Sequence record: PQ850605.1
DNA length: 64,000 bases
Reading direction: 5' to 3' (one strand)
DNA from: Escherichia phage HansTraber_Bas100
Made by a program: the position numbers and the translations under genes. The notes under the pieces were generated by a model. It saw only the letters and a list, made by a program, of their open reading frames with translations, was not told where the DNA came from and did no database searches. Shown here one piece after another: positions 1-64,000 of the stretch (within the stretch, counting starts at the first letter, position 1; every line of letters starts with the position of its first letter).

Positions 1-1428
1 ATGTACCAGTTGAATCCTGCTTTAAAAGAAGTCTGGAAGACAAAAGCGCGATACAAAGTAATATACGGCGGTCGTGCATCTTCCAAATCGCACGATGCCG
101 CTGGTTTTGCTATTTATTTGGCGGCAAACTTCAAATTAAAATTCCTTTGCGTTCGACAATTCCAGAACAAGATTTCTGAATCTGTATATACTCTATTAAA
201 AGATAAAATAGAGATTTCTGATTTTAAAGATGAGTTCAATTTATTAAAGAACTCTATCGAGCATAAAAGAACTAAATCTGAATTTCTATTTTACGGTATC
301 GCACGTAACGTTGATGAAATTAAATCAACGGAAGGTGTTGATGTTCTTTGGCTGGAAGAAGCGCACGCACTTACTGAAGAACAGTGGGACATTATTGAGC
401 CGACAATCCGTAAAGAGGGGTCAGAAATATGGATCATCTTTAACCCTGATGAAGAGGCCGATTTCGTCTACCAAAACTTTGTTATGCGACCGCCGAAGAA
501 TGCCATAGTTAAAAAGATAAACTGGCAAGACAACCCATTCTTGTCGCAAACAATGCTGGATGTTATTGCAGGCATGTACGAGCGCGACCCGAAAAAGGCA
601 GAGCACGTTTATGGCGGTGTGCCGAAGACTGGCGGCGATAAATCTGTAATCAACCGTGCATTCGTTAAGGCCGCTCTTAATCTCCACAAACACCCTACGC
701 TGGGCTGGAGTTTGTCAGGGTCTAACCGTATAGGCTTTGACGTAGCGGACGATGGCGACGACCTTAACGCCACTGCATTCGTTACAGGAAACGTATTGCG
801 CGGCATCAAGACGTGGGAAGGTCTGGAAGATGAATTGTTGAAATCGGCAAGCGGAGTTTGGAAAGATGCGCTTACATTTGGCGCTTCTATAACTTATGAC
901 GCCATCGGTGTCGGCGCTTTTGCTGGTTCAAAATTTGATGAACTAAACGAGTATGCAATACATGAAAATCCATCATTTCCAAGAATCGAATTTAATGCGT
1001 TCAACGCGCAAGGGTCTGTTGATGATCCTGATGACGTTTTTCTTGAGCTACCACACGTTGAAATACTCAATAAAGACCATTTCGCGAACATAAAAGCGCA
1101 AAAGTGGACTGAAATTGCAGAGAGATTCAGAAAGACATACGAATATGCAACTGGGCAAGCCGTATATCCGACTGATGAATTGATTTCAATCGACACCGAT
1201 GGTATACCGGAACTTGGGATTCCAGCTTGGACTACTGAAGAGATTGAGACGTTTCTTTTTGAGATGTCAGCGCCGCGCAAAGATACGTCTGTTCTTGGCA
1301 AGTTCAAAGTTGAATCCAAAAAGGATATGGCAAAGCGTGGAGTCAAATCACCTAACAAAGCGGACGCAGCAATCATGGCATTGATGAAACCAATTGTTGC
1401 AGCATCCGGCTTCTTCTCTAACCTTTAA
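1..1428 (+). CDS. terL: terminase large subunit
   Basis: 475-aa ORF starting at window base 1; N-terminal Walker A-like GGRASSKS, Walker B-like VLWLEEAH, C-terminal nuclease-like region. Confidence 0.85.
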   Translation: MYQLNPALKEVWKTKARYKVIYGGRASSKSHDAAGFAIYLAANFKLKFLCVRQFQNKISESVYTLLKDKIEISDFKDEFNLLKNSIEHKRTKSEFLFYGIARNVDEIKSTEGVDVLWLEEAHALTEEQWDIIEPTIRKEGSEIWIIFNPDEEADFVYQNFVMRPPKNAIVKKINWQDNPFLSQTMLDVIAGMYERDPKKAEHVYGGVPKTGGDKSVINRAFVKAALNLHKHPTLGWSLSGSNRIGFDVADDGDDLNATAFVTGNVLRGIKTWEGLEDELLKSASGVWKDALTFGASITYDAIGVGAFAGSKFDELNEYAIHENPSFPRIEFNAFNAQGSVDDPDDVFLELPHVEILNKDHFANIKAQKWTEIAERFRKTYEYATGQAVYPTDELISIDTDGIPELGIPAWTTEEIETFLFEMSAPRKDTSVLGKFKVESKKDMAKRGVKSPNKADAAIMALMKPIVAASGFFSNL

Positions 1429-1431
1429 CAA

Positions 1432-1671
1432 TCAAAGCATTCCGTGCTGAAGGTCAAGCTTTCTTGCGGCAAACGACCTGGCACGGAATCGCTTACCCGC
1501 TCTCACCGCCTGCCGAATCTTCTTTTGCATACACTTACGGTCAAAATCGTTGCGGTCAACGGCTTCGAGTAAATCCCGACGCAAAGCACCTAGTGTCGCC
1601 TTTTCGGATAATTCTACGCCCAGCGCGGCTGCAACGTCTTTCAAAACATCGAGTTCGGTTAACGTTCTCAT
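1432..1671 (-). CDS. hypothetical protein (79 aa, basic C-terminus)
   Basis: ORF with AAGGGG RBS about 8 nt upstream of ATG; ATGA overlap with upstream gene; opposite strand to flanking structural genes. Confidence 0.45.
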   Translation of the reverse strand: MRTLTELDVLKDVAAALGVELSEKATLGALRRDLLEAVDRNDFDRKCMQKKIRQAVRAGKRFRARSFAARKLDLQHGML

Positions 1672-2084
1672 TTGATGATCCCCTTGATGTCTGATTCTGC
1701 CATAAAGATTGGAGTGCCGCCGCCGGGAACAATCGAGCGCGTTACTTTGTCGAACATATCGTTCTCTTCAACTTGAATACGATAAAATTTATTTTTGGAT
1801 GAAGATGGGCACAATCCAATAAATTTACCAATGCCGCGAACGCATTCATCTTCAAAGTATACTGTTTCACCTTGAATGGATTCGATGTTTTCAACCGGAT
1901 ACACCTTGCGACCTAAAAGCCACTCATCCATGGTCGCCTGCAACACGTTTCGCGCATCCAAAATCCAAGGGTCAACTGTGGCACCTTCATATCGCGCAGC
2001 AGTGGCTTTTGCCAGCTCTTCATATTCGCATACGTTTACCACTTCGCCTTGATGAAGGACGACAAATACAATTGTTGTGCTCAT
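1668..2084 (-). CDS. hypothetical protein (138 aa)
   Basis: ORF with strong AAAGGAGA RBS; antisense insertion between terL and portal. Confidence 0.5.
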   Translation of the reverse strand: MSTTIVFVVLHQGEVVNVCEYEELAKATAARYEGATVDPWILDARNVLQATMDEWLLGRKVYPVENIESIQGETVYFEDECVRGIGKFIGLCPSSSKNKFYRIQVEENDMFDKVTRSIVPGGGTPIFMAESDIKGIIK

Positions 2085-2179
2085 TTCAATCTCCTTTCGT
2101 TTGGTTAACTAAAATATAACTCAAAATGATACAAAAGCAAAATATTTTATGAACTATTTATGATTACTATACATATCAT

Positions 2180-2208
2180 TTGCTTACAAACACATGAATA
2201 TTTATAAT
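2180..2208 (+). promoter_or_regulatory. sigma70-like promoter (TTGCTT-17 bp-TATAAT) upstream of portal gene
   Basis: near-consensus -35/-10 hexamers with 17-bp spacer in an AT-rich intergenic region about 40 nt upstream of the portal ATG. Confidence 0.5.
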
Positions 2209-2246
2209 ATAGATTGATTCCCTTTCACTGTCAGGTGGCGTTAACA

Positions 2247-4622
2247 ATGAAAATTCTTGGCATAAAACTCTGGGAGAAGACGCAACCAGAAGCCGAACAA
2301 GCGGAGATGCCGCCGGGCGACCCATTGGCACCGTTTGAACGCCTGGAAAGGCGCGGCAGCGGTCAACGCTGGGATAAGACCGAAAGCAACCGCCCGACCT
2401 TTAAAACCGTTGATGACTTTCCTTTATATGAGCCTGATATCAACGGGGACGGTGTTGCAATCATCAAAGGTCGCTCAGTAGATTCAGCAACCGTATCCAA
2501 AAAAGTTATGGACAATGCTTTGAAGAACATCAGTTCAGAAGGGCAGGTTAATCCATACACAGTACCTATTCAGTTGCAAAACTGGTACTTATCGCAATCA
2601 TTTATCGGATATCAAGCTTGCGCCATCATCGCGCAGCACTGGCTGGTGAACAAGGCTTGTTCCATGGTAGGCCGCGATGCGGTCCGTAAAGGCTGGGAAG
2701 TCAAATCCAGTTCTGAGTCGGAATTGTCAGTACAGGCCAGCGAACGTCTAAAGCAAATTGATAAAGAATTTAATATCAAAGAGCACTTAGTTGAAGCCGA
2801 ACGATTCAAGAATATTTTTGGTATTCGCGTCATCATATTTGACGTGCGCAGCGATGACCCAGAATATTATAGCAAACCTTTTAACATCGATGGTGTGACA
2901 AAAGGGTCTTATAAGGGAATTATTCAGGTTGACCCTTATTGGATGATGCCATTCTTGACGTCTGAAAACACCGCCGACCCTGCATCACAGCACTTCTATG
3001 ATCCAGAATACTGGGTGATCAGCGGCCAGCGTTATCATCGCAGCCACCTAATCATCTTGCGCAACGATGAGCCAGCTGATATTCTTAAGCCGACTTATAT
3101 CTACGGCGGCATTCCTCTGACTCAGCAGATTTATGAACGCATCTATGCCGCTGAACGTACCGCTAACGAAGCGCCATTGCTGGCGATGTCAAAGCGTACA
3201 ACCACGCTTCGGACCGACGTTGACAAGGCGATTGCCAATGAGCGGTCGTTCGCCGAACGTCTGATGATGTGGATTAAGTACCGCGACAACTATGCAGTCA
3301 AAGTGCTTGGTCAGAAAGAAGAGATGGACCAGTTTGACATCAACTTGTCAGACTTCGACAGTATCATCATGAACCAGTACCAGCTGGTGGCCGCAATCGC
3401 AAAAGTTCCGTCGACAAAACTGTTAGGGACATCACCTAAAGGCTTTAACGCCACTGGTGAGTTCGAGATGGTCAGCTATCACGAAGAATTGGAAACTTGT
3501 CAACAGCACGATTTGACGAAGATTCTGGACCGTCACTATAAAATCCTTTTGAAATCTGAAGGTGTTGAAGTCGACGTTAAAGTGGCATGGGAGCCAGTTG
3601 GTTCACTTACTGCTACTCAGCTTGCAGAAATTAACGACAAACGAGCGAATACTGGCAAGACTCTCATTGATGCTGGCGTCATCTCCCCTGATGAAGAGCG
3701 TGACCGCATCAAAGACGACAAAAACAGTGGCTACAACCGTTTGCCAGAAGATACAGCAGAAGAAACCCCAGGGATGTCTCCAGAGAACATGGCGTTGCTT
3801 GGCAAGTCTGCTGGTGAAGTGCTGCAAGGTAAGGCCGATATTGAACAGGCTAAGGCTGATGTTGTCAAGATGGGCGGCCAGTTCTATAGCGAGACTGGTA
3901 TCATGCCGGAAGGTGCCGCGCGTGGTGAGTTGGCAGAAAACCCTGACAGGGCACCAGTTGAGATTAACATGGATGATACCGATGACGAATCAAGCCATCA
4001 CGTCGATGTCCTAACGCAACTGAAAGAAGGTCTGGAGGGTATTGCTGACTATTACCTTAAAGAAGGTCAGGATGTGGATTTTGACCCTCAAAAAGATGCA
4101 AGGTCGGTGCAACCGTCTACGCTTCCAAGCGTAAAAGGAAATGTCGTAAACTTGCGACACAATGTAGGGAAGATGGATGCCGCATCGCTGCCTAAGATGA
4201 AGTTGCACGGGATGATTCTTGGTATTGAGAATCCTCGCAACAGCATTCGCAGGGGCAACAGCCTTGATGGTGAATGGGCAGTTAAGATGCCGCACCATTA
4301 CGGATTTATCAAAGGCACCAAGGGTGCTGATGGTGATGAAGTCGACTGCTTTGTTGGGCCAAATATGAAGTCGCCTAAAGTATTCATCATTAACCAAAAT
4401 GATAATTATTCTGGCGAATTTGATGAACACAAGTGCATGCTTGGATTTGATTCAGCAGAAGAAGCGAAAGAAGCTTATCAAGCATCATTTGGTAACGGTT
4501 GGAACGGATTCGACTCAATTCACGAATTGGATGTAAACTCATTCAAGGAGTGGTTGAAGGGTGATTGCTCTCAAGCATATGGAGCACTCAATAATCCTAC
4601 TAATTCACCGAAGCAAGGTTGA
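2247..4622 (+). CDS. portal protein with extra C-terminal domain (about 170 aa)
   Basis: 791-aa ORF right after terL-side cassette and before MuF-like gene; AGGTGG RBS; ATG at 2247 preferred over track TTG at 2214; unusually long for a portal. Confidence 0.7.
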   Translation: MKILGIKLWEKTQPEAEQAEMPPGDPLAPFERLERRGSGQRWDKTESNRPTFKTVDDFPLYEPDINGDGVAIIKGRSVDSATVSKKVMDNALKNISSEGQVNPYTVPIQLQNWYLSQSFIGYQACAIIAQHWLVNKACSMVGRDAVRKGWEVKSSSESELSVQASERLKQIDKEFNIKEHLVEAERFKNIFGIRVIIFDVRSDDPEYYSKPFNIDGVTKGSYKGIIQVDPYWMMPFLTSENTADPASQHFYDPEYWVISGQRYHRSHLIILRNDEPADILKPTYIYGGIPLTQQIYERIYAAERTANEAPLLAMSKRTTTLRTDVDKAIANERSFAERLMMWIKYRDNYAVKVLGQKEEMDQFDINLSDFDSIIMNQYQLVAAIAKVPSTKLLGTSPKGFNATGEFEMVSYHEELETCQQHDLTKILDRHYKILLKSEGVEVDVKVAWEPVGSLTATQLAEINDKRANTGKTLIDAGVISPDEERDRIKDDKNSGYNRLPEDTAEETPGMSPENMALLGKSAGEVLQGKADIEQAKADVVKMGGQFYSETGIMPEGAARGELAENPDRAPVEINMDDTDDESSHHVDVLTQLKEGLEGIADYYLKEGQDVDFDPQKDARSVQPSTLPSVKGNVVNLRHNVGKMDAASLPKMKLHGMILGIENPRNSIRRGNSLDGEWAVKMPHHYGFIKGTKGADGDEVDCFVGPNMKSPKVFIINQNDNYSGEFDEHKCMLGFDSAEEAKEAYQASFGNGWNGFDSIHELDVNSFKEWLKGDCSQAYGALNNPTNSPKQG

Positions 4623-4623
4623 T

Positions 4624-5475
4624 ATGGCTTTTAAAGCTTCGAAAAAACGTGAACGCCGCTCACCCGATAGAATCGGGCGCGGCAGTCCGATAATCCCATC
4701 CAATGCTATTGCGATGGCCTATCGTCGTGAGATGAAAGGTCTTTGCTATGCGATGATTGACGACTATCAAGCAGGAATTGCTGAGTGGCTTGAAAAGAAG
4801 CAGGTTAAAAAGTTCTTTGCGCAAGACTCTGCTGATTCAACTTTTCAGACCTTGATGAAGCGACTGCAACTGAAATGGGCAAAAGCTTTCGCCCGTGTCG
4901 GGTCAAAGATTGCCGCAGATTTCATCAAGTCAGTTGAAAAGGGTGCCACTTCTGCTACATTTGCAAGTCTTAAATCTGCAGGAATAGAAGCGCCAAAAGC
5001 CACATATAATAAATTCGTTGAGAACACTCTTAAAACAAGCGAGACGTTCAACACGACTTTAGTGACTAAGGTTGGCGAAGATATTCACAACAGGGTGTAC
5101 GAAGCGGTGATGCTTTCGCTTACTTCGCCAGACCCAGCGCAACAAGGCACGTCCGGCATTCAGGCGGCATTAAGGAATGTAAAACACTTCTCTGCAAAAC
5201 GCGTAGACCTTATCGCAAAAGACCAAACGAGCAAACTTTATTGCGTATTAAGTGATGAAAGGATGCGACAGAATGGCGTTGAGGAATTTGAGTGGGCGCA
5301 TTCAGGAGCAGGAAAAGAGCCGCGAATATCGCATGAGCACGTCGACGGAATGAGATTTAAACTTGATGACAAGCGCCTATGGGAAGTTGGCGGCGAATTG
5401 AAGTTCAAAAAGGGTGACATCGGTCCTCCTGGATGGGCGATACACTGCAAGTGCAGAAAAATACCAATTATCTGA
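4624..5475 (+). CDS. head morphogenesis protein (MuF / SPP1 gp7-like)
   Basis: ATG 2 nt after portal stop; C-terminal motifs SHEHVDG and GPPGWAIHCKCR typical of MuF-like minor head proteins. Confidence 0.7.
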   Translation: MAFKASKKRERRSPDRIGRGSPIIPSNAIAMAYRREMKGLCYAMIDDYQAGIAEWLEKKQVKKFFAQDSADSTFQTLMKRLQLKWAKAFARVGSKIAADFIKSVEKGATSATFASLKSAGIEAPKATYNKFVENTLKTSETFNTTLVTKVGEDIHNRVYEAVMLSLTSPDPAQQGTSGIQAALRNVKHFSAKRVDLIAKDQTSKLYCVLSDERMRQNGVEEFEWAHSGAGKEPRISHEHVDGMRFKLDDKRLWEVGGELKFKKGDIGPPGWAIHCKCRKIPII

Positions 5476-5482
5476 GGTCATT

Positions 5483-6403
5483 ATGACGATACCAATCAAC
5501 ACATTCCCTCTATCTGGACAAACTCCAGTCTTGCCTGCGGTGTATGCTAATGGCTTGGCAATTGTCTCAGAATTCACTTCTGATAAAAACTTGATTGTTC
5601 CACTGAGCCCGCCGCTTGCATCAGGGTATAACTCAGTAGGTCAATTCTTTATGATTGGCAATGATGGCGATTCGACCAGCAAGCCTAATCTGACGTTGTC
5701 TGTGCCTAAGATGAACATCACAGACGTTCAAACTGGCTTGACTGCATCTACAATCACCATTGCTTTTGGAGAAGCAGTGATTATAGGGATGGAGTCTGGA
5801 GGGTCCAAGAATGCTGTCGCCGTTAAGGTAGTAAAATCCAGCGACAACCAATACACTTTACCAGCTGCGACGGCTTCCGTTCTCGGCGGCGTCAAAATAG
5901 GAAGCGGAATAAGCGTCGCAGGTGACGGTACAATTAGCGTCACTCAATACTCATTGCCGATTGCGTCAGCATCTACTTTAGGCGGCGTAAAGGTCGGTAC
6001 AACTCTATCAATTGATGGTTCTGGTATGCTTAATGTAGCGCCAAGCACCGTCCAGAATGCTACTAATAGTGTCAGCAATCCTCCAACTACTCTGGTCAAT
6101 CTGGCGACCTTAAACCTTCCTGCAGGGAAATGGCTTGTAACAGCAAGTCAGTTGACTGTCGCGACAGCAGGAATTCAAGCGAATACCGGAATTACAGTCA
6201 AATTGTCAACAAGCGATTCAGATATTACGGATGATGCATTTACAATGTCAGCTGGCATTCGGGCTGCAGGTCGTTTCGGCGGCAATATTCCAACAAAGAT
6301 AATTACTCTTGCCGCGCCTGGCGATGTATGTCTAAACTATCAGTGCACCGATGCGTTGACATCTACCGTTTACGGACAGATCACCGCAATTAAGCTGAAC
6401 TAA
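5483..6403 (+). CDS. virion fibre-like protein with tail-fibre-type repeats
   Basis: GAGG RBS; Ser/Thr/Gly-rich; repeated ATASVLGGVKIGSGISV / ASASTLGGVKVGTTLSI motifs resembling phage tail fibre repeat. Confidence 0.5.
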   Translation: MTIPINTFPLSGQTPVLPAVYANGLAIVSEFTSDKNLIVPLSPPLASGYNSVGQFFMIGNDGDSTSKPNLTLSVPKMNITDVQTGLTASTITIAFGEAVIIGMESGGSKNAVAVKVVKSSDNQYTLPAATASVLGGVKIGSGISVAGDGTISVTQYSLPIASASTLGGVKVGTTLSIDGSGMLNVAPSTVQNATNSVSNPPTTLVNLATLNLPAGKWLVTASQLTVATAGIQANTGITVKLSTSDSDITDDAFTMSAGIRAAGRFGGNIPTKIITLAAPGDVCLNYQCTDALTSTVYGQITAIKLN

Positions 6404-6413
6404 AGAGGAAGTT

Positions 6414-6551
6414 ATGCAAAAGATTATTCAGTCACGTTATGTTAAAGTGCGAAATATTAATTGCAACTCTTTGCTTTCTTGGAAATGGGCTGTTTATGAC
6501 TCAATGCTGATTGGCGTTTTAGTTGCAGGAGTGCTATTTAATATTCACTGA
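6414..6551 (+). CDS. small hydrophobic protein (45 aa), not in ORF track
   Basis: AGAGGAAG RBS 5 nt before ATG; C-terminal hydrophobic stretch SMLIGVLVAGVLF; translated by hand. Confidence 0.3.
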   Translation: MQKIIQSRYVKVRNINCNSLLSWKWAVYDSMLIGVLVAGVLFNIH

Positions 6552-6580
6552 ATTCATCGGCAAAGGATTGCCGCGAGTTT

Positions 6581-6860
6581 TATACGTATAATGACGTATC
6601 ATACGTATCAAGTAAGTTATTGTTTTCAAAAGAATCTTACGGATGATACGGATGATACGCGTTGCCGCCGTACTATATAGGAATTCAAATAAATTAATTT
6701 AAAATTATATATCTAATTTAATTTTATTTTTTTTATAAACTCTTATATATGAAAAGTATCCGTATCATCCGTATCATCCGTAGCACACCAGTGATAGCGC
6801 GGCTTATACACCGATACGGATAAAAATACGCCTCATTTTATCCGTATCATCCGTATCACA
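6581..6860. repeat. iteron-like inverted repeats flanking an AT-rich core (element R1)
   Basis: CTTACGGATGATACGGATGATACG at about 6636-6659 and its reverse complement at about 6756-6783, further ACGTATCA / GATACGGATA copies, about 80-bp AT-rich core with TATATAGGAATTC. Confidence 0.65.
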
Positions 6861-6967
6861 CTAATAAAGGCGCGGCTATATCGGTTGTTATACATATTCA
6901 AACCATAATTATTGTTTGCCTAAGTTTTTTTCATTAGATATAATACACAATACTTATTTGAGGGTGG

Positions 6968-8389
6968 ATGCGAATGCAAACGGCACGCGAAATTGACAAA
7001 AATGGATTCTTGACGATTATGGGTTGTCCAATTTCGTCATTTGGCATTTTTGATTATTCTGCTGGTCAAGTTGGTCTTGATGGTGATCCGAATCGCATCG
7101 TAAAAGTCTATCGCCCTGAGTCAGCGGTGAAAGACCCCGAAGCGATAGATTCATTCAAAAATATCCCTTTCATCGACAATCACGAAATGCTTTCTGGATT
7201 TGAAGGTGATGAGGATAACACAGCACCCGAAGAGTATGGAGTTGATGGCGTTCTGACTGGCAATGTTTATTATGACAAGCCATGGATGCGCGGCGACCTT
7301 AAAGTGTTCAGCCGTCGTCTGAAGAAGGCCATTGATTCTGGAAAGGTTGACTTGTCTTTGGGCTATGACTGTGAATTCATCATACAGTCTGGAGAGTTTG
7401 ACGGGCAGCCGTATGAAGTGGTGCAGACAACTCTTCGCGGCAACCACATTGCTCTCGTGGACGTTGGTCGAGTACCAGGTGCACGGGTGCTGGATGGTCG
7501 TTGCTTTGACCATCTTTGTTTGACGACTGTAACACCATCCAACGAGGATTTAGACATGCCAAAACCGTTAAAAGGTAAAGCGCGTGATAATGCTGTTGAA
7601 CAGCTGAAATCACTGATCCCTGCGCTCGAACAATTTCTGAACGAAGAGAGTACTGAAGCTGCTCATCAGGATGAAGTTGAAGTGAAAGCAGAAGAGAAGG
7701 ACTCAACCGAAAATCGTGAAGAAGTAATGGTTGATCCAGAAGTCAAGGCAGAAGCAGAAGAAACCCCAGAAGGTGAAGAGAAGTTTGAAGTTGAAACTGA
7801 ATCTCACGCTGGCGGCGAACTTCCGCAATTGATCAGCCAAATCGAAGCACTTATTGCAAAACTGAAAGGTGGCGCGGTAGGTGATGAAGAAGAAGTTGAA
7901 GCCGAAGTCAAAGACGAAGAAGAAGTTGAAGTCAAGGCTGAAGATGTATCACCTTGCGACAAAGCTGAAGATGTGGTTAGCGGCCTGCAAAACAGCAACG
8001 TAAAGGGGGCTTCGGTCGAAAAAGATGACAAACCGACAAAAGCGGCGAAAGCGTCGCCAGGTCCAGCAAAAGGGGAACACTCAATGGCATCTGATTCAGC
8101 AGTTGCTGCTTTCTACGCTGATTCTGCTCGTAAGAATAGCCTCTACCAGCGCCTGTCTAAAGTTGTTGGTGCCTTTGATCATGCAACTATGGACTCCAAG
8201 TCCGTAGCGAAATATGGCGCTAAAAAGTTAGGCTTGAAGTGCGTTGATGGGGCTGAGTTTGACGTGGTGGATAATTATCTGCGCGGCGTTGAGCACGGTC
8301 AAAAACAGCGTGTAGTCGCAAAACAAAAGGCCGCTGCGGATTCTGCAGCAACTGACGAAGCATTTGAAGCTTGGTTGAAAGGGGAATAA
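6968..8389 (+). CDS. scaffold/prohead-like protein with acidic E/V/K-rich C-terminal half
   Basis: position between head-fibre gene and capsid gene; low-complexity acidic repeats (EEEVEAEVKDEEEVEVKAED); start may be ATG 6974. Confidence 0.5.
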   Translation: MRMQTAREIDKNGFLTIMGCPISSFGIFDYSAGQVGLDGDPNRIVKVYRPESAVKDPEAIDSFKNIPFIDNHEMLSGFEGDEDNTAPEEYGVDGVLTGNVYYDKPWMRGDLKVFSRRLKKAIDSGKVDLSLGYDCEFIIQSGEFDGQPYEVVQTTLRGNHIALVDVGRVPGARVLDGRCFDHLCLTTVTPSNEDLDMPKPLKGKARDNAVEQLKSLIPALEQFLNEESTEAAHQDEVEVKAEEKDSTENREEVMVDPEVKAEAEETPEGEEKFEVETESHAGGELPQLISQIEALIAKLKGGAVGDEEEVEAEVKDEEEVEVKAEDVSPCDKAEDVVSGLQNSNVKGASVEKDDKPTKAAKASPGPAKGEHSMASDSAVAAFYADSARKNSLYQRLSKVVGAFDHATMDSKSVAKYGAKKLGLKCVDGAEFDVVDNYLRGVEHGQKQRVVAKQKAAADSAATDEAFEAWLKGE

Positions 8390-8391
8390 AC

Positions 8392-9009
8392 ATGACTTTC
8401 CAAACTAGTGTAGGCCGTCAATATACAACTGGCTTTCCTGGCGACATCGTTCGCGACGGCCCACAGCGTGGGAAGCCAGGCCGAATCGTTAGCGCCAACG
8501 ACGGTGCAAACGTAAACGCCATCAGCCGTGTGTTTGGTTTTAAGGCTGACGTGTCATTAATGGGTACTGGCCAGACCAAAACCTTGGGCGCGCAGGACTT
8601 TGAAGTTGAACTGGGCGGCACCAATTACTATGGCATCCTTGGCAACAGCAAGCGTTACGCTCTGTATGGCAACTCTACTGGTCCTTTGGGTGCCAGCATG
8701 GTTCTGCCTCAATATAGCGAAGGCGAGTTCTATGATATGTGCACGGGCCTCGTAGTTGAAGTATTCAACCCAAGCACCAGTCCGCAGACGCTGAACTACG
8801 GCGACCTGCTCGCTTATGTACCTAAAGGCATTTCCAGCGGTAACAACCCGAACAACTTGCCTATCGGTGCAATTATCGCCTATACTGGCTCACTGCCAAC
8901 TGGCATGGTTGCCATTCCAGGCGGTATCGTGATTGACCCGACTGCTATTGCCCTTTCCGGCCCAAGCGTCCAGTCTTCCACTTATACCATTGTACAATTG
9001 ACTCGTTAA
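8392..9009 (+). CDS. hypothetical head-module protein
   Basis: AAGGGG RBS; ATG 8392 preferred over track start 8371; sits directly upstream of capsid gene. Confidence 0.5.
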   Translation: MTFQTSVGRQYTTGFPGDIVRDGPQRGKPGRIVSANDGANVNAISRVFGFKADVSLMGTGQTKTLGAQDFEVELGGTNYYGILGNSKRYALYGNSTGPLGASMVLPQYSEGEFYDMCTGLVVEVFNPSTSPQTLNYGDLLAYVPKGISSGNNPNNLPIGAIIAYTGSLPTGMVAIPGGIVIDPTAIALSGPSVQSSTYTIVQLTR

Positions 9010-9023
9010 TAGGCAGGTGAATA

Positions 9024-10163
9024 ATGACTCGCATTAGCCAAACACACTCTCGCCTCCCAGCGAGCAAGGTGCGCCCTTTTGATATGCAATCCGTTACTGA
9101 TGCGGCTGTTTCCCAGCTTGCTCGTATCGGTATTGTGTTTGATTCCGCGATTGTGCGTGATCAGATTGAGCACTTAAACCGTGCAGGCGCTTTTCGCGTA
9201 GGTGACGCCGCGTTTACTGCGCCGCAGACTACTCCGTCAATCCCGACCCCGTTGCAATTCCTGCAGCAGTGGTTGCCTGGCTTCGTCAAAATCATGACCG
9301 CTGCTCGTAAAATCGACGAGCTGGTTGGTATTGATACCGTTGGTCAGTGGGAAGATGCAGAAATCGTTCAGGGTATCGTTGAACCAGCTGGCACCGCAGT
9401 TGAATATGGTGATTTCACCTCTATTCCTCTGGCAAGCTGGAACGTAAACTTTGAACGTCGTTCTATCGTTCGTGGCGAAATGGGCATGGCAGTTGGTATG
9501 CTGGAAGAAGGCCGCGCGTCTGCGATGCGTCTGAACTCCGCAGAAACCAAGCGCCAGCAGGCTGCTGTATCTCTGGAAATCATGCGTAACGCAATCGGCT
9601 TCTATGGCTGGTACAACGGGAACAACCGTACATTCGGCTTCCTGAATGATCCAAACCTGCCAGCGGCGATGACTTCCAACACCACTTCCGGCTGGGCCAC
9701 TGCGACCTTCCAACAGGTGACTGCAGACATCCGTTTGATGGTTCGTCAAATTCGTGTGAACTCTCAGGACCAGATTGATCCAGAGAAGGTTGACATGACT
9801 CTGGCACTGCCGACCAACTCTATCGATTGGCTGTCCAACACCACTGACTTCGGTATTTCTGTACGTGACTGGATCACCCAGACTTATCCGAAGATGAAGA
9901 TCAAGTCTGCACCGGAACTCAACGGCGCACTTGGCAGCGACCCGACTTTCTTGAACGTGGCATACCTGTACGCTGATCACATCGATTCCTCAATCGATGG
10001 TTCAAGCGATGATGGTTCCGTATTCAGTCAGCTGGTTCAGACCAAGTTCATGACTCTGGGCGTTGAAAAGCGTGCTAAGAGCTACGTTGAAGACTACGCA
10101 AACGCAACAGCAGGCGTTCTGCTCAAGCGTCCGTTCGCAGTCGTCCGTATGACTGGTATTTAA
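9024..10163 (+). CDS. major capsid protein (putative)
   Basis: 379-aa ORF with AGGTGA RBS, followed by strong stem-loop; position after scaffold-like gene. Confidence 0.6.
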
Positions 10164-10188
10164 TTGCTGTGATTACACAGTAAAACAC

Positions 10189-10218
10189 ATGGGGCGTGGT
10201 CGAAAGGCTTCGCCCCAT
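10189..10218 (+). terminator. GC-rich stem-loop after capsid gene (no U-tract)
   Basis: ATGGGGCG ... CGCCCCAT perfect 8-bp inverted repeat. Confidence 0.4.
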
Positions 10219-10278
10219 ATCAATAGACCTCAAGGGCTGTAGGGGCTTATCTGAGGCTTATATAAATAGGACTACAAA

Positions 10279-10743
10279 ATGTCAAAATACATCGTTTCAA
10301 CTATGTCTATGTCAGTTAACTACACTTTCTATACGGAAGTGAAAGAAAACCCGAATGCAAAAGCTGGTTCAGGCGCTCTTCCAAATATTCGCAAACAGAT
10401 TCTAATCAAGGGCGGCGCTGGTCTTACTTCAGCAACTTCCGGCTTTGGTGAAATGGCAAAAGGCGCTGACGGTGCACCTTTGTGGACTCCTGAAGGAATC
10501 GTCACCGTTGTAAGCGATGCAGATTTTGAGCATCTGAAAGATCATCACGTGTTTAAGCAGCATCTTGAAAAAGGTTTGGTGAAAGTCGTAAATCACGACA
10601 TTGTTGGCAATCACAAAGCCGTCGCTAAAGAAGTTCGCGGCATGTCAGACGACCCGTTTGCGCCTATGACGCGCGAAACTGCTGACAAGCGCATCAAGGT
10701 GAAATTGAGCGGCGACCAAGAAGATGATTTATTCCGCGTTTAA
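10279..10743 (+). CDS. hypothetical structural protein
   Basis: 154-aa ORF with AGGA RBS in head-tail gene block. Confidence 0.55.
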   Translation: MSKYIVSTMSMSVNYTFYTEVKENPNAKAGSGALPNIRKQILIKGGAGLTSATSGFGEMAKGADGAPLWTPEGIVTVVSDADFEHLKDHHVFKQHLEKGLVKVVNHDIVGNHKAVAKEVRGMSDDPFAPMTRETADKRIKVKLSGDQEDDLFRV

Positions 10744-10757
10744 ATAAGGTGAATGCC

Positions 10758-11213
10758 ATGTCATTAGATTACGAAAAGTTCAGAATTAAATTTCCACAGT
10801 TTGCTGATCAGGTTAAATTCCCTGACACAACACTTCAAGTATTCTATGACATGGCATGTGAATTTATTGAATCACAAGACAGTCCTTGTCGTGTTTTAAA
10901 TGGCAGTAAATTGGAGCTGGCATTGGAATATATGACGGCTCATCTTTTATGCATAGCCACAGACCAACAGGTGTCTGTGTCTTCTGGTGACGGAGTTGAA
11001 CAAGGCGGCTTCGTGACTGGTGCAACAATCGGTGACATCACCGTGAATAAGGTAGCGCCGCCTGCAAGTGATGGTTGGGAATACTGGCTTTCAAGCACTC
11101 CTTATGGCATGGCGCTTTGGGCGCTTCTGCAAGCACTGGCTGTCGGCGGCTTGTCGTTTGGCGGTCTTCCAGAGCGCGAAGGATTTCGTAAAATTGGTGG
11201 GGTATTCTGGTGA
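10758..11213 (+). CDS. hypothetical structural protein
   Basis: ATG 10758 with AAGGTGAA RBS preferred over track GTG 10749. Confidence 0.55.
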   Translation: MSLDYEKFRIKFPQFADQVKFPDTTLQVFYDMACEFIESQDSPCRVLNGSKLELALEYMTAHLLCIATDQQVSVSSGDGVEQGGFVTGATIGDITVNKVAPPASDGWEYWLSSTPYGMALWALLQALAVGGLSFGGLPEREGFRKIGGVFW

Positions 11214-11596
11214 GGATTCCTGGCGTAAACTTATATCGAGTTGCGACAAAGGTCATCGGTCGCCAACCGATTCAATATTACATGTACAAGGGGCGCACTC
11301 TTGATAAAATGCGCAACTACGTTACCACTTATGAAGAACCAATCACGCTACTTGCTTCGGTGCAGGCTGTTCTTCGAAATCAATACGTCGAGCTTGGATT
11401 GGAGCTTCAAAAGAACTATGTCAAAATCTGGGTAGACAAAGACATTGTTGACCTTGACCGCGACGCTTCCGGCGACTATTTTGTGTTTGGTGGGAAAACG
11501 TATAAAATGGAAGATGAAACGACATGGTTTGACCAAGATGGTTGGACGACTTGCCTTGCCGTGGAAATAAAACAAAGCTTTCCAGTGTCTACTTGA
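11210..11596 (+). CDS. hypothetical structural protein
   Basis: GTG start overlapping upstream stop (GTGA); operon context. Confidence 0.5.
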   Translation: MRIPGVNLYRVATKVIGRQPIQYYMYKGRTLDKMRNYVTTYEEPITLLASVQAVLRNQYVELGLELQKNYVKIWVDKDIVDLDRDASGDYFVFGGKTYKMEDETTWFDQDGWTTCLAVEIKQSFPVST

Positions 11597-11603
11597 GGTG
11601 TAT

Positions 11604-12179
11604 ATGACAGATGTCGACCTGATTGACATGCTGGCAACGCGAATTGAAGAAGGTCTGGCGACGTATAGTCGTGCAGACCTTTCTGCTGTTCCGGTCCAGA
11701 AAAAGTATCAACCGACTCAACAGGGTATTCCGACTGGTGACCAAATTTGGTTTAACCTTTTATTCTCAGTTCCGTTTGGATGGTCCATGAGGAAAAGTGA
11801 ATTTGTCAATGATGAGTCTCAATTTGTAAACGGAAAATTCAAAGATATTGAAGATCAAATATACGCTACACGTTTTCAAATCAGCGGCTTATTTCCAGAA
11901 GTTCCTGGCAATCCAGAAAAGCCTACTGCTAATGACGTATTGACTTATTTGGCAAGATTCATAACTCATAAAGCGAATTTGAGGGATTGGTTCAACAAGC
12001 ATCAGGCATCAGTATATCGAATCGACATGAATAATAATGAAAAGTTTTATGATGACATGTCGCAATTTGAATCATTCCCTTCTTTTGATTTGGTAATACT
12101 TCACAGAAACGCAATTTCAATTGATACTCCTGCTGTTGCAAGAGCTGTTAATAATGATTTGGGTGATATTCCGGTGTAA
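11604..12179 (+). CDS. hypothetical structural protein
   Basis: ATG 11604 with GAGG RBS; operon context. Confidence 0.55.
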   Translation: MTDVDLIDMLATRIEEGLATYSRADLSAVPVQKKYQPTQQGIPTGDQIWFNLLFSVPFGWSMRKSEFVNDESQFVNGKFKDIEDQIYATRFQISGLFPEVPGNPEKPTANDVLTYLARFITHKANLRDWFNKHQASVYRIDMNNNEKFYDDMSQFESFPSFDLVILHRNAISIDTPAVARAVNNDLGDIPV

Positions 12180-12180
12180 T

Positions 12181-12666
12181 ATGACAAAATCAAAAATGAT
12201 AGAAAAACAGATTAAGGCGCTTCAGTCTATGAAGGGTCTTACTGTTGAGGCAGGATGGTTTGATTCTACCAGATACCCTTCAGAAACTGGTGGAGAAGGA
12301 ATACTGGTGTCAGAAGTAGCGCGGCTTAACGAGTTTGGTCACATAGCCGTTTTGAACTTTGGACAAGGCCCAGTCAGGGTAGAAGTGCCACCCAGACCAT
12401 TCATGAGATATGCCTATGAATTATTCGTTAGTGAGCGCAGTGAAATAGAGAATAAAATTGCTAAAAAGATTTTTTCCGGTAAAATAGACGCTAGACAGGC
12501 ATTGGGTCAAATTGGGCTTGCGATGGAAGCAAAGATTGTCGAATCAATTAAAAACGGACCGTGGCAACCAAATGCCAGATATACTGTACGTGTGAAGGGA
12601 TTCGACAAGCCTTTGATTCACACTAGCCTCATGTGGCAATCTGTCAGCAGCCAAGTCATTAAATAA
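12181..12666 (+). CDS. hypothetical protein (possible neck/tail completion)
   Basis: ATG 12181, 2 nt after upstream stop; track N-terminal extension rejected. Confidence 0.5.
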   Translation: MTKSKMIEKQIKALQSMKGLTVEAGWFDSTRYPSETGGEGILVSEVARLNEFGHIAVLNFGQGPVRVEVPPRPFMRYAYELFVSERSEIENKIAKKIFSGKIDARQALGQIGLAMEAKIVESIKNGPWQPNARYTVRVKGFDKPLIHTSLMWQSVSSQVIK

Positions 12667-12678
12667 GAGGACACCGAC

Positions 12679-14217
12679 GTGATCAGTCAATCTCGTTATA
12701 TTAAAATTGTATCAGGGGTCGGAGCAGGCGCGGCTGTTGCAGTTCGCAAACTGTCGCTTCGCGTCATGACTTCTAATACAGTTCTGCCGCCGGGCATTGT
12801 AGCAGAATTTTCAACGGCTGATGCTGTTGGATCATATTTCGGTTATTCTTCCGAAGAATATAAGCGCGCAGCATTATATTTTGGATTCATCAGCAAGCAA
12901 ATTAACTCGCCTGATTCAATCAGCTTCTCGCGTATTGTTTCAACTGCGATTCCAGCAATGGTCATCGGTGATACTGAGCCTAAAGTGCTTGCTACGTTTC
13001 AAGCATTCACTGGCGCTATTTTAAGCATCACTTATGATGGCACAGACTACCTGACTGACGCAATTAACCTTTCAGCGGCAACAAGTCTGGCGAATGTGGC
13101 TGAACTTCTGGAAACGGCAATCAATACTAAATTTGCAGCAGAAGGTGGCACGTCGGTGCCTGCACTTGCTGATGCAGAAGTGTATTGGAACGCTAATACT
13201 CAGCAGTTCACGCTGGAAGCAGCGCCGTCGACCGCTGGCGCAGGCAACCTGTCTATCAACGTCACAGGCCAACCGACCGACCCGTCTCAAGCATTGGGTT
13301 GGACCACCACTGGCACCGTAACCGTTGCAGGCCAGGGCGTTTCAAGTCCGGTAGAAGCAATCGCAGCATCTGTGGAAATCTCCAACAACTTCGGCTCATT
13401 CCTTTTTGCTGGGGCTGACCGAACTCTGGAAGAAATTACCGCTGTGGCAGCGTGGAATCATTCGCAGAATAATATGTACATGTATTTATTCTCGACTTCG
13501 TTCGCTAATATCGGGTCATACTACACCGCTCTGAAAGGGTACTCAGGCGTTGGCATGATGATTCGCGCCACTAACCTTGCAAACGATTACATCGACCAAG
13601 CGCCTGCTGAAATCCTCGCGGCGACGAACTATAATACTGTGAATGCGACTCAAAACTACATGTATTATCAGTTTGATACTCGCAACGTGACTGTTTCAAC
13701 TGACTCTCGCGCAGATACTGCTGATCAAAACCGTGCTAACTACATCGGTGCAACTCAGCAGGCCGGACAAACCTTGGCATTCTTCCAGCGCGGCGTATTG
13801 ATGGGCGGGTCTACCGCAGCAGTTGACATGAATACTTATGCCAACGAGATGTGGCTTAAATCTGCTATCACTTCTCAGCTGTTCAGCATGTTCTTGAATC
13901 TTGGTCGCGTGCCTGCAAACGAAGAAGGTAAAGCGACTGTACAAGCCATGATTCAAGTTGCTGTTGACAATGCGAAGGTTAACGGCACCATCTCTGTTGG
14001 CAAGGCGCTGACTGAGATTCAGAAACAATACATCACGCAAACTTCCGGTGACAACACTGCTTGGCGGCAGGTTGAAACTATCGGTTACTGGCTGACTGTA
14101 GATTTTGATACTGAAACCACTTCCGATGGGCGCACCGAATACTATGCAACATACACGCTAATCTACTCTAAAGATGATGCTGTGCGTCGCGTTGAAGGTC
14201 GTGACGTCCTTATCTAA
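12679..14217 (+). CDS. tail sheath protein (putative)
   Basis: 512-aa ORF, GTG start with AAGAGGA RBS; size and position immediately upstream of tube-like gene. Confidence 0.6.
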   Translation: MISQSRYIKIVSGVGAGAAVAVRKLSLRVMTSNTVLPPGIVAEFSTADAVGSYFGYSSEEYKRAALYFGFISKQINSPDSISFSRIVSTAIPAMVIGDTEPKVLATFQAFTGAILSITYDGTDYLTDAINLSAATSLANVAELLETAINTKFAAEGGTSVPALADAEVYWNANTQQFTLEAAPSTAGAGNLSINVTGQPTDPSQALGWTTTGTVTVAGQGVSSPVEAIAASVEISNNFGSFLFAGADRTLEEITAVAAWNHSQNNMYMYLFSTSFANIGSYYTALKGYSGVGMMIRATNLANDYIDQAPAEILAATNYNTVNATQNYMYYQFDTRNVTVSTDSRADTADQNRANYIGATQQAGQTLAFFQRGVLMGGSTAAVDMNTYANEMWLKSAITSQLFSMFLNLGRVPANEEGKATVQAMIQVAVDNAKVNGTISVGKALTEIQKQYITQTSGDNTAWRQVETIGYWLTVDFDTETTSDGRTEYYATYTLIYSKDDAVRRVEGRDVLI

Positions 14218-14223
14218 ATAATT

Positions 14224-14241
14224 GCCGCCGTAACTGGCGGC
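14224..14241 (+). promoter_or_regulatory. stem-loop between sheath and tube genes
   Basis: GCCGCC-gtaact-GGCGGC perfect inverted repeat; no U-tract. Confidence 0.35.
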
Positions 14242-14264
14242 CATCTCTCTGAGAGGAATCTGTA

Positions 14265-14732
14265 ATGATTAACGTTTCCGGTTTTGGCGCTTCGATTCGT
14301 TTAGTGGCATCAAACACTTTTCCAAATGGTGTAACTCTTTCTGATTTCGCAGATGATGCTGATCCGATTGACGCGCCTGATCTTCAAATCTCTGAAGCGG
14401 CAATGGGATTGAACGGTGACTTGGTAGTCTGGAACCGTGCCAACCCTCTTGAAGTAGGCGTCAACATCATCCCTACTTCTGAAAGCGATGTAAACTTAGA
14501 TGTTCTGGCAGCGGCTAACCGTGTAGGTAAGCGCAAGAACTCTGCGAAAGACGTGATCACCCTTATTCTGACCTACCCTTCTGGCATGGTCATCACACTG
14601 AACAAGGGAACTTTGACGACTGGTTCAGTGATTCCTGGCATCCAGTCTCAGGGTCGTGTAAAAACACGTCAATATCGCTTTAAGTTTGAGAACGTAGTCA
14701 AAACTGGCGTGAGCAACCAAGAGATTTTATAA
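14265..14732 (+). CDS. tail tube protein (putative)
   Basis: 155-aa ORF after sheath gene, GAGAGGA RBS; paralog of 15683-16180. Confidence 0.6.
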   Translation: MINVSGFGASIRLVASNTFPNGVTLSDFADDADPIDAPDLQISEAAMGLNGDLVVWNRANPLEVGVNIIPTSESDVNLDVLAAANRVGKRKNSAKDVITLILTYPSGMVITLNKGTLTTGSVIPGIQSQGRVKTRQYRFKFENVVKTGVSNQEIL

Positions 14733-15061
14733 TGTATCAAATACCACTTGACAGCGTACCTAACCAGAATATCAGCTTTAACGTTGACGGTGCTTATTGG
14801 CAGCTGCACATATTCGCCGCAATTGAGCACATGTGCGCAGATGTTTACCGCAATGGCGAATTGTTGATTCAGGGGGTACGTTGTTTTGGTGGTATACCAA
14901 TGGTGCCTTATAAATATCTCATGATTGGGTACGGCAACTTTATTTTTGACAGCGTACCCGATTATGAGCATTTTAACTCTGGCGGCTGTAATTTATATTA
15001 CATGTCAGAATCTGAGTTGGCTGAATTCCAGAAAACTGCTGAAGCGGAGTTTGCAATTTGA
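14732..15061 (+). CDS. hypothetical protein
   Basis: TAATG start/stop overlap with tube gene. Confidence 0.5.
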   Translation: MYQIPLDSVPNQNISFNVDGAYWQLHIFAAIEHMCADVYRNGELLIQGVRCFGGIPMVPYKYLMIGYGNFIFDSVPDYEHFNSGGCNLYYMSESELAEFQKTAEAEFAI

Positions 15062-15414
15062 CAACTCTAACGATTGAAGTTAATGATAACAATGACCTGT
15101 TTCTGCCTGATGGAAGAAATTTGAATATTCTGTCAGGAGAAAAGGCCATGGTACAAGTTATCAAGGCGGCGCATCAAATGCGACTTGGTGAAGACTTGTA
15201 CGATATAGAAAACGGGGTCGATTATTTGGGGACCGTTTTCAAGTCGCCCGTTGACGAAGACGGTGCGCGAAAGTCGATTGCAGATGCTATTCTGAAGAAA
15301 GCAGACGTTGCCGGAATCGACTCATTGACTGTCACCATCCAAAACGGTATTCTTGGATTCACCGCTGAAGTGGTGACTATTTATGGCGAACGTATAAAGG
15401 TGAGTAATCAATAA
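15058..15414 (+). CDS. hypothetical protein
   Basis: ORF with probable TTG start overlapping upstream stop. Confidence 0.45.
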   Translation: MTTLTIEVNDNNDLFLPDGRNLNILSGEKAMVQVIKAAHQMRLGEDLYDIENGVDYLGTVFKSPVDEDGARKSIADAILKKADVAGIDSLTVTIQNGILGFTAEVVTIYGERIKVSNQ

Positions 15415-15680
15415 TGGCACAAGTAATTCATTTTGCAAATGGCGTCATGAAATTTGGCGAAAAATTTGAAGACGCATCAGAGCTGTTTAATAAGAAGGTT
15501 GAGCCTGTTGCAGAAATCAAAGAGCAGGTCGAAGAAGAATCCGTTGAACAAAAACTAGATTTTGATTCCATGAGCGTTTCAGAATTGAAGTCTTATGCTA
15601 AAGAAAATGGCATTGACATCAAGGGTCTTTCTTATAAGGATGAAATTCTTGCTGCAGTTAAATCTGCATCTGCGGAGTAA
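15414..15680 (+). CDS. hypothetical acidic protein
   Basis: TAATG overlap start; 88 aa. Confidence 0.5.
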   Translation: MAQVIHFANGVMKFGEKFEDASELFNKKVEPVAEIKEQVEEESVEQKLDFDSMSVSELKSYAKENGIDIKGLSYKDEILAAVKSASAE

Positions 15681-15682
15681 AC

Positions 15683-16180
15683 ATGGTCAATATTAGTGGA
15701 TTTGGCACAAGCATTAGAATTGTCGCTCTTCAATCTTTTCCTGTTGGGCTGAATATCAGTTCTTTGTCTGATGACCAGGATTCGCTAATTATTGAGGAAG
15801 TTGAATCAGTAGGTTATCAACTTACTTACGACGGCGGCATTTGCATATACGACAAAGCCGCCGTCGTTCGCGTATCCATTGCGGTCATTCCAAACACTGA
15901 AGATGACATAAATCTTAAGCTTTTATTATCTGCCCGTAAAGGTGGATTCAAGTGGTTGCCAATTCAGGATGTGACATCGATGCTTATTACATATCCTGAC
16001 GGTGGAAGGGTAGTATTCTCGAACGGAACAATAATCAGCGGTCCGCTTGGTGACTCCATAGAGCAATCAGGCCGTCGCAAGACAAACCGATACACATTTG
16101 TGTTTGCCAGCTACGGTGGCGCACAGAGCACGTCTCAAATTGCCAAGGGCGTGGTGCAGAGCATATTGGGGTCCATTTAA
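15683..16180 (+). CDS. tail tube protein paralog
   Basis: N-terminus MVNISGFGTSIRIVA aligns with MINVSGFGASIRLVA of 14265-14732; shared LITYP..G motif. Confidence 0.6.
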   Translation: MVNISGFGTSIRIVALQSFPVGLNISSLSDDQDSLIIEEVESVGYQLTYDGGICIYDKAAVVRVSIAVIPNTEDDINLKLLLSARKGGFKWLPIQDVTSMLITYPDGGRVVFSNGTIISGPLGDSIEQSGRRKTNRYTFVFASYGGAQSTSQIAKGVVQSILGSI

Positions 16181-16713
16181 TGGCTATCGATTTACTGTCA
16201 TATAGTCTATCAAACAGAAGCTTCACGATAAAGAGCTTCAACCTTGGAGAAGTATCCACGCTTGGATGGGCCATAGTCAACGTCAAAATAAGACTCCAAG
16301 CGAAGATATTCAAAAACCAAAGGGAAGACGGCAGCTATATTGTCGATGGCAGAGTAAAGATGCCGCGAATACTCACTGTCACCGTGATAGCTCAGACGAA
16401 AAGCGCATCAGATGCAATCGCTAAGATGTTGCAAAACAGGTCGACTATATACACAATTAATTCCCGTGGTCTAATATTCGAACGTATGGTGCTGCAAAAT
16501 AACAACTTCAGCCAGGACGCTGACAATATAACGTCTCAGCCCATACAATTGGTCTTCCATGAGATATTAACACAGCAGGATGTGTCTATTCAAACAGCGC
16601 AGGCAGGCGACTCAACAGTAATAGAGCGCGGCATTGCATACATAAAAGAAACTTCTGCCAGCGTCACTGGCGTCGCTACAAAGGTGATGAATGGTATCAA
16701 GGGGATGTTCTGA
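16180..16713 (+). CDS. hypothetical tail protein
   Basis: TAATG overlap; operon context upstream of tape measure. Confidence 0.55.
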   Translation: MAIDLLSYSLSNRSFTIKSFNLGEVSTLGWAIVNVKIRLQAKIFKNQREDGSYIVDGRVKMPRILTVTVIAQTKSASDAIAKMLQNRSTIYTINSRGLIFERMVLQNNNFSQDADNITSQPIQLVFHEILTQQDVSIQTAQAGDSTVIERGIAYIKETSASVTGVATKVMNGIKGMF

Positions 16714-17273
16714 TGGACTTCGTTTCGATTCTGCTTTCTGGTCAATCTTTGACCATAACGAATGAGTCAACAGGTCTTCCTGTCTGGACAAGGCTTTCAC
16801 CTGTTTCTGCAGAAATAACATCCCCAGCAGAAACAACTCAATTCCCTCTTGCTGGTACAGCCATGCAGGTTGTCGAAGTATCAAGCACGTCATCAGTAAG
16901 CAATTTACAGGCGGCAAAGGTTGTAATGCCAGCCCATATGGCGTTAAACGTAATTTGCAATGACCAGTCTACAATTGAAAATATCATAAATTCATTTGAT
17001 GATGACGAAGTCACATTTTCAATAACTTCTCGAAGCATCATTGCCAGTAAAATGTCGATGTCCGACGTTGAAATAACCCAGTCAGAAGAAAACTTGAATG
17101 GAGTATCAATAGTAATAACTTTCGAGCAAACGTCATTTAGCATTCAAGGAAGCTTCGACCCTAAACAATCTGCAGACGAATCATCAAATGGTGTTGCTAT
17201 TAAAGAACCAGTCAGTTTGACTACAACTGTGAGTTCGTTATATAATAAAATAAAATCAACAGTAGGAATATAG
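16713..17273 (+). CDS. hypothetical tail protein
   Basis: TGATG overlap; operon context. Confidence 0.55.
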   Translation: MDFVSILLSGQSLTITNESTGLPVWTRLSPVSAEITSPAETTQFPLAGTAMQVVEVSSTSSVSNLQAAKVVMPAHMALNVICNDQSTIENIINSFDDDEVTFSITSRSIIASKMSMSDVEITQSEENLNGVSIVITFEQTSFSIQGSFDPKQSADESSNGVAIKEPVSLTTTVSSLYNKIKSTVGI

Positions 17274-17274
17274 A

Positions 17275-17691
17275 ATGAAGATCACCAACAAACAAACTGG
17301 TCGTACAGTAGAAATTAAAATCAGCAAAATGACTGCGATGGAAGGCTGGAATATTCAGCGTCGCTTTGTCGAATTTGCAATGTCGAAAGACCCTGCGTTC
17401 CGTTCAGAGTATACGATGGAAGTGTTGAGCTTCGCAAAAGTCGAGCTTGATGTGGGCCAAGAAATCCCATTAAGTACTGGTGCACTAATTGACAACCATC
17501 TTGGTGACTGGGAAAACCTTAAAGAAGTCTTCGAAGCAGTCCTCATGGAGAACGGTATAAACCCAGATACTCACGCCGAGCGTGAAGGCTACTGGGAACA
17601 AGCTGGCGGCGAAATGGCTGCAGCATTCATCGGCGAATCGATGCGATTAATCGCTCCATTCCTCAGCGGCGAGACTCCAAACAAGGGGTAA
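17275..17691 (+). CDS. hypothetical protein (possible tail assembly chaperone)
   Basis: 138-aa ORF immediately upstream of tape measure gene. Confidence 0.5.
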   Translation: MKITNKQTGRTVEIKISKMTAMEGWNIQRRFVEFAMSKDPAFRSEYTMEVLSFAKVELDVGQEIPLSTGALIDNHLGDWENLKEVFEAVLMENGINPDTHAEREGYWEQAGGEMAAAFIGESMRLIAPFLSGETPNKG

Positions 17692-17694
17692 ACT

Positions 17695-19875
17695 GTGTCT
17701 GACTCATTAGAAAAATTTGTGCTTCAATATACGGTGGACTTGAAAGAGTCCATCAATCGTCTTGAGCAATTGCAAGATAAGGTTGATCAGACAAACAAAA
17801 AGGCAAAATCCGCTGGCAAAGATTTCTCTGGAGCATTCAAAGATGTTTTTGGCGAGCTAAAGCCGCTTACTGGTGAGCTAGGGTCAATTGACGGAATACT
17901 TGCGCGGCTGACATATCGTTTTGCCGCGCTCGTCCCTGTTGTCGCAGGATTGGCAGTCGTCGTCAAATCCATCGTTGATGTTCGAAAAGAATACGAAGCG
18001 CAAAGAAAGCTTGGTTTTGAAGCCGGACTCTCTCCAATGGGTGTCGAACAACTACAACGACAGTTGAATGAAAGTTCAGGTGGCATCCTTGGCGCACAGG
18101 GGTCGCGCGATTTAATCAGCAAAGCTTCTAATTTGGCATTCAATGCATACACCAACCCTGATGTGATGAACAAGGACAACTTGTTGCTGAACAAGATGGG
18201 GACAAGTCCTTTCAACAGTAACGGCGGCATCAAAGACACGAATCAGCTGCTTGATGAAATTGGAACAAAGCTGAGAAGTGTTAATGAGCAAACCGCTCGT
18301 GCCATTGGTGCTCTGGCAGGATTCACGGCTGATGAAGTCCGCGCCCTTCGTGAGCGCAACCAGTCTGTGAAAGAAAGCACGCGCATAAGTGACGAAGAAA
18401 CCGCGAAGCTGCAAAGACAGCAAGCTGCTCTTGAGACTATACGAAATAGTATGGGGCAAATTCAAGAAGATTGGCGGCGTATTGAACTGGTCATCGGTGA
18501 AAACGTTATGCCTGCATTCTCGACGCTTGTCAGCAAAACCGCCGATACAGTCGAAGGATTCCAGATGATGTTCCAAAGAATGTCCGATGGGTGGTCTGAA
18601 TTCGTCGACAATTTCATTGCTGACTTGAAACATCCGTTCGACAAGCAGGCCGCTGTCAACGAGCGTCACGAGCGTGCCGTTGATAGATGGATCACGCAGA
18701 TGGCAGACGGCGATGTGAAACGCCAGAGGAACCAGGAGCAAAACGCTGCTGAACAACGCTCTGCACAAGCACTTTTCACTCGTGATATAAATCTTTTTTC
18801 AAGCGCCGTGTCAACTTTTGCTGGCGTGATTGATGAGCGTCAAGCTTGGGCGGCATGGGCAGGTGAAATTGGGCGCAGCGCAGGGCAATCCGCGATGCCT
18901 GGAACGCCTGCATTGAATACTGGCGCGACCATAGGGAGTAATCTTGGGTCAGGAAACCCGACAGCGTATGACTCAATATATGAGGAAGCTTCAAAACGCT
19001 ATGGCATACCTGTGGCGATGATGAAGGCCGTGACTGAAGTTGAATCTGGATTCAATCCAAATGCTGTGAGCGGAGCAGGCGCGACTGGTTTGATGCAAAT
19101 AATGCCTTCTAACTTCAAGGGTCTTGGAATAACCGATGGCAATGATCCTCGACAAAACATTATGGGCGGCGCTCAACTGTTGAAAGAGTATTTAAACGCT
19201 GCCAACGGCGATTGGAATCTTGCGCTGACGATGTATCACGGTGGCTACGACCGCAGCGGCTGGGGCAAGAATACACGCGCTTATCCTGGAAAGGTCATGG
19301 CCGCTCTCGACCGACAATCCAATGGTGAGTATGCCACGGCAGCGCCGCAAGGTGCACCAGTTACTCCAGTACTTAGCGGTAGCGGAGCGGAAGCACCAAA
19401 GGGCAGCTATGCACCAGTACAAGGCCAATCGCGCCAAACAGTGCAATACAGGCAATTGCAAGAAGCCATTGCAGGATACCTGAACGTACCAGTTGAGCAG
19501 TTGATGCAGGGACAAGTCAACAAAGGTGATATTGACTTTGCTCAAACTTACCTTAAGCTTGGCACGCAAAGGGATTATATTAAAAACATGCAACTGGCTT
19601 CAACTCCAGGTGTAAGACCGAACATTCAAGCCGAAGCTATGAAAAACGCTCGTCTTGCTGCATTCCAACTTGAAGCATTCCAGAAATACGGTGGCGACCT
19701 TTCCGCGAATAGTCGACCTGGTGGGCGTGATATTACTATGGGTCAGAAAAACGTTGTCATCAACGTCAACGGCGCTCAAGACCCACGCAGCACGGCATTC
19801 GAAACGAAACGAGTGCTTGAACAAGATGATATCAACGACATAAACAACCTTACTGCTACACCTTTGAAGTGGTGA
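17695..19875 (+). CDS. tape measure protein with C-terminal lytic transglycosylase (SLT) domain
   Basis: 726-aa ORF, GTG start; TEVESGFNP and GLMQIMPSN motifs typical of SLT domains. Confidence 0.75.
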   Translation: MSDSLEKFVLQYTVDLKESINRLEQLQDKVDQTNKKAKSAGKDFSGAFKDVFGELKPLTGELGSIDGILARLTYRFAALVPVVAGLAVVVKSIVDVRKEYEAQRKLGFEAGLSPMGVEQLQRQLNESSGGILGAQGSRDLISKASNLAFNAYTNPDVMNKDNLLLNKMGTSPFNSNGGIKDTNQLLDEIGTKLRSVNEQTARAIGALAGFTADEVRALRERNQSVKESTRISDEETAKLQRQQAALETIRNSMGQIQEDWRRIELVIGENVMPAFSTLVSKTADTVEGFQMMFQRMSDGWSEFVDNFIADLKHPFDKQAAVNERHERAVDRWITQMADGDVKRQRNQEQNAAEQRSAQALFTRDINLFSSAVSTFAGVIDERQAWAAWAGEIGRSAGQSAMPGTPALNTGATIGSNLGSGNPTAYDSIYEEASKRYGIPVAMMKAVTEVESGFNPNAVSGAGATGLMQIMPSNFKGLGITDGNDPRQNIMGGAQLLKEYLNAANGDWNLALTMYHGGYDRSGWGKNTRAYPGKVMAALDRQSNGEYATAAPQGAPVTPVLSGSGAEAPKGSYAPVQGQSRQTVQYRQLQEAIAGYLNVPVEQLMQGQVNKGDIDFAQTYLKLGTQRDYIKNMQLASTPGVRPNIQAEAMKNARLAAFQLEAFQKYGGDLSANSRPGGRDITMGQKNVVINVNGAQDPRSTAFETKRVLEQDDINDINNLTATPLKW

Positions 19876-19879
19876 TAAT

Positions 19880-20752
19880 TTGAAAAAGAGAATCCTTAAA
19901 GTCACCTTATCTATGCCGGATGGCACAAGCCAAGTGCTTGATGAAGGATTGATGCTTAGATGCCGAATCAAAAAGGCAGCACTTTCCGTGCAAAATAAGG
20001 CCACAATCGAAGTCGCAGGATTAACAGGGTACTTGAGAGAGTACCTGCTTTCCAACTTCACCGCATTCAACAAACGTCTGCGTGATCAAGGCCAATTGGC
20101 GGCGAATTATGTCAACGTAACAATTGAAGCTGGATATAGAGAAGGCAACGTTGTTAGTAGCAACTTAGTCTACAAGGGGCAAGTCACAACGGTCGAGATA
20201 ACAGCGCCGCCGCCGAACATCGTCATACGCATCACTTGCTACACCAACCAGATAAACAGGACTAAGTTCATCACTCAAGCTGCGCCGTCAAACCCAACAT
20301 TCAAAGAGTTTGTGGAGTGGTCGGCAAAGCAAATGGATATTGATACTGTTATATGCGATACTTCGATTAACAATCAGCGCCTTGTTAACCCAGGCCGCAC
20401 AACATATGTTGCAGCCGCCTTGCTGCTTGAGATTCAGAACTATCAAAGGAACTCTATTGCGGCATATATCGATGATGATACGCTCATCGTCAAGGATAAA
20501 GACAAAATTCTGAATCCAGAACAAATAACGGTGATTGAGGAATTTGTCGGAATACCGATGTGGAACGAGTGGGGCGCTGACTTCACTTGCATGTATAACG
20601 CGGATTTGAAGCTTGCCCAAGGTGTGAAATTCAAATCAGTCTTAAACCCAAGCTTGAACGACACCACATTCGTCATCATGCAACTTGAATATGATTTAGC
20701 AAGTCGTGATGACATATTTACGGTGACGGGCGACGTTGCACCATCGGCCTAA
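19880..20752 (+). CDS. tail/baseplate assembly protein (post-tape-measure)
   Basis: 290-aa ORF, probable TTG start; position. Confidence 0.5.
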   Translation: MKKRILKVTLSMPDGTSQVLDEGLMLRCRIKKAALSVQNKATIEVAGLTGYLREYLLSNFTAFNKRLRDQGQLAANYVNVTIEAGYREGNVVSSNLVYKGQVTTVEITAPPPNIVIRITCYTNQINRTKFITQAAPSNPTFKEFVEWSAKQMDIDTVICDTSINNQRLVNPGRTTYVAAALLLEIQNYQRNSIAAYIDDDTLIVKDKDKILNPEQITVIEEFVGIPMWNEWGADFTCMYNADLKLAQGVKFKSVLNPSLNDTTFVIMQLEYDLASRDDIFTVTGDVAPSA

Positions 20753-20754
20753 AT

Positions 20755-21276
20755 ATGAGAAAGAATAAAGTAATTGAGCTGTTTGGAGTTACTTATGAAA
20801 TACATCAATTCAGCGCAATAGATGCGTTTGAAATGGTTGATGCGATAAGCATATTAACTCCACTTGAATTATTGAGTGAATGTCATGTTATCAAATATGA
20901 CGGAACTAAAGTCAGGTTAAACTCTGAGAAGGCAATAAGTGAAGAGGTGAAAAGTGTGCCAAATCACTTGCCGCCCAACCTTGTATTGAAAGTTCTAATG
21001 GAAGCGGTAAAGAAGCACAATTTTGGATTCCTCAGCGATTGGAAAGGTACTAAGATTCCAAATAGATTCTTGGCTGACGTTCCGACCGTAGAGCCTAATT
21101 ATCTTGAGCCGATGGTTGCAAGCCTAATAAACAATGGTCTTGCTTCGTTAAAAGAATTGGAAGAATATTATTCATTGCGTGATGCATTCGCTATGTTTGA
21201 TGGACTAATAGCAAAATCACTTAATGAAGCCTACTCAAACGAAGCTGCCATTAAAGAATCAAAGTCAAATCGCTAA
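20755..21276 (+). CDS. hypothetical protein
   Basis: 173-aa ORF, ATG 2 nt after upstream stop. Confidence 0.5.
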   Translation: MRKNKVIELFGVTYEIHQFSAIDAFEMVDAISILTPLELLSECHVIKYDGTKVRLNSEKAISEEVKSVPNHLPPNLVLKVLMEAVKKHNFGFLSDWKGTKIPNRFLADVPTVEPNYLEPMVASLINNGLASLKELEEYYSLRDAFAMFDGLIAKSLNEAYSNEAAIKESKSNR

Positions 21277-21288
21277 AATATTGCTTAT

Positions 21289-21333
21289 AGACTCCTTATA
21301 GATTATAATTTGTTGATCAGATATAAGGAGTCT
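21289..21333 (+). promoter_or_regulatory. hairpin sequestering the RBS of the downstream baseplate gene
   Basis: AGACTCCTTA (21289-21298) is the exact reverse complement of TAAGGAGTCT (21324-21333), which contains the AAGGAG RBS of the ATG at 21334. Confidence 0.4.
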
Positions 21334-22062
21334 ATGATGGCAGAAAAGTTAACCCAACTTACAAGCCCCAACCAAACTGACAAATCAAGTATGTTTGCCG
21401 CGCTGCAGGGAATGCTGGACCGTGGCAAGTATACCACTGACGGCATGATTCCTGCACAAGTAATATCTTATGACCGCAAACAGAATTTAGCAGTCATAAA
21501 GCCTGTTATTCATTTCGTAAGTCTTGATGATAAACCAGTGGAGCGTCAACCTTTGGTGTCAATTCCTGTATTGGCAATCGGCGGCGGCGGCTTCGTAATC
21601 AACTTTCCTCTGAAAGAGGGTGATTTGGGCTGGATATTCGCTGGCGACCGCGAGTTGTCGACATTCCTTGAAGAATTGAAGCCGACCGCGCCTACCAATG
21701 GCCGCGCGAAAACTTTTGCTGATGGACTGTTCATACCGGATGTATTTCGAAAATACGCCATAAGCGGAGAGGATGCAGGCTCAATGGTAATCCAGTCACT
21801 CAGCGGAGCTGTCCGCATCGCATTAAGTGATGACTCGATAAACATAACTGCATCGGCTGGAGTAAATGTGAAAACACCAATAACCACTATCGACCAACAA
21901 TTGATAGTTAATGGAAAGGCAACGTTCAATGGTGGTATAGAAGGGAAAGAAGGAACGACGGCAACGCTTCCGACTGGCACAACAATCGGCGGCACAAATG
22001 TATCCACTCACGGTCACATAGGTAACGGACCTGGAAACAGAACTGGGGATATGATAGAATGA
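21334..22062 (+). CDS. baseplate spike/hub-like protein (gpV-like, tentative)
   Basis: ATG 21334 with AAGGAG RBS preferred over track 21310; position ahead of baseplate J-like gene. Confidence 0.45.
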   Translation: MMAEKLTQLTSPNQTDKSSMFAALQGMLDRGKYTTDGMIPAQVISYDRKQNLAVIKPVIHFVSLDDKPVERQPLVSIPVLAIGGGGFVINFPLKEGDLGWIFAGDRELSTFLEELKPTAPTNGRAKTFADGLFIPDVFRKYAISGEDAGSMVIQSLSGAVRIALSDDSINITASAGVNVKTPITTIDQQLIVNGKATFNGGIEGKEGTTATLPTGTTIGGTNVSTHGHIGNGPGNRTGDMIE

Positions 22063-23330
22063 GTGCACAATATTCTTACATAGTAAGCACTGGTGTAATA
22101 ACCATCGACACAGCCGATTTGCTGGCTGACGTTCAAAGTGAATGGATTGAGTCATTAGGGGTCGGGCTTGACGTTGATGCCTCGACACCGCAAGGCACCC
22201 TAATCGCAACGGAGACTTTGGCAAGAACTTCAGTGATGAAGAACAACGCCGAGCTGGGAAGTCTCATCAACCCAAATTATTCGTATGGCGTATACCTTGA
22301 TGCCATCGCGGCATTGCTTGGGATTGAGCGAACTAAAAACATCAGCACGATGCTAAAAGGAATTACCGCAGAAGGAACGCCGCTGTTGGAGATTCCTGCT
22401 GGAAGTTTGCTGACGGATTCAAATGGCACATACTGGTATGTTTTGGAAGACGTTCAAATCACTTCGACTGGCAAGACAAGTAATATGACTCTTGCATCAA
22501 AAGAGTATGGCTCATTTACTGTTGCACCTGATGAAGAGTTTACCGTGGTGCAAGGATATGACGTCATCGGATGGTCAAGAACGTATTCAACATCAGCAAC
22601 GACGACCGTACCAGGTACGCAATACATGGGCGACGGAGCGTTAAAGGCCGCTCGCGTTAAGCGCCTTTACCAGCAGGGAATTGCATCGCTTGGTGCTATT
22701 CGCGCTCGCGCCATGTCGGTCGACGGCGTGGAATCGGTGATGGTCGTGGAGAACGACACGGGATTGCCTGGAACGGTGCGCGGCATCACCTTTTCAACGC
22801 CTAACGGTGTCTGGGTGTGCGCAAGCGGAACGTTCGATAAGCAAGTCTTTGCTGAGACTATTTTCAAGGCAAAGATGGGTGGCCAGCCGTGGGACTTTGG
22901 TGCTACCAACCAGGGTGATCCAGTCAACTCGCCTGATGGAATAGAAGTTGTCGACGAAGAATCGCAACTGTCTTATTTCGTAAAGTTCAACACTGCTGTC
23001 ATATATGACTTGTATGTCGATATTACTGTTGTAAGAGGCACCGCAACCGCCGATGCCGAATCTATTATTGCCGCTGTGTTGAATTACGGTAATGGAAATT
23101 TTAACGGCGAGCAAGGATATGCAGTGGGCCAATCTCAATCTTCTTTTGAGATTGCTTCAGCAGTGTCTTGCGAGTATCCAGGTCTGTACATTAAAGATTG
23201 CAAAATTGCAGCAGTAAAAAGCGGACAGGCAGCGCCAAATTATCCATCCGATTACGGCAGCGAGTGGATTGCCAATCCTTGGGATAAGGCTAATACTATG
23301 CGCGGCTTCATCAACGTTAAATTTGTGTGA
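22059..23330 (+). CDS. baseplate J-like protein
   Basis: 423-aa ORF, ATGA overlap; size and position typical of gpJ-like baseplate wedge proteins. Confidence 0.55.
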   Translation: MSAQYSYIVSTGVITIDTADLLADVQSEWIESLGVGLDVDASTPQGTLIATETLARTSVMKNNAELGSLINPNYSYGVYLDAIAALLGIERTKNISTMLKGITAEGTPLLEIPAGSLLTDSNGTYWYVLEDVQITSTGKTSNMTLASKEYGSFTVAPDEEFTVVQGYDVIGWSRTYSTSATTTVPGTQYMGDGALKAARVKRLYQQGIASLGAIRARAMSVDGVESVMVVENDTGLPGTVRGITFSTPNGVWVCASGTFDKQVFAETIFKAKMGGQPWDFGATNQGDPVNSPDGIEVVDEESQLSYFVKFNTAVIYDLYVDITVVRGTATADAESIIAAVLNYGNGNFNGEQGYAVGQSQSSFEIASAVSCEYPGLYIKDCKIAAVKSGQAAPNYPSDYGSEWIANPWDKANTMRGFINVKFV

Positions 23331-23336
23331 GGAACT

Positions 23337-26075
23337 ATGCAAAAGTTTGACACAAACCTGTTGCAAAACCTTAAGTGGATGCAGAACAATGCGCCAAACA
23401 TCACATCTTTGGTGCAAAAGAAAAGTGACTGGTATGAAAGATACCAAGATCAGTTTTGGACTGACTGGTACAATAACATTTTTAACATTGACACTTGTGA
23501 TGCAATGGGCATTTATATTTGGTGCGACATTCTTTGCATACCAAGAGACTTTGTGGACTTAAGCAATTATGAGCACAACTGGGCGTTTGGAACGACGCGC
23601 GACAACTTTGAAGGTGCGGACAACATCGGCGGCAACTTCTTTGGTGCTGGCGGGAAGGTTGTAAAGAATATCGAAGAAGCACGCATACTTCTTAAGCTTC
23701 GTTATCTGACGCTCACAAGTGATGGTCGCATCGAAAGTATCAACCGCATGCTTAAGTGGATTTTCAACCGTGGAGAGGCTTGGGATTACTCTTCATCACG
23801 CTACGCATACGTGACCGACAACACTCAAGGCGCAGTATCTTCATCTGAATCAACAAATGGATCATTCCTTCTATACGACTGGCAGGGGTCAACTGAGATT
23901 CAGCACGATTATAAGCAGATACTTTTAAGCCATGGCAACAACGCCGGACTGACTATCAGCGGAGTGTCAGGCACCGTGTCACGGATGGCGCACCCAGATT
24001 GGTACTCATGGGGGAATGGTTCCGGCACAGGTCTTGTCGGCGGCGACACAAGACAGTATGGCGGCCCTGATTACTATGGGCAGTTGTGTGGCGATTACCC
24101 AGGTGAGGCAATAGAGAATTTTGCCAACGCAGTAAGGGTCGTCAAGACGGCTTCAAGCGGTGAGCCTGTGTATTCTTTGGCCAATAATCCAAGCGCACAG
24201 TCAATTGCCCTTCCTTCGCAGGCTGGCGTTAACGTTTGCTATAGCTTCTACATAAAGGTGCTTTCTGAAAACGTCGCTTCTGTTTCTGTTACAGAGAATA
24301 GTGATGCATCGAGTAATGGAAAGCTGTTTGACCCCGTCACTGGCCAGTTCAACTTGGACCCGTCATTGAGCTATTTCATCAAAGGCAAATTCGATGGAGT
24401 AAGAAGGGAATCAAACCGTGGTGGCATAAAAGCAATTGGCGGCGATTGGTATCGAATCTGGATTGTAGAGCAGACGGCAACCGCTGCTTCTGGAGTAAGT
24501 ACCAGCTTTTCAATAGAGTTGAAGGCGACTGCCGCTGGATCAACTCAAACTCGTGAATTGCCTGAAGGGTCTGATGCTCTTTTGTTTGGATACTCGATTT
24601 GCGTCTGCGACCCTGTTCAGAATCCAAATGGACCTGAGCCTTATTTTTATGGAACGCAAAACCCTCCTTCTGACGGAATAGCAATCCTGTCTGTAACGGC
24701 GGGAACGCTCAATAACATCTCCTGTGCAAACGGACCGCTGACGACAAGAAACGGTGTAGTTGGCGAGTCATTCATGCAACCTGGCTCATCACTTGCATAC
24801 TCTGGCTCAATCGGCGGCTACCCGTACCCAGGGAACGCCACGCTGATTGCAGAGACTGATGGAATCAGACGCTCATGGAACGTTAGCAGGCTGGATGGAG
24901 TACCGCCGCCGCCGACCGCCGACTATTACATGGAATACGTCATCGGACCTTATTTCGCCAACAACCTGTCTGACAACTTTAAGACGCTAGTTGGCGACAG
25001 GAATGAAGGATTCTTGCCAGCAAATGCCGGAATACGCTGGCAGCTTTACCAAGAAGTCGCAGACTTATCTGATATCGATTTGACTGTCAGCGACATAACA
25101 GACACGCGCGTAGGATTTGAAACGGAAGGTGTTGCGTGGATTAACACTGACGGCATCATCAGAGTTGGCGGCATTAACGAGTGGCCGCTGAACAACTTCA
25201 ACGGTGTGATACGCCAGCTTGAATCTTTGAAAGGTGTAAACCAGGTCGTCGACGGCGCGCTTGTCAACGACTATTCAATCTCAAAAGCATCAAGAGATGA
25301 CTTTGGTCGTGAAATACCACGCGCGGCAATCACTAACTATTGGCGCTACACACAGCCAAATGACGGTACATCTTTTGGCAATATCATTGAGGATGGCGCA
25401 AACACTGTCACAGCGACGCCAATCAGCGGTGCGCCCAACCAGTTCCCATCATTCAAGCTTTCCGCTACAATAGGGACTGTGCCAGCGTCCGGTTATGCAC
25501 GCGCTGTACTTGCTACTAAATACACTGGCACCCTGACTGGCCCTTTGTCATTTATCGCAATAGTCAAAAACAACACGGTTAACGGTCAAAAACTTTTTGT
25601 AACTGTACCGGATGGGATGGGCAGCTATATCCCTAAATTCTACAACATAGGCGCAGGTGATTTGCAACGTATCGAAATCGACCTTGGCGCTGAGATTGTT
25701 GAAGGCGCTACCTGGGATGGATCAACAGGCGGCATCAGCATCGGTTTGATATCAGGGAAAGACTTGCCGACCGAAGTTGGTACGACTCTTGAACTTGATA
25801 TTTTAAGCTTGATGCTTGTGTCTGGTAGTACGATGAATGCGCTTGCAATTTCAACAAGCGAAGATTTCGCAAAGAAAACTGCGACTTCTATATACATCAA
25901 AAACCCAGGATCACTTGCCACTGGAGTTCAATTGATTGCTTCTAATGGTGATGTTGTAGCAACAGTAAACTTTCCGAGAAGTGCTGCTGGTGGTTATGTT
26001 TCAAGCATGAACATAACTGACTTAACTGGTGATTGGGCATCAACCCTTTTATCAAAAATTAAATACATCGTGTAG
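23337..26075 (+). CDS. large baseplate wedge / tail fibre-associated protein
   Basis: 912-aa ORF; N-terminus resembles gpI-like baseplate proteins; precedes tail fibre gene. Confidence 0.5.
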   Translation: MQKFDTNLLQNLKWMQNNAPNITSLVQKKSDWYERYQDQFWTDWYNNIFNIDTCDAMGIYIWCDILCIPRDFVDLSNYEHNWAFGTTRDNFEGADNIGGNFFGAGGKVVKNIEEARILLKLRYLTLTSDGRIESINRMLKWIFNRGEAWDYSSSRYAYVTDNTQGAVSSSESTNGSFLLYDWQGSTEIQHDYKQILLSHGNNAGLTISGVSGTVSRMAHPDWYSWGNGSGTGLVGGDTRQYGGPDYYGQLCGDYPGEAIENFANAVRVVKTASSGEPVYSLANNPSAQSIALPSQAGVNVCYSFYIKVLSENVASVSVTENSDASSNGKLFDPVTGQFNLDPSLSYFIKGKFDGVRRESNRGGIKAIGGDWYRIWIVEQTATAASGVSTSFSIELKATAAGSTQTRELPEGSDALLFGYSICVCDPVQNPNGPEPYFYGTQNPPSDGIAILSVTAGTLNNISCANGPLTTRNGVVGESFMQPGSSLAYSGSIGGYPYPGNATLIAETDGIRRSWNVSRLDGVPPPPTADYYMEYVIGPYFANNLSDNFKTLVGDRNEGFLPANAGIRWQLYQEVADLSDIDLTVSDITDTRVGFETEGVAWINTDGIIRVGGINEWPLNNFNGVIRQLESLKGVNQVVDGALVNDYSISKASRDDFGREIPRAAITNYWRYTQPNDGTSFGNIIEDGANTVTATPISGAPNQFPSFKLSATIGTVPASGYARAVLATKYTGTLTGPLSFIAIVKNNTVNGQKLFVTVPDGMGSYIPKFYNIGAGDLQRIEIDLGAEIVEGATWDGSTGGISIGLISGKDLPTEVGTTLELDILSLMLVSGSTMNALAISTSEDFAKKTATSIYIKNPGSLATGVQLIASNGDVVATVNFPRSAAGGYVSSMNITDLTGDWASTLLSKIKYIV

Positions 26076-26085
26076 AGGAACGGCA

Positions 26086-27873
26086 ATGCCAACACTTATT
26101 AACAGACCTTTCGCGCAAAGCGGTGATGTATCCGTGGTGCCGGATGCAAGTCCAAGCGGTTATGTGAACTTCCAGCGCGGCTACACCCCTGACTATGCAC
26201 TTGCGCTGGAAGCCGGAAACGTCGCCGCGAAAGCAGTTGAACGTGAGTCGATGAACTGGTTGCTGAATCTGATCACCGACAACCTTATGTTCATCCAGGA
26301 CCACGGCGCTCAACAGTATTTCTCGTCTGACTTGAAGCCAGATGGATACCCGAAAAATGCCATCGTTGTCAGCAACTCTGGCACCCCTTCAGCGCCTGAA
26401 TGGCGCATTTTCCAGAGTGTGGTAGACGGCAACACCAGCGCAGTCCCAGCTAACGGCGAAACAGAATCTTGGCAGGAATTGACGCTGCCTAGCGAAGCGA
26501 GAAAATATATTCCTATGCCTGCTGGCGGCGATGCGCAAAACCCGTATTTTGTTCGCGGACTGATTTCAAACTTTGTGGACTTTGATAATATCACGACTTC
26601 CACAACTATTGTCATTCAATCTGATGCCGTTGCCGCTCTCTGCTCTAACATCCCGAACGCGGTTGGTGCGACGAAGGTTGCAGGTCGTCTCCAGGTTTGC
26701 GCTTGGCAGGTTGATGCGCAGACTTTCGCCCTGCAACAATACACGTCAATGAACGGATATGTTTTCACCCGCTCTTATACGTCTGGTGCTTGGAGTGCTT
26801 GGATTCAAAATGCAACTGTTCAAGATGTGCAAATCGGCACGCCGAATCTTGCATCAGGTAAAGGCGCACAAGATATAATCCTTACCGTTCCGGCAGGTTA
26901 TGCATGGCCGCCGTCAGCAGGTAGTCGCCTGACAATTGTCAATGATGTAACGACTACCGGACCTGTTACCGTGACCATTGGTGCAAACAAAGTTGCAGTC
27001 CTTGGATTCGACGGCGGCGAGCTGCCAGCAGGGTCCATCGTCGGGCTTCTTCCTTTTACTATTATTTATGACGGCACCGTTTGGCGTCTTCTTCAAGCAT
27101 TCGGCGCGGCGCAAATCGGTGTCGATGCTAGTGAGCCGCAACAGTTTGTTACAAAGCGCCAACTCGATGCTTTGGCCGCGAAGTTGATCACTATGGGTGA
27201 TGTGTTCGAAGTCGGTGAGACTCGATTCTTGACTAATGGCACCAACCCAAATACTAAACTGGGCGCTTACGGTCAGGTATGGACCAGATTGCCTGATAAC
27301 ATGGTCATCAGGACGTCTGGCACGGCAAGAAACGGTCTTGACACTGGAGGTGCAGACTCTGTTACTCTTACTGCCGCCATGCTTCCTCTGCACAATCACA
27401 GCGTGAACATAACTACGCGACAAAGTGGTCCATGGTCCAATACCACTGGAGACGCAGGCAACCATAACCACACAGGCGATACCAGTCAAAACGGTGCTCA
27501 CGTGCACGGAATGGATTCAGCAGGCAACCACCACCATGACAGTAGCTGGGGTGAAGCAAATACGAATGATGCGCGGTATGGCGTGTATGATGGGACGCAC
27601 AACAACTTCGGAAGTCGAAAGGGCGGCGACTGGGACAACTATAAATACAACACCTCAACTAACGGCAACCACGTTCACAATATTCAATCTTCTGGGTCAC
27701 ACACTCATGGGTTGAATATAAATTACGCTGGCAATCACAGCCATGGATATACCCTCCCCGCTCACACTCACGATGTGGTCGGTAACACTGGCGATGCAGG
27801 GCAGTCCGTCCCAACGGCTGTTTCAACTCTGCCGCGATATGTCGTCTTGAACGGCTGGTACAGAAGCGCATAA
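26086..27873 (+). CDS. tail fibre protein with His-rich HxH repeat tip
   Basis: ATG 26086 with AGAGGA RBS; C-terminal GNHNHTGD, GAHVHG, GNHHHD, GNHVHN, GSHTHG, GNHSHG, AHTHD repeats. Confidence 0.65.
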   Translation: MPTLINRPFAQSGDVSVVPDASPSGYVNFQRGYTPDYALALEAGNVAAKAVERESMNWLLNLITDNLMFIQDHGAQQYFSSDLKPDGYPKNAIVVSNSGTPSAPEWRIFQSVVDGNTSAVPANGETESWQELTLPSEARKYIPMPAGGDAQNPYFVRGLISNFVDFDNITTSTTIVIQSDAVAALCSNIPNAVGATKVAGRLQVCAWQVDAQTFALQQYTSMNGYVFTRSYTSGAWSAWIQNATVQDVQIGTPNLASGKGAQDIILTVPAGYAWPPSAGSRLTIVNDVTTTGPVTVTIGANKVAVLGFDGGELPAGSIVGLLPFTIIYDGTVWRLLQAFGAAQIGVDASEPQQFVTKRQLDALAAKLITMGDVFEVGETRFLTNGTNPNTKLGAYGQVWTRLPDNMVIRTSGTARNGLDTGGADSVTLTAAMLPLHNHSVNITTRQSGPWSNTTGDAGNHNHTGDTSQNGAHVHGMDSAGNHHHDSSWGEANTNDARYGVYDGTHNNFGSRKGGDWDNYKYNTSTNGNHVHNIQSSGSHTHGLNINYAGNHSHGYTLPAHTHDVVGNTGDAGQSVPTAVSTLPRYVVLNGWYRSA

Positions 27874-27881
27874 GGTGATTT

Positions 27882-28526
27882 ATGATTAATGCAAACGTAA
27901 TATCTAAAGGGACCGGATGCAGCATGGATGTTGCTGAAAAATGGGTCGACCCCTTCAAGCAGGCTTGTGAGCACTACGGAATCAAAAGCAAGAATGCCAT
28001 CGCTGCGCTGCTTGCAAACGTAGGAGTGGAAACAGGCAGTCTGAAGACCTTTGTGGAAAATCTGAATTATTCCGCTCAAGGTCTTGCTAATACGTGGCCT
28101 AGCCGTTACAGCGCCAGCGGTCGTTTCGGTGGCGCACCAAACTCCTTGGCATTGTCGATTGCCCGTAAACCAATGGAAATCGCCAATAATACATATGCAA
28201 ACCGAATGGGAAATGGTTCGGTAGCATCTGGCGACGGTTGGAAGTACCGTGGCCGTGGTGCCATTCAGCTGACTGGAAAGGATAACTATGCAGAGTATTC
28301 AAAGCAATCAGGGTATGACGCATTGAATAACCCTGACATTTTGACTGAGCCGAAATACATTGCTGACAGCGCGGCATGGTTCTTCAAGAACAGCGGTTGC
28401 ATTCCACTTGCCGATGCGGGCGCATTTGATTCGACCGTGAAGCGGATTAACGGGGCCGCGCCAAATACGGCTAACCATGGGGATTTGCGACGAAAGCGTT
28501 ACAAGGAAGCACTAGCAGTTATGTAA
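27882..28526 (+). CDS. endolysin, glycoside hydrolase family 19 type
   Basis: YRGRGAIQLTG matches the GH19 signature; last gene of + strand structural block. Confidence 0.75.
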   Translation: MINANVISKGTGCSMDVAEKWVDPFKQACEHYGIKSKNAIAALLANVGVETGSLKTFVENLNYSAQGLANTWPSRYSASGRFGGAPNSLALSIARKPMEIANNTYANRMGNGSVASGDGWKYRGRGAIQLTGKDNYAEYSKQSGYDALNNPDILTEPKYIADSAAWFFKNSGCIPLADAGAFDSTVKRINGAAPNTANHGDLRRKRYKEALAVM

Positions 28527-28558
28527 GAAAAAGGCCCATATGGGCCTTTGTTTATTTT
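28527..28558. terminator. bidirectional intrinsic terminator
   Basis: AAGGCCCA-ta-TGGGCCTT stem flanked by A-run upstream and T-run downstream, between convergent genes. Confidence 0.6.
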
Positions 28559-28782
28559 ACGGCTTCAACCTGGACGGGCGGCGCGGAACTTGTATCGATG
28601 TCTGGCAAGTCGAAGTAATACCCCGCCATGCCAATCACGCCAACAATCGCGGCCCGTGCCACCTTGTTGCTAATTGACTCCCCAATAAGCTTTACCAACA
28701 GGGACAAGATTTGAGACGTCAAAGCCTTTTTCAGCCTTTTGTTTTCTTCCAAATCTTTCTGCATAACTACCACCCATGTCAA
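28552..28782 (-). CDS. small hypothetical protein with one hydrophobic segment
   Basis: 76-aa ORF, AAIVGVIGMAGYYF hydrophobic stretch; ATGA overlap with upstream gene. Confidence 0.45.
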   Translation of the reverse strand: MTWVVVMQKDLEENKRLKKALTSQILSLLVKLIGESISNKVARAAIVGVIGMAGYYFDLPDIDTSSAPPVQVEAVK

Positions 28783-29321
28783 CGCACATCCTGTGTCTTA
28801 ACATTACCTGAAGCATCTCTTAATGGCAGTGGATAGTAGGCCATTTGGTAGTCTGATACGCCTTCAACATGATAAAACACGATTACGTCTTTGCTGTTGA
28901 TGAGCATGTTAACGACATCTGATTTATCTTCTGGAGTGAGTATGAGTGCGCCGCCTGTCCTGCTGTCTACTGCAACAGGGTATGTCTTATCGACAAGGCC
29001 GCTGTCCAATGTATTATACCTGACAACGATTTCAGGGGCATCAACTTTTGCAATTGACATTCCGAACACAAACGACACGACTTGGCGACCGCGATCATTC
29101 ATTACGCACATCTTTTCCTTGTCAAACCTTTCCTTTATCACATCGTATTTATTCCAGCAAAATTCGAACGATTGGCCGTTGTTAAAATATCTCGTTAACA
29201 CTTTGGCATTACTATTTGGCGGCGTAAACATACTTTCAGCCGCTGCACTTTTGGTGAAGAACAAAACTGTCAGCATAGCCATGATGATGATCAAAACAAT
29301 CTTTAAGTTTTTCGATTTCAT
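28779..29321 (-). CDS. secreted or membrane-anchored protein (N-terminal signal/TM)
   Basis: AAGGTGA RBS; N-terminus MKSKNLKIVLIIIMAMLTVLFFTKSAAA. Confidence 0.5.
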   Translation of the reverse strand: MKSKNLKIVLIIIMAMLTVLFFTKSAAAESMFTPPNSNAKVLTRYFNNGQSFEFCWNKYDVIKERFDKEKMCVMNDRGRQVVSFVFGMSIAKVDAPEIVVRYNTLDSGLVDKTYPVAVDSRTGGALILTPEDKSDVVNMLINSKDVIVFYHVEGVSDYQMAYYPLPLRDASGNVKTQDVR

Positions 29322-29394
29322 TATAATTCACCTTTTGATTACGAATATTAATAGTATAGGCCGAAGGTTTTGAAAGTAAATAAGGCGAAAGGTA

Positions 29395-29425
29395 AATAAA
29401 AGAAAAGCCGGAGATTTCCGGCTTT
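29395..29425 (-). terminator. intrinsic terminator downstream of ligase gene
   Basis: AAAGCCGGA-gatt-TCCGGCTTT stem followed on the - strand by a T-rich run. Confidence 0.55.
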
Positions 29426-29497
29426 ATGTATACACTGTATATTAAATTCTATAAAACGACGCGATAGATTATCCGCACCAATTACTTATCTAGTGTC

Positions 29498-30475
29498 TTA
29501 AAAATACTCCATATCGGTAATATCACGGAAGCATTTATACAAAGCAGAGCGCGGCACGTCGACGATGCCAAAGTTAAAGAATTTATACGTTAGGTATTTA
29601 TCGCGATAGTTCTCGCGATTCTCCCAAAGCATTTTACGCTCTGCCATAGGCATTGAACCAGCGGAGACGCGGAAAGGAATCATTTCACCTTTCTCATCCA
29701 CATATTTTGGATTGACGACTACGAATGAGCCAAGGTATCCTTTCGCAACTAAACCTTCAGCCTCTTTTGAACGCTTGGTGCGACCCAATTCGTCAATGAA
29801 TGCTTCGTTGTTGTTCTCCATCATCTCAACGAAGTCTATGATCAACCCTTCTTCATCGGTCCACGGCTTGTCCTTCCACACATCACGTGACTTCGGCGTC
29901 GCGCGGCCATGCTTATATTTGCCCGTCCAAGACTTGCCATACAAGCCTTCATAGCCAAGCTGGTCTGCTTCGATTTGCATTGCCGCGTACTGGTCCATAT
30001 TTTCGATGTTGCGATATTCGAGAGCGCGAAGGAATGGACGTCGGCCATGGTCAATGAGATGTTGATTGACCTCAGCAACACGTCGATTGTACTTCTCATA
30101 ACGGGCCGAGAATGGCAAATCAGGTTCGCTAAAGTCATCAAACACCCACCATGTAAAGTTAGTGATTGCATCAGTGTTCATGCATGCAGTATAGGCCTGT
30201 TGCATGACGTTCTTGTCATTTGGATTGCCGTCGATTAGCTCTCCATCAAGTCCGTGAATTAATTCACCCAAGAAGAGGAACTCTTTTTTGATTTGAATGT
30301 TGCGCAGCGCCATGCCGGACGTGCCCATTGGCAAGTTGTCATACGCCATTGCGCGTATGCCATCGACCTTGAATGACAATCCGCAAGGCAGCGGCACGTC
30401 TTCGCCGCGCTCGATTATTTGCTTACGCTGGCAACCCTTCATTGGTTTTAATGCTTTGATTTCTCCTGCCATCAC
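29498..30475 (-). CDS. ATP-dependent DNA ligase
   Basis: motif I KVDGIR (adenylation lysine) near N-terminus; 325 aa. Confidence 0.7.
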   Translation of the reverse strand: MMAGEIKALKPMKGCQRKQIIERGEDVPLPCGLSFKVDGIRAMAYDNLPMGTSGMALRNIQIKKEFLFLGELIHGLDGELIDGNPNDKNVMQQAYTACMNTDAITNFTWWVFDDFSEPDLPFSARYEKYNRRVAEVNQHLIDHGRRPFLRALEYRNIENMDQYAAMQIEADQLGYEGLYGKSWTGKYKHGRATPKSRDVWKDKPWTDEEGLIIDFVEMMENNNEAFIDELGRTKRSKEAEGLVAKGYLGSFVVVNPKYVDEKGEMIPFRVSAGSMPMAERKMLWENRENYRDKYLTYKFFNFGIVDVPRSALYKCFRDITDMEYF

Positions 30476-31065
30476 TCAAACTCCTTATTCATCACTTGTT
30501 CCAGCGCATAGGCGTAATCCTGATCAGTCGATTTGATAAACGTGCCGTTGTACATGACGCCTTTGCGGTCTTTGATGTCTTCGTAGGCAGCTTGCGCACA
30601 GTCGGATAAGCGAAGGCCATAATCATGAGCTACGCCGGAAAGGTAATCGACTGCGGCCATGATGTTGACGTCAATATCCATGGTTTGATTCTTGGCAATA
30701 GCATCACCAAGTCGTCCAAGGGTCTTTGCCAGGCGAAGGATAAATGAATGAGGGTGAGCGCCTTTATCAGCGCAACCGCCGCCATTAATGTTTTCGATTT
30801 CAGCACCGTTTTGCGCTGCCAGGATGGTCAACACAACAAGGCAATCGCCAATGTCGTCCTTAATTGCAGCTTGCAAGTCACAGATGGCCTGCTCTGTATA
30901 TCCAATTTCAGGGTCGAAGAACACAAGGTCATGGAGTTGATCAACGTGGTCGGTTAACTCCCCAAACTCGCTGATAAGCTTCGGGTATTGGTCCTTAAGG
31001 TCGCAACCTTGGATGATGTTACGGTCAGAAGCCCACTGGCGAATGTTTGCATAAATCTGTTTCAT
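30472..31065 (-). CDS. mazG: MazG-like nucleoside triphosphate pyrophosphohydrolase
   Basis: 197-aa ORF with EFGELTDHV-type acidic motif; 4-nt overlaps with both neighbours. Confidence 0.65.
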   Translation of the reverse strand: MKQIYANIRQWASDRNIIQGCDLKDQYPKLISEFGELTDHVDQLHDLVFFDPEIGYTEQAICDLQAAIKDDIGDCLVVLTILAAQNGAEIENINGGGCADKGAHPHSFILRLAKTLGRLGDAIAKNQTMDIDVNIMAAVDYLSGVAHDYGLRLSDCAQAAYEDIKDRKGVMYNGTFIKSTDQDYAYALEQVMNKEFE

Positions 31066-31580
31066 TTATTTTCCTTTGATGCATTGAATTGATCGATTTT
31101 TATTTTAGCCTGATTATAAGTATCAATCAAGCTATTAACTTTCTCTTTTAATCGATTTGTTTCTGCGGCGAACTGAACAAGAAATCTGACATCTTCTTCT
31201 GATAGTCCACAGTTTCCTTCTGGGATAGAGAGGCGTCCAGTGGTCGCAGAGTCGGGCACACTCCTGAGTAACTCACGGGAGCAGCTGAGTTGCTCGCGCA
31301 GCTTGATATTCCCAGACTTGTAACGAGCAATAGTGTCATCAGCAACCAGTTGCGCTTCCTGGCGACCTTTCTCATATGCCGATGCCGATTCAACCTGTAA
31401 AGATGCAATTTGCTCTTCGAGTGCATTTATCTTGTCCTTACGCTCATTAAGCGATGTCAGATATTGATTATCCTTGGCCAGTGATGCGTTGGTTTGCTGC
31501 AGGTCTTCAACGTATGATCCAGCGGCGAACGCGCCAACAAGGGCCAGAATCTTCAGGAGCGGTACAATTCTTTCTATCAT
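31062..31580 (-). CDS. i-spanin-like protein (N-terminal TM helix, periplasmic coiled coil)
   Basis: N-terminal IVPLLKILALVGAFAAGSYV hydrophobic helix then heptad-like charged region; contains embedded +1-frame lipoprotein ORF. Confidence 0.45.
   Translation of the reverse strand: MIERIVPLLKILALVGAFAAGSYVEDLQQTNASLAKDNQYLTSLNERKDKINALEEQIASLQVESASAYEKGRQEAQLVADDTIARYKSGNIKLREQLSCSRELLRSVPDSATTGRLSIPEGNCGLSEEDVRFLVQFAAETNRLKEKVNSLIDTYNQAKIKIDQFNASKENK
31148..31426 (-). CDS. o-spanin-like outer membrane lipoprotein, embedded in 31062-31580
   Basis: AAGGA RBS 8 nt upstream of ATG 31426; basic n-region, hydrophobic LLMTLLLVTSLGI, lipobox-like ISSC; alternative start at 31375. Confidence 0.4.
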   Translation of the reverse strand: MHSKSKLHLYRLNRHRHMRKVARKRNWLLMTLLLVTSLGISSCASNSAAPVSYSGVCPTLRPLDASLSQKETVDYQKKMSDFLFSSPQKQID

Positions 31581-31590
31581 GATGCACCAG

Positions 31591-31620
31591 ATAAATAAAA
31601 GGCCGCCAATCGGCAGCCTT
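31591..31620 (-). terminator. candidate intrinsic terminator
   Basis: imperfect AAGGCCGCC / GGCAGCCTT stem followed on - strand by T-rich run. Confidence 0.4.
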
Positions 31621-31637
31621 GTTGATTTGATTGTCGA

Positions 31638-32498
31638 TTAAAACTCTTCTGCGTCGGTCGGAGTTTCATTGACAGGACCAGCGGCACCGCTTGCTTCTTC
31701 CTGCTTGCTGCGGTCAATGTTAACGTTGCCGCCAACTACGTCGTTGTGGAATGCTTTAGCGACTTCGTACAGACCTTTATCCTGCACCAGACCTTCCAGC
31801 TCAAACTTAAGAACTGACCAGGTGTTGCCGTCTTTGGACTGAGATGCAGTGCCCATGCGAACAATGTTCATAAAGGTCGGCGGCGTTTTCAGACCCTGCG
31901 GAGTCTGAACTTTCTTCTGCTGCAGAGCGGTCATCAGCATGCGAGACGGCTTGATCATGGAAGAAGTCAGAGACAGCATTGCGCTACCAAATTCACCAGT
32001 TTCTTCGTTCAACAGAATTACGAAGTGGTTGCGTGTATCTGCGTAGTAAGGCGATTTCTTCTCGTGCACCTTGCCGTTTTCGTCCGGCACGAATACCTTA
32101 CCGTTGATCTCAACAGCGCGGCCTGCCGCGACTTCTGCATCAACGTGCTCTTTGGTGAATTCACCTTTAAAGCCTTTATCGTCGGACTCGCGACCGCCCC
32201 AAAGGATGAAGGTGCGTTTGAATGCGCAAGGGATGATCTGCACGCCTTTCTTGCCGTCATACAACTCACCAGTAACGGTGTTGTAAAGCATGCCAGCTTT
32301 TGCACCAGGAACGTGTTTTGGATCATCTTCGTCGACCATAGGAGACATCTTCTGCAGGACGACGATAAAAGGAATGGCATACGCATCGGCATCGGCACCT
32401 TCAAAACCAGCGCCAAAATCGGTCATGTCGACAAAATCAGCCATAGCGGACATCTGGGTGTTTTTCACTGCAACTTCGGTAGTTTCTTTCTTAGACAT
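31638..32498 (-). CDS. hypothetical protein, possibly an SSB (acidic tail ending in Phe)
   Basis: 286-aa ORF in replication block; C-terminus TPTDAEEF resembles acidic Phe-terminated tails of E. coli SSB and T7 gp2.5. Confidence 0.4.
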   Translation of the reverse strand: MSKKETTEVAVKNTQMSAMADFVDMTDFGAGFEGADADAYAIPFIVVLQKMSPMVDEDDPKHVPGAKAGMLYNTVTGELYDGKKGVQIIPCAFKRTFILWGGRESDDKGFKGEFTKEHVDAEVAAGRAVEINGKVFVPDENGKVHEKKSPYYADTRNHFVILLNEETGEFGSAMLSLTSSMIKPSRMLMTALQQKKVQTPQGLKTPPTFMNIVRMGTASQSKDGNTWSVLKFELEGLVQDKGLYEVAKAFHNDVVGGNVNIDRSKQEEASGAAGPVNETPTDAEEF

Positions 32499-32557
32499 TT
32501 GATATTTTCCTATAGTATCAAGTTTCGTGGCAACCTGATTTCAAGATAAAGGTTAAA

Positions 32558-33115
32558 TTACTTTTTGCTTTTAGGCAAGGTTATTTTAGCTTCTTTGTAT
32601 TCAAAAACGCTAATATCTTCACTAACTGGATTGCCCGCTTCCAGCTGTTCTTTTACAAACGACTTCAGTGTAGCAGAATGAACGCCTTGTTTCAACGTGG
32701 CTTCAACACCATCTTCACGCAGCGCGGCAACAATCTCTTGCGCCTGTTCGATTTCTTCGCGACCGAACTCAGCCGTGACGCTGGACTTGATCAAGCCGCC
32801 GTAACCGTTGTTGACAAGCCAATCGAAAACTTTTAATTCGTTTTCTTTCTTGATTGAAGCGTTCACCTTGGACTCGACCTTGATTTTGGTCTTGTCCTCA
32901 AGCTTGATTTCGGACACACCAAGCTCATCCATAACGCCAGGAAGCAGAACAGTTTTGATTTCACTGATGCGCTGCTTTTGCATATCAGCTTCATCTTCAA
33001 GCTCTGTCAAAGCCTCTTGGCGTTCTGCCAGTTCAGATACTAAGCGCGCAAGGCGCTCTTGAATGCTCTCAGGAGCGACCTGCGGCAAATCATCTTCCCA
33101 ATTAATATTGCTCAT
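32558..33115 (-). CDS. hypothetical coiled-coil protein
   Basis: 185-aa ORF in replication operon. Confidence 0.5.
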   Translation of the reverse strand: MSNINWEDDLPQVAPESIQERLARLVSELAERQEALTELEDEADMQKQRISEIKTVLLPGVMDELGVSEIKLEDKTKIKVESKVNASIKKENELKVFDWLVNNGYGGLIKSSVTAEFGREEIEQAQEIVAALREDGVEATLKQGVHSATLKSFVKEQLEAGNPVSEDISVFEYKEAKITLPKSKK

Positions 33116-33375
33116 ATTTTACCTTCTTGCATTAGCCCTTCAACACGGGTCATTTGATAACGTTCAGGTTTCCAAGCCGCCAAAGCCTTCTCAGCGCCTT
33201 TTAAGGTTTTATATGCCTTGATGCCAGGCATAATAACGGTATTCACCCCAGCACCGTTGCCATAATCAAACTCTTTAACAACGCGGAACATCCCGTCAAT
33301 TTCTTTGACCAAAAGACGTTTGAAAGCGATTGCGCCAGTAGCTTCATTTTTGTAACGTTCAAGGATGCGTACCAT
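33112..33375 (-). CDS. hypothetical protein (87 aa)
   Basis: GAGGA RBS; ATGA overlap with downstream gene. Confidence 0.5.
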   Translation of the reverse strand: MVRILERYKNEATGAIAFKRLLVKEIDGMFRVVKEFDYGNGAGVNTVIMPGIKAYKTLKGAEKALAAWKPERYQMTRVEGLMQEGKI

Positions 33376-33407
33376 TTTGTATTCCTCTGTTTCGTTTCGA
33401 TGAAGTA

Positions 33408-33436
33408 ATTATGACTCATCTTCCGTGACAAGTCAA
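33408..33436 (-). promoter_or_regulatory. sigma70-like promoter (TTGACT-17 bp-CATAAT) on - strand
   Basis: -35 at 33431-33436 and -10 at 33408-33413 read on the - strand, about 25 nt upstream of the ATG at 33375. Confidence 0.45.
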
Positions 33437-33449
33437 ATTATTTTTGATA

Positions 33450-34973
33450 TTAATTCATCTTTTTGCCGTCGAGGATGTGATCAGCAAGCATAGACTTCAT
33501 ACTTAGTGATCGCTGAATTTCTTCGTCGATGGTGTCAACACCAATAAAATCAACATACAACACGCTTGATTTGGTGCCGATGCGGTGATTTCGGTCTTCG
33601 GATTGCTTGCGCAGCTCGTTGTCATAGTTGCAAGAATAATAGATTGCCAAGTCAGCGGCGGTAAGCGTGATTCCGATGCCTGCCGCTGCAGCGTGACAAA
33701 CCAACACTTGCGTCCCACCGTTCTCGACTGTGTTCTTCTGGAAGTCATCAATCAAAAACTCGCGTTGCTCTTTTGATGTTTCACCGTTATATACACCAGT
33801 GACCACGCCTTCAGACTCAAGCCAATCCTTAATCTGGTTCATCTCTTCCTTAAAGATGGCCCACACAATGAATTTGCGCTCTGGGTCGTCTTCCAGCACC
33901 CCTTCCACATAGTCCTTAAAGGCCGTGAATCGTGGGTTGTCTTCCATGTAGACCATCTCATCATACACCTTAACAAAGCCTGATGTCACCTGCTTCATCT
34001 TGGTGCGAGACGCGATCATCTCAAACTTAACGTTTTCTTCTTCGCCTTTGTACTCCATCAGATAGTTGTACTCATTCTTGAGTTCATCGTATACATCGCG
34101 CTGCTTAGGTGACAACTCGAAGTCGATAAACTTGTACACCTTCTCTGGAAGGTCCGGCAAGTATTCTGCTTTTGTCGCGCGGAAATAATGCGGCTCCATC
34201 AGCCGGATAAGCTTGTCAAGGTTTTTGTACATCGGTCGGCCAAACTGGTCTTTGCGCGGCACTTGCGGAATGCCATAACCGTTGCCGCCGATTTTCTTGA
34301 GAATGGCCTGCATCTCTGGGTCGTGCGCTTCAAGCAGCACCGTGAATTCAGAATTGAATGCACGGAACGATTTTGTGCCAAGCAAGCCAGCTTCAAGGAA
34401 GTGATACTGCATGTAAATATCAGCAGGCGAGCGCGGCAGCGGCGTACCGGAAAGGATTCGACGGGCCTTTGCCAGCCGTCCCAATTCCACAACCTTGATG
34501 GAGCGTTTGGCTGTGTTATTTTTGATACGCGTCGATTCATCAATGATCATCAAACAGCGGTACTTCTTCAGGACGGACTCAATGTGTTGATAACCGACTG
34601 GCGTATTCACCGTATCAATGTTGAATGAGAAGATGCGCGCAGGCACTTCACCTTCAGGGTAGTGATCAGCAAACATCTTCTCCCAAAGCGCCTTGCCCTT
34701 TTTAGTCTTCATCTTGTCATTGCCGCGCCAGTAATGACCAATCCATTTGATGGAAAGGTGCTCTGGTGCTTCACGGCGAATCCAGTTCGAGTGGACACCG
34801 TTAGGAGCGATGACAACCATGGCATCAAATGCGCCAGCGGCGAAGTGTTTTTCAAACTCTGCCAAAGCAGTCCAGGTTTTGCCAAGACCCTGCTCCATGA
34901 AATAAGCAAAGTATTTTCTGCGGCCTGCTTTATCAAGCGCCAATAATTGGTGGCGCATTCCTTGTGTTTTCAT
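33450..34973 (-). CDS. SNF2-family DNA helicase
   Basis: Walker A GLGKT, DEST-box MIIDESTRIKN; 507 aa. Confidence 0.8.
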   Translation of the reverse strand: MKTQGMRHQLLALDKAGRRKYFAYFMEQGLGKTWTALAEFEKHFAAGAFDAMVVIAPNGVHSNWIRREAPEHLSIKWIGHYWRGNDKMKTKKGKALWEKMFADHYPEGEVPARIFSFNIDTVNTPVGYQHIESVLKKYRCLMIIDESTRIKNNTAKRSIKVVELGRLAKARRILSGTPLPRSPADIYMQYHFLEAGLLGTKSFRAFNSEFTVLLEAHDPEMQAILKKIGGNGYGIPQVPRKDQFGRPMYKNLDKLIRLMEPHYFRATKAEYLPDLPEKVYKFIDFELSPKQRDVYDELKNEYNYLMEYKGEEENVKFEMIASRTKMKQVTSGFVKVYDEMVYMEDNPRFTAFKDYVEGVLEDDPERKFIVWAIFKEEMNQIKDWLESEGVVTGVYNGETSKEQREFLIDDFQKNTVENGGTQVLVCHAAAAGIGITLTAADLAIYYSCNYDNELRKQSEDRNHRIGTKSSVLYVDFIGVDTIDEEIQRSLSMKSMLADHILDGKKMN

Positions 34974-35392
34974 GACAATTCCTCTAAATACTTGATGATG
35001 TGATGAATAGTTCCCTTCACGATTATCTCACGTTGAACGTCTGCAGTATTATAACGCTTTAATTCAATAGAAGGGTGGACTAAATAAAACATCTTCTCAG
35101 AATCAACCTTAAGCAAAACGAATGATGGGTATCGCCAATCATTCCACGAAGAAAGGAAGCTGCACTGTCCTTTCTCAAATGCATTTCTGAAAGGTGCAGT
35201 GGTTGCCCTTGCAGGCCACGATTCAAAGAACTTCATTTCAAGCCAAAAGCCGCGCCCTTTCCGGTTGGTGCCGATTACGTCCGGCACGCCATCACCAGTC
35301 ATCGACTCGATTCGTTGAAGCTTCAATACCGATTCTGAATGCTTCTTCAAAGGCACGAATATGTATTTCTGCTCACGGTTATTTGTTGCCAT
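34970..35392 (-). CDS. VRR-NUC-like nuclease (PD-(D/E)xK)
   Basis: GVPDVIGTNRKGRGFWLEMK motif; frequent neighbour of SNF2 helicases. Confidence 0.45.
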   Translation of the reverse strand: MATNNREQKYIFVPLKKHSESVLKLQRIESMTGDGVPDVIGTNRKGRGFWLEMKFFESWPARATTAPFRNAFEKGQCSFLSSWNDWRYPSFVLLKVDSEKMFYLVHPSIELKRYNTADVQREIIVKGTIHHIIKYLEELS

Positions 35393-38276
35393 CTGGATAC
35401 ACCTGTTTGATCACGTCAACGATGAACATGTCAATGCCTTCAAGCTTACGACCTTTCATCAGGAAGAATGCGCCGTTCCCGACGTTTTCAGCAATGTACT
35501 TCCCGTACTTCTGGAACTTCTCTGGACGAATCCTGAAGCGCATTGGCGAGTCGGTCGAGTCGTCTTTGCACATAAGGTCGATGAACTGAGTCTCAAGCTT
35601 GTTCCCGTACTGGTCAAACTCTGCGTAGCGGCCATCAGCTTGAAGACCCTTTTTAAGCTTTCCGTACTTTGTATAAATGCCGCGCTCAAGACGTTTGCGG
35701 ATGCGTGTTGCTTCGTTCTCGTCTGCAAGCACTTTCTTTGTCAACTTGCCGATTACTATTGCGCGCTCGTCATCACCGACTTCCTTCATCTGGCGTATTG
35801 AAGCGCCGGACGTCACGCCAATAAGATAAGGGTCATTATACGCCCAGCCAAACTTTGTGTGCATCTCTGTAAGGTCGCCGTATTTGACTTCAGCATTGGC
35901 CAATGCATCCTTTTGCTTTTGCGTTAAGGTTCCGGCTTCACGTGCTTCGATATACTTCATCGCCTTCACCATTCCGTACCCTTTCGCGTTCATGATGCCG
36001 CCGATTAGCTTTCCGTTCGCGATGGTCCAGTTCATCGAAGAGTGATCAGGGTCGATTGGCACATAATCCACGCCTTCCTTCGCAAGTTCACGTAATATCG
36101 CAATCGTCTGGTCTTCGTCCTTAGCAGCGCGTAAGCAGGCAGCGGCAAATTCCAACGGGTAGTGTCGCTTAAGCCACAAGGTCCAGTAGGTCACGACCGC
36201 GTATGACACGGAGTGTGACTTGTTAAAGCCCCATGACCCGAACGTAGCCATCGCTTGCCAAAGCTTTCTTGCATCCGCTTCCGGTACGCCGTTATTGATT
36301 GCGCCTGCAACGAAGTCCTCGCCAAGCTTGTTAAAGTATTCTTCACCCTTACGGCCTGACATTGCCTTACGTACAGCGGACGTTTTCGCCCAGTCAAATG
36401 AACCAATCTCTTTAACCACTGCCATGATTTGCTCTTGGTAAAGAAACACGCCGTAAGTCTCTTTTAAGTACGGCTCAAGCTGCGGCACGTCGTATTCAAT
36501 CGGCGCACGCCCTGCCGCGCGTTCAATGTATTTCTGGGCCATACCGGATGACAACGGGCCAGGTCGACCCAAAGCTGTCAGGTTGTCGATTTTGTTAAAG
36601 TTATCGACGTGAACAAAGTTTGTTACTGATCGTACAGCATCACCTTCAAACTGGAAGATGCCTGACATCTTGTTTTCGTTAAGAATGTCAAGGACGCTTT
36701 GATCATCAAGCTTGATTCCGTAGAGCGTTTCAGCATCAATAACGCCTGTATCAGAAATAATGCCGAGAGTACGAAGGCCCAGCGCATCAAGCTTCAAAAG
36801 GTTGAGGTATTCGCTGTCAGGCTTATCGATTTGCGCAATCCCTTCTGCAGTTACAGTACAGTAATCAGAGATTGGGTCATTACACACGATGATTCCCGCT
36901 GCGTGAACACCTGTGTGGGATGGGTGAATCTCAAGGTCACCCATGCAACGCGCGGCATCAGGATATTTCGCCACGAACTCTTGACCCGTGGTCGTTGTTG
37001 CAAAGGTATCCTCCAGGCCGTGACCATAACGGGCGTCACCGGATGAGTATTCAAGCAATGCGTTTTTAATGTTGGCCGTTTCGTGGTATCCAATGTTGAA
37101 CTTCTTACCAACCTGCGCCATTACTGAGTTGGCCTTAAGCGTGTTGATGTTGCCAAGTTTTGCAACGTTCATTTCGCCGTATTTTTCTTTAAGGTAATCA
37201 AACACCATATAGCGTTTGGTATCCTCAAAGTCGATGTCGATGTCAGGAAGGTCGGCGCGGCTTACGTCGATGAATCGGGCAAACAGCAGCTTATACGGGA
37301 TTGGGTCCACTTCCGTGATGCCGAGGCAATAGCAAACAAGTGAACCAGCTGATGAGCCGCGAGCAGGACCGACGAGCATTTTTGTTTTTGCGAATCGTAC
37401 AAGGTCAGCTACTACCAGAAAGTATGAGTCGAAATCTTTCAGCTGAATCTGGTGAATTTCTTCATTGAATCGGTCCTCATATTCCTGAGTCCATTCTTTG
37501 ATGTGACCTGCTTTTAGACGATACTCCATCCCCTCGCGAGCAAGTTTTACCATGTCACCAGCAAGGTGAATAATCGGTGCCTTGCGCAATTTCAAGTCAA
37601 GTCCGACTATGCCGTTTGCGATGTCAACAGCATTGGCCGTTGCCTGATCAAGTTCATCTTCAGTCAAGATGCCTTTAAGCTGTTTGCGCAAATCTTCAAC
37701 GTCCACGATGCAATGCGGCTTAACCGTGTCGCGCACTTCCCACGCATAAGCGAAGTAAACATGCTCAGGAGAAGGCATGTGATTGTATCCGGTTAAAACC
37801 AGCGGCCTTCCACCACTACGATGAGCCAATGCCTGGCGTTTTGCCAAAAGGAACGACGATGGGTTGACGTCTATATAGTCGTAGTCCTCTGGCCGCAGCA
37901 GCTCCACGGCACCGCCACAGAATTTAACGACGCCATCGAGCGCCCCGAACTCTGCACGGGTAAGCCCGCCGCGCTGCGTTGCAAGCGTTGTAGCATTGTA
38001 AAAAGATTTTAAGTCAAGGGCCAATATCCAAGCCTTCGGTTTAAATCCCTTTTTCGGGTCCGCATCAGGGTCGATGATTGGAATCTCCATCCCAAACATA
38101 GGCTTAATATCATTTTTCTGGCATTCCTTTTCCCAGCGAACGTGACCCCATGTATTGTTATCAACTAATGCCGCGACTTCGCAGCCCAACTCTTTGAGCC
38201 GTGCTATAATTTCAGGATGCCGTCCATAAACTTCTTTGAACGTGTAACCGCTGCGAACTCTCAATTGTGGAAACAT
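35379..38276 (-). CDS. dnaE: DNA polymerase III alpha subunit homologue (DnaE-type, PHP domain)
   Basis: 965-aa ORF; PDIDIDFED and LLKLDALGLRTL motifs characteristic of Pol III alpha catalytic core. Confidence 0.8.
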   Translation of the reverse strand: MFPQLRVRSGYTFKEVYGRHPEIIARLKELGCEVAALVDNNTWGHVRWEKECQKNDIKPMFGMEIPIIDPDADPKKGFKPKAWILALDLKSFYNATTLATQRGGLTRAEFGALDGVVKFCGGAVELLRPEDYDYIDVNPSSFLLAKRQALAHRSGGRPLVLTGYNHMPSPEHVYFAYAWEVRDTVKPHCIVDVEDLRKQLKGILTEDELDQATANAVDIANGIVGLDLKLRKAPIIHLAGDMVKLAREGMEYRLKAGHIKEWTQEYEDRFNEEIHQIQLKDFDSYFLVVADLVRFAKTKMLVGPARGSSAGSLVCYCLGITEVDPIPYKLLFARFIDVSRADLPDIDIDFEDTKRYMVFDYLKEKYGEMNVAKLGNINTLKANSVMAQVGKKFNIGYHETANIKNALLEYSSGDARYGHGLEDTFATTTTGQEFVAKYPDAARCMGDLEIHPSHTGVHAAGIIVCNDPISDYCTVTAEGIAQIDKPDSEYLNLLKLDALGLRTLGIISDTGVIDAETLYGIKLDDQSVLDILNENKMSGIFQFEGDAVRSVTNFVHVDNFNKIDNLTALGRPGPLSSGMAQKYIERAAGRAPIEYDVPQLEPYLKETYGVFLYQEQIMAVVKEIGSFDWAKTSAVRKAMSGRKGEEYFNKLGEDFVAGAINNGVPEADARKLWQAMATFGSWGFNKSHSVSYAVVTYWTLWLKRHYPLEFAAACLRAAKDEDQTIAILRELAKEGVDYVPIDPDHSSMNWTIANGKLIGGIMNAKGYGMVKAMKYIEAREAGTLTQKQKDALANAEVKYGDLTEMHTKFGWAYNDPYLIGVTSGASIRQMKEVGDDERAIVIGKLTKKVLADENEATRIRKRLERGIYTKYGKLKKGLQADGRYAEFDQYGNKLETQFIDLMCKDDSTDSPMRFRIRPEKFQKYGKYIAENVGNGAFFLMKGRKLEGIDMFIVDVIKQVYPDGNK

Positions 38277-38818
38277 TATTTACTCCAGATGTCATATACG
38301 CCAATTTGTTGGCAGACTTTGTGCAGTAATATTACGTCGTCTAATGCACGGTGCTTCTGTTCATATTTTCCGAAATATAATTCATACAACTCTTGAAGCT
38401 TAACTCTTCGGCCAAAAATAGGCAAGGTTTGCTCAACTGTACAGATGTTTATTTCTGGGAAATTAACATCATCAAGTGTAAGTCCTTCGCGCTGTAGTGC
38501 ATAATCAAGAATGTTCTTATCGAACGCATGGTTGTGCGCGATAGTTGCATCCGTCTTCTTGAATATTTCTTTTAGCTGCGGGACAAAATTGATGAATGGT
38601 GGATTGCACTCAAGGTCTTCATTTGTTAATCCGGTAATCTTTGTGATGATTTCTTCAATCACGATTTCAGGATTAATTATGAATTCAAACGTTTCAAGAA
38701 TCTCTTTGCCGTCCGTCAACAGGCCTGCAAATTCAATAGGGCGCGGCTGCATCCCAAGCGGCGCTTTCGGGTGCACGGTCAATCCGGTTGTTTCGAAGTC
38801 ATAAGGGAGAAATAACAC
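38276..38818 (-). CDS. dnaQ: DnaQ-like 3'-5' exonuclease
   Basis: Exo I motif YDFETTGL and Exo III motif HNHAFDKNIL. Confidence 0.75.
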   Translation of the reverse strand: MLFLPYDFETTGLTVHPKAPLGMQPRPIEFAGLLTDGKEILETFEFIINPEIVIEEIITKITGLTNEDLECNPPFINFVPQLKEIFKKTDATIAHNHAFDKNILDYALQREGLTLDDVNFPEINICTVEQTLPIFGRRVKLQELYELYFGKYEQKHRALDDVILLHKVCQQIGVYDIWSK

Positions 38819-38872
38819 ATTAGCCTCCTACAAAAAGGCCGCCCATTAGGACGGCCACAGATTCACGATTCG

Positions 38873-39424
38873 TTATACGGTGTACGGAGTACCGTCTTGA
38901 TTCAAGCGCACGATGAATTTCAAATCGACGCCGATGATTTCACGCGTATCAAAGATCACATAGTTGTAACGACGTTGGCCAGCAATGTTTGGGTTGGTGT
39001 GAGAGTCAGTCACGACTTCCTGTGCAACCTGAATGCCTTCTTCGCTAAAGAACTTACGCCATTCGGCAAGTTCAACGGCAGTAACGTGCATGCCAAGATG
39101 GCTCACTTGATTGTCGTGCGCATCGAGCATTTCGATGTTTTCTTCAATCCAGTTACACCCTTTTGTATAGTCGAGAATTTCAAGCTCAAGAGGCTTACCA
39201 GCGCCGCCATCCGTGCCATTGCCAGACTGATAGTTGAAGCGCAAGTCAGCTTCATTGGTGCAATCGTCGCGACGACCTTTAAAGTCATCAGCTTCAAATA
39301 CGCGACCAGTAGCAACAACATGATCATGGAACCATTCTGTCAGGCCGATTTTAGCCAAGAAATCCTGTGCGCGCTGAGCATCTGGAATTGACAGGGCGAT
39401 TTGTTCAATTTTAAAATGTGGCAT
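38873..39424 (-). CDS. VOC/glyoxalase-like fold protein (tentative)
   Basis: N-terminal FKIEQIALSIPD..AQDFLAKIG pattern resembling glyoxalase/bleomycin-resistance fold. Confidence 0.35.
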   Translation of the reverse strand: MPHFKIEQIALSIPDAQRAQDFLAKIGLTEWFHDHVVATGRVFEADDFKGRRDDCTNEADLRFNYQSGNGTDGGAGKPLELEILDYTKGCNWIEENIEMLDAHDNQVSHLGMHVTAVELAEWRKFFSEEGIQVAQEVVTDSHTNPNIAGQRRYNYVIFDTREIIGVDLKFIVRLNQDGTPYTV

Positions 39425-39521
39425 TTTTGTTTCCTTAATTAAATATTATTGATTAATTACTGTGTTGTCTTCGTCCTGTTTCTTTTCAGGAGCGGGTGTG
39501 ACAACTTCAAATGTTCGTGAT

Positions 39522-40205
39522 TTATTTACCAAATGGAATATCAGTACCAGACATAAAGCGCCATGCGCCAGTAATTAAGATATGGCGAATGAAGTCGGCA
39601 ATTACTTGCGGCTCAGTCTCCAATCCATTCATCAATGCCTTTTTCTGGTATTCAGCGGCGTATTCAGGAGTCCAGCCGCGAGTCGCACAAACGGCATCTT
39701 CAATCTGTTTAGACATGCCGGTGCCGCGCAACTTGTTAGGACTAATAGAGAATACCGTGATGCCGTACTTAGGCGTAAGTTCGTGAGCCATCTGCTTGCT
39801 GATCATAAGCGCAGCAGCCTTGGATGCATTATAACACAAGCTGGACGTCATAGGAATATGCGCAGCGTTGGAAACGATGTTGATCACAAAGCCTTTGTTG
39901 TCGATAAGACTTTTCAGCGCAGCCTGAGTCGTGTTAACGAAAGAGAATGCGTTGGTGTGCATAACGCGGTTAAACTCTTCATAGTTTACATCTTCAAACC
40001 AATTGTTAGAGTTGACACCAGCACAGTTGATCAAGCCTTCAACATCATATGGGCTTAAAATTTCTTTCATCTGTTTAGCATCGCGGACGTCATATCCGTA
40101 TGCTGAATCGATGCCAAGCACGTTATGACCGTAAGCGCCAAGGGTGTCAAAAATAGATTTACCAAGACCGGAATTGGAACCTGTTACAACAATTACTTTT
40201 TTCAT
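39522..40205 (-). CDS. short-chain dehydrogenase/reductase (SDR)
   Basis: TGSNSGLGKS dinucleotide-binding motif, NCAG, catalytic YNASK (YxxxK). Confidence 0.75.
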   Translation of the reverse strand: MKKVIVVTGSNSGLGKSIFDTLGAYGHNVLGIDSAYGYDVRDAKQMKEILSPYDVEGLINCAGVNSNNWFEDVNYEEFNRVMHTNAFSFVNTTQAALKSLIDNKGFVINIVSNAAHIPMTSSLCYNASKAAALMISKQMAHELTPKYGITVFSISPNKLRGTGMSKQIEDAVCATRGWTPEYAAEYQKKALMNGLETEPQVIADFIRHILITGAWRFMSGTDIPFGK

Positions 40206-40271
40206 TTATTTATCCTTTTTTGGACTTCGTTTCGATGAGGTAAATATAACTCATCGAAACGCACAAGTAAA

Positions 40272-41147
40272 CTATTTATTGAAATTAATATTATGGGTGT
40301 TGACAAGACGTTCACACATGGCGCTATAAACACCATCGTCGTGTATCGAGTCTTCATGCTTCAGGCCGCTGATTGCGAAGCGTGTAAGCTTGACAATCTT
40401 AAGCTCGAACAGGTGCCACATGTGGTAGTCTTCCGGTGTCTTCAACGTTACGCCATTAGGGAACAACACCTGCATAACCTGACCTACCATCACAGCGTTA
40501 TCGCCATAAACGGCATTGCGCTCACGGAAGGTCGCGGCCATCGCATCAAGAATATCAGCAGCGGTTGCTGGGGCTTGTTGTTCAACTTCAACAAGTTTAG
40601 TCTCTTCTTTTCCTGTTGCACTTGGATCAACTGCTAATTGTTGCACCACTTCACCTGCCTTGCAAAGATTAAATGTAAAGGCGATTTTATTTTGCGCCAT
40701 GGAATTATAATGCAAAGCTTCTTCTTGCATCCGCGCGAGTACGTCTTGTCTATCTTCAAATACGTTGATTATTCGATAATCGCCGTGTCGCAATACATAC
40801 GATAACCATGCAGATTTCATAACAGTTGATGGACGCTTGTCGCCATGTTCTCTCATCTTGATTGTGAATTCATCAAAAGGGAAAACGTTGTCCAGACGTT
40901 CAAAAGTGACTTGTCTGTATTTTTCTGGTCTTGCAGTCCAATATTCGACCGCCTCACCGCGAAGTGATGCCGTCTCTACTGCTGACGCAATGTTAGGATA
41001 GAACTGATCATAACCAATGCCGCTGTGGTAATCATCATAGTCGGACAACGGGCCTGCCACCCTGATACGGTCTAAGCGCCAACGGTCATCAAACAGAGTT
41101 CCGTCAAGGTCGAATACGTTTAAGATTTGGTTATTTTTGATACTCAT
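40272..41147 (-). CDS. HAD-superfamily phosphatase fused to C-terminal domain of unknown function
   Basis: motif I VFDLDGTLFDD near N-terminus; 291 aa. Confidence 0.55.
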   Translation of the reverse strand: MSIKNNQILNVFDLDGTLFDDRWRLDRIRVAGPLSDYDDYHSGIGYDQFYPNIASAVETASLRGEAVEYWTARPEKYRQVTFERLDNVFPFDEFTIKMREHGDKRPSTVMKSAWLSYVLRHGDYRIINVFEDRQDVLARMQEEALHYNSMAQNKIAFTFNLCKAGEVVQQLAVDPSATGKEETKLVEVEQQAPATAADILDAMAATFRERNAVYGDNAVMVGQVMQVLFPNGVTLKTPEDYHMWHLFELKIVKLTRFAISGLKHEDSIHDDGVYSAMCERLVNTHNINFNK

Positions 41148-41947
41148 CCTTTTGATACTCCATCTTTGGCAACTGGATTATTGGTGATTGGCATCGCATC
41201 CCAAAACTGGATGCGCAACTCTTCTTGCTGTGCAGTGGTATCCATCCAATCACGATACCATGGGCAATGGGCCTTACCGTGACGAGGAAATGCGCACTTA
41301 CCCATACCGATGCACTGCGGCTGTAGTAAAGGATTGGCCCACGGGTGCACCTTAAGGACTTCCGCAACCATTGCACGGAATACTTCTTGATACTCGCCTT
41401 GAGTACGCGTGCACAAGCGGTTAGAGGCCATTTGTTGTAGAGTGCGCAAGTTGAACTTTGCCATGATATGCGTTTGCATATTAGAAGGCAACACGGCACG
41501 TGCATCTTGAATCTCTGCACCAGCCGCGCGAAGTTCTTGGTATAGGGCGTCAATGGTTGCCATTGCATCATCCCACTTCTCTGCAAGTTCAGCGGCCTTC
41601 TTGTCGTGACGAGTCCATCCCCTTGGATCATCCTCTGGGTAAGTGAATTTAGCAGGACGAATCGCATCAAATGCAGAAGATTCCTGAGCGCGGCTGGTGC
41701 GTTCTTGATATGCGCCTGTGCGTGTGCGTACCATCTGATGAGTCATATTCTTTGATACAGCGGTGATGTCAAAGATATAGTCCACAAAGTCAAAAGGCGA
41801 CTTGATGGTGTCAAGCATGTAGTGCCAATGCTCTTGCTTCTCTGATTCCGTCATCTCAGAGACAGGCTTACCAGTCATGCGCGTGCTCTTTGTTTCCAGC
41901 AAAAGGTCAAGTGCATCTTGGGTGTATCGAATTAATTCAACTTTCAT
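41144..41947 (-). CDS. thyX: ThyX-like flavin-dependent thymidylate synthase family protein
   Basis: segments PFDFVDYIFDITAVSKNMTHQMVRTRTGAYQERTSR and ARAVLPSNMQTHIMAKFNLRTL align to ThyX core; canonical RHR is RTR here. Confidence 0.65.
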   Translation of the reverse strand: MKVELIRYTQDALDLLLETKSTRMTGKPVSEMTESEKQEHWHYMLDTIKSPFDFVDYIFDITAVSKNMTHQMVRTRTGAYQERTSRAQESSAFDAIRPAKFTYPEDDPRGWTRHDKKAAELAEKWDDAMATIDALYQELRAAGAEIQDARAVLPSNMQTHIMAKFNLRTLQQMASNRLCTRTQGEYQEVFRAMVAEVLKVHPWANPLLQPQCIGMGKCAFPRHGKAHCPWYRDWMDTTAQQEELRIQFWDAMPITNNPVAKDGVSKG

Positions 41948-41960
41948 TTTAATTATCCTA

Positions 41961-42407
41961 TTAACGGTAATTTACTAGTTGCTGATCACCAGAGAAGGTG
42001 CAATGATAAACGAATTGTGCGTTATAAAGCAACTGAAAACTTTTCTTTGGTTCATTATTAGAACTCATTGATGTAAAGATTTCTGCACCAGAACGGTTTT
42101 CACCAATCAGGTTGATAAAGCCGCCAGTTGAACGAGGCTGAACGAAAGTGAAACGTTGCATCCAAGGAGTGCGGTTGGCACCTTTGCCTGTGAATCCTTG
42201 AATCTGAATATTCAGACCTTCTTGCTCGTTCACGCCGATGTAAGCCGTGATAGTTGCGCCAGTGGCTGCTGCGGTTTTACCGTCCATCGCTTCGCAATCA
42301 TACACAGCGATTGAATCGGAAGTACGGACAGCGGCTTCAGTCGCTTCCATATACATGGTGCCGAGAATAGCAGTTGCGGCAAGCGCGATTCCAGTGATTC
42401 GTTTCAT
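41961..42407 (-). CDS. secreted protein of unknown function
   Basis: N-terminal signal-peptide-like MKRITGIALAATAILGTMYMEATEA; 148 aa. Confidence 0.5.
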   Translation of the reverse strand: MKRITGIALAATAILGTMYMEATEAAVRTSDSIAVYDCEAMDGKTAAATGATITAYIGVNEQEGLNIQIQGFTGKGANRTPWMQRFTFVQPRSTGGFINLIGENRSGAEIFTSMSSNNEPKKSFQLLYNAQFVYHCTFSGDQQLVNYR

Positions 42408-42472
42408 TTTCGTTTCCTCTATGAGTTCTGCTTCAATGATTAAAGTATACGCCCATTGAAGCAGAAAGCAAA

Positions 42473-43468
42473 TTATTTATTAGCAATATAAGCAAATTTT
42501 TGATAGTTATTTGCTTTGATGAGTTTTTCAACTTCAACAAGGTCATGAGCGACATCATCAAGCAAAATGTTGCGCCAGGTAGCAAATCGACCGACACTAA
42601 ACACGTTCAAATCCATAGTCAGCTGCAGGAGTAGGGCGTGTCGCAAGTCCTTCGGAATGTCGACAATCTTGCCATATTTCTGGTCGACCTTTTCAACTTC
42701 TTCAAGAGTAATGTCACTCCATGAGAGGCCAAAGGCTGTCAACACTTCGTCGACTTCTGCGCGCAGCTTCATGTCGCGGTAACGAGTGATGCCGCCTGCG
42801 GCTTCAACTGCAGCTGCACTTACGCTGACCAAAGGAATGGTTTCGATGATAAGTGTGTCACCAGTGATTGATGCGCGGTAAGTTCTGACGGAGTAGTCAG
42901 GGAAGTAAATTGTCTGATACAACTCACACTTACGTTTAATCTTAAAGCGGTAAACACGAATGTTTGTTTTATCAAATGAAAAATCAAGCTTTTGATCAAT
43001 CCCAGCCAGCTTCATCATAACTGGAAGCGGCGACGTGTTGATGATTGGCGTCTCGCTATAGCCGCAAAGCGTGTCAACCGGAGTGTTAAAGAATATACGG
43101 TCCCCCAGTTTATCGACAAGCTGATCATAGAAGTCGTCTGGCGCAATATAACGCGTTGCAGTTTTAAGCTTCATGATTGAGCGGCTGCCAAACTGATTGG
43201 TGACCTTCATGGAATACATATTGGCAAGGTTGATTGGGCAATGGTCGTGATAGTAGTTACCGCGAAAATACACAGCCTTGTCAACTGTCACTGCCTTAAA
43301 AGGGATTCCGGTAATACGGCTTACTTCTTCGCCGCGAAAGCGTAGCAGCGCCTTGTGCTGTGGCGCTCGCTCCCCTGCTTCGTACACAATAGAGTTCGGG
43401 AAGTGACACGCGGTAATAAGTCCTGCCAAACCGCCGCCGATAATCATTACAGGTTGTTTCATGTTCAT
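42473..43468 (-). CDS. FAD/NAD(P)-binding oxidoreductase
   Basis: N-terminal Rossmann motif VMIIGGGLAGL (GxGxxG); 331 aa. Confidence 0.55.
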   Translation of the reverse strand: MNMKQPVMIIGGGLAGLITACHFPNSIVYEAGERAPQHKALLRFRGEEVSRITGIPFKAVTVDKAVYFRGNYYHDHCPINLANMYSMKVTNQFGSRSIMKLKTATRYIAPDDFYDQLVDKLGDRIFFNTPVDTLCGYSETPIINTSPLPVMMKLAGIDQKLDFSFDKTNIRVYRFKIKRKCELYQTIYFPDYSVRTYRASITGDTLIIETIPLVSVSAAAVEAAGGITRYRDMKLRAEVDEVLTAFGLSWSDITLEEVEKVDQKYGKIVDIPKDLRHALLLQLTMDLNVFSVGRFATWRNILLDDVAHDLVEVEKLIKANNYQKFAYIANK

Positions 43469-43546
43469 TTGTCCTTTGTGGGTGATATGAGAAGTATAAT
43501 AGCTAAATTATTTTACAGCAACAAGTCATTTCTATTTAGTACAGAC

Positions 43547-43574
43547 GAAAAAAGACCCACAACAAGTGTGGGTC
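43547..43574 (-). terminator. intrinsic terminator after K/A/E-repeat gene
   Basis: GACCCACA-acaag-TGTGGGTC perfect 8-bp stem, T6 run on - strand. Confidence 0.6.
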
Positions 43575-43602
43575 AATTACCGCTATATAACCGTCCTACA
43601 GG

Positions 43603-44442
43603 TTATTCCGCTTGATCACCGTCTTCAGCATCGTCGTTGGATTCAACATCGACAAACTCGATGTGGCCCATCTCTTCCAGCTTGCTCAGGTAGGAGCGAA
43701 CGGAAGCGCCAAACAGTTGATCTTTAACTTTCTCGCCCAGCTCATCGATAGACTGTGCCACGCCAACTTCGCCTTCTTTGATCGCAGCCAGAACGCGTCC
43801 ACGGGTGGAATGCTCTTGCGGCTGGCTCAGGCCATTACCAGTGTAGATGAAGTGAGTAGCTTTTGCACGACGCTGACCGTTTGCCTTTTTAGCAGCCTTA
43901 CGTTCTGCGATGGCTTTGCGACGTTCTTCAGCTTCTTTCTTACGCTGTTCTTTCTGCTGTTCTGCAGCTTCTTTCGCCGCAATCTTAGCAGCTTCACGCT
44001 CTGCCTTGCGTTTCGCTTTAGCTTCTTCTTTGGCCTTCTCTTTTTCGGCCTTCGCTGCAGCACGGGCTTGATCACGCTCTGCTTTCTTAGCAGCAGCTTG
44101 TTCAGCTTTCAGGCGCTTGGCTTCTTCTTTAGCCTTTGCCTTTTCGATTTCTTTCGCTGCTTTAGCGGCTTCACGCTCTGCTTTCTTAGCAGCGGCCTTT
44201 TCTGCACGCTCTTTAGCTTTCTTGGCTGCTTCTTCAGCACGCTTCTGAGCCTTCTCATCAGCAGCCTGCTTGCGTTTCAGCGCAGCTTCTTCACGCTTGG
44301 CTTGTTTTTCCTGCTCACGCTTCTGGCGTTTTTCTTCGGCTTCTTTCTTTTTAGCCAGGCGTTTTTCTTCAGCCACGCGACGACGTTCTGCTGCAGCTGC
44401 TTGTTTTTCTTCTTTAGATAATACTTTGATTGCTTCGGCCAT
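43603..44442 (-). CDS. K/A/E-rich repeat protein with structured C-terminal domain
   Basis: ATG 44442 with AAGGA RBS preferred over track GTG 44448; about 180 aa of KAEEAAKKAKERAEKAAAKK-type repeats. Confidence 0.6.
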   Translation of the reverse strand: MAEAIKVLSKEEKQAAAAERRRVAEEKRLAKKKEAEEKRQKREQEKQAKREEAALKRKQAADEKAQKRAEEAAKKAKERAEKAAAKKAEREAAKAAKEIEKAKAKEEAKRLKAEQAAAKKAERDQARAAAKAEKEKAKEEAKAKRKAEREAAKIAAKEAAEQQKEQRKKEAEERRKAIAERKAAKKANGQRRAKATHFIYTGNGLSQPQEHSTRGRVLAAIKEGEVGVAQSIDELGEKVKDQLFGASVRSYLSKLEEMGHIEFVDVESNDDAEDGDQAE

Positions 44443-44512
44443 GTTCACAGTCCTTAAATAAATTAGTTTATTTTATATTCCCCGTTTGGGATAACTTAAT
44501 TATGCCTTCAGT

Positions 44513-44545
44513 CGCCGCCAGTAGCAACTAAAAACTATGGCGGCG
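44513..44545. promoter_or_regulatory. stem-loop in intergenic region
   Basis: CGCCGCCA ... TGGCGGCG perfect 8-bp inverted repeat with 17-nt loop. Confidence 0.35.
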
Positions 44546-44601
44546 ATGCCACTTTAATTAAACTGATTTTCAGTTTTATTTTTCGTAAATTTACGTCAAC
44601 A

Positions 44602-45786
44602 TTAACGCGCTTTCAAATCACGGTACACGGTCAGATTCTTCTTAGCACGGGTGATTGCGGTGTACATCATCTTGGAGTACGGAACGCCGCGCAAGATTTC
44701 TTCCAGCACGCACACATTATCCCACTCGCTGCCTTGCGATTTGTGCACCGTGATGACATAGCCATAGTCCATCCCGCCAACAGCGCGTTGCGCTTCTTTG
44801 CGCACTTCCTGATCAGTAGAGAAGGAAAGAGGATTAATCTTAACCTTTATATCTTTACCATCAGTCAATGAACGCAAGTTGACATACATTATTTCATTCG
44901 ACTCATCTTCACCCCTTTCAAAGTCCGGCACTGGCTCATAGCCAATAACAATCCCTTGCTCGCCATTACAGAATCCTGGCCCGTGTTGGTTGAAGGTGCA
45001 AATAACCTTCTCGCCGATTCCTGGCATTGGTGTTATACGTCCGCTCACTTGCCGTAATAATGAATTCCATTTATCTTTGGTGCTATTATAGGAGCAAATA
45101 ATTTGATCATCTTCGCCCATGAATTTCTTCAATGCAGTAACGCGCGGCGATTCTGCCAATACTTTGACGTCATCGTATTCACGCGGAGGAAGGCGGTTGC
45201 CTTGGCGAACGAAGAAGGAAGCACGGATGATGTTGGACTCTTTCCCTTGCCGCATGATTTCTGTTAACAGTACGTCAACGGCTTCTTCGGTAAAGTAGGC
45301 GGCGGCTTTTACCGGAGGGACTTGTCCAATGTCGCCTAATGCCAGTACAGGGATGCGGTGATCAAGAAGGCGCTCTGTGTCCCACTCGCCAACCATTGAA
45401 GCTTCATCAAGGACGACAAGGAGCGGCTTTTCGTCAAGCTTTGACTTTCTCGAAAAGATTGGCTCATTGTCGTCATTCACGCCGCGCACGTTATAGATGA
45501 ACTGGTGAAGGGTCTTAGCGCCACGACAACCTTTCTGCTTTAATCGGCTTGCAGCCTTTCCGGTCGGCGCAATATAGATAGCGCCGTACTCACCGACACA
45601 ACGGCGCACAATCTCGCGAGCAATAGAGGTTTTACCAGTCCCTGCATAGCCAGCAATGAAAAACACGCGCTTCGTCGTTTTACCGTCCTGCAATCGCTTG
45701 TACCATGCAACGGCCTTCTCGATGGCATCGATTTGTTGCGCGTTAAACTGAATCACTGGCTCATCATTAAATTCTGGAATGTTCAT
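44602..45786 (-). CDS. Dda/RecD-like SF1B DNA helicase
   Basis: Walker A GYAGTGKTS, Walker B VVLDEASMV, C-terminal VHKSQGSEWD motif. Confidence 0.8.
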   Translation of the reverse strand: MNIPEFNDEPVIQFNAQQIDAIEKAVAWYKRLQDGKTTKRVFFIAGYAGTGKTSIAREIVRRCVGEYGAIYIAPTGKAASRLKQKGCRGAKTLHQFIYNVRGVNDDNEPIFSRKSKLDEKPLLVVLDEASMVGEWDTERLLDHRIPVLALGDIGQVPPVKAAAYFTEEAVDVLLTEIMRQGKESNIIRASFFVRQGNRLPPREYDDVKVLAESPRVTALKKFMGEDDQIICSYNSTKDKWNSLLRQVSGRITPMPGIGEKVICTFNQHGPGFCNGEQGIVIGYEPVPDFERGEDESNEIMYVNLRSLTDGKDIKVKINPLSFSTDQEVRKEAQRAVGGMDYGYVITVHKSQGSEWDNVCVLEEILRGVPYSKMMYTAITRAKKNLTVYRDLKAR

Positions 45787-46112
45787 TATAACTCCACTAC
45801 GCTTTCAAGGTCCAGATATACTGGAATAAAATGGCAATCTTCTTTTCGTTCAAACATCTCACCATCAACATGGCTGAAGAAAACAGTCGTGTTTGGTATC
45901 TTCCATCCTTTCTCGTCGCGCACTAAGTACGCCATGGATTCAACAGGGATGTACAGCGATACCGGATTTGCGGCAAAAATAAATTTGATTCTGTCTGGTT
46001 GACCCAGGAATCGCATAATTGTTAGGCTTGAGTTCAATCTTGTATTAAGGAAGGACTCAACGATGCCGACGTGTGTTGCACGTTCGCGTTGCTTCGTATC
46101 TTTTTCGTTCAT
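45786..46112 (-). CDS. hypothetical protein (108 aa)
   Basis: first gene of leftward operon; AAAGG RBS. Confidence 0.5.
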   Translation of the reverse strand: MNEKDTKQRERATHVGIVESFLNTRLNSSLTIMRFLGQPDRIKFIFAANPVSLYIPVESMAYLVRDEKGWKIPNTTVFFSHVDGEMFERKEDCHFIPVYLDLESVVEL

Positions 46113-46150
46113 TTCAGGCGACCTTTGTTAGTGCGGAAATATTTTCTGAT

Positions 46151-46179
46151 AGTATAATTGCAGATATAGTATAAAGCAA
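46151..46179 (-). promoter_or_regulatory. sigma70-like promoter (TTGCTT-17 bp-TATACT) for leftward operon
   Basis: hexamers read on - strand about 35 nt upstream of ATG 46112. Confidence 0.45.
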
Positions 46180-46215
46180 AGTAAATCGAAATTGTGAACT
46201 AAATGGTAAATATTG

Positions 46216-46243
46216 TTGACTTTGTATCACTCAATATTATACT
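46216..46243 (+). promoter_or_regulatory. sigma70-like promoter (TTGACT-16 bp-TATACT) for rightward operon
   Basis: hexamers about 30 nt upstream of ATG 46273. Confidence 0.5.
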
Positions 46244-46272
46244 GCAGGTATTGATCACCGAAGGAAAGAAAG

Positions 46273-47355
46273 ATGGCTAGTTTAAGAGAAGAAGCAAAAA
46301 TAATCGAAGAGTTTTTAACAGAACTCCAAAGAGGCATTCCAGAAGATGAGCGCGTCATGACGGTGTTTGCGCCTGAAGCAACGGTGCAGACTGACGAGCG
46401 CGGCAAGAAGATTAACAGCAGCTTCTGGCCTAAGCCTTGGAAGTTGGGCAAGCCGCTCATGCAGCACCAAAACGGCTATGCCTGCATCAGTTCAATGCGT
46501 AAGTCTCCCAACCCGAAGACGGGTGAGATGCGATACTGGCGTACAGAGTCAGCCTTTGGTCACGGTATGGCGATGATGGTCGACGACATCGGTCACGGTA
46601 AAGGGTCCAAAGGCGATTTAGATTTGGAATTCTTTTTCGAGCGACTGAAGCCGACTGTCATTGTCGAGACGTCACCGAACAACCACCAGCTGTGGTACTT
46701 CTTTAAAGAACCAATTGACCATCTTATTCAGTTCAAAGCATTCCTTGGGTCTTTCGTAAACATGGTACTCAAGAAGGGCGGCGACAACACGATTAAAGAC
46801 GTAACGCGCGTGGGCCGTGTTCCTGGGTGCATCAACAACAAGCGCGTGACTCACGACGGCCCCTATAAATATGTCGATGAGAACGGCGACCCGTTCCGCT
46901 GCCGACTTGTCCATGCAGATTACTCCTTGCGCTACACCATCGAAGACATTTGTCAGGCATTCGGCTTTCACGTTGTAATGCCGCAAAAGCGTGAGATTCA
47001 AATTGACGTCGATGAATACAAATACGATGCTGTTTGGTATAAGATAGCCCAGCAGATTCTAGCGCGCAACAAGATGGGTGAAGGGTCTGATGGCGACGTT
47101 ATCGAGAATATGTCAGGTAAGTGTCGCATAATCTGTCCTTGGGGTGAAGAGCACACCAACGGCGACCCGTATGGCGCTTACTTTCGCGGCCCTATTCCTG
47201 GTGCAGAACATGAATTTGTGTTCGGTTGCGCCCACGACTGTCACCGGAAAGGGGAAGGCAAGAAAGGTTGGACCGCTTTTGTTGAAGCAATCGTCATGCC
47301 TTATATTGAGAATCAACTTGACATGATAAATCGTCGTGCAGGTGGCATAAAATAG
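46273..47355 (+). CDS. primase-like replication protein with C-terminal Cys/His zinc-binding motif
   Basis: 360-aa first gene of rightward operon; MVDDIGHG acidic motif; CPWGEEH ... CAHDCH cluster. Confidence 0.4.
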   Translation: MASLREEAKIIEEFLTELQRGIPEDERVMTVFAPEATVQTDERGKKINSSFWPKPWKLGKPLMQHQNGYACISSMRKSPNPKTGEMRYWRTESAFGHGMAMMVDDIGHGKGSKGDLDLEFFFERLKPTVIVETSPNNHQLWYFFKEPIDHLIQFKAFLGSFVNMVLKKGGDNTIKDVTRVGRVPGCINNKRVTHDGPYKYVDENGDPFRCRLVHADYSLRYTIEDICQAFGFHVVMPQKREIQIDVDEYKYDAVWYKIAQQILARNKMGEGSDGDVIENMSGKCRIICPWGEEHTNGDPYGAYFRGPIPGAEHEFVFGCAHDCHRKGEGKKGWTAFVEAIVMPYIENQLDMINRRAGGIK

Positions 47356-47413
47356 TTTGCTTTTATTTTTATAGCAACTATAATCATTTTATGAACTGAA
47401 GCAGAGGTGGTTT

Positions 47414-47560
47414 ATGCAAAGCGAAGAATTGAACATCGAGGTTGAAGGTCTGTTAAAGGCGTTAGAACCTAAACCAGTAGAGCTTCCGACCCTTCAAGGC
47501 GTCATGGCTCACCATCAAGCGGCTGCGGCCCAATACTACTCTGAATTTGTTAAGGAATAA
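47414..47560 (+). CDS. small hypothetical protein (48 aa), not in ORF track
   Basis: GAGGTGG RBS 4 nt before ATG; translated by hand. Confidence 0.35.
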   Translation: MQSEELNIEVEGLLKALEPKPVELPTLQGVMAHHQAAAAQYYSEFVKE

Positions 47561-47563
47561 AAG

Positions 47564-47854
47564 ATGAACGAACCAAAAATGATGACCGTTGAAGAAGCAC
47601 AAAAGCTTCGTGTTGAAAACGAGCTTAAGCTTGTCAACCAGATTCTCCCCTTGTTTGCAGGCTACGCAGTGGAGGAAGTTGTTGGTGCAATCCTTAACGT
47701 ATCAACGCATGTCGCTATGAATCTTCAGGCCGAGCGATTCAACACACTTCTGACTATTAAAGACCTTACCGTCAGCGCAACGTTCACTGTTGAGCCAGTC
47801 AATTTTGACGAAGCTTCAGCCGCGATTCAACAGCAAAGAGATCAAGAGGTGTAG
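47564..47854 (+). CDS. hypothetical protein (96 aa)
   Basis: ATG 3 nt after upstream stop. Confidence 0.5.
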   Translation: MNEPKMMTVEEAQKLRVENELKLVNQILPLFAGYAVEEVVGAILNVSTHVAMNLQAERFNTLLTIKDLTVSATFTVEPVNFDEASAAIQQQRDQEV

Positions 47855-47855
47855 C

Positions 47856-48119
47856 ATGGGCGCTTTCCGTAACGAGTTCATCTGGAACGTTACCAGCAAT
47901 CTCTCGACTTGTCCTAACTGTGCGAGCGATGTTATCAAGGTGCGGCAGCATCGCAACGCGGAGGAAGGTGCCTGGGAAGATGGCGACCTTGTAGAGTGCC
48001 AGTGCTGCTCTCATGAAGGTGTTGTGGAGCTTTACGCTGGCGAAGGTTGCCCACCAGCAGAACGCACAGCACGCGTTGAATGGGATGCGACAGACTCCAT
48101 TGGTGATCCTCAACAGTAA
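47856..48119 (+). CDS. small zinc-ribbon-like protein
   Basis: ATG 47856 with AAGAGGTG RBS; CPNC ... CQCCSHEG cysteine pairs. Confidence 0.5.
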   Translation: MGAFRNEFIWNVTSNLSTCPNCASDVIKVRQHRNAEEGAWEDGDLVECQCCSHEGVVELYAGEGCPPAERTARVEWDATDSIGDPQQ

Positions 48120-48137
48120 ATTTAGGTATAGATACTT

Positions 48138-48242
48138 ATGAAAGCCGTAAAGAAATACACATTAATCATTTCCCTTGTTATCATCCTGGGGCTATTATAT
48201 GTATTGGATATGGCATATTATTTGGCAGGGGTGAGCGGATGA
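48138..48242 (+). CDS. small hydrophobic peptide (34 aa), not in ORF track
   Basis: single hydrophobic stretch LIISLVIILGLLYVL; ATGA overlap with next gene; weak RBS. Confidence 0.3.
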   Translation: MKAVKKYTLIISLVIILGLLYVLDMAYYLAGVSG

Positions 48243-48529
48243 ATATTGTAATTCTTTATGGTGAAAATATCAGCGATGACGACATCGAAGTTGCCGTTGA
48301 TGTTTACGGTATCGATGAGGTGAAACGTGTTGAAGAAATTAGTGGCGCAAATCTCAATGAGATTGTCAAAGAAGCTGGTTGCCCTTCGGAAGAGATTCTG
48401 GTGGTTACTAACGATGACCTGTCTTCTATGGATCATTTGCGCCGCATCTTCACCGATTGCCAATACCTTCATGCTGTTCAATCAGTAAACAAATTGAGAA
48501 AGGCATACGCCAACCAATTTCCTTGCTGA
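48239..48529 (+). CDS. hypothetical protein (96 aa)
   Basis: ORF with GGGGTGAGCGG upstream. Confidence 0.5.
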   Translation: MNIVILYGENISDDDIEVAVDVYGIDEVKRVEEISGANLNEIVKEAGCPSEEILVVTNDDLSSMDHLRRIFTDCQYLHAVQSVNKLRKAYANQFPC

Positions 48530-48665
48530 TAGTTCACCAGTTATATTGCTTTAAATTGAGTTTTACTATATTAATATACAACGCCAGATTTCTGGCGTTT
48601 ATTTACCGCACCCTGAAAGGATATATCCATGCAACAATATAACAAAGCCGTATCAGGAGGATTAA

Positions 48666-50336
48666 ATGTCAATTAATAACGACAATCTTCCAGAGGATAC
48701 AGGTGATGAATTTGGTGCAATCTTTGACGAAATTCAAGATGCAGGCGTTTCGGAAGAAATGCAGGCAGCAGAGCAGCAAGGCACCAGAGCTAAAATCAGC
48801 CTTCAACATAAAGCCGTTGAAAAAGATTCAGAGCGCATGGAATGCTACGGTGAAGAAGACTTGGTTGAAAGAGCACGCTTGCTCGCCTCACTTCAGGTAA
48901 TCAAGTTCCCTCACTACAAGCCGACCAAAGATGACTTCGTTCTACAGGCAGACCGGACGAGTGACATGAACCGTTATGCGGTTTTCGACGCGTTGTTTGA
49001 TAAGGGAAGTGGCGTTGTTCCATTCCCTCACAAAGATACCTTTCGTGGGCGCTTAGTCGACCATCGCGGCGAAACATTCACCGACCGTACTTTGGAAGTC
49101 ACAGAGATAGTTGCCGCTGTCGACGCAGCAGGATTGTCCAACCCAAACTCACGTCAGGTCGCTCAATCCTATAAGGAATGGGCCATGCGTTATCAGCGCG
49201 ACGACCTGATGGACTTCTTCTACAAGAAGCTGCCTGAATGGGACGGTACTGCGCGCATCGAGAAATACCTTATCGAGCTATTCCGACCGTTCGATACAGA
49301 GTTAAACCGACAAATCGGTGTGTATTTTTGGCTATCGCTCTACAACCGCCTGACCAACCCTGGCTGTCAAGCGCCAATCTCCATTGCGCTCATCGGCGGC
49401 CAGAACGCAGGGAAGAGTTATTTTAGCAAGCTGCTTTGCGAAGCTATTATGAACGACCGCCACGCAACACCGATTCCGTTGAACTTAGCCGCGCAGAACT
49501 TCAACCCGTTCTTGCGAGCTATTACGGGTCGCTCAATTATCGCGAACGTCGGCGAGATGACAGGCTTTAAAAAGGCCGACATCGAAAACATGAAAGCATT
49601 CCTGACTAAGACGGAAGATGACCTGGACTTCAAATTTGAAGATACGCAGGTTAAACCACGCCAGTGGATTGCTATCATGGACGGCAACGAATACGCAGGC
49701 ATGCAGCGTGATGACACGGGCAACCGTCGTGTGTATCCTATCTTTGTTGGCCAACTCGCTGACAAGGACGGGCAACCGAACTGGTCGAAAGACTTCCAAG
49801 CTGACCTTTCCACTTTGAAAGAAGATGTTTGGCAATTGATGGCTGAGTGCGCTGCTTGGATGGAGAAGCACGGCGAAGCAGGCTACAACGCGTTTGTTGG
49901 TGAAACATCTCGCATGCTTACTGAGTTCAGTAAAAACGAAATGGAACGTGCGCGCGGCGTTATCCGTGATGAGATGGTTGACAATGACCTTGTTGAAGTC
50001 GTCATCACCGCGCCTTATGACCGACATCACAGCGGACGCTGGCACATCACCAGTGGTGCTATTGCTATGGGATTCAGAGCGAAGTGTGGCAAGTCGCCTT
50101 TCTCTCGTACCCTTGCGCCGCACATGTCGAAGCTTGGTTTTGAGCCTGCAACCTATCGCAACCAGCGCGGTTACTTTACGCCGCTGATTAAGAATGAAGC
50201 AGGGGAATACATTTCTGACTTGATGACCATCTTAGCGTATCTTATCCGTGATGAGTCTGACCCTGAAGATATTGAATTCTTGAAGAAGGTTATCGAGCGT
50301 AAACGTTCTTTGGGAAGAGATAAGGATGAATTCTGA
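48666..50336 (+). CDS. SF3-type helicase / primase C-terminal domain protein
   Basis: Walker A IGGQNAGKSYF; 556 aa; follows primase-like gene. Confidence 0.6.
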   Translation: MSINNDNLPEDTGDEFGAIFDEIQDAGVSEEMQAAEQQGTRAKISLQHKAVEKDSERMECYGEEDLVERARLLASLQVIKFPHYKPTKDDFVLQADRTSDMNRYAVFDALFDKGSGVVPFPHKDTFRGRLVDHRGETFTDRTLEVTEIVAAVDAAGLSNPNSRQVAQSYKEWAMRYQRDDLMDFFYKKLPEWDGTARIEKYLIELFRPFDTELNRQIGVYFWLSLYNRLTNPGCQAPISIALIGGQNAGKSYFSKLLCEAIMNDRHATPIPLNLAAQNFNPFLRAITGRSIIANVGEMTGFKKADIENMKAFLTKTEDDLDFKFEDTQVKPRQWIAIMDGNEYAGMQRDDTGNRRVYPIFVGQLADKDGQPNWSKDFQADLSTLKEDVWQLMAECAAWMEKHGEAGYNAFVGETSRMLTEFSKNEMERARGVIRDEMVDNDLVEVVITAPYDRHHSGRWHITSGAIAMGFRAKCGKSPFSRTLAPHMSKLGFEPATYRNQRGYFTPLIKNEAGEYISDLMTILAYLIRDESDPEDIEFLKKVIERKRSLGRDKDEF

Positions 50337-50983
50337 TGAATAAAGCAATCAACATCGCTAAATTCTTTCAACATCTTGGTGAACTGAACAAAGAAAGTGA
50401 CGTTCACGGCGAAGAAATGAACCGGATGATCTCAACCGTGTTGCGTGGCTTTGGTTATGATAAGGACTCAATCACTTGCAAGCGTACAAAGCTTGTTGAT
50501 GAGTCTTATCTTTACTACGTAGAGCTGCGCATCGGGAAAGATGTGATGATCATTGACCCTAAACTGGAAGGGGCGCACTGTTTTGGCGCTCACCCTCGTG
50601 CGAGTGAATTCAAGGGTCGCGGTCGCAACCGAATCCAGAAGCTTGATGACGCAGGCGACTTGAACATTGCAATGTTCCTCAAAGAGTTCCTTGCTCTTCC
50701 AAAGGTTGCATCATCCACGGGTCGCGATGACCCTTGCAAGATTGGCTTCAGAACTAAAGATTTGCGCAATGCGCTACGCAAGAAGGGATTTGTGCCTTCT
50801 TATGACAACGTCGCCGCGCTGATGGCTTCAATGGAGGAAGCTGAAGCGATGGACAAGGTGCGCGGCTATTTCCTGAATACAGGCTTCACCATGTATGAAT
50901 GGCACACGAAGGGATTGACTGTCGCCGACTTCATCTATTCATTAGAGCAGAAGTATGTACGCAATATGCAGGCCACAGGATAA
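50336..50983 (+). CDS. hypothetical protein (215 aa)
   Basis: ATGA overlap with helicase stop. Confidence 0.55.
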   Translation: MNKAINIAKFFQHLGELNKESDVHGEEMNRMISTVLRGFGYDKDSITCKRTKLVDESYLYYVELRIGKDVMIIDPKLEGAHCFGAHPRASEFKGRGRNRIQKLDDAGDLNIAMFLKEFLALPKVASSTGRDDPCKIGFRTKDLRNALRKKGFVPSYDNVAALMASMEEAEAMDKVRGYFLNTGFTMYEWHTKGLTVADFIYSLEQKYVRNMQATG

Positions 50984-51022
50984 TTATCATCAAAATATTT
51001 GCTTTTCTGACGAGGTGATATT

Positions 51023-51247
51023 ATGATTAATTTAGACAGGATTGAGTTAGCACTTAGTACCTTAATCAAATATTACCAGTTTGCGTTTAAGGCTAGTTTG
51101 TTTGGCTTGTTCAATCCTCATCAAGCAGCAAAGGCGAGAAGCAATGCCAACCGCCTGCGCTGTACTGGTATAGTTATCCATGACCGGATATTGACAGAGG
51201 GTAGATTCAGCCATGAATACACAGGGGAGAATAACAAATCAACGTAG
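51023..51247 (+). CDS. hypothetical protein (74 aa)
   Basis: GAGGTG RBS. Confidence 0.4.
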   Translation: MINLDRIELALSTLIKYYQFAFKASLFGLFNPHQAAKARSNANRLRCTGIVIHDRILTEGRFSHEYTGENNKST

Positions 51248-51422
51248 GGCTTTACAAGTCCTCATCCACTACCTGTCACGCCTTTATCCAACGGCGCACG
51301 AGCAGAATCCAGCAACTGGTCATCTGTTTAAGCGCCGTAACCTTTCGCTAAAAACATTCACTTTAATCCAATATGACCGCTACCTGGACGGGCGCTACTG
51401 CGGCCCGAAGGATTCTCTATGA
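51213..51422 (+). CDS. hypothetical protein (69 aa), overlapping
   Basis: ORF overlapping upstream gene by 35 nt; weak support. Confidence 0.3.
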   Translation: MNTQGRITNQRRALQVLIHYLSRLYPTAHEQNPATGHLFKRRNLSLKTFTLIQYDRYLDGRYCGPKDSL

Positions 51423-51697
51423 TTAATACATACAAAGTATTCTTTGTCAAGTGCACATCATCTATTGATGACCAATTTACTGCTGGCAAGAATTATCCCG
51501 TGATTTCTGAGTCAAGGCTAGATATAATCTTGAATGATCATGAAATCTATGAGCCGATGCCAGCGACTGCGTTTGATGTTATCGGTCACGTTCGGATTAA
51601 GACTAATGTTGAGACGATGCATGACCCGTTGTTCAAGAAACAAATCAAGAATGCCATGCAAGACTTTTGCGCGGCCATGTTTAAATATTATAAGTGA
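51419..51697 (+). CDS. hypothetical protein (92 aa)
   Basis: ATGA overlap start. Confidence 0.45.
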   Translation: MINTYKVFFVKCTSSIDDQFTAGKNYPVISESRLDIILNDHEIYEPMPATAFDVIGHVRIKTNVETMHDPLFKKQIKNAMQDFCAAMFKYYK

Positions 51698-51704
51698 GTT
51701 GAAG

Positions 51705-51926
51705 ATGAGCAAGAAAACCCTTAAGGCTGGCGACCGTATCCGTTGGGTGTCAGGACAGCACATGCGTGCGGGCACCATCCTTGAGCTGGATGAATACCTT
51801 ACCGATTCTCGCGGTCGCAATCATTACCGTGTAAGAATCGATACAGTAAAAGAAGATGACAAGTCAATGGTTGGTGAAGTGGTCATCGTTACTCCACGTC
51901 AAATTAAGGCGGCTTGTGAAGCATGA
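51705..51926 (+). CDS. hypothetical protein (73 aa)
   Basis: internal ATG of track ORF 51534-51926. Confidence 0.45.
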   Translation: MSKKTLKAGDRIRWVSGQHMRAGTILELDEYLTDSRGRNHYRVRIDTVKEDDKSMVGEVVIVTPRQIKAACEA

Positions 51927-52080
51927 ATAAATATCAATTTAGCGATAATAAAATCAGTAAGGCAGATGCAATCAAGCAGCTTCGCCGCGTACTTGAAGCC
52001 AGCGGCCATACGAAAGAGCGCGCACGCGTCCTGGCCAAAGAACATTATAAACGTTTTGTGTCACAAATCAGAGGTTAATT

Positions 52081-52575
52081 ATGATCATCCATCGCCCTTT
52101 AATGTTAAACAAAGAAGAAGCTAAAGAAATTTTACACGCATTGAGACGTGCAGAAGCAGATGTTAACCTTCGTGTAAGGGTGAGAGACTTTATCATGAAG
52201 GAGTTTGAAAGTGATGACGTTGACTATGCCATTGATGAATTACTGAAGCGCAACGTCAAAGGCGCAACAAGACCCATTTGCCATCAATCACGTTGCGTAC
52301 AAGTTCCTATCAAGACTTATGTTGATAAAAAGCCGCGCCTTAAGCCTGTTCCGGCTGATAAAATAGAAGTCGGTGATGTTATCGTCTGCGTCTATTACGG
52401 CAGTCAGATTTTCAATGCTGTTGTAGTAAGGCGATACAGCATAAACGGTTGCCAATACATGGAAGTGACAAACGCAAAGAAAGAACCTGGCAGCTTGAAC
52501 GTGGCTTACGCATTAAGGGAATTCAGCAGTCCTTCTTGCACTCTTTATAAGGTACTCGACCATGGCTCATGTTAA
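52081..52575 (+). CDS. hypothetical protein (164 aa)
   Basis: GAGG RBS. Confidence 0.5.
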   Translation: MIIHRPLMLNKEEAKEILHALRRAEADVNLRVRVRDFIMKEFESDDVDYAIDELLKRNVKGATRPICHQSRCVQVPIKTYVDKKPRLKPVPADKIEVGDVIVCVYYGSQIFNAVVVRRYSINGCQYMEVTNAKKEPGSLNVAYALREFSSPSCTLYKVLDHGSC

Positions 52576-52909
52576 AGACGAAGTGTTGTTTGGCGCAGAG
52601 ATTAAGAAACGTGTCAGAGAAATGGCAGGAGAAGAAAGAGTGAAGCCGCTGCGAAAAGGTTTTGATCACATCAATGGTGTATCCGGCACGAAGGAGATGG
52701 GCGTGTTGGTAAAAGACATTCGCATTGGCGATGTCATGGTCATCGACCGACAAGCGCGCGTCGTTATCCAGGTACAGACGAACGATGATGAAGGTTGTGT
52801 CCTATTGAAGCTGAAGAAGCTTTCATCAAGCCCAGCGAAGGCCGTTATCAAGAAGGTGTGGCCCGAAGGGTTACGCAAACTCATCCGTCGACCCGTGGAG
52901 AATGTATAA
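52562..52909 (+). CDS. hypothetical protein (115 aa)
   Basis: overlapping start; operon context. Confidence 0.5.
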   Translation: MAHVKDEVLFGAEIKKRVREMAGEERVKPLRKGFDHINGVSGTKEMGVLVKDIRIGDVMVIDRQARVVIQVQTNDDEGCVLLKLKKLSSSPAKAVIKKVWPEGLRKLIRRPVENV

Positions 52910-53145
52910 TGGAAGATTATATCAACGCTATGTATATGGCATTCTATGTCGTGCAACTTCCGAATGGCGCGGTATTCTATGGCGAGTATACCTTTGACGT
53001 TCAATATGACGTTTCAGAGCGTACAGTGTTAACAAGGGAGTTGATTGCTGACCTTAAGGACGACATCAAACGCGTCGCGCGGCAGCAGTTCAATTTGGAT
53101 GACACAGTCATCGTTCGAATTACCGGAATAACAGAGGTGCAGTGA
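52909..53145 (+). CDS. hypothetical protein (78 aa)
   Basis: ATG 52909 with GGAG RBS preferred over track 52795. Confidence 0.5.
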   Translation: MEDYINAMYMAFYVVQLPNGAVFYGEYTFDVQYDVSERTVLTRELIADLKDDIKRVARQQFNLDDTVIVRITGITEVQ

Positions 53146-53474
53146 TGACCCGTGATCAGATACTCGCCGCGCACAGACGCGGATCAGTAAAAGACATCTG
53201 GAAAAGACACAACGCCTTTGCCGAAGCCTATTACTTCTTAAAGAAGTGCATAAAAGAGAATGTGAGGATGGGCGATACCGTTTTGACATTCAACCTTTTG
53301 TCTTATGGCAATAAGCTTAATGCAATATATGCTTGTCGCCTTGCAAGCATGAGGTTTGATGCAGGCAGCGACGGAGAGTTGACCATCTATCGATTCTCTC
53401 ACCGGACGGGTGATACAAAGATAACAAGGACAAGGCACGAGATAGAGATTGACCTACTCCACTATGTAAAATGA
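53145..53474 (+). CDS. hypothetical protein (109 aa)
   Basis: ATG overlapping upstream stop. Confidence 0.5.
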   Translation: MTRDQILAAHRRGSVKDIWKRHNAFAEAYYFLKKCIKENVRMGDTVLTFNLLSYGNKLNAIYACRLASMRFDAGSDGELTIYRFSHRTGDTKITRTRHEIEIDLLHYVK

Positions 53475-53492
53475 ATATCAAAAAGGTGATTT

Positions 53493-53687
53493 ATGAGTGT
53501 TAAACTAGACATACAGAAAACTCTTGATAAGGCCGCTGCAATAAAGAACTTCATGGATTGTTATGCCAGTTGCACGCTTTATGGAAGCGTTCCAAACGGC
53601 GACGTAAGACCGGAAAGCATGCTTGAGTGGCTTGTTGAACATCGTTACATCATCGACATAGTTGATGAATACATAAAGCAGAAATGA
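53493..53687 (+). CDS. hypothetical protein (64 aa)
   Basis: AAGGTGA RBS. Confidence 0.45.
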   Translation: MSVKLDIQKTLDKAAAIKNFMDCYASCTLYGSVPNGDVRPESMLEWLVEHRYIIDIVDEYIKQK

Positions 53688-53771
53688 ATATCAAAAGGTG
53701 AGCTAAATGCTTGCCTTTTCTTTTATCAATACTTATACTCTTTTCATCAAGACGAACAAGTGAGGTGAATT

Positions 53772-54089
53772 ATGATTTACTTAGGAATGGACGAAGACGC
53801 GCACAAAGACCTTTCAAGGGTGCCAAACGTTAAGTTAGACACAGCTGTACACATCAAGCCTTGGCCAATCGCCCACCCCGACGTAGTTGTACCAGTTGCG
53901 CCTGGCACGCGTTACGTGGCCATTGATGACGACGGAGTAATTCACTGTTATTCGGAAAAACCAAAGTATATAAAGCAATATCACGGTTGGTTTTTGGACG
54001 AGCACGCAATGGCGCGTTACTGCGGCGAAGTCGGTCTGGAAGGCTGGAGCTTCGAGGCTAGTGAATCGTGTGTCGAGGTGCAATTATGA
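53772..54089 (+). CDS. hypothetical protein (105 aa)
   Basis: AGGTGA RBS. Confidence 0.5.
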   Translation: MIYLGMDEDAHKDLSRVPNVKLDTAVHIKPWPIAHPDVVVPVAPGTRYVAIDDDGVIHCYSEKPKYIKQYHGWFLDEHAMARYCGEVGLEGWSFEASESCVEVQL

Positions 54090-54304
54090 ATGCCGCGCTG
54101 GGTAAGCTGTCTTTCAACAAGCGCAACGAGTTGCGTATGGTGTCGCGCTTTCAACAAACGCATTTATCACTAATCAAGATTGCAAACAAGGCCTACTCTC
54201 TAAATTGTCCTGAAGAAGAATGGAAAGAATTGAATGAGCGTCGTAAACAATTACAAAAGGCTGCATTTAAGCTGCAGCAATATGCTATGGAGTATGCAAA
54301 ATGA
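54086..54304 (+). CDS. hypothetical protein (72 aa)
   Basis: ATG 54086 with GAGGTG RBS. Confidence 0.45.
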   Translation: MNAALGKLSFNKRNELRMVSRFQQTHLSLIKIANKAYSLNCPEEEWKELNERRKQLQKAAFKLQQYAMEYAK

Positions 54305-54684
54305 GAATGAAGCGTTGCCCTTATTGCCACGATGTGATGCACCTTCCACACGAAGAGTTCGTGCAGCACATGATTAACTGTGATAAGAATCCTAAGAGCG
54401 AAAGCGAACTTGAACAGAGGATGTTACTTATTGCATTCAAGACGTCATCTTATCACCGCCAATTAAGTTATGGAGAGCGATGCGACTCTGGGTCGACAAC
54501 AACATTGATAACAGACATTGACTCAATTCAAATTTCTGTCTGGCTAAATGTAAAAGAGGGAATTACACCGCACATAATATCGCGCATACAATCTCAGATT
54601 CTACAAATTAAGCGCGAACATAACAAGCGTATTGCAGAAGTAAAAGTTTTATCCATAACGCCGATGAATAAGGAGTTGCCGTGA
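54301..54684 (+). CDS. hypothetical Cys/His-containing protein (127 aa)
   Basis: CPYCHDVMHLPHEEFVQHMINC N-terminal cluster. Confidence 0.5.
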   Translation: MRMKRCPYCHDVMHLPHEEFVQHMINCDKNPKSESELEQRMLLIAFKTSSYHRQLSYGERCDSGSTTTLITDIDSIQISVWLNVKEGITPHIISRIQSQILQIKREHNKRIAEVKVLSITPMNKELP

Positions 54685-54941
54685 ACAAGGGTCCGATGAA
54701 TAAGTTGGCCGTTGCCGCGCGGAAGCTTCGACAAGCCGTTAATGGGTCGCGGCCCGTGGCGTTAACACTCGACGATGCAAAGGCATTGGTAGAGCTACTC
54801 GACGAGCACAACAGACGCAAGAATCTGGAGAACACATTACGATGGCGCGTTACTCCAGCCGGGCGGGAGAGCGAGAAGAAAGCTTACTTGCGACGCAAAC
54901 TAAGGTCGGTCGGCCTCCACGAAGAGGCGAAGAATATTTAA
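54681..54941 (+). CDS. hypothetical protein (86 aa)
   Basis: GTG start with AAGGAG RBS. Confidence 0.45.
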   Translation: MNKGPMNKLAVAARKLRQAVNGSRPVALTLDDAKALVELLDEHNRRKNLENTLRWRVTPAGRESEKKAYLRRKLRSVGLHEEAKNI

Positions 54942-55019
54942 TTCAAAAAGGTGAGCTAAGTGCTTGCCTTTTTATTTGCCTGTATTATACTTAGTTCATC
55001 AAGCAAAGGAGAGGTGATT

Positions 55020-55325
55020 ATGAGTTGCGACGAAAGGTTTGGCAGAAGCGGATTGTTTCATGATGCTGTATACAAAGACAGCCAAGATGTTGTCTGCGTA
55101 GCGTTGAATGAATCTTATAACGGTGTGTTCAAGCCGTTCAAAATCGGTGAGACATACGAGCTGTTTCACGGATGGTTGACGCGTCGCAACAACCTTCCTG
55201 ATATGGAAGTCTGGTGGATAGAATACAAGGGTCAGGCTCATCGGTGCAAGGTTGTAGAGATGCACGGCGTCAAATACTATCAATCGATTATCAGCGGCTT
55301 TGTTTTTAAAGAGGGTGAGCTATGA
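55020..55325 (+). CDS. hypothetical protein (101 aa)
   Basis: ATG 55020 with GGAGAGGTG RBS; track N-terminal extension rejected. Confidence 0.5.
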   Translation: MSCDERFGRSGLFHDAVYKDSQDVVCVALNESYNGVFKPFKIGETYELFHGWLTRRNNLPDMEVWWIEYKGQAHRCKVVEMHGVKYYQSIISGFVFKEGEL

Positions 55326-55627
55326 GTACCGAAGCGATGAAGAAAAAGATTTTGAACGCTTTGCAAGAAGCCGTGAATTGTGGTGCCATTAAAGAGTTCA
55401 ATGAAGCGGAAGTTAGCGGAGAGAATGCAATAGGATTCAGCAATAATCAAGGTGGAATTGCCGCGATACTTTTATTAAATAACAGCGATGACAAGTTTAT
55501 CCTTTACGTCGGCGGGTATGAGCTTGTTGTCGATGATTTATTCATCACCTGTGCCGACGGCCTTAATCCTATGTTAACATTTGAGCGCTGTGGCATCCGT
55601 GTTGCAACATTTGGAGGGAAGTTATGA
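55322..55627 (+). CDS. hypothetical protein (101 aa)
   Basis: ATGA overlap. Confidence 0.5.
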   Translation: MSTEAMKKKILNALQEAVNCGAIKEFNEAEVSGENAIGFSNNQGGIAAILLLNNSDDKFILYVGGYELVVDDLFITCADGLNPMLTFERCGIRVATFGGKL

Positions 55628-55836
55628 GACTAAGCCTAGCACAAATTCAAACGTTGTACCGAATGGAAGATGGAACGCCATACATGCTGCGCGGCGACCG
55701 AAAGAAGGCTTATGAAAGCGGCCTTCGTTATTCCATGACGTCAACGCGCCATCCATCCCTGTCTTATTCCGGTTGGGCCTTGTTGATTGGGCGATGCCAG
55801 GAGAGAAAGACACAACGCGATATTCATCCGTGGTGA
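55624..55836 (+). CDS. hypothetical protein (70 aa)
   Basis: ATGA overlap. Confidence 0.4.
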   Translation: MRLSLAQIQTLYRMEDGTPYMLRGDRKKAYESGLRYSMTSTRHPSLSYSGWALLIGRCQERKTQRDIHPW

Positions 55837-55898
55837 TGACAAAAGCAGGTCGCGCAGCATTAAAAGAGATTAAAGAGAATATGACCGGAGGTAAATAT

Positions 55899-56060
55899 TA
55901 TGACATCAAATCTTAAAGCCCGTTTATTATTCATCAAGCCGCATGTGCCGTATAAGATTAGTAAGCGCACCTGGCTTAACATCTACAACCGCAGCGGCGA
56001 CCGTTGCTTGTACAAGGCCAAGCGGCGCAAGAAAACCTATTCACACAATACGCAATCTAA
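55899..56060 (+). CDS. small basic protein (about 53 aa), not in ORF track
   Basis: GGAGG RBS 8 nt before ATG; hand translation, end coordinate approximate. Confidence 0.3.
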
Positions 56061-56079
56061 TTGAATCAGGAGTAAAGAA

Positions 56080-56589
56080 ATGAAAATTGAACAACTTGAA
56101 GCAGTTCTGGAAATGGCTGTAAAGGCCGGAGCAATCAAAAGCTACAGCCGCGAGAAGTCTGATGATGCTGCGCACTTTTGTCGCAACTTCTATATCGTCG
56201 GCAACCTTAATGACCACTACACCATCGAGTGGTATACAAATGTCATGACTCTTAAGTCGCGCACCATGGAGCTTTGGTGCGATGACGTTTGCCTTTCTCA
56301 TAGTCACCCGTGCTACGACGTTGCAATTGGATTCTTTCACGAAAGCAAACGTCCAATTGCCCACATCGGCGAGAAGCATGAGCATTTGAAGGATAAACAA
56401 AAGACTGCTGACGGTTGGATTGATTGGGATGGTGGAGACTTGAATCCAGTCCCAGGTAAGAAGGTGCTTTACATGCTGCGCGACGGTGCTACAGCGACAA
56501 AGCCGATTGCATCAAATGAATTGCGCTGGGAGAAGATTGAGCGCCACCGCGACGGCGATGTCATTAAATACAAAGTCGTGGAGGAATAA
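56080..56589 (+). CDS. hypothetical protein with conserved C-terminal W-x-W-GGD-NPVPG module
   Basis: AGGAG RBS; C-terminal 60 aa aligns with that of 57596-58021. Confidence 0.55.
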   Translation: MKIEQLEAVLEMAVKAGAIKSYSREKSDDAAHFCRNFYIVGNLNDHYTIEWYTNVMTLKSRTMELWCDDVCLSHSHPCYDVAIGFFHESKRPIAHIGEKHEHLKDKQKTADGWIDWDGGDLNPVPGKKVLYMLRDGATATKPIASNELRWEKIERHRDGDVIKYKVVEE

Positions 56590-56930
56590 TGGAAGAGCAA
56601 GAAGGCCGTGAGCTAACGTTCGACGAGCAAATGCAAGAGCTTCAGCGCACATCGCCGCTGCGCGGTAAGGTTGTTGACATCGAGGCGAGCGAATCCAATC
56701 TCACCCAGTGGCGGCTCAAGTGCACCAGCACAAGCAAAGAGCTGTCGAGCTTCAAGGTCGGTCAGACCTATTTGCTTTATGAGGCAAAAGGACTTATTAT
56801 TGATGGAAGGCAAATTGTCTTCACGGTAGTCAGCGGAATGCGCTGGTTCGTGAAGCGTGATGTCGAGGGCCGTGACATGTTTGTCGCAGGCTTTCCAGAA
56901 ACAAGATTCCAATTGGAGAAGGTTAAATGA
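56589..56930 (+). CDS. hypothetical protein (113 aa)
   Basis: TAATG overlap. Confidence 0.5.
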   Translation: MEEQEGRELTFDEQMQELQRTSPLRGKVVDIEASESNLTQWRLKCTSTSKELSSFKVGQTYLLYEAKGLIIDGRQIVFTVVSGMRWFVKRDVEGRDMFVAGFPETRFQLEKVK

Positions 56931-57592
56931 CTAATAAAACGCAGCGCATTAATTTCGAAGGCAAAGAATATGAAATCGATGCTCGTGCAAAGTTTATCGC
57001 GCGCGATTCTAACGGAACCATCTGGGCGTATGAGGGAAAGCCTGCATGGAACGATTGGCGCGGCCAGTGGGGATGTGCAATTGGCGATTCACTTTGGTGT
57101 AAGCAAATTGGTGATGGAAAGATGTTCGAAGAGAATAGACCATCATCACGTGATTCATTGAAGGAAGTTGAATCAATCAAAATCCAAGACCAAGCGCCAT
57201 CGACCGATAATCAATACGCAGTCGGACAACGTGACATCGAGCAACTCGACGAGGGCGGCTATTATACGCGCCACATCTATGCCATGACTCAAGAAGGACT
57301 TTACAGCAAGTCGGACATCGCCGCTGAACTGGCCCATCGTGACTTGCAAATTGACCTTATGAGAAATTCAGGTGAAGAATATACTGTTGTCAAAATGGTC
57401 AATGCTCCTGGTAGCGTTTATGCATTCCCGACCAGCGATAACAGCGACGGCATAATCTATGAGATTGTTGACGGTCAACCTTGTCGCACCACTTGGATGC
57501 GTTTCGAACTCCTTCGCGCAATCGAATATAAACGCGCAAAAGTAATTGGAAAGGCCAACGTAAAATTAACTATTCAATACAAACAGGATTAA
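56927..57592 (+). CDS. hypothetical protein (221 aa)
   Basis: ATGA overlap. Confidence 0.55.
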   Translation: MTNKTQRINFEGKEYEIDARAKFIARDSNGTIWAYEGKPAWNDWRGQWGCAIGDSLWCKQIGDGKMFEENRPSSRDSLKEVESIKIQDQAPSTDNQYAVGQRDIEQLDEGGYYTRHIYAMTQEGLYSKSDIAAELAHRDLQIDLMRNSGEEYTVVKMVNAPGSVYAFPTSDNSDGIIYEIVDGQPCRTTWMRFELLRAIEYKRAKVIGKANVKLTIQYKQD

Positions 57593-57595
57593 ATC

Positions 57596-58021
57596 ATGAT
57601 ACAACGTTACGACCTGACATATGATGTGGTATCAGAAGATTGCGCCATCACTCCCGTTCCAGAGAGTCATGAAGGACGTTTTGTTGCATATGAGGACTAT
57701 GAATCATTGCTCAAACTTAATGAGTCGCTAACAAAAGAGATCGAGCAATACCGCGAGCGCATCAAAGCCGCTGAAGATGTTATCAAGCTTTTTAGCGAGG
57801 CTGTTGATAAATACAAGGAGTGCAACGTACCGATTAAGGAGGAAGCGTGGACCGTGTGGCTTGGCGGCGATAATCCGGTGCCTGGCGAGATTGTTGAATA
57901 CAAGCTGCGCAATGGAGGTGATAAAGTACTGTCGAGACTTTCTGACTATCTTCACTGGGGTCATATAGGAGCACTCAAAGGCAGCGACATCATTGCTTAT
58001 CGGGTTGTTAAGGAGGGGTGA
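57596..58021 (+). CDS. hypothetical protein with the same C-terminal module as 56080-56589
   Basis: WTVWLGGDNPVPGEIVEYKLRNG ... YRVVKEG aligns with WIDWDGGDLNPVPGKKVLYMLRDG ... YKVVEE. Confidence 0.55.
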   Translation: MIQRYDLTYDVVSEDCAITPVPESHEGRFVAYEDYESLLKLNESLTKEIEQYRERIKAAEDVIKLFSEAVDKYKECNVPIKEEAWTVWLGGDNPVPGEIVEYKLRNGGDKVLSRLSDYLHWGHIGALKGSDIIAYRVVKEG

Positions 58022-58554
58022 TGGGTAACGATGCAGGATGGGGCAAGCCGCGATACTCAAAACTTGCCCACTACTTTGACGACGGCGAGCAAATCAGCTT
58101 GTGCGGTAAATTCAGCAAAGGCAATACAGAGTTGACCGATGCTCAAGAAATGGAATCAAGTTTGACAATTGGTGATTGCTCTAAGTGCAGAAAGGCATTA
58201 TATGAGTTATTAACTCTAAGGGGATTGAAAGCGGCAAAATCAAGGGATGAATGGGTCATTAACGTCTGTGAAGGGAATCCAGAATTAATGGATGAATTGC
58301 TGAAAACAGATGCCGTAAATGCAATTTTCAAAAGGCATTATAAAACTTGTATGCGTTACAAGATGAATGATGATATTATTTTTATGGTATTATCTTATTC
58401 AAGGAGCACAATGGACGTCAAAAAGCTTCGACAATATCGCCACAAGGTCATGTGTGAATTGCGCCGTTTAGGAGTTATTGTGGATAATAATGTCATTAAA
58501 ACGGAATTGAAGAAGCGTGATAAAAGGAATGGTGACTGGAAGGTCAGCGGATAA
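58021..58554 (+). CDS. hypothetical Cys-containing protein (177 aa)
   Basis: ATG 58021 with AGGAGG RBS; last gene of rightward block. Confidence 0.5.
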   Translation: MGNDAGWGKPRYSKLAHYFDDGEQISLCGKFSKGNTELTDAQEMESSLTIGDCSKCRKALYELLTLRGLKAAKSRDEWVINVCEGNPELMDELLKTDAVNAIFKRHYKTCMRYKMNDDIIFMVLSYSRSTMDVKKLRQYRHKVMCELRRLGVIVDNNVIKTELKKRDKRNGDWKVSG

Positions 58555-58842
58555 ATAAACACTGTTTACGTGTTTTGAAGAATGGAATGTGTGCAATTGG
58601 TCGCTTTATGCGGCCTTTTGTCGTTTGGGTCGTGTTTTGCGATGGAATGATTATGAGGTTGTGTTTTATTTATTGATTGTGCGGAAATATTTAGAAATAT
58701 ATATAAACAGGATTGTTAATATTTTAATAGTGTATGGCTATTGGTCCGTGGTGTTTGTTAGATTATATCTATGGATTGAAATTTTAGTGTCGTGAAACGT
58801 GGTTTTGAACACATTTGATACGCCTAAAATACGGTTAAAAAT

Positions 58843-59175
58843 TAAGCGTATCATGGCTGCAGGCCGCGCCGTTGCTGGATTCCTATTTTCAAAAGTGGTA
58901 CACCCTTACGTCATGATACGTCATGGTTTTCTATCCGTAAGAGTGTACAGCCCTTGCCGCGCCTGGCTTGTACATTAATCTTACGGATGATACGGATAAA
59001 ACTGAGCATCGTTATATATAGAATTCGAAAAATTAATTAACTCCATTTTAAAAACATTTATATTAATTTTTTTCATATCCTCATACTTATGTTAATTTAT
59101 ATATTTAACGTATCATCCGTAAGATATAAGTAAAAACAAAGACTTGCGGCAATACGGATGATACGTCATGATACG
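58843..59175. repeat. iteron-like inverted repeats flanking an AT-rich core (element R2, homologous to R1)
   Basis: ATCTTACGGATGATACGGAT (about 58978-58997) and reverse-complement ACGTATCATCCGTAAGAT (about 59108-59125), outer copies, core with TATATATAGAATTC. Confidence 0.65.
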
Positions 59176-59403
59176 CTTCAACCAGCCAGCAGCGGCTAAG
59201 TCATTGATTTGCATAACAAGCGGCGAAAGGGATGGATTTCTTTTATACGTATCAAACAGTACACCACGCACCACGGTCCGCTATTCATTCAGCACTATGA
59301 TTTATGTACTTTTACAGCCAATCTGAACATCAATCTGCACTTGAATATAATGTTCATTCATTGTATAATTCACACTATTAATTTGCACTATGGGATTTGC
59401 ACT

Positions 59404-59877
59404 ATGAGTCAAGATTATGTAGCAATGCCTGAAGACTTTGAAGACCCGCGATTTGCAGAGCATAATCAGGCATTATTCGATGAGTTCATTGACCTTGTTA
59501 TTCAGGGCCATGACATGCGCGCAGCTTTTGCACTAGTATTTGGCATGGAGGTTGCGACCGATAACTACACTGGCCAGCGAATCCTCTGCACGCAACGCAA
59601 TCCGTACTACAAGATGCGCTACAAAAAGCGTATGGAAGAGATGCCATTGAAGGAATTGTGGAGCGTAAAGAGTTCCATCCACAATTTAGTGAAGCTTGTG
59701 CGTGATCCAGAAGTCGCGGCGTCAGCCAAGCTTAATGCCATTCGTGAACTGAATATCATCTACGGCATCACGATGATTGATGAAAATGGCAATAGTAAAA
59801 TGGGCCGTTCCATGGACGATTTCTACAAGGATTTTGGAGAGGCAGCCAAAGAGGGTGAGCAATTCTCCCGCCACTAG
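59404..59877 (+). CDS. terminase small subunit-like DNA-binding protein (tentative)
   Basis: FDEFIDLVIQGHDMRAAFALVFG resembles HTH region of small terminases; weak RBS; ATG overlaps a copy of the 11-mer. Confidence 0.4.
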   Translation: MSQDYVAMPEDFEDPRFAEHNQALFDEFIDLVIQGHDMRAAFALVFGMEVATDNYTGQRILCTQRNPYYKMRYKKRMEEMPLKELWSVKSSIHNLVKLVRDPEVAASAKLNAIRELNIIYGITMIDENGNSKMGRSMDDFYKDFGEAAKEGEQFSRH

Positions 59878-59894
59878 CCAATTTGCACTATAAA

Positions 59895-59932
59895 ATGGCC
59901 CTAGAACACATTTTCTCCACTTCTAGGGCCAT
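59895..59932 (+). promoter_or_regulatory. perfect 12-bp-stem hairpin after terS-like gene
   Basis: ATGGCCCTAGAA - 14-nt loop - TTCTAGGGCCAT; no U-tract. Confidence 0.45.
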
Positions 59933-60305
59933 CGGTAATACGACGGGGAAGGTTACAACCATAAACGCGTTAGAAAGTGTATTATTATAAGTCATCTTTT
60001 AGTCACTTTACGTAACAATTTACGACCTTCCGCCGTCCAGTCGAACGACTCCACCAGCAGATTTGCACTATAACCTAAGACGATGCGTCCCTTCTCGTTA
60101 TCGACCCGCCAACAAGTCTCGAATAGCATTCGATTTGCACTATTAACTATCGCCGCGACGCGCGTTGGGTAAGCGCAATTTGCACTATGGTCATAAAGGG
60201 ATAAGGTGCGACCGCTTCCGATGGACAACGTAGCGATAAGAATAAGCGTATTCATAAGCCACCAATTTGCACTATGAAAAGCGACCCCGAAGGGCCGCCA
60301 TTCGA

Positions 60306-60932
60306 TTAGATAATCTGGAATGTGTAGGACTTGTTGCCGAACTCGAAGTTCAAGCGTCCAGCTTCCTTAAGCTTCATGCGGAAGCGAATGTGCTTGCTAT
60401 CCGGTAATCCCAGCGCGGCGAACGCTACGCGGACCGATTTGAACTCGCCTACACCCTCGACCATGACACCGTTACGGGTGAGACGCTTTTGCGCCACTTC
60501 CTTATTATCCCAGCTTTTTGCAATACCTTCGCTATTCGAACGGCGATGGGAAGGAGTTCCATTTTGCACTACGCAATTTGCACTATCGTTTAAACCGCTC
60601 TTAACGAAGGCTTCATACTCTTCGTCGGTCATCGCGTCGAGTTCTTCCTGGGTCGGCTCGGCCTTTTTAACGACCGCACGCGCCTTATGCGTTTTTACAT
60701 CGCTGGGCACTTCCTCGCGCGACTTCGCGTCTGGGATGGGCGACTCGTTGGACGGCTCATCGAGCGCGTTTAAGGACTCGATTAACGCTATTACGCGAGT
60801 CTCGGCGGTCCGGCGGTCCGCAAATTTTTTGATCGGCTTCGAACCGGAATTTGCATTGTAAAATGCAACGAGGTCGGCGGTCTTAGTTGCGATAACGTCG
60901 CCGCTAGTCGAGAAACGATTTAAGCTAACCAT
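60306..60932 (-). CDS. hypothetical protein (208 aa)
   Basis: AGGAG RBS; coding region contains tandem copies of the 11-mer (reverse strand) encoding SANCVVQN. Confidence 0.55.
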   Translation of the reverse strand: MVSLNRFSTSGDVIATKTADLVAFYNANSGSKPIKKFADRRTAETRVIALIESLNALDEPSNESPIPDAKSREEVPSDVKTHKARAVVKKAEPTQEELDAMTDEEYEAFVKSGLNDSANCVVQNGTPSHRRSNSEGIAKSWDNKEVAQKRLTRNGVMVEGVGEFKSVRVAFAALGLPDSKHIRFRMKLKEAGRLNFEFGNKSYTFQII

Positions 60933-61012
60933 AATGAACTCCTATTTGTTAGGGCGCTAGGCGCGAAAGAATTTTATTAAAGCGCCGCGCACGACGCTCT
61001 AAAAATCCTCTC

Positions 61013-61297
61013 TTACGCTTCGACGAGGGAGAAGGTCTCAAATTCTTCTTCGCCCATAACGAGTAAGATGTTACCGATTTCGACCGCTTCGAAGAAGTAT
61101 CCGTTAACGTTTACTTCGAAGGCTTCGCGGTCCGATTCCGGTAACGCCGCGTAAAGTTTAAAAGCCTCGGCGACCGTTACCCCACCCGCCTCGATAGTTT
61201 GGTCTACGTTCGCGGCGTAGACTTCGGATAAAATTTGTTTTACGCCGTAGTTCTCGACGATAGCGTTACGAATAGAAGAAACGTTAAGAATAGCCAT
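61013..61297 (-). CDS. small acidic protein, paralog A (94 aa)
   Basis: AGGAG RBS 6 nt upstream; promoter and leader homologous to those of paralog C in inverted orientation. Confidence 0.55.
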   Translation of the reverse strand: MAILNVSSIRNAIVENYGVKQILSEVYAANVDQTIEAGGVTVAEAFKLYAALPESDREAFEVNVNGYFFEAVEIGNILLVMGEEEFETFSLVEA

Positions 61298-61321
61298 TTT
61301 AAACTCCTAGTTGGGAGAGGC

Positions 61322-61342
61322 GTTAACGACCTATTCGTTAAC
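61322..61342 (-). promoter_or_regulatory. 5' leader hairpin of paralog A
   Basis: GTTAACGA-loop-TCGTTAAC; same position as hairpin in paralog C leader with two compensatory base-pair changes. Confidence 0.5.
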
Positions 61343-61365
61343 TCATCCCGTCCCGATATGAGTAC

Positions 61366-61393
61366 ATTATAATATAGTGTAGAAAAAAGTAAA
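61366..61393 (-). promoter_or_regulatory. promoter of paralog A (TTTACT-16 bp-TATAAT)
   Basis: hexamers on - strand; spacer contains CTACACT. Confidence 0.45.
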
Positions 61394-61437
61394 GCACTTT
61401 TTCGATAAAAATGAGATAAATTATTTTATCTTTTTTC

Positions 61438-61465
61438 TTTACTTCTTCGTACACTCGCGTATACT
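61438..61465 (+). promoter_or_regulatory. promoter of paralog B (TTTACT-16 bp-TATACT)
   Basis: conserved spacer TCTTCGTACACT shared with paralog C promoter. Confidence 0.45.
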
Positions 61466-61521
61466 TGTTTATATCGAGACGGGCGATGGCCCTTCCTTCT
61501 ACTAGCATCGGGAGTTTTATT

Positions 61522-61824
61522 ATGACTACTTTAATCTCTTCTATCCTTACTTACGACGAAGACCGTTTAACCGTTCGTTCTCTTATCGCCGCCGTTAACG
61601 CGGAACTAGAATCCACCATCATTAAGGTCCGCGCGGTCGCTTTCGTCGGGCTTTCCTTCGACGATATGAAATACGCCGAACGTAGCGCCATCCGCTTCGC
61701 GAAGACCGACGACGAAGCCGTTACCCTTATCGAGACGGTTACGCCTCACGGCGAAGCGTTAATTATCGTCGAGTATATCGACGTAGAAGGCGATAAAGCT
61801 TATAAACATTTTATCGCAAAATAA
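61522..61824 (+). CDS. small acidic protein, divergent paralog B (100 aa)
   Basis: ATG 61522 with GGGAG RBS; track start 61465 overlaps the -10 and is rejected. Confidence 0.5.
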   Translation: MTTLISSILTYDEDRLTVRSLIAAVNAELESTIIKVRAVAFVGLSFDDMKYAERSAIRFAKTDDEAVTLIETVTPHGEALIIVEYIDVEGDKAYKHFIAK

Positions 61825-61834
61825 CGAAAAGTGC

Positions 61835-61863
61835 TTTACTTCTTCGTACACTAAGACTATAAT
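61835..61863 (+). promoter_or_regulatory. promoter of paralog C (TTTACT-17 bp-TATAAT)
   Basis: hexamers plus conserved spacer TCTTCGTACACT. Confidence 0.5.
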
Positions 61864-61885
61864 GTTTTATATCGAGAGGGGATGA

Positions 61886-61906
61886 GGTAGCGAATAGGTC
61901 GCTACC
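61886..61906 (+). promoter_or_regulatory. 5' leader hairpin of paralog C
   Basis: GGTAGCGA-atagg-TCGCTACC perfect 8-bp stem about 25 nt upstream of ATG. Confidence 0.5.
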
Positions 61907-61930
61907 CGCCCGACCAACTAGGAGATTATT

Positions 61931-62221
61931 ATGATTACTTTAGCCGCTATCCGTTCCGCTCGCGTCGAGACTTCCGAAAACTCTAACGTATTTGGCGAGA
62001 CTTTAGAGAGCGTTTATCTCTCTAACGTCGACGCGACTATCGAGTCTATTTATGAGCCGATCAACTTCCTCGACCTTTACAAGTATCGCGACGAGGACAT
62101 CGTATCGTCCCGCGTAACGATCAACGGCTTCGTTTATACGATTACCGAAATCGGCGGCGAATATATCGCGGTCCCGCAACTCGGCGGCGAAGTAACTTAT
62201 TTTAAAATCGTCTCCTTATAA
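61931..62221 (+). CDS. small acidic protein, paralog C (96 aa)
   Basis: AGGAG RBS; shares IR.A.VE, VY..NVD.TIE and NG(F/Y)..EIG motifs with paralog A. Confidence 0.55.
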   Translation: MITLAAIRSARVETSENSNVFGETLESVYLSNVDATIESIYEPINFLDLYKYRDEDIVSSRVTINGFVYTITEIGGEYIAVPQLGGEVTYFKIVSL

Positions 62222-62241
62222 TACCCTTCCGTTACTAATAG

Positions 62242-62266
62242 GCCGCGCTTAGTCGCGGCTTTTCTT
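62242..62266 (+). terminator. intrinsic terminator after paralog C
   Basis: GCCGCG-cttagt-CGCGGC stem followed by TTTTCTT. Confidence 0.5.
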
Positions 62267-62385
62267 CGTCCCTATCTCGTTGCGCTCCTACGCGAAAACT
62301 CCTTTATCCTTCCCTTCGTCGTCGCATAATCTTCGTCGGTATGCGCCTTAGTTCGCATAACAGGTATTACGTTAAATGGAGAACA

Positions 62386-62459
62386 TCGCGTAAGTCCTTG
62401 TTTTATATAGACACCTATATCGGACCGTTAGGGCGGGTCGCGTAAGTCGTTGTTTTATA
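62386..62459 (+). repeat. two direct copies of a 22-bp repeat, 52-bp period
   Basis: TCGCGTAAGTCCTTGTTTTATA at 62386 and TCGCGTAAGTCGTTGTTTTATA at 62438. Confidence 0.6.
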
Positions 62460-62690
62460 AAGGCGCAAAACTTTCCCTTCGTTCCGAACTAAAACGAGAA
62501 ATATGCGGACCCTTCGCTCGAAAATAGTACGCATGCGAAATTACCGACATCTAGAATAATCCCCATCGATATTATCCTACGCGCAACCATTCGCTTTCGA
62601 ATTGTAACGCTGGAAACTGTAACGGCGATTGATTATTGCGTTCGTGTGGTTTTTAGGGCATGGGTCTTTTGGTGCGTTTTGCTACTTGAT

Positions 62691-62804
62691 GGAATTTGCA
62701 GTACACTAATCAAAATACGACACATTTGGTCCACTAACTTTTCAAAGAAAAAGTCCTAGACAGTACCGTACTATTTTGTATCCACAGGAAATTTGCAGTA
62801 CACT
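62691..62804 (+). repeat. two copies of GGAA(A)TTTGCAGTACACT
   Basis: copies at about 62691 and 62787; shares ATTTGCA and CACT with the 11-mer and GTACACT with island promoter spacers. Confidence 0.55.
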
Positions 62805-62876
62805 CCTGCGCGCGGCAGGCAAAATAAAGGGCCGCACTAAGCGACCCACGATTCACGGTTAAATCAACAACACCCA

Positions 62877-63257
62877 CTATTCACTCTTATGGGCATCACC
62901 AAATCCATCAGCAATCTGGCTGATCAACGACTCAATGGACACAGTTTTACCAATTGATCGAGCGGTTATGGCGAGCATATTATCAATCAAACCGTGATTA
63001 ACACAATACTCTGGAGATTTAGAATCATCTTCAGAACAACCAAAAAGCTGGTCGCGCAGACTTTCAAGAGAACGCTCAATATTTTCCAACTTCTCTTCTA
63101 AATCGGATTGGCGACGTAAAACCCATGTCAAGTCACGGTTGCCAACTTCCAATCCATCAGAATAGCAAGGTGGAGCGTCAATTTTGATGCTGGAACCAAA
63201 AGCAGTGCCGCTGCCTTTAGTATAAGTATGGCTCATAGAATCATTTTTATTTGACAT
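62877..63257 (-). CDS. hypothetical protein (126 aa)
   Basis: ATG 63257 with AAAGG RBS preferred over track TTG 63323, which would run through a terminator hairpin. Confidence 0.5.
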   Translation of the reverse strand: MSNKNDSMSHTYTKGSGTAFGSSIKIDAPPCYSDGLEVGNRDLTWVLRRQSDLEEKLENIERSLESLRDQLFGCSEDDSKSPEYCVNHGLIDNMLAITARSIGKTVSIESLISQIADGFGDAHKSE

Positions 63258-63290
63258 ATCATTACCTTTAATATTTGGGTGATTAACAAT

Positions 63291-63317
63291 AACTATAATA
63301 AAGCCGCATAGCGCGGC
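63291..63317 (-). terminator. candidate intrinsic terminator
   Basis: GCCGC-atagc-GCGGC stem followed on - strand by T-rich run. Confidence 0.4.
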
Positions 63318-63332
63318 ATTCAAATCGATTTA

Positions 63333-63581
63333 TTAATTGTGACGATTGGATTCATCAATCGATACCAATTGTGCAGGGTCGCCGGACACCGTTGCGTCGA
63401 TGATTCCCATTTGAGAGAAAAATTCTGAATAAACTTCTTTCCAGTACTTGCGCGCAGCTTTCTGGGCCTGCCCTTTGCGCTTGTAACTTTTTCCTTGAAA
63501 GATGAAGCGGTCGTTTGCTGCGTTATACTCCACCACACCTTCCAGCCATTGTAAGAATGCTGCTGATTCATTTTGATTCAT
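63333..63581 (-). CDS. hypothetical protein (82 aa)
   Basis: ORF in leftward mini-operon at window end. Confidence 0.5.
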   Translation of the reverse strand: MNQNESAAFLQWLEGVVEYNAANDRFIFQGKSYKRKGQAQKAARKYWKEVYSEFFSQMGIIDATVSGDPAQLVSIDESNRHN

Positions 63582-63588
63582 GTTAACC

Positions 63589-63984
63589 TCAATATTTTAA
63601 TAAGAAAGCACCCAACCAACTTTCCTCAATCTCGCGGCCAGTAGCCACACGGTCGGTCTTGGCTATGGGTCTGGATTCGCCGCAGGGCAATCCGTCCTGT
63701 AGTTGTGTACTATTGCCAATTCTCACCAGAATCTTTCCATCAGGGTCGATATAAGCGCGACAGCCCATGATTTCGAGCCGTTGTAGACACTGGCGAATCG
63801 TTTTCAGCTTCTCACCGGACCGGATAGAGCGCGGTCGCGACCGCTGACCATTCTTATTCACTGTACGCTTGAAGACCGGAATATCATTGGTGCGTTGCGG
63901 CTTCGGTCGGTAGTAGGCTTCTTCGCCAGGAGTCGCGCCTGGCGTCAGTTCGCGCTTAAGCGCCTTTTCAATATCAATGATCAT
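63589..63984 (-). CDS. hypothetical basic protein (131 aa)
   Basis: Arg/Lys-rich ORF; start near window end. Confidence 0.5.
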   Translation of the reverse strand: MIIDIEKALKRELTPGATPGEEAYYRPKPQRTNDIPVFKRTVNKNGQRSRPRSIRSGEKLKTIRQCLQRLEIMGCRAYIDPDGKILVRIGNSTQLQDGLPCGESRPIAKTDRVATGREIEESWLGAFLLKY

Positions 63985-64000
63985 AATTCATGCCGCAGCA

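Follow-up and report, generated by a model that had tools for sequence, protein, structure and literature searches.

A conserved non-coding gap across the putative end of the terminal repeat in a Wifcevirus-like Escherichia phage

Background

Phages T7 and T3 package DNA with fixed ends and a direct terminal repeat; short arrays of repeats lie beside the terminal repeat, and for one end a hairpin intermediate has been put forward. In T7 both repeat boundaries are cut, two cuts being required for the repeat to be duplicated, and elements of origins and promoters close to the ends contribute to concatemer processing. To our knowledge, the cutting of both boundaries and the duplication of the repeat in phages with long terminal repeats are poorly understood outside T7. 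In lambda, the termination cut at cosQ/cosN/cosB needs sequence elements to either side of it, and one of them is left out when that genome is packaged. The end that is packaged last is usually the one ejected first, as in lambda and SPP1. The concatemer junction and packaging signals of T7 and T3 have reportedly been treated by Dunn and Studier in 1983, by Chung and Hinkle in 1990 and by Fujisawa and Morita in 1997.

A different arrangement is found in phage T5, where Repeat Region 3 is untranslated, contains palindromes and many repeats, and is more conserved than the neighbouring open reading frames (bioRxiv 10.1101/866236). EcoRI sites in the T5 DNA that enters the host first are cleaved and sites elsewhere are not (bioRxiv 10.1101/866236). 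Closer in descent to the phage studied here are the wifceviruses, myoviruses of E. coli and Shigella with genomes of 66-72 kb that are distant kin of the Pseudomonas PB1-like phages (PMC11990801). Their terminal repeat has been reported as ~3.7 kb (Korf 2019, PMC6563267) and as 3,673 bp (D'Souza 2019, PMC6753283). In phage E217 the gene for the small terminase subunit (TerS) is distant from the gene for the large subunit (TerL), and the TerS protein had no appreciable DNA binding in vitro (PMC9611059). Related Pbunaviruses may use headful packaging (PMC12390725).

We examined a stretch of 64,000 nucleotides from Escherichia phage HansTraber_Bas100 (PQ850605.1), referred to below as the window, and in it a gap of about 650 bp. 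Like T7 and T3, this phage appears to have fixed ends and a direct terminal repeat, with both boundaries to be cut. The T7 repeat is 160 bp long and non-coding, whereas the Wifcevirus-type repeat spans 3.6 kb and eight genes, and the two share no sequence similarity. Lambda has cohesive ends and no terminal repeat, and its enzyme stays on the start of the next genome; here, unlike in lambda, the start of the next genome would lie 3.6 kb upstream of the cut.

Results and discussion

A gap between converging transcription units

The window comes from an E. coli myophage of the Wifcevirus type. Over 2.6 kb around the gap it is 90-96% identical to 28 Wifcevirus records, which bears out the phage origin assumed in an earlier note on this DNA. 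A blastn search for distant matches in a phage collection returned nothing beyond the same 28 records, and E. coli genomes yielded no match. The TerL gene opens the window and is followed by the portal, protease and capsid genes; TerS is encoded far away, inside the repeat (Table 1).

The gap is bounded by two stop codons, that of a 96-aa plus-strand gene at 62221 and that of a minus-strand gene at 62877. The earlier note had singled out this interval because it held no open reading frame of 60 aa or more, and the longest that touches 62222-62876 is indeed 47 aa (62734..62877, minus strand). An intrinsic terminator stands at each edge, directly 3' of the last gene of its own transcription unit. 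Since the two terminators face each other, the gap is where two transcription units converge. The plus-strand terminator, already noticed at the start of the region, has its T-run, does not vary across 19 sequences and is also annotated in the Mansfield, WFC and WFH records. The minus-strand terminator, absent from the earlier note, is annotated in the WFC and WFH records.

Table 1. Positions of the features discussed, in window coordinates
Feature	Position	Strand	Remarks
TerL, large terminase	1-1428		PF04466, 3.1e-37
Direct terminal repeat (DTR), ~3.6 kb	59045..62669	.	by homology to deposited relatives; right edge inside gap
TerS, small terminase, 157 aa	59404-59877		inside repeat; matches E217 TerS 7UXE, E = 9e-33
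Plus-strand early genes	61522-62221	+
Intrinsic terminator closing plus-strand early genes	62240..62271 (stem-loop 62240-62261)	+	8-bp stem, 6 G-C, then T-run
R1a, first 25-nt direct repeat copy	62386..62410	+	core CGTAAGTCCTTGTTTT
R1b, second 25-nt direct repeat copy	62438..62462	+
11-nt perfect inverted repeat, AAAATAGTACG / CGTACTATTTT	62521..62531 and 62767-62777	.	arms bracket the DTR end
Single copy of AACCATTCGCTTTCGAAT	62585..62602	+	two copies ~46 nt apart in all relatives
G/T-rich block	62640..62699	+	strand whose 3' end forms the terminus; spans the DTR end
Inferred right end of virion DNA / inner boundary of left DTR copy	62669..62670	.	...GGGCATGGGTCTTT then TGGTGCG
End-flanking element, TGGTGCG-N12-ATGGA-N7-GTACACTAA	62670..62709	+	just outside the DTR
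R3a	62693-62707	+	in end-flanking element; GGAA(A)TTTGCAGTACACT motif of the earlier note
R3b, second exact copy of AATTTGCAGTACACT	62790..62804	+
Hairpin palindrome CCTGC-GCGCG-GCAGG, CCTGCGCGCGGCAGG	62805..62819	.	next to minus-strand terminator
Intrinsic terminator closing minus-strand cluster	62821..62847 (62847-62829)	-	7-bp stem, 6 G-C, then TTTATTTT
Minus-strand gene cluster	63984 down to 62877	-

The repeat end falls inside the gap

Five relatives have an explicit terminal repeat in their records: WFC, WFH, SP13 and Ro157lw, which are deposited with both copies, and Mansfield, which carries a PhageTerm annotation. Transferred to the window, the left end of the repeat falls at 59045 in all five, where the repeat begins ATTTTAAAAAC. 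The right end falls at 62669 in four of the five (WFH, Mansfield, SP13 and Ro157lw), the exception being the WFC record, which has it at 62750. By homology to these relatives we infer that 62669 is one physical end of the packaged DNA, and that the same sequence would be found at both ends of the virion DNA. The boundary thus appears to lie at a fixed, reproducible nucleotide, with offsets of +81 nt in WFC and -14 nt in the Serratia phage MTx (see below). The WFC offset and the 14-nt difference between MTx and its relative MyoSmar make the exact cut uncertain, and the comparison of the latter two would fix it only to within about 15 nt.

Between the terminators, ~410 nt of the gap lie inside the repeat and ~160 nt outside it, with a repeat boundary in between that the earlier note had not recognised. 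The repeat encodes eight genes, TerS included, and its small genes sit behind consensus sigma-70 promoters. No protein encoded in the repeat has a Pfam match; two of them match PHROG families, both of unknown function.

The gap is conserved

To assess conservation, 18 relatives were aligned to the window; they are only 5-10% diverged, which limits the power of conservation tests. Between the terminators the mean pairwise identity is 0.958 and 83% of sites are invariant. For comparison, codon positions 1-2 of the best-conserved neighbouring genes score 0.95-0.97 and third positions in flanking genes 0.77-0.88. The most invariant part, at 91% of sites, is 62611-62700, around the repeat end. These alignments show the gap to be under purifying selection. 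A degenerate gene remnant, one of the candidates raised earlier, is ruled out as a decaying sequence by the contrast between the gap identity and the third-position values.

Length is conserved as well. The earlier note would have given up its reading had the region been variable in length among relatives; the distance between anchors is 757-766 nt in most of the 13 relatives without an extra gene. Conservation among the 18 relatives, which the same note had asked about together with covariation, is thus evident, and covariation was not found (see below).

Repeats and motifs around the end

The 22-mer TCGCGTAAGTCSTTGTTTTATA is found at 62386 and at 62438 only; 0 of 100 shuffles contained any match. 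The pair had been reported with one degenerate position, and is exact there too. It extends to a pair of 25-nt copies with 92% identity and a spacing of 52 nt (R1a and R1b), 213-280 nt inside the right end of the repeat. In 64 kb, three sites match the R1 core, CGYAAGTCNTTGTTTT, exactly and one, at 6611, with two mismatches; none of 100 shuffles reached four matches. The third exact site, at 59133-59148, is inverted and lies ~90 nt in from the other end of the repeat. This R1 triple is common to every relative that covers both ends, and the 52-nt spacing is constant. Apart from the R1 core, no significant element is shared between the two repeat ends in the window.

A second pair, R3, consists of the 15-mer AATTTGCAGTACACT, exact at 62693 and 62790. 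An 18-nt R3 pattern with up to three mismatches gave two matches, a number reached by 1 of 100 shuffles. These sites correspond to the paired GGAA(A)TTTGCAGTACACT motif that had been called promoter-like: the repetition is real and a promoter is not supported, as there is no -10 hexamer at a workable distance from either copy. Tried as sigma-70 promoters, neither R3 nor R1 has a -10 hexamer 16-18 nt from the candidate -35. The heptamer GTACACT has five sites in 64 kb, all in or adjoining the repeat: two in early-promoter spacers (61449 and 61846), one each in R3a and R3b, and an inverted one ~100 nt outside the left boundary.

Both arms of the 11-nt inverted repeat that brackets the end are invariant in the alignment of relatives. 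A fold of single-stranded DNA around the end is no more stable than those of shuffled sequences (z = 0.58). The palindrome seen earlier near the minus-strand terminator is present, and its loop is 3 nt long (CCTGCGCGGCAGG) in most relatives. The strand whose 3' end would form the terminus is rich in G and T: the successive 30-nt bins of 62640-62699 have G+T of 0.83 and 0.73, and a skew such as that of 62611-62700 occurs in only 0.1% of 90-nt windows. That these elements are kept in the 18 aligned relatives marks them as more than chance.

A homologous boundary in Serratia phages

A tblastn search with the TerS of the window found the Serratia phage MyoSmar (35% identity), which has no DNA similarity to the window by blastn. 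Its repeat, mapped by PhageTerm, is 3,559 bp. With MyoSmar turned to match the window, the layout is alike in the two phages: TerS lies near one repeat boundary (387 nt in MyoSmar), a stretch free of open reading frames crosses the other (481 nt, 345 inside and 136 outside), and the 3'-ending strand is G/T-rich, at 0.67-0.87 over the last ~120 nt. Local alignment of window 62618-62709 with MyoSmar scored 46, against 23.8 +/- 3.4 for 300 shuffles with a maximum of 39. The ends, mapped independently by the relatives of the window and by PhageTerm for MyoSmar, fall in the same alignment column (62669|62670). By our own count, 27 of the 40 nt just outside the end are identical without gaps (window, TGGTGCGTTTTGCTACTTGATGGAATTTGCAGTACACTAA; MyoSmar, TGGTGCGATTTCACACAAAATGGATTGGCACGTACACTAA), and both phages have TGGTGCG-N12-ATGGA-N7-GTACACTAA there. 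The first of the motifs once taken for promoters is the 3' part of this 40-nt element. Another CGTACACT stands ~60 nt beyond the MyoSmar end, as R3b does outside the end in the window. The PhageTerm boundary of MTx, which is also a Myosmarvirus, is 14 nt upstream of TGGTGCG.

Only ~90 nt can be aligned with MyoSmar, and ATGATACG and ATTTGCACTAT are absent from its first 4.2 kb. The early genes of Myosmarvirus are transcribed away from the end and those of the window toward it. Myosmarvirus has a GTACACT copy just inside the TerS-proximal end that is absent there in the window, and the TerS-proximal ends of the window and MyoSmar do not align significantly (score 36 versus 29.8 +/- 4 for shuffles). 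Judged by the alignment scores, conservation across genera extends over ~90 nt around the boundary.

More divergent relatives were sought as well. IMG/VR, queried with a neighbouring protein, yielded four loci, all of the same genus, and metagenomes scanned for a 29-mer of the gap yielded five loci, all ~95% identical; of four contig fragments from that scan, none ends at the terminus. A degenerate pattern for the end element matched only WFC and MyoSmar in IMG/VR. The Myosmarvirus boundary is the only homologue found outside the genus.

Base composition of the repeat

A 2.6-kb island at ~59990-62610, strongly depleted in TG/CA, takes in the small genes that follow TerS in the repeat, on both strands, as well as the part of the gap internal to the repeat. 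Observed/expected values in the island and in the rest of the genome are 0.44 versus 1.17 for TG/CA, 1.95 versus 1.10 for CG and 1.16 versus 0.67 for TA, and CTG/CAG is at 0.13 of expectation. Coding and non-coding parts of the island do not differ in these dinucleotide values, and the island ends sharply ~60 nt before the repeat end. The same type of island, ~2 kb long in Myosmarvirus, adjoins the same end in MyoSmar (TG/CA 0.14-0.41) and MTx (0.14-0.30); no such island was found around TerS in BcepF1, Pa193 or Aeromonas Gekk3-15. The island may report what first-entering DNA has to avoid.

A candidate role in forming the genome end

Taken together, the gap is most likely a DNA signal rather than a gene or a small RNA. 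We consider it probable that it comprises two convergent terminators and a region that acts in cis to form the genome end. The conserved DNA would act in cis while that end is formed: TerL and TerS, or an associated nickase, would recognise the TGGTGCG...GTACACTAA element together with the G/T-rich block, and the terminase would cut at 62669|62670 on finishing the filling of a head from the concatemer. The recognition element, being outside the repeat, would stay outside the filled head. The R1 sites, inverted with respect to one another near the two ends, and the R3 sites outside are candidate binding sites that might mark or join the boundaries, and bringing the boundaries together would let the repeat be duplicated. 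The operator array considered at the outset comes close to this reading, as an array of candidate protein-binding sites. The TerS gene lies ~360 nt inside the left end, a hint that packaging starts at the TerS-proximal end. If it does, the right end would be packaged last and would enter the host first, with the early genes. Several points speak against the proposed role: the TerS-proximal end has no element in common with this end or with MyoSmar, E217 TerS failed to bind DNA appreciably in vitro, and headful packaging may be used by the related Pbunaviruses.

The finding is explained mainly by a known feature of the genus, the terminal repeat. What is new is the boundary element, the bracketing motifs and the compositional anomaly: one Wifcevirus repeat boundary can be pinned to a short element conserved across genera, and the motifs around it can be named. 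These motifs could be mutated in the in-vitro assembly and reboot system of vB_Eco4M-7 (PMC11074155), and true ends are useful to annotators and to genome-rebooting projects.

Other readings of the gap

The gap might also hold unrecognised genes for very small proteins. Automatic annotation gives four open reading frames of 30-46 aa in the gap in the kaset record and two in the Mansfield record, and several small frames are intact in most relatives, which follows from the 83% of sites that never vary. None of the 12 frames of 25-47 aa has a coding substitution pattern: ratios of synonymous to non-synonymous changes run from 1:11 to 6:7, stops are gained or lost in 7 of the 12 among the 18 relatives, and the curated BASEL annotations leave the gap empty. 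The gap is non-coding, and such genes are extremely unlikely. Conservation without coding would suit the transcription of an unstructured small RNA, of several, or of antisense RNAs from the gap, and there is one weak promoter-like site on the minus strand (62600-62571, TCGAAA-18-GATAAT, 9/12) whose spacing is kept in relatives. Against this, none of 4227 Rfam models matches the gap at E<=1, and ARAGORN found no tRNA or tmRNA, in keeping with the lack of a tRNA-like arm to the eye. Fold stability is ordinary (MFE z-scores from -1.5 to +1.3 in 120-nt windows on both strands), and RNAalifold in 150-nt windows counted 0-1 double-sided changes versus 4-10 broken cells, a test whose power is limited by the low divergence. 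Neither an internal terminator nor a promoter-terminator pair was found in the gap, and the block conserved across genera sits at a mapped DNA end. The small non-coding RNA proposed in the earlier note is not supported, and we regard such transcripts as decidedly improbable.

T5 Repeat Region 3 is the closest functional analogue: there, as here, conserved untranslated repeats straddle the inner end of the terminal repeat with early genes nearby, and the T5 region lies mostly inside the repeat and runs 270 bp into unique DNA, much like the ~410 and ~160 nt of the gap. By this analogy the early-gene end would enter first and the untranslated block would hold entry, as a T5-like injection stop or leader. 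The small repeat genes behind sigma-70 promoters agree with this, as does the TG/CA-depleted island that adjoins the end in two genera; since the first-entering DNA of T5 is cut at EcoRI sites, such DNA could be selected to avoid targets. However, the T5 block is 1.2 kb long and has many more repeat families and eight paired DnaA boxes. The gap has no paired boxes: no exact DnaA box (TTWTNCACA) occurs in it, and its sole box with one mismatch, at 62778, varies among relatives. It resembles the T5 block in layout but lacks its defining feature. In addition, the repeat-encoded proteins lack Pfam matches, T5 is a siphovirus unrelated in sequence, and its two-step entry is not known for Wifcevirus. 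An injection stop of the T5 type is unlikely. Quite unlikely, too, is the fuller version of the analogy, in which the gap would be a first-entering checkpoint where entry pauses at the conserved block while the early genes of the island are expressed, and in which the island, exposed to host nucleases before protection, would for that reason have been cleared of words that contain CAG/CTG or TGA; this would amount to a T5-style two-step infection that arose independently in myoviruses of two enterobacterial genera. A replication origin, or a secondary one, at the repeat boundary would account for repeat pairs in helical phase (52 nt), for the inverted repeat that brackets the end and for the high conservation. 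Such an origin is very improbable: the gap contains no cluster of initiator boxes with an AT-rich unwinding element, of DnaA boxes in particular, no IHF consensus, no AT-rich unwinding block (GC is 0.39-0.47) and no iteron array beyond the pairs. No Chi site is near the gap. Genome-end formation is the preferred reading.

Length variants

Mansfield is longer (794 nt) through expansion of a CCCACGA microsatellite, and a small duplication close to 62850 is present in Bas99. An extra 69-aa gene lies upstream of the terminator in five other relatives; SP13, one of these five, also has a small duplication near 62850. A 45-nt deletion between two copies of AATCATTCGCTTTCGAAT is private to the window, as seen in the alignment and in split BLAST matches to six further relatives.

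Small terminase gene and the ATTTGCACTAT array

The gene for the small terminase (TerS, 59404-59877), identified by a match to E217 TerS (7UXE, E = 9e-33), lies inside the direct terminal repeat, about 360 nt from its left end, and is therefore present in two copies in virion DNA. In window coordinates it is separated from the gene for the large terminase subunit (1-1428) by about 58 kb. The small terminase gene has the same placement, inside the terminal repeat, in the Serratia phages MyoSmar and MTx.

Exact copies of ATTTGCACTAT form an array that takes in TerS, start codon included, together with two genes on the minus strand; no other copy of this word occurs in the 64 kb. In all relatives whose sequence extends over this portion of the repeat there are 5-8 copies, with their orientation kept. 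The array is possibly a terminase-binding array. A Chi site immediately adjoins one of the ATTTGCACTAT copies, in the orientation that, under the Chi orientation rule, RecBCD coming in from the left end would recognise.

Features in and around the terminal repeat
Feature	Coordinates	Strand	Remarks
ATTTGCACTAT, eight exact copies	59381-60586	all plus	all within 1.2 kb
Chi site (GCTGGTGG)	60051-60058	minus	roughly 1 kb in from the left end
TG/CA-depleted, CpG- and TpA-rich island	59990-62610		
The same, MyoSmar (L037)	155-1950		
The same, MTx (L043)	1800-3300		
ATGATACG cluster flanking an AT-rich core	58847-59175		6 copies; core paralogous to the next
ATGATACG cluster flanking an AT-rich core	6595-6850		6 copies
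Near-consensus sigma-70 promoter	61366-61393	minus	TTTACT, 16-17 nt, TATAAT or TATACT
Near-consensus sigma-70 promoter	61438-61465	plus	as above
Near-consensus sigma-70 promoter	61835-61863	plus	as above

Composition of the terminal repeat

Downstream of TerS, the small repeat-encoded genes on both strands and some non-coding DNA form an island in which TG/CA dinucleotides occur at 0.44 of expectation overall and at 0.2-0.3 in the core, CTG/CAG trinucleotides occur at 0.13 of expectation, and the observed/expected ratio for CG is about 2.0. The island has a sharp edge roughly 60 nt short of the repeat end. It is common to two genera that share no DNA similarity; near TerS in BcepF1, Pa193 and Aeromonas Gekk3-15 no such island was found.

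Regulatory sequences

The three sigma-70 promoters drive divergent small-gene units within the repeat, and both plus-strand promoters carry the word GTACACT in the spacer. An identical promoter pattern, TTTACT-17-TATAAT, is seen in MyoSmar. One of the two paralogous AT-rich cores includes the left physical end (59045) and precedes TerS; the other precedes the genes for the prohead protease and the capsid. Both regions carry a word resembling R1, the 25-nt direct repeat of the non-coding gap, and, a constant distance after it, ATCTTACGGATGATACG. This arrangement has the look of a regulatory module common to the two regions, which may be a late promoter.

Variation in repeat ends and length among relatives

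The deposited repeat ends disagree. That of WFC (window 62750) falls 81 nt past the end in the other four Wifcevirus records with explicit terminal repeats, that of MTx (L043 3566) falls 14 nt short of the MyoSmar position, and these two phages are also discordant in their deposited TerS-proximal ends. The cause is either noise in the methods or true end heterogeneity.

The window has a private 45-nt deletion at about 62584/62585, between two copies of AATCATTCGCTTTCGAAT, that was found in none of the 24 relatives examined. Five relatives (Eco4M-7, SP13, ECML-117, Ro157lw and FEC19) have an extra 69-aa gene ahead of the terminator (insertion point 62205). Near 62850, CCCACGA is expanded to six copies in Mansfield, and SP13 and Bas99 carry small duplications.
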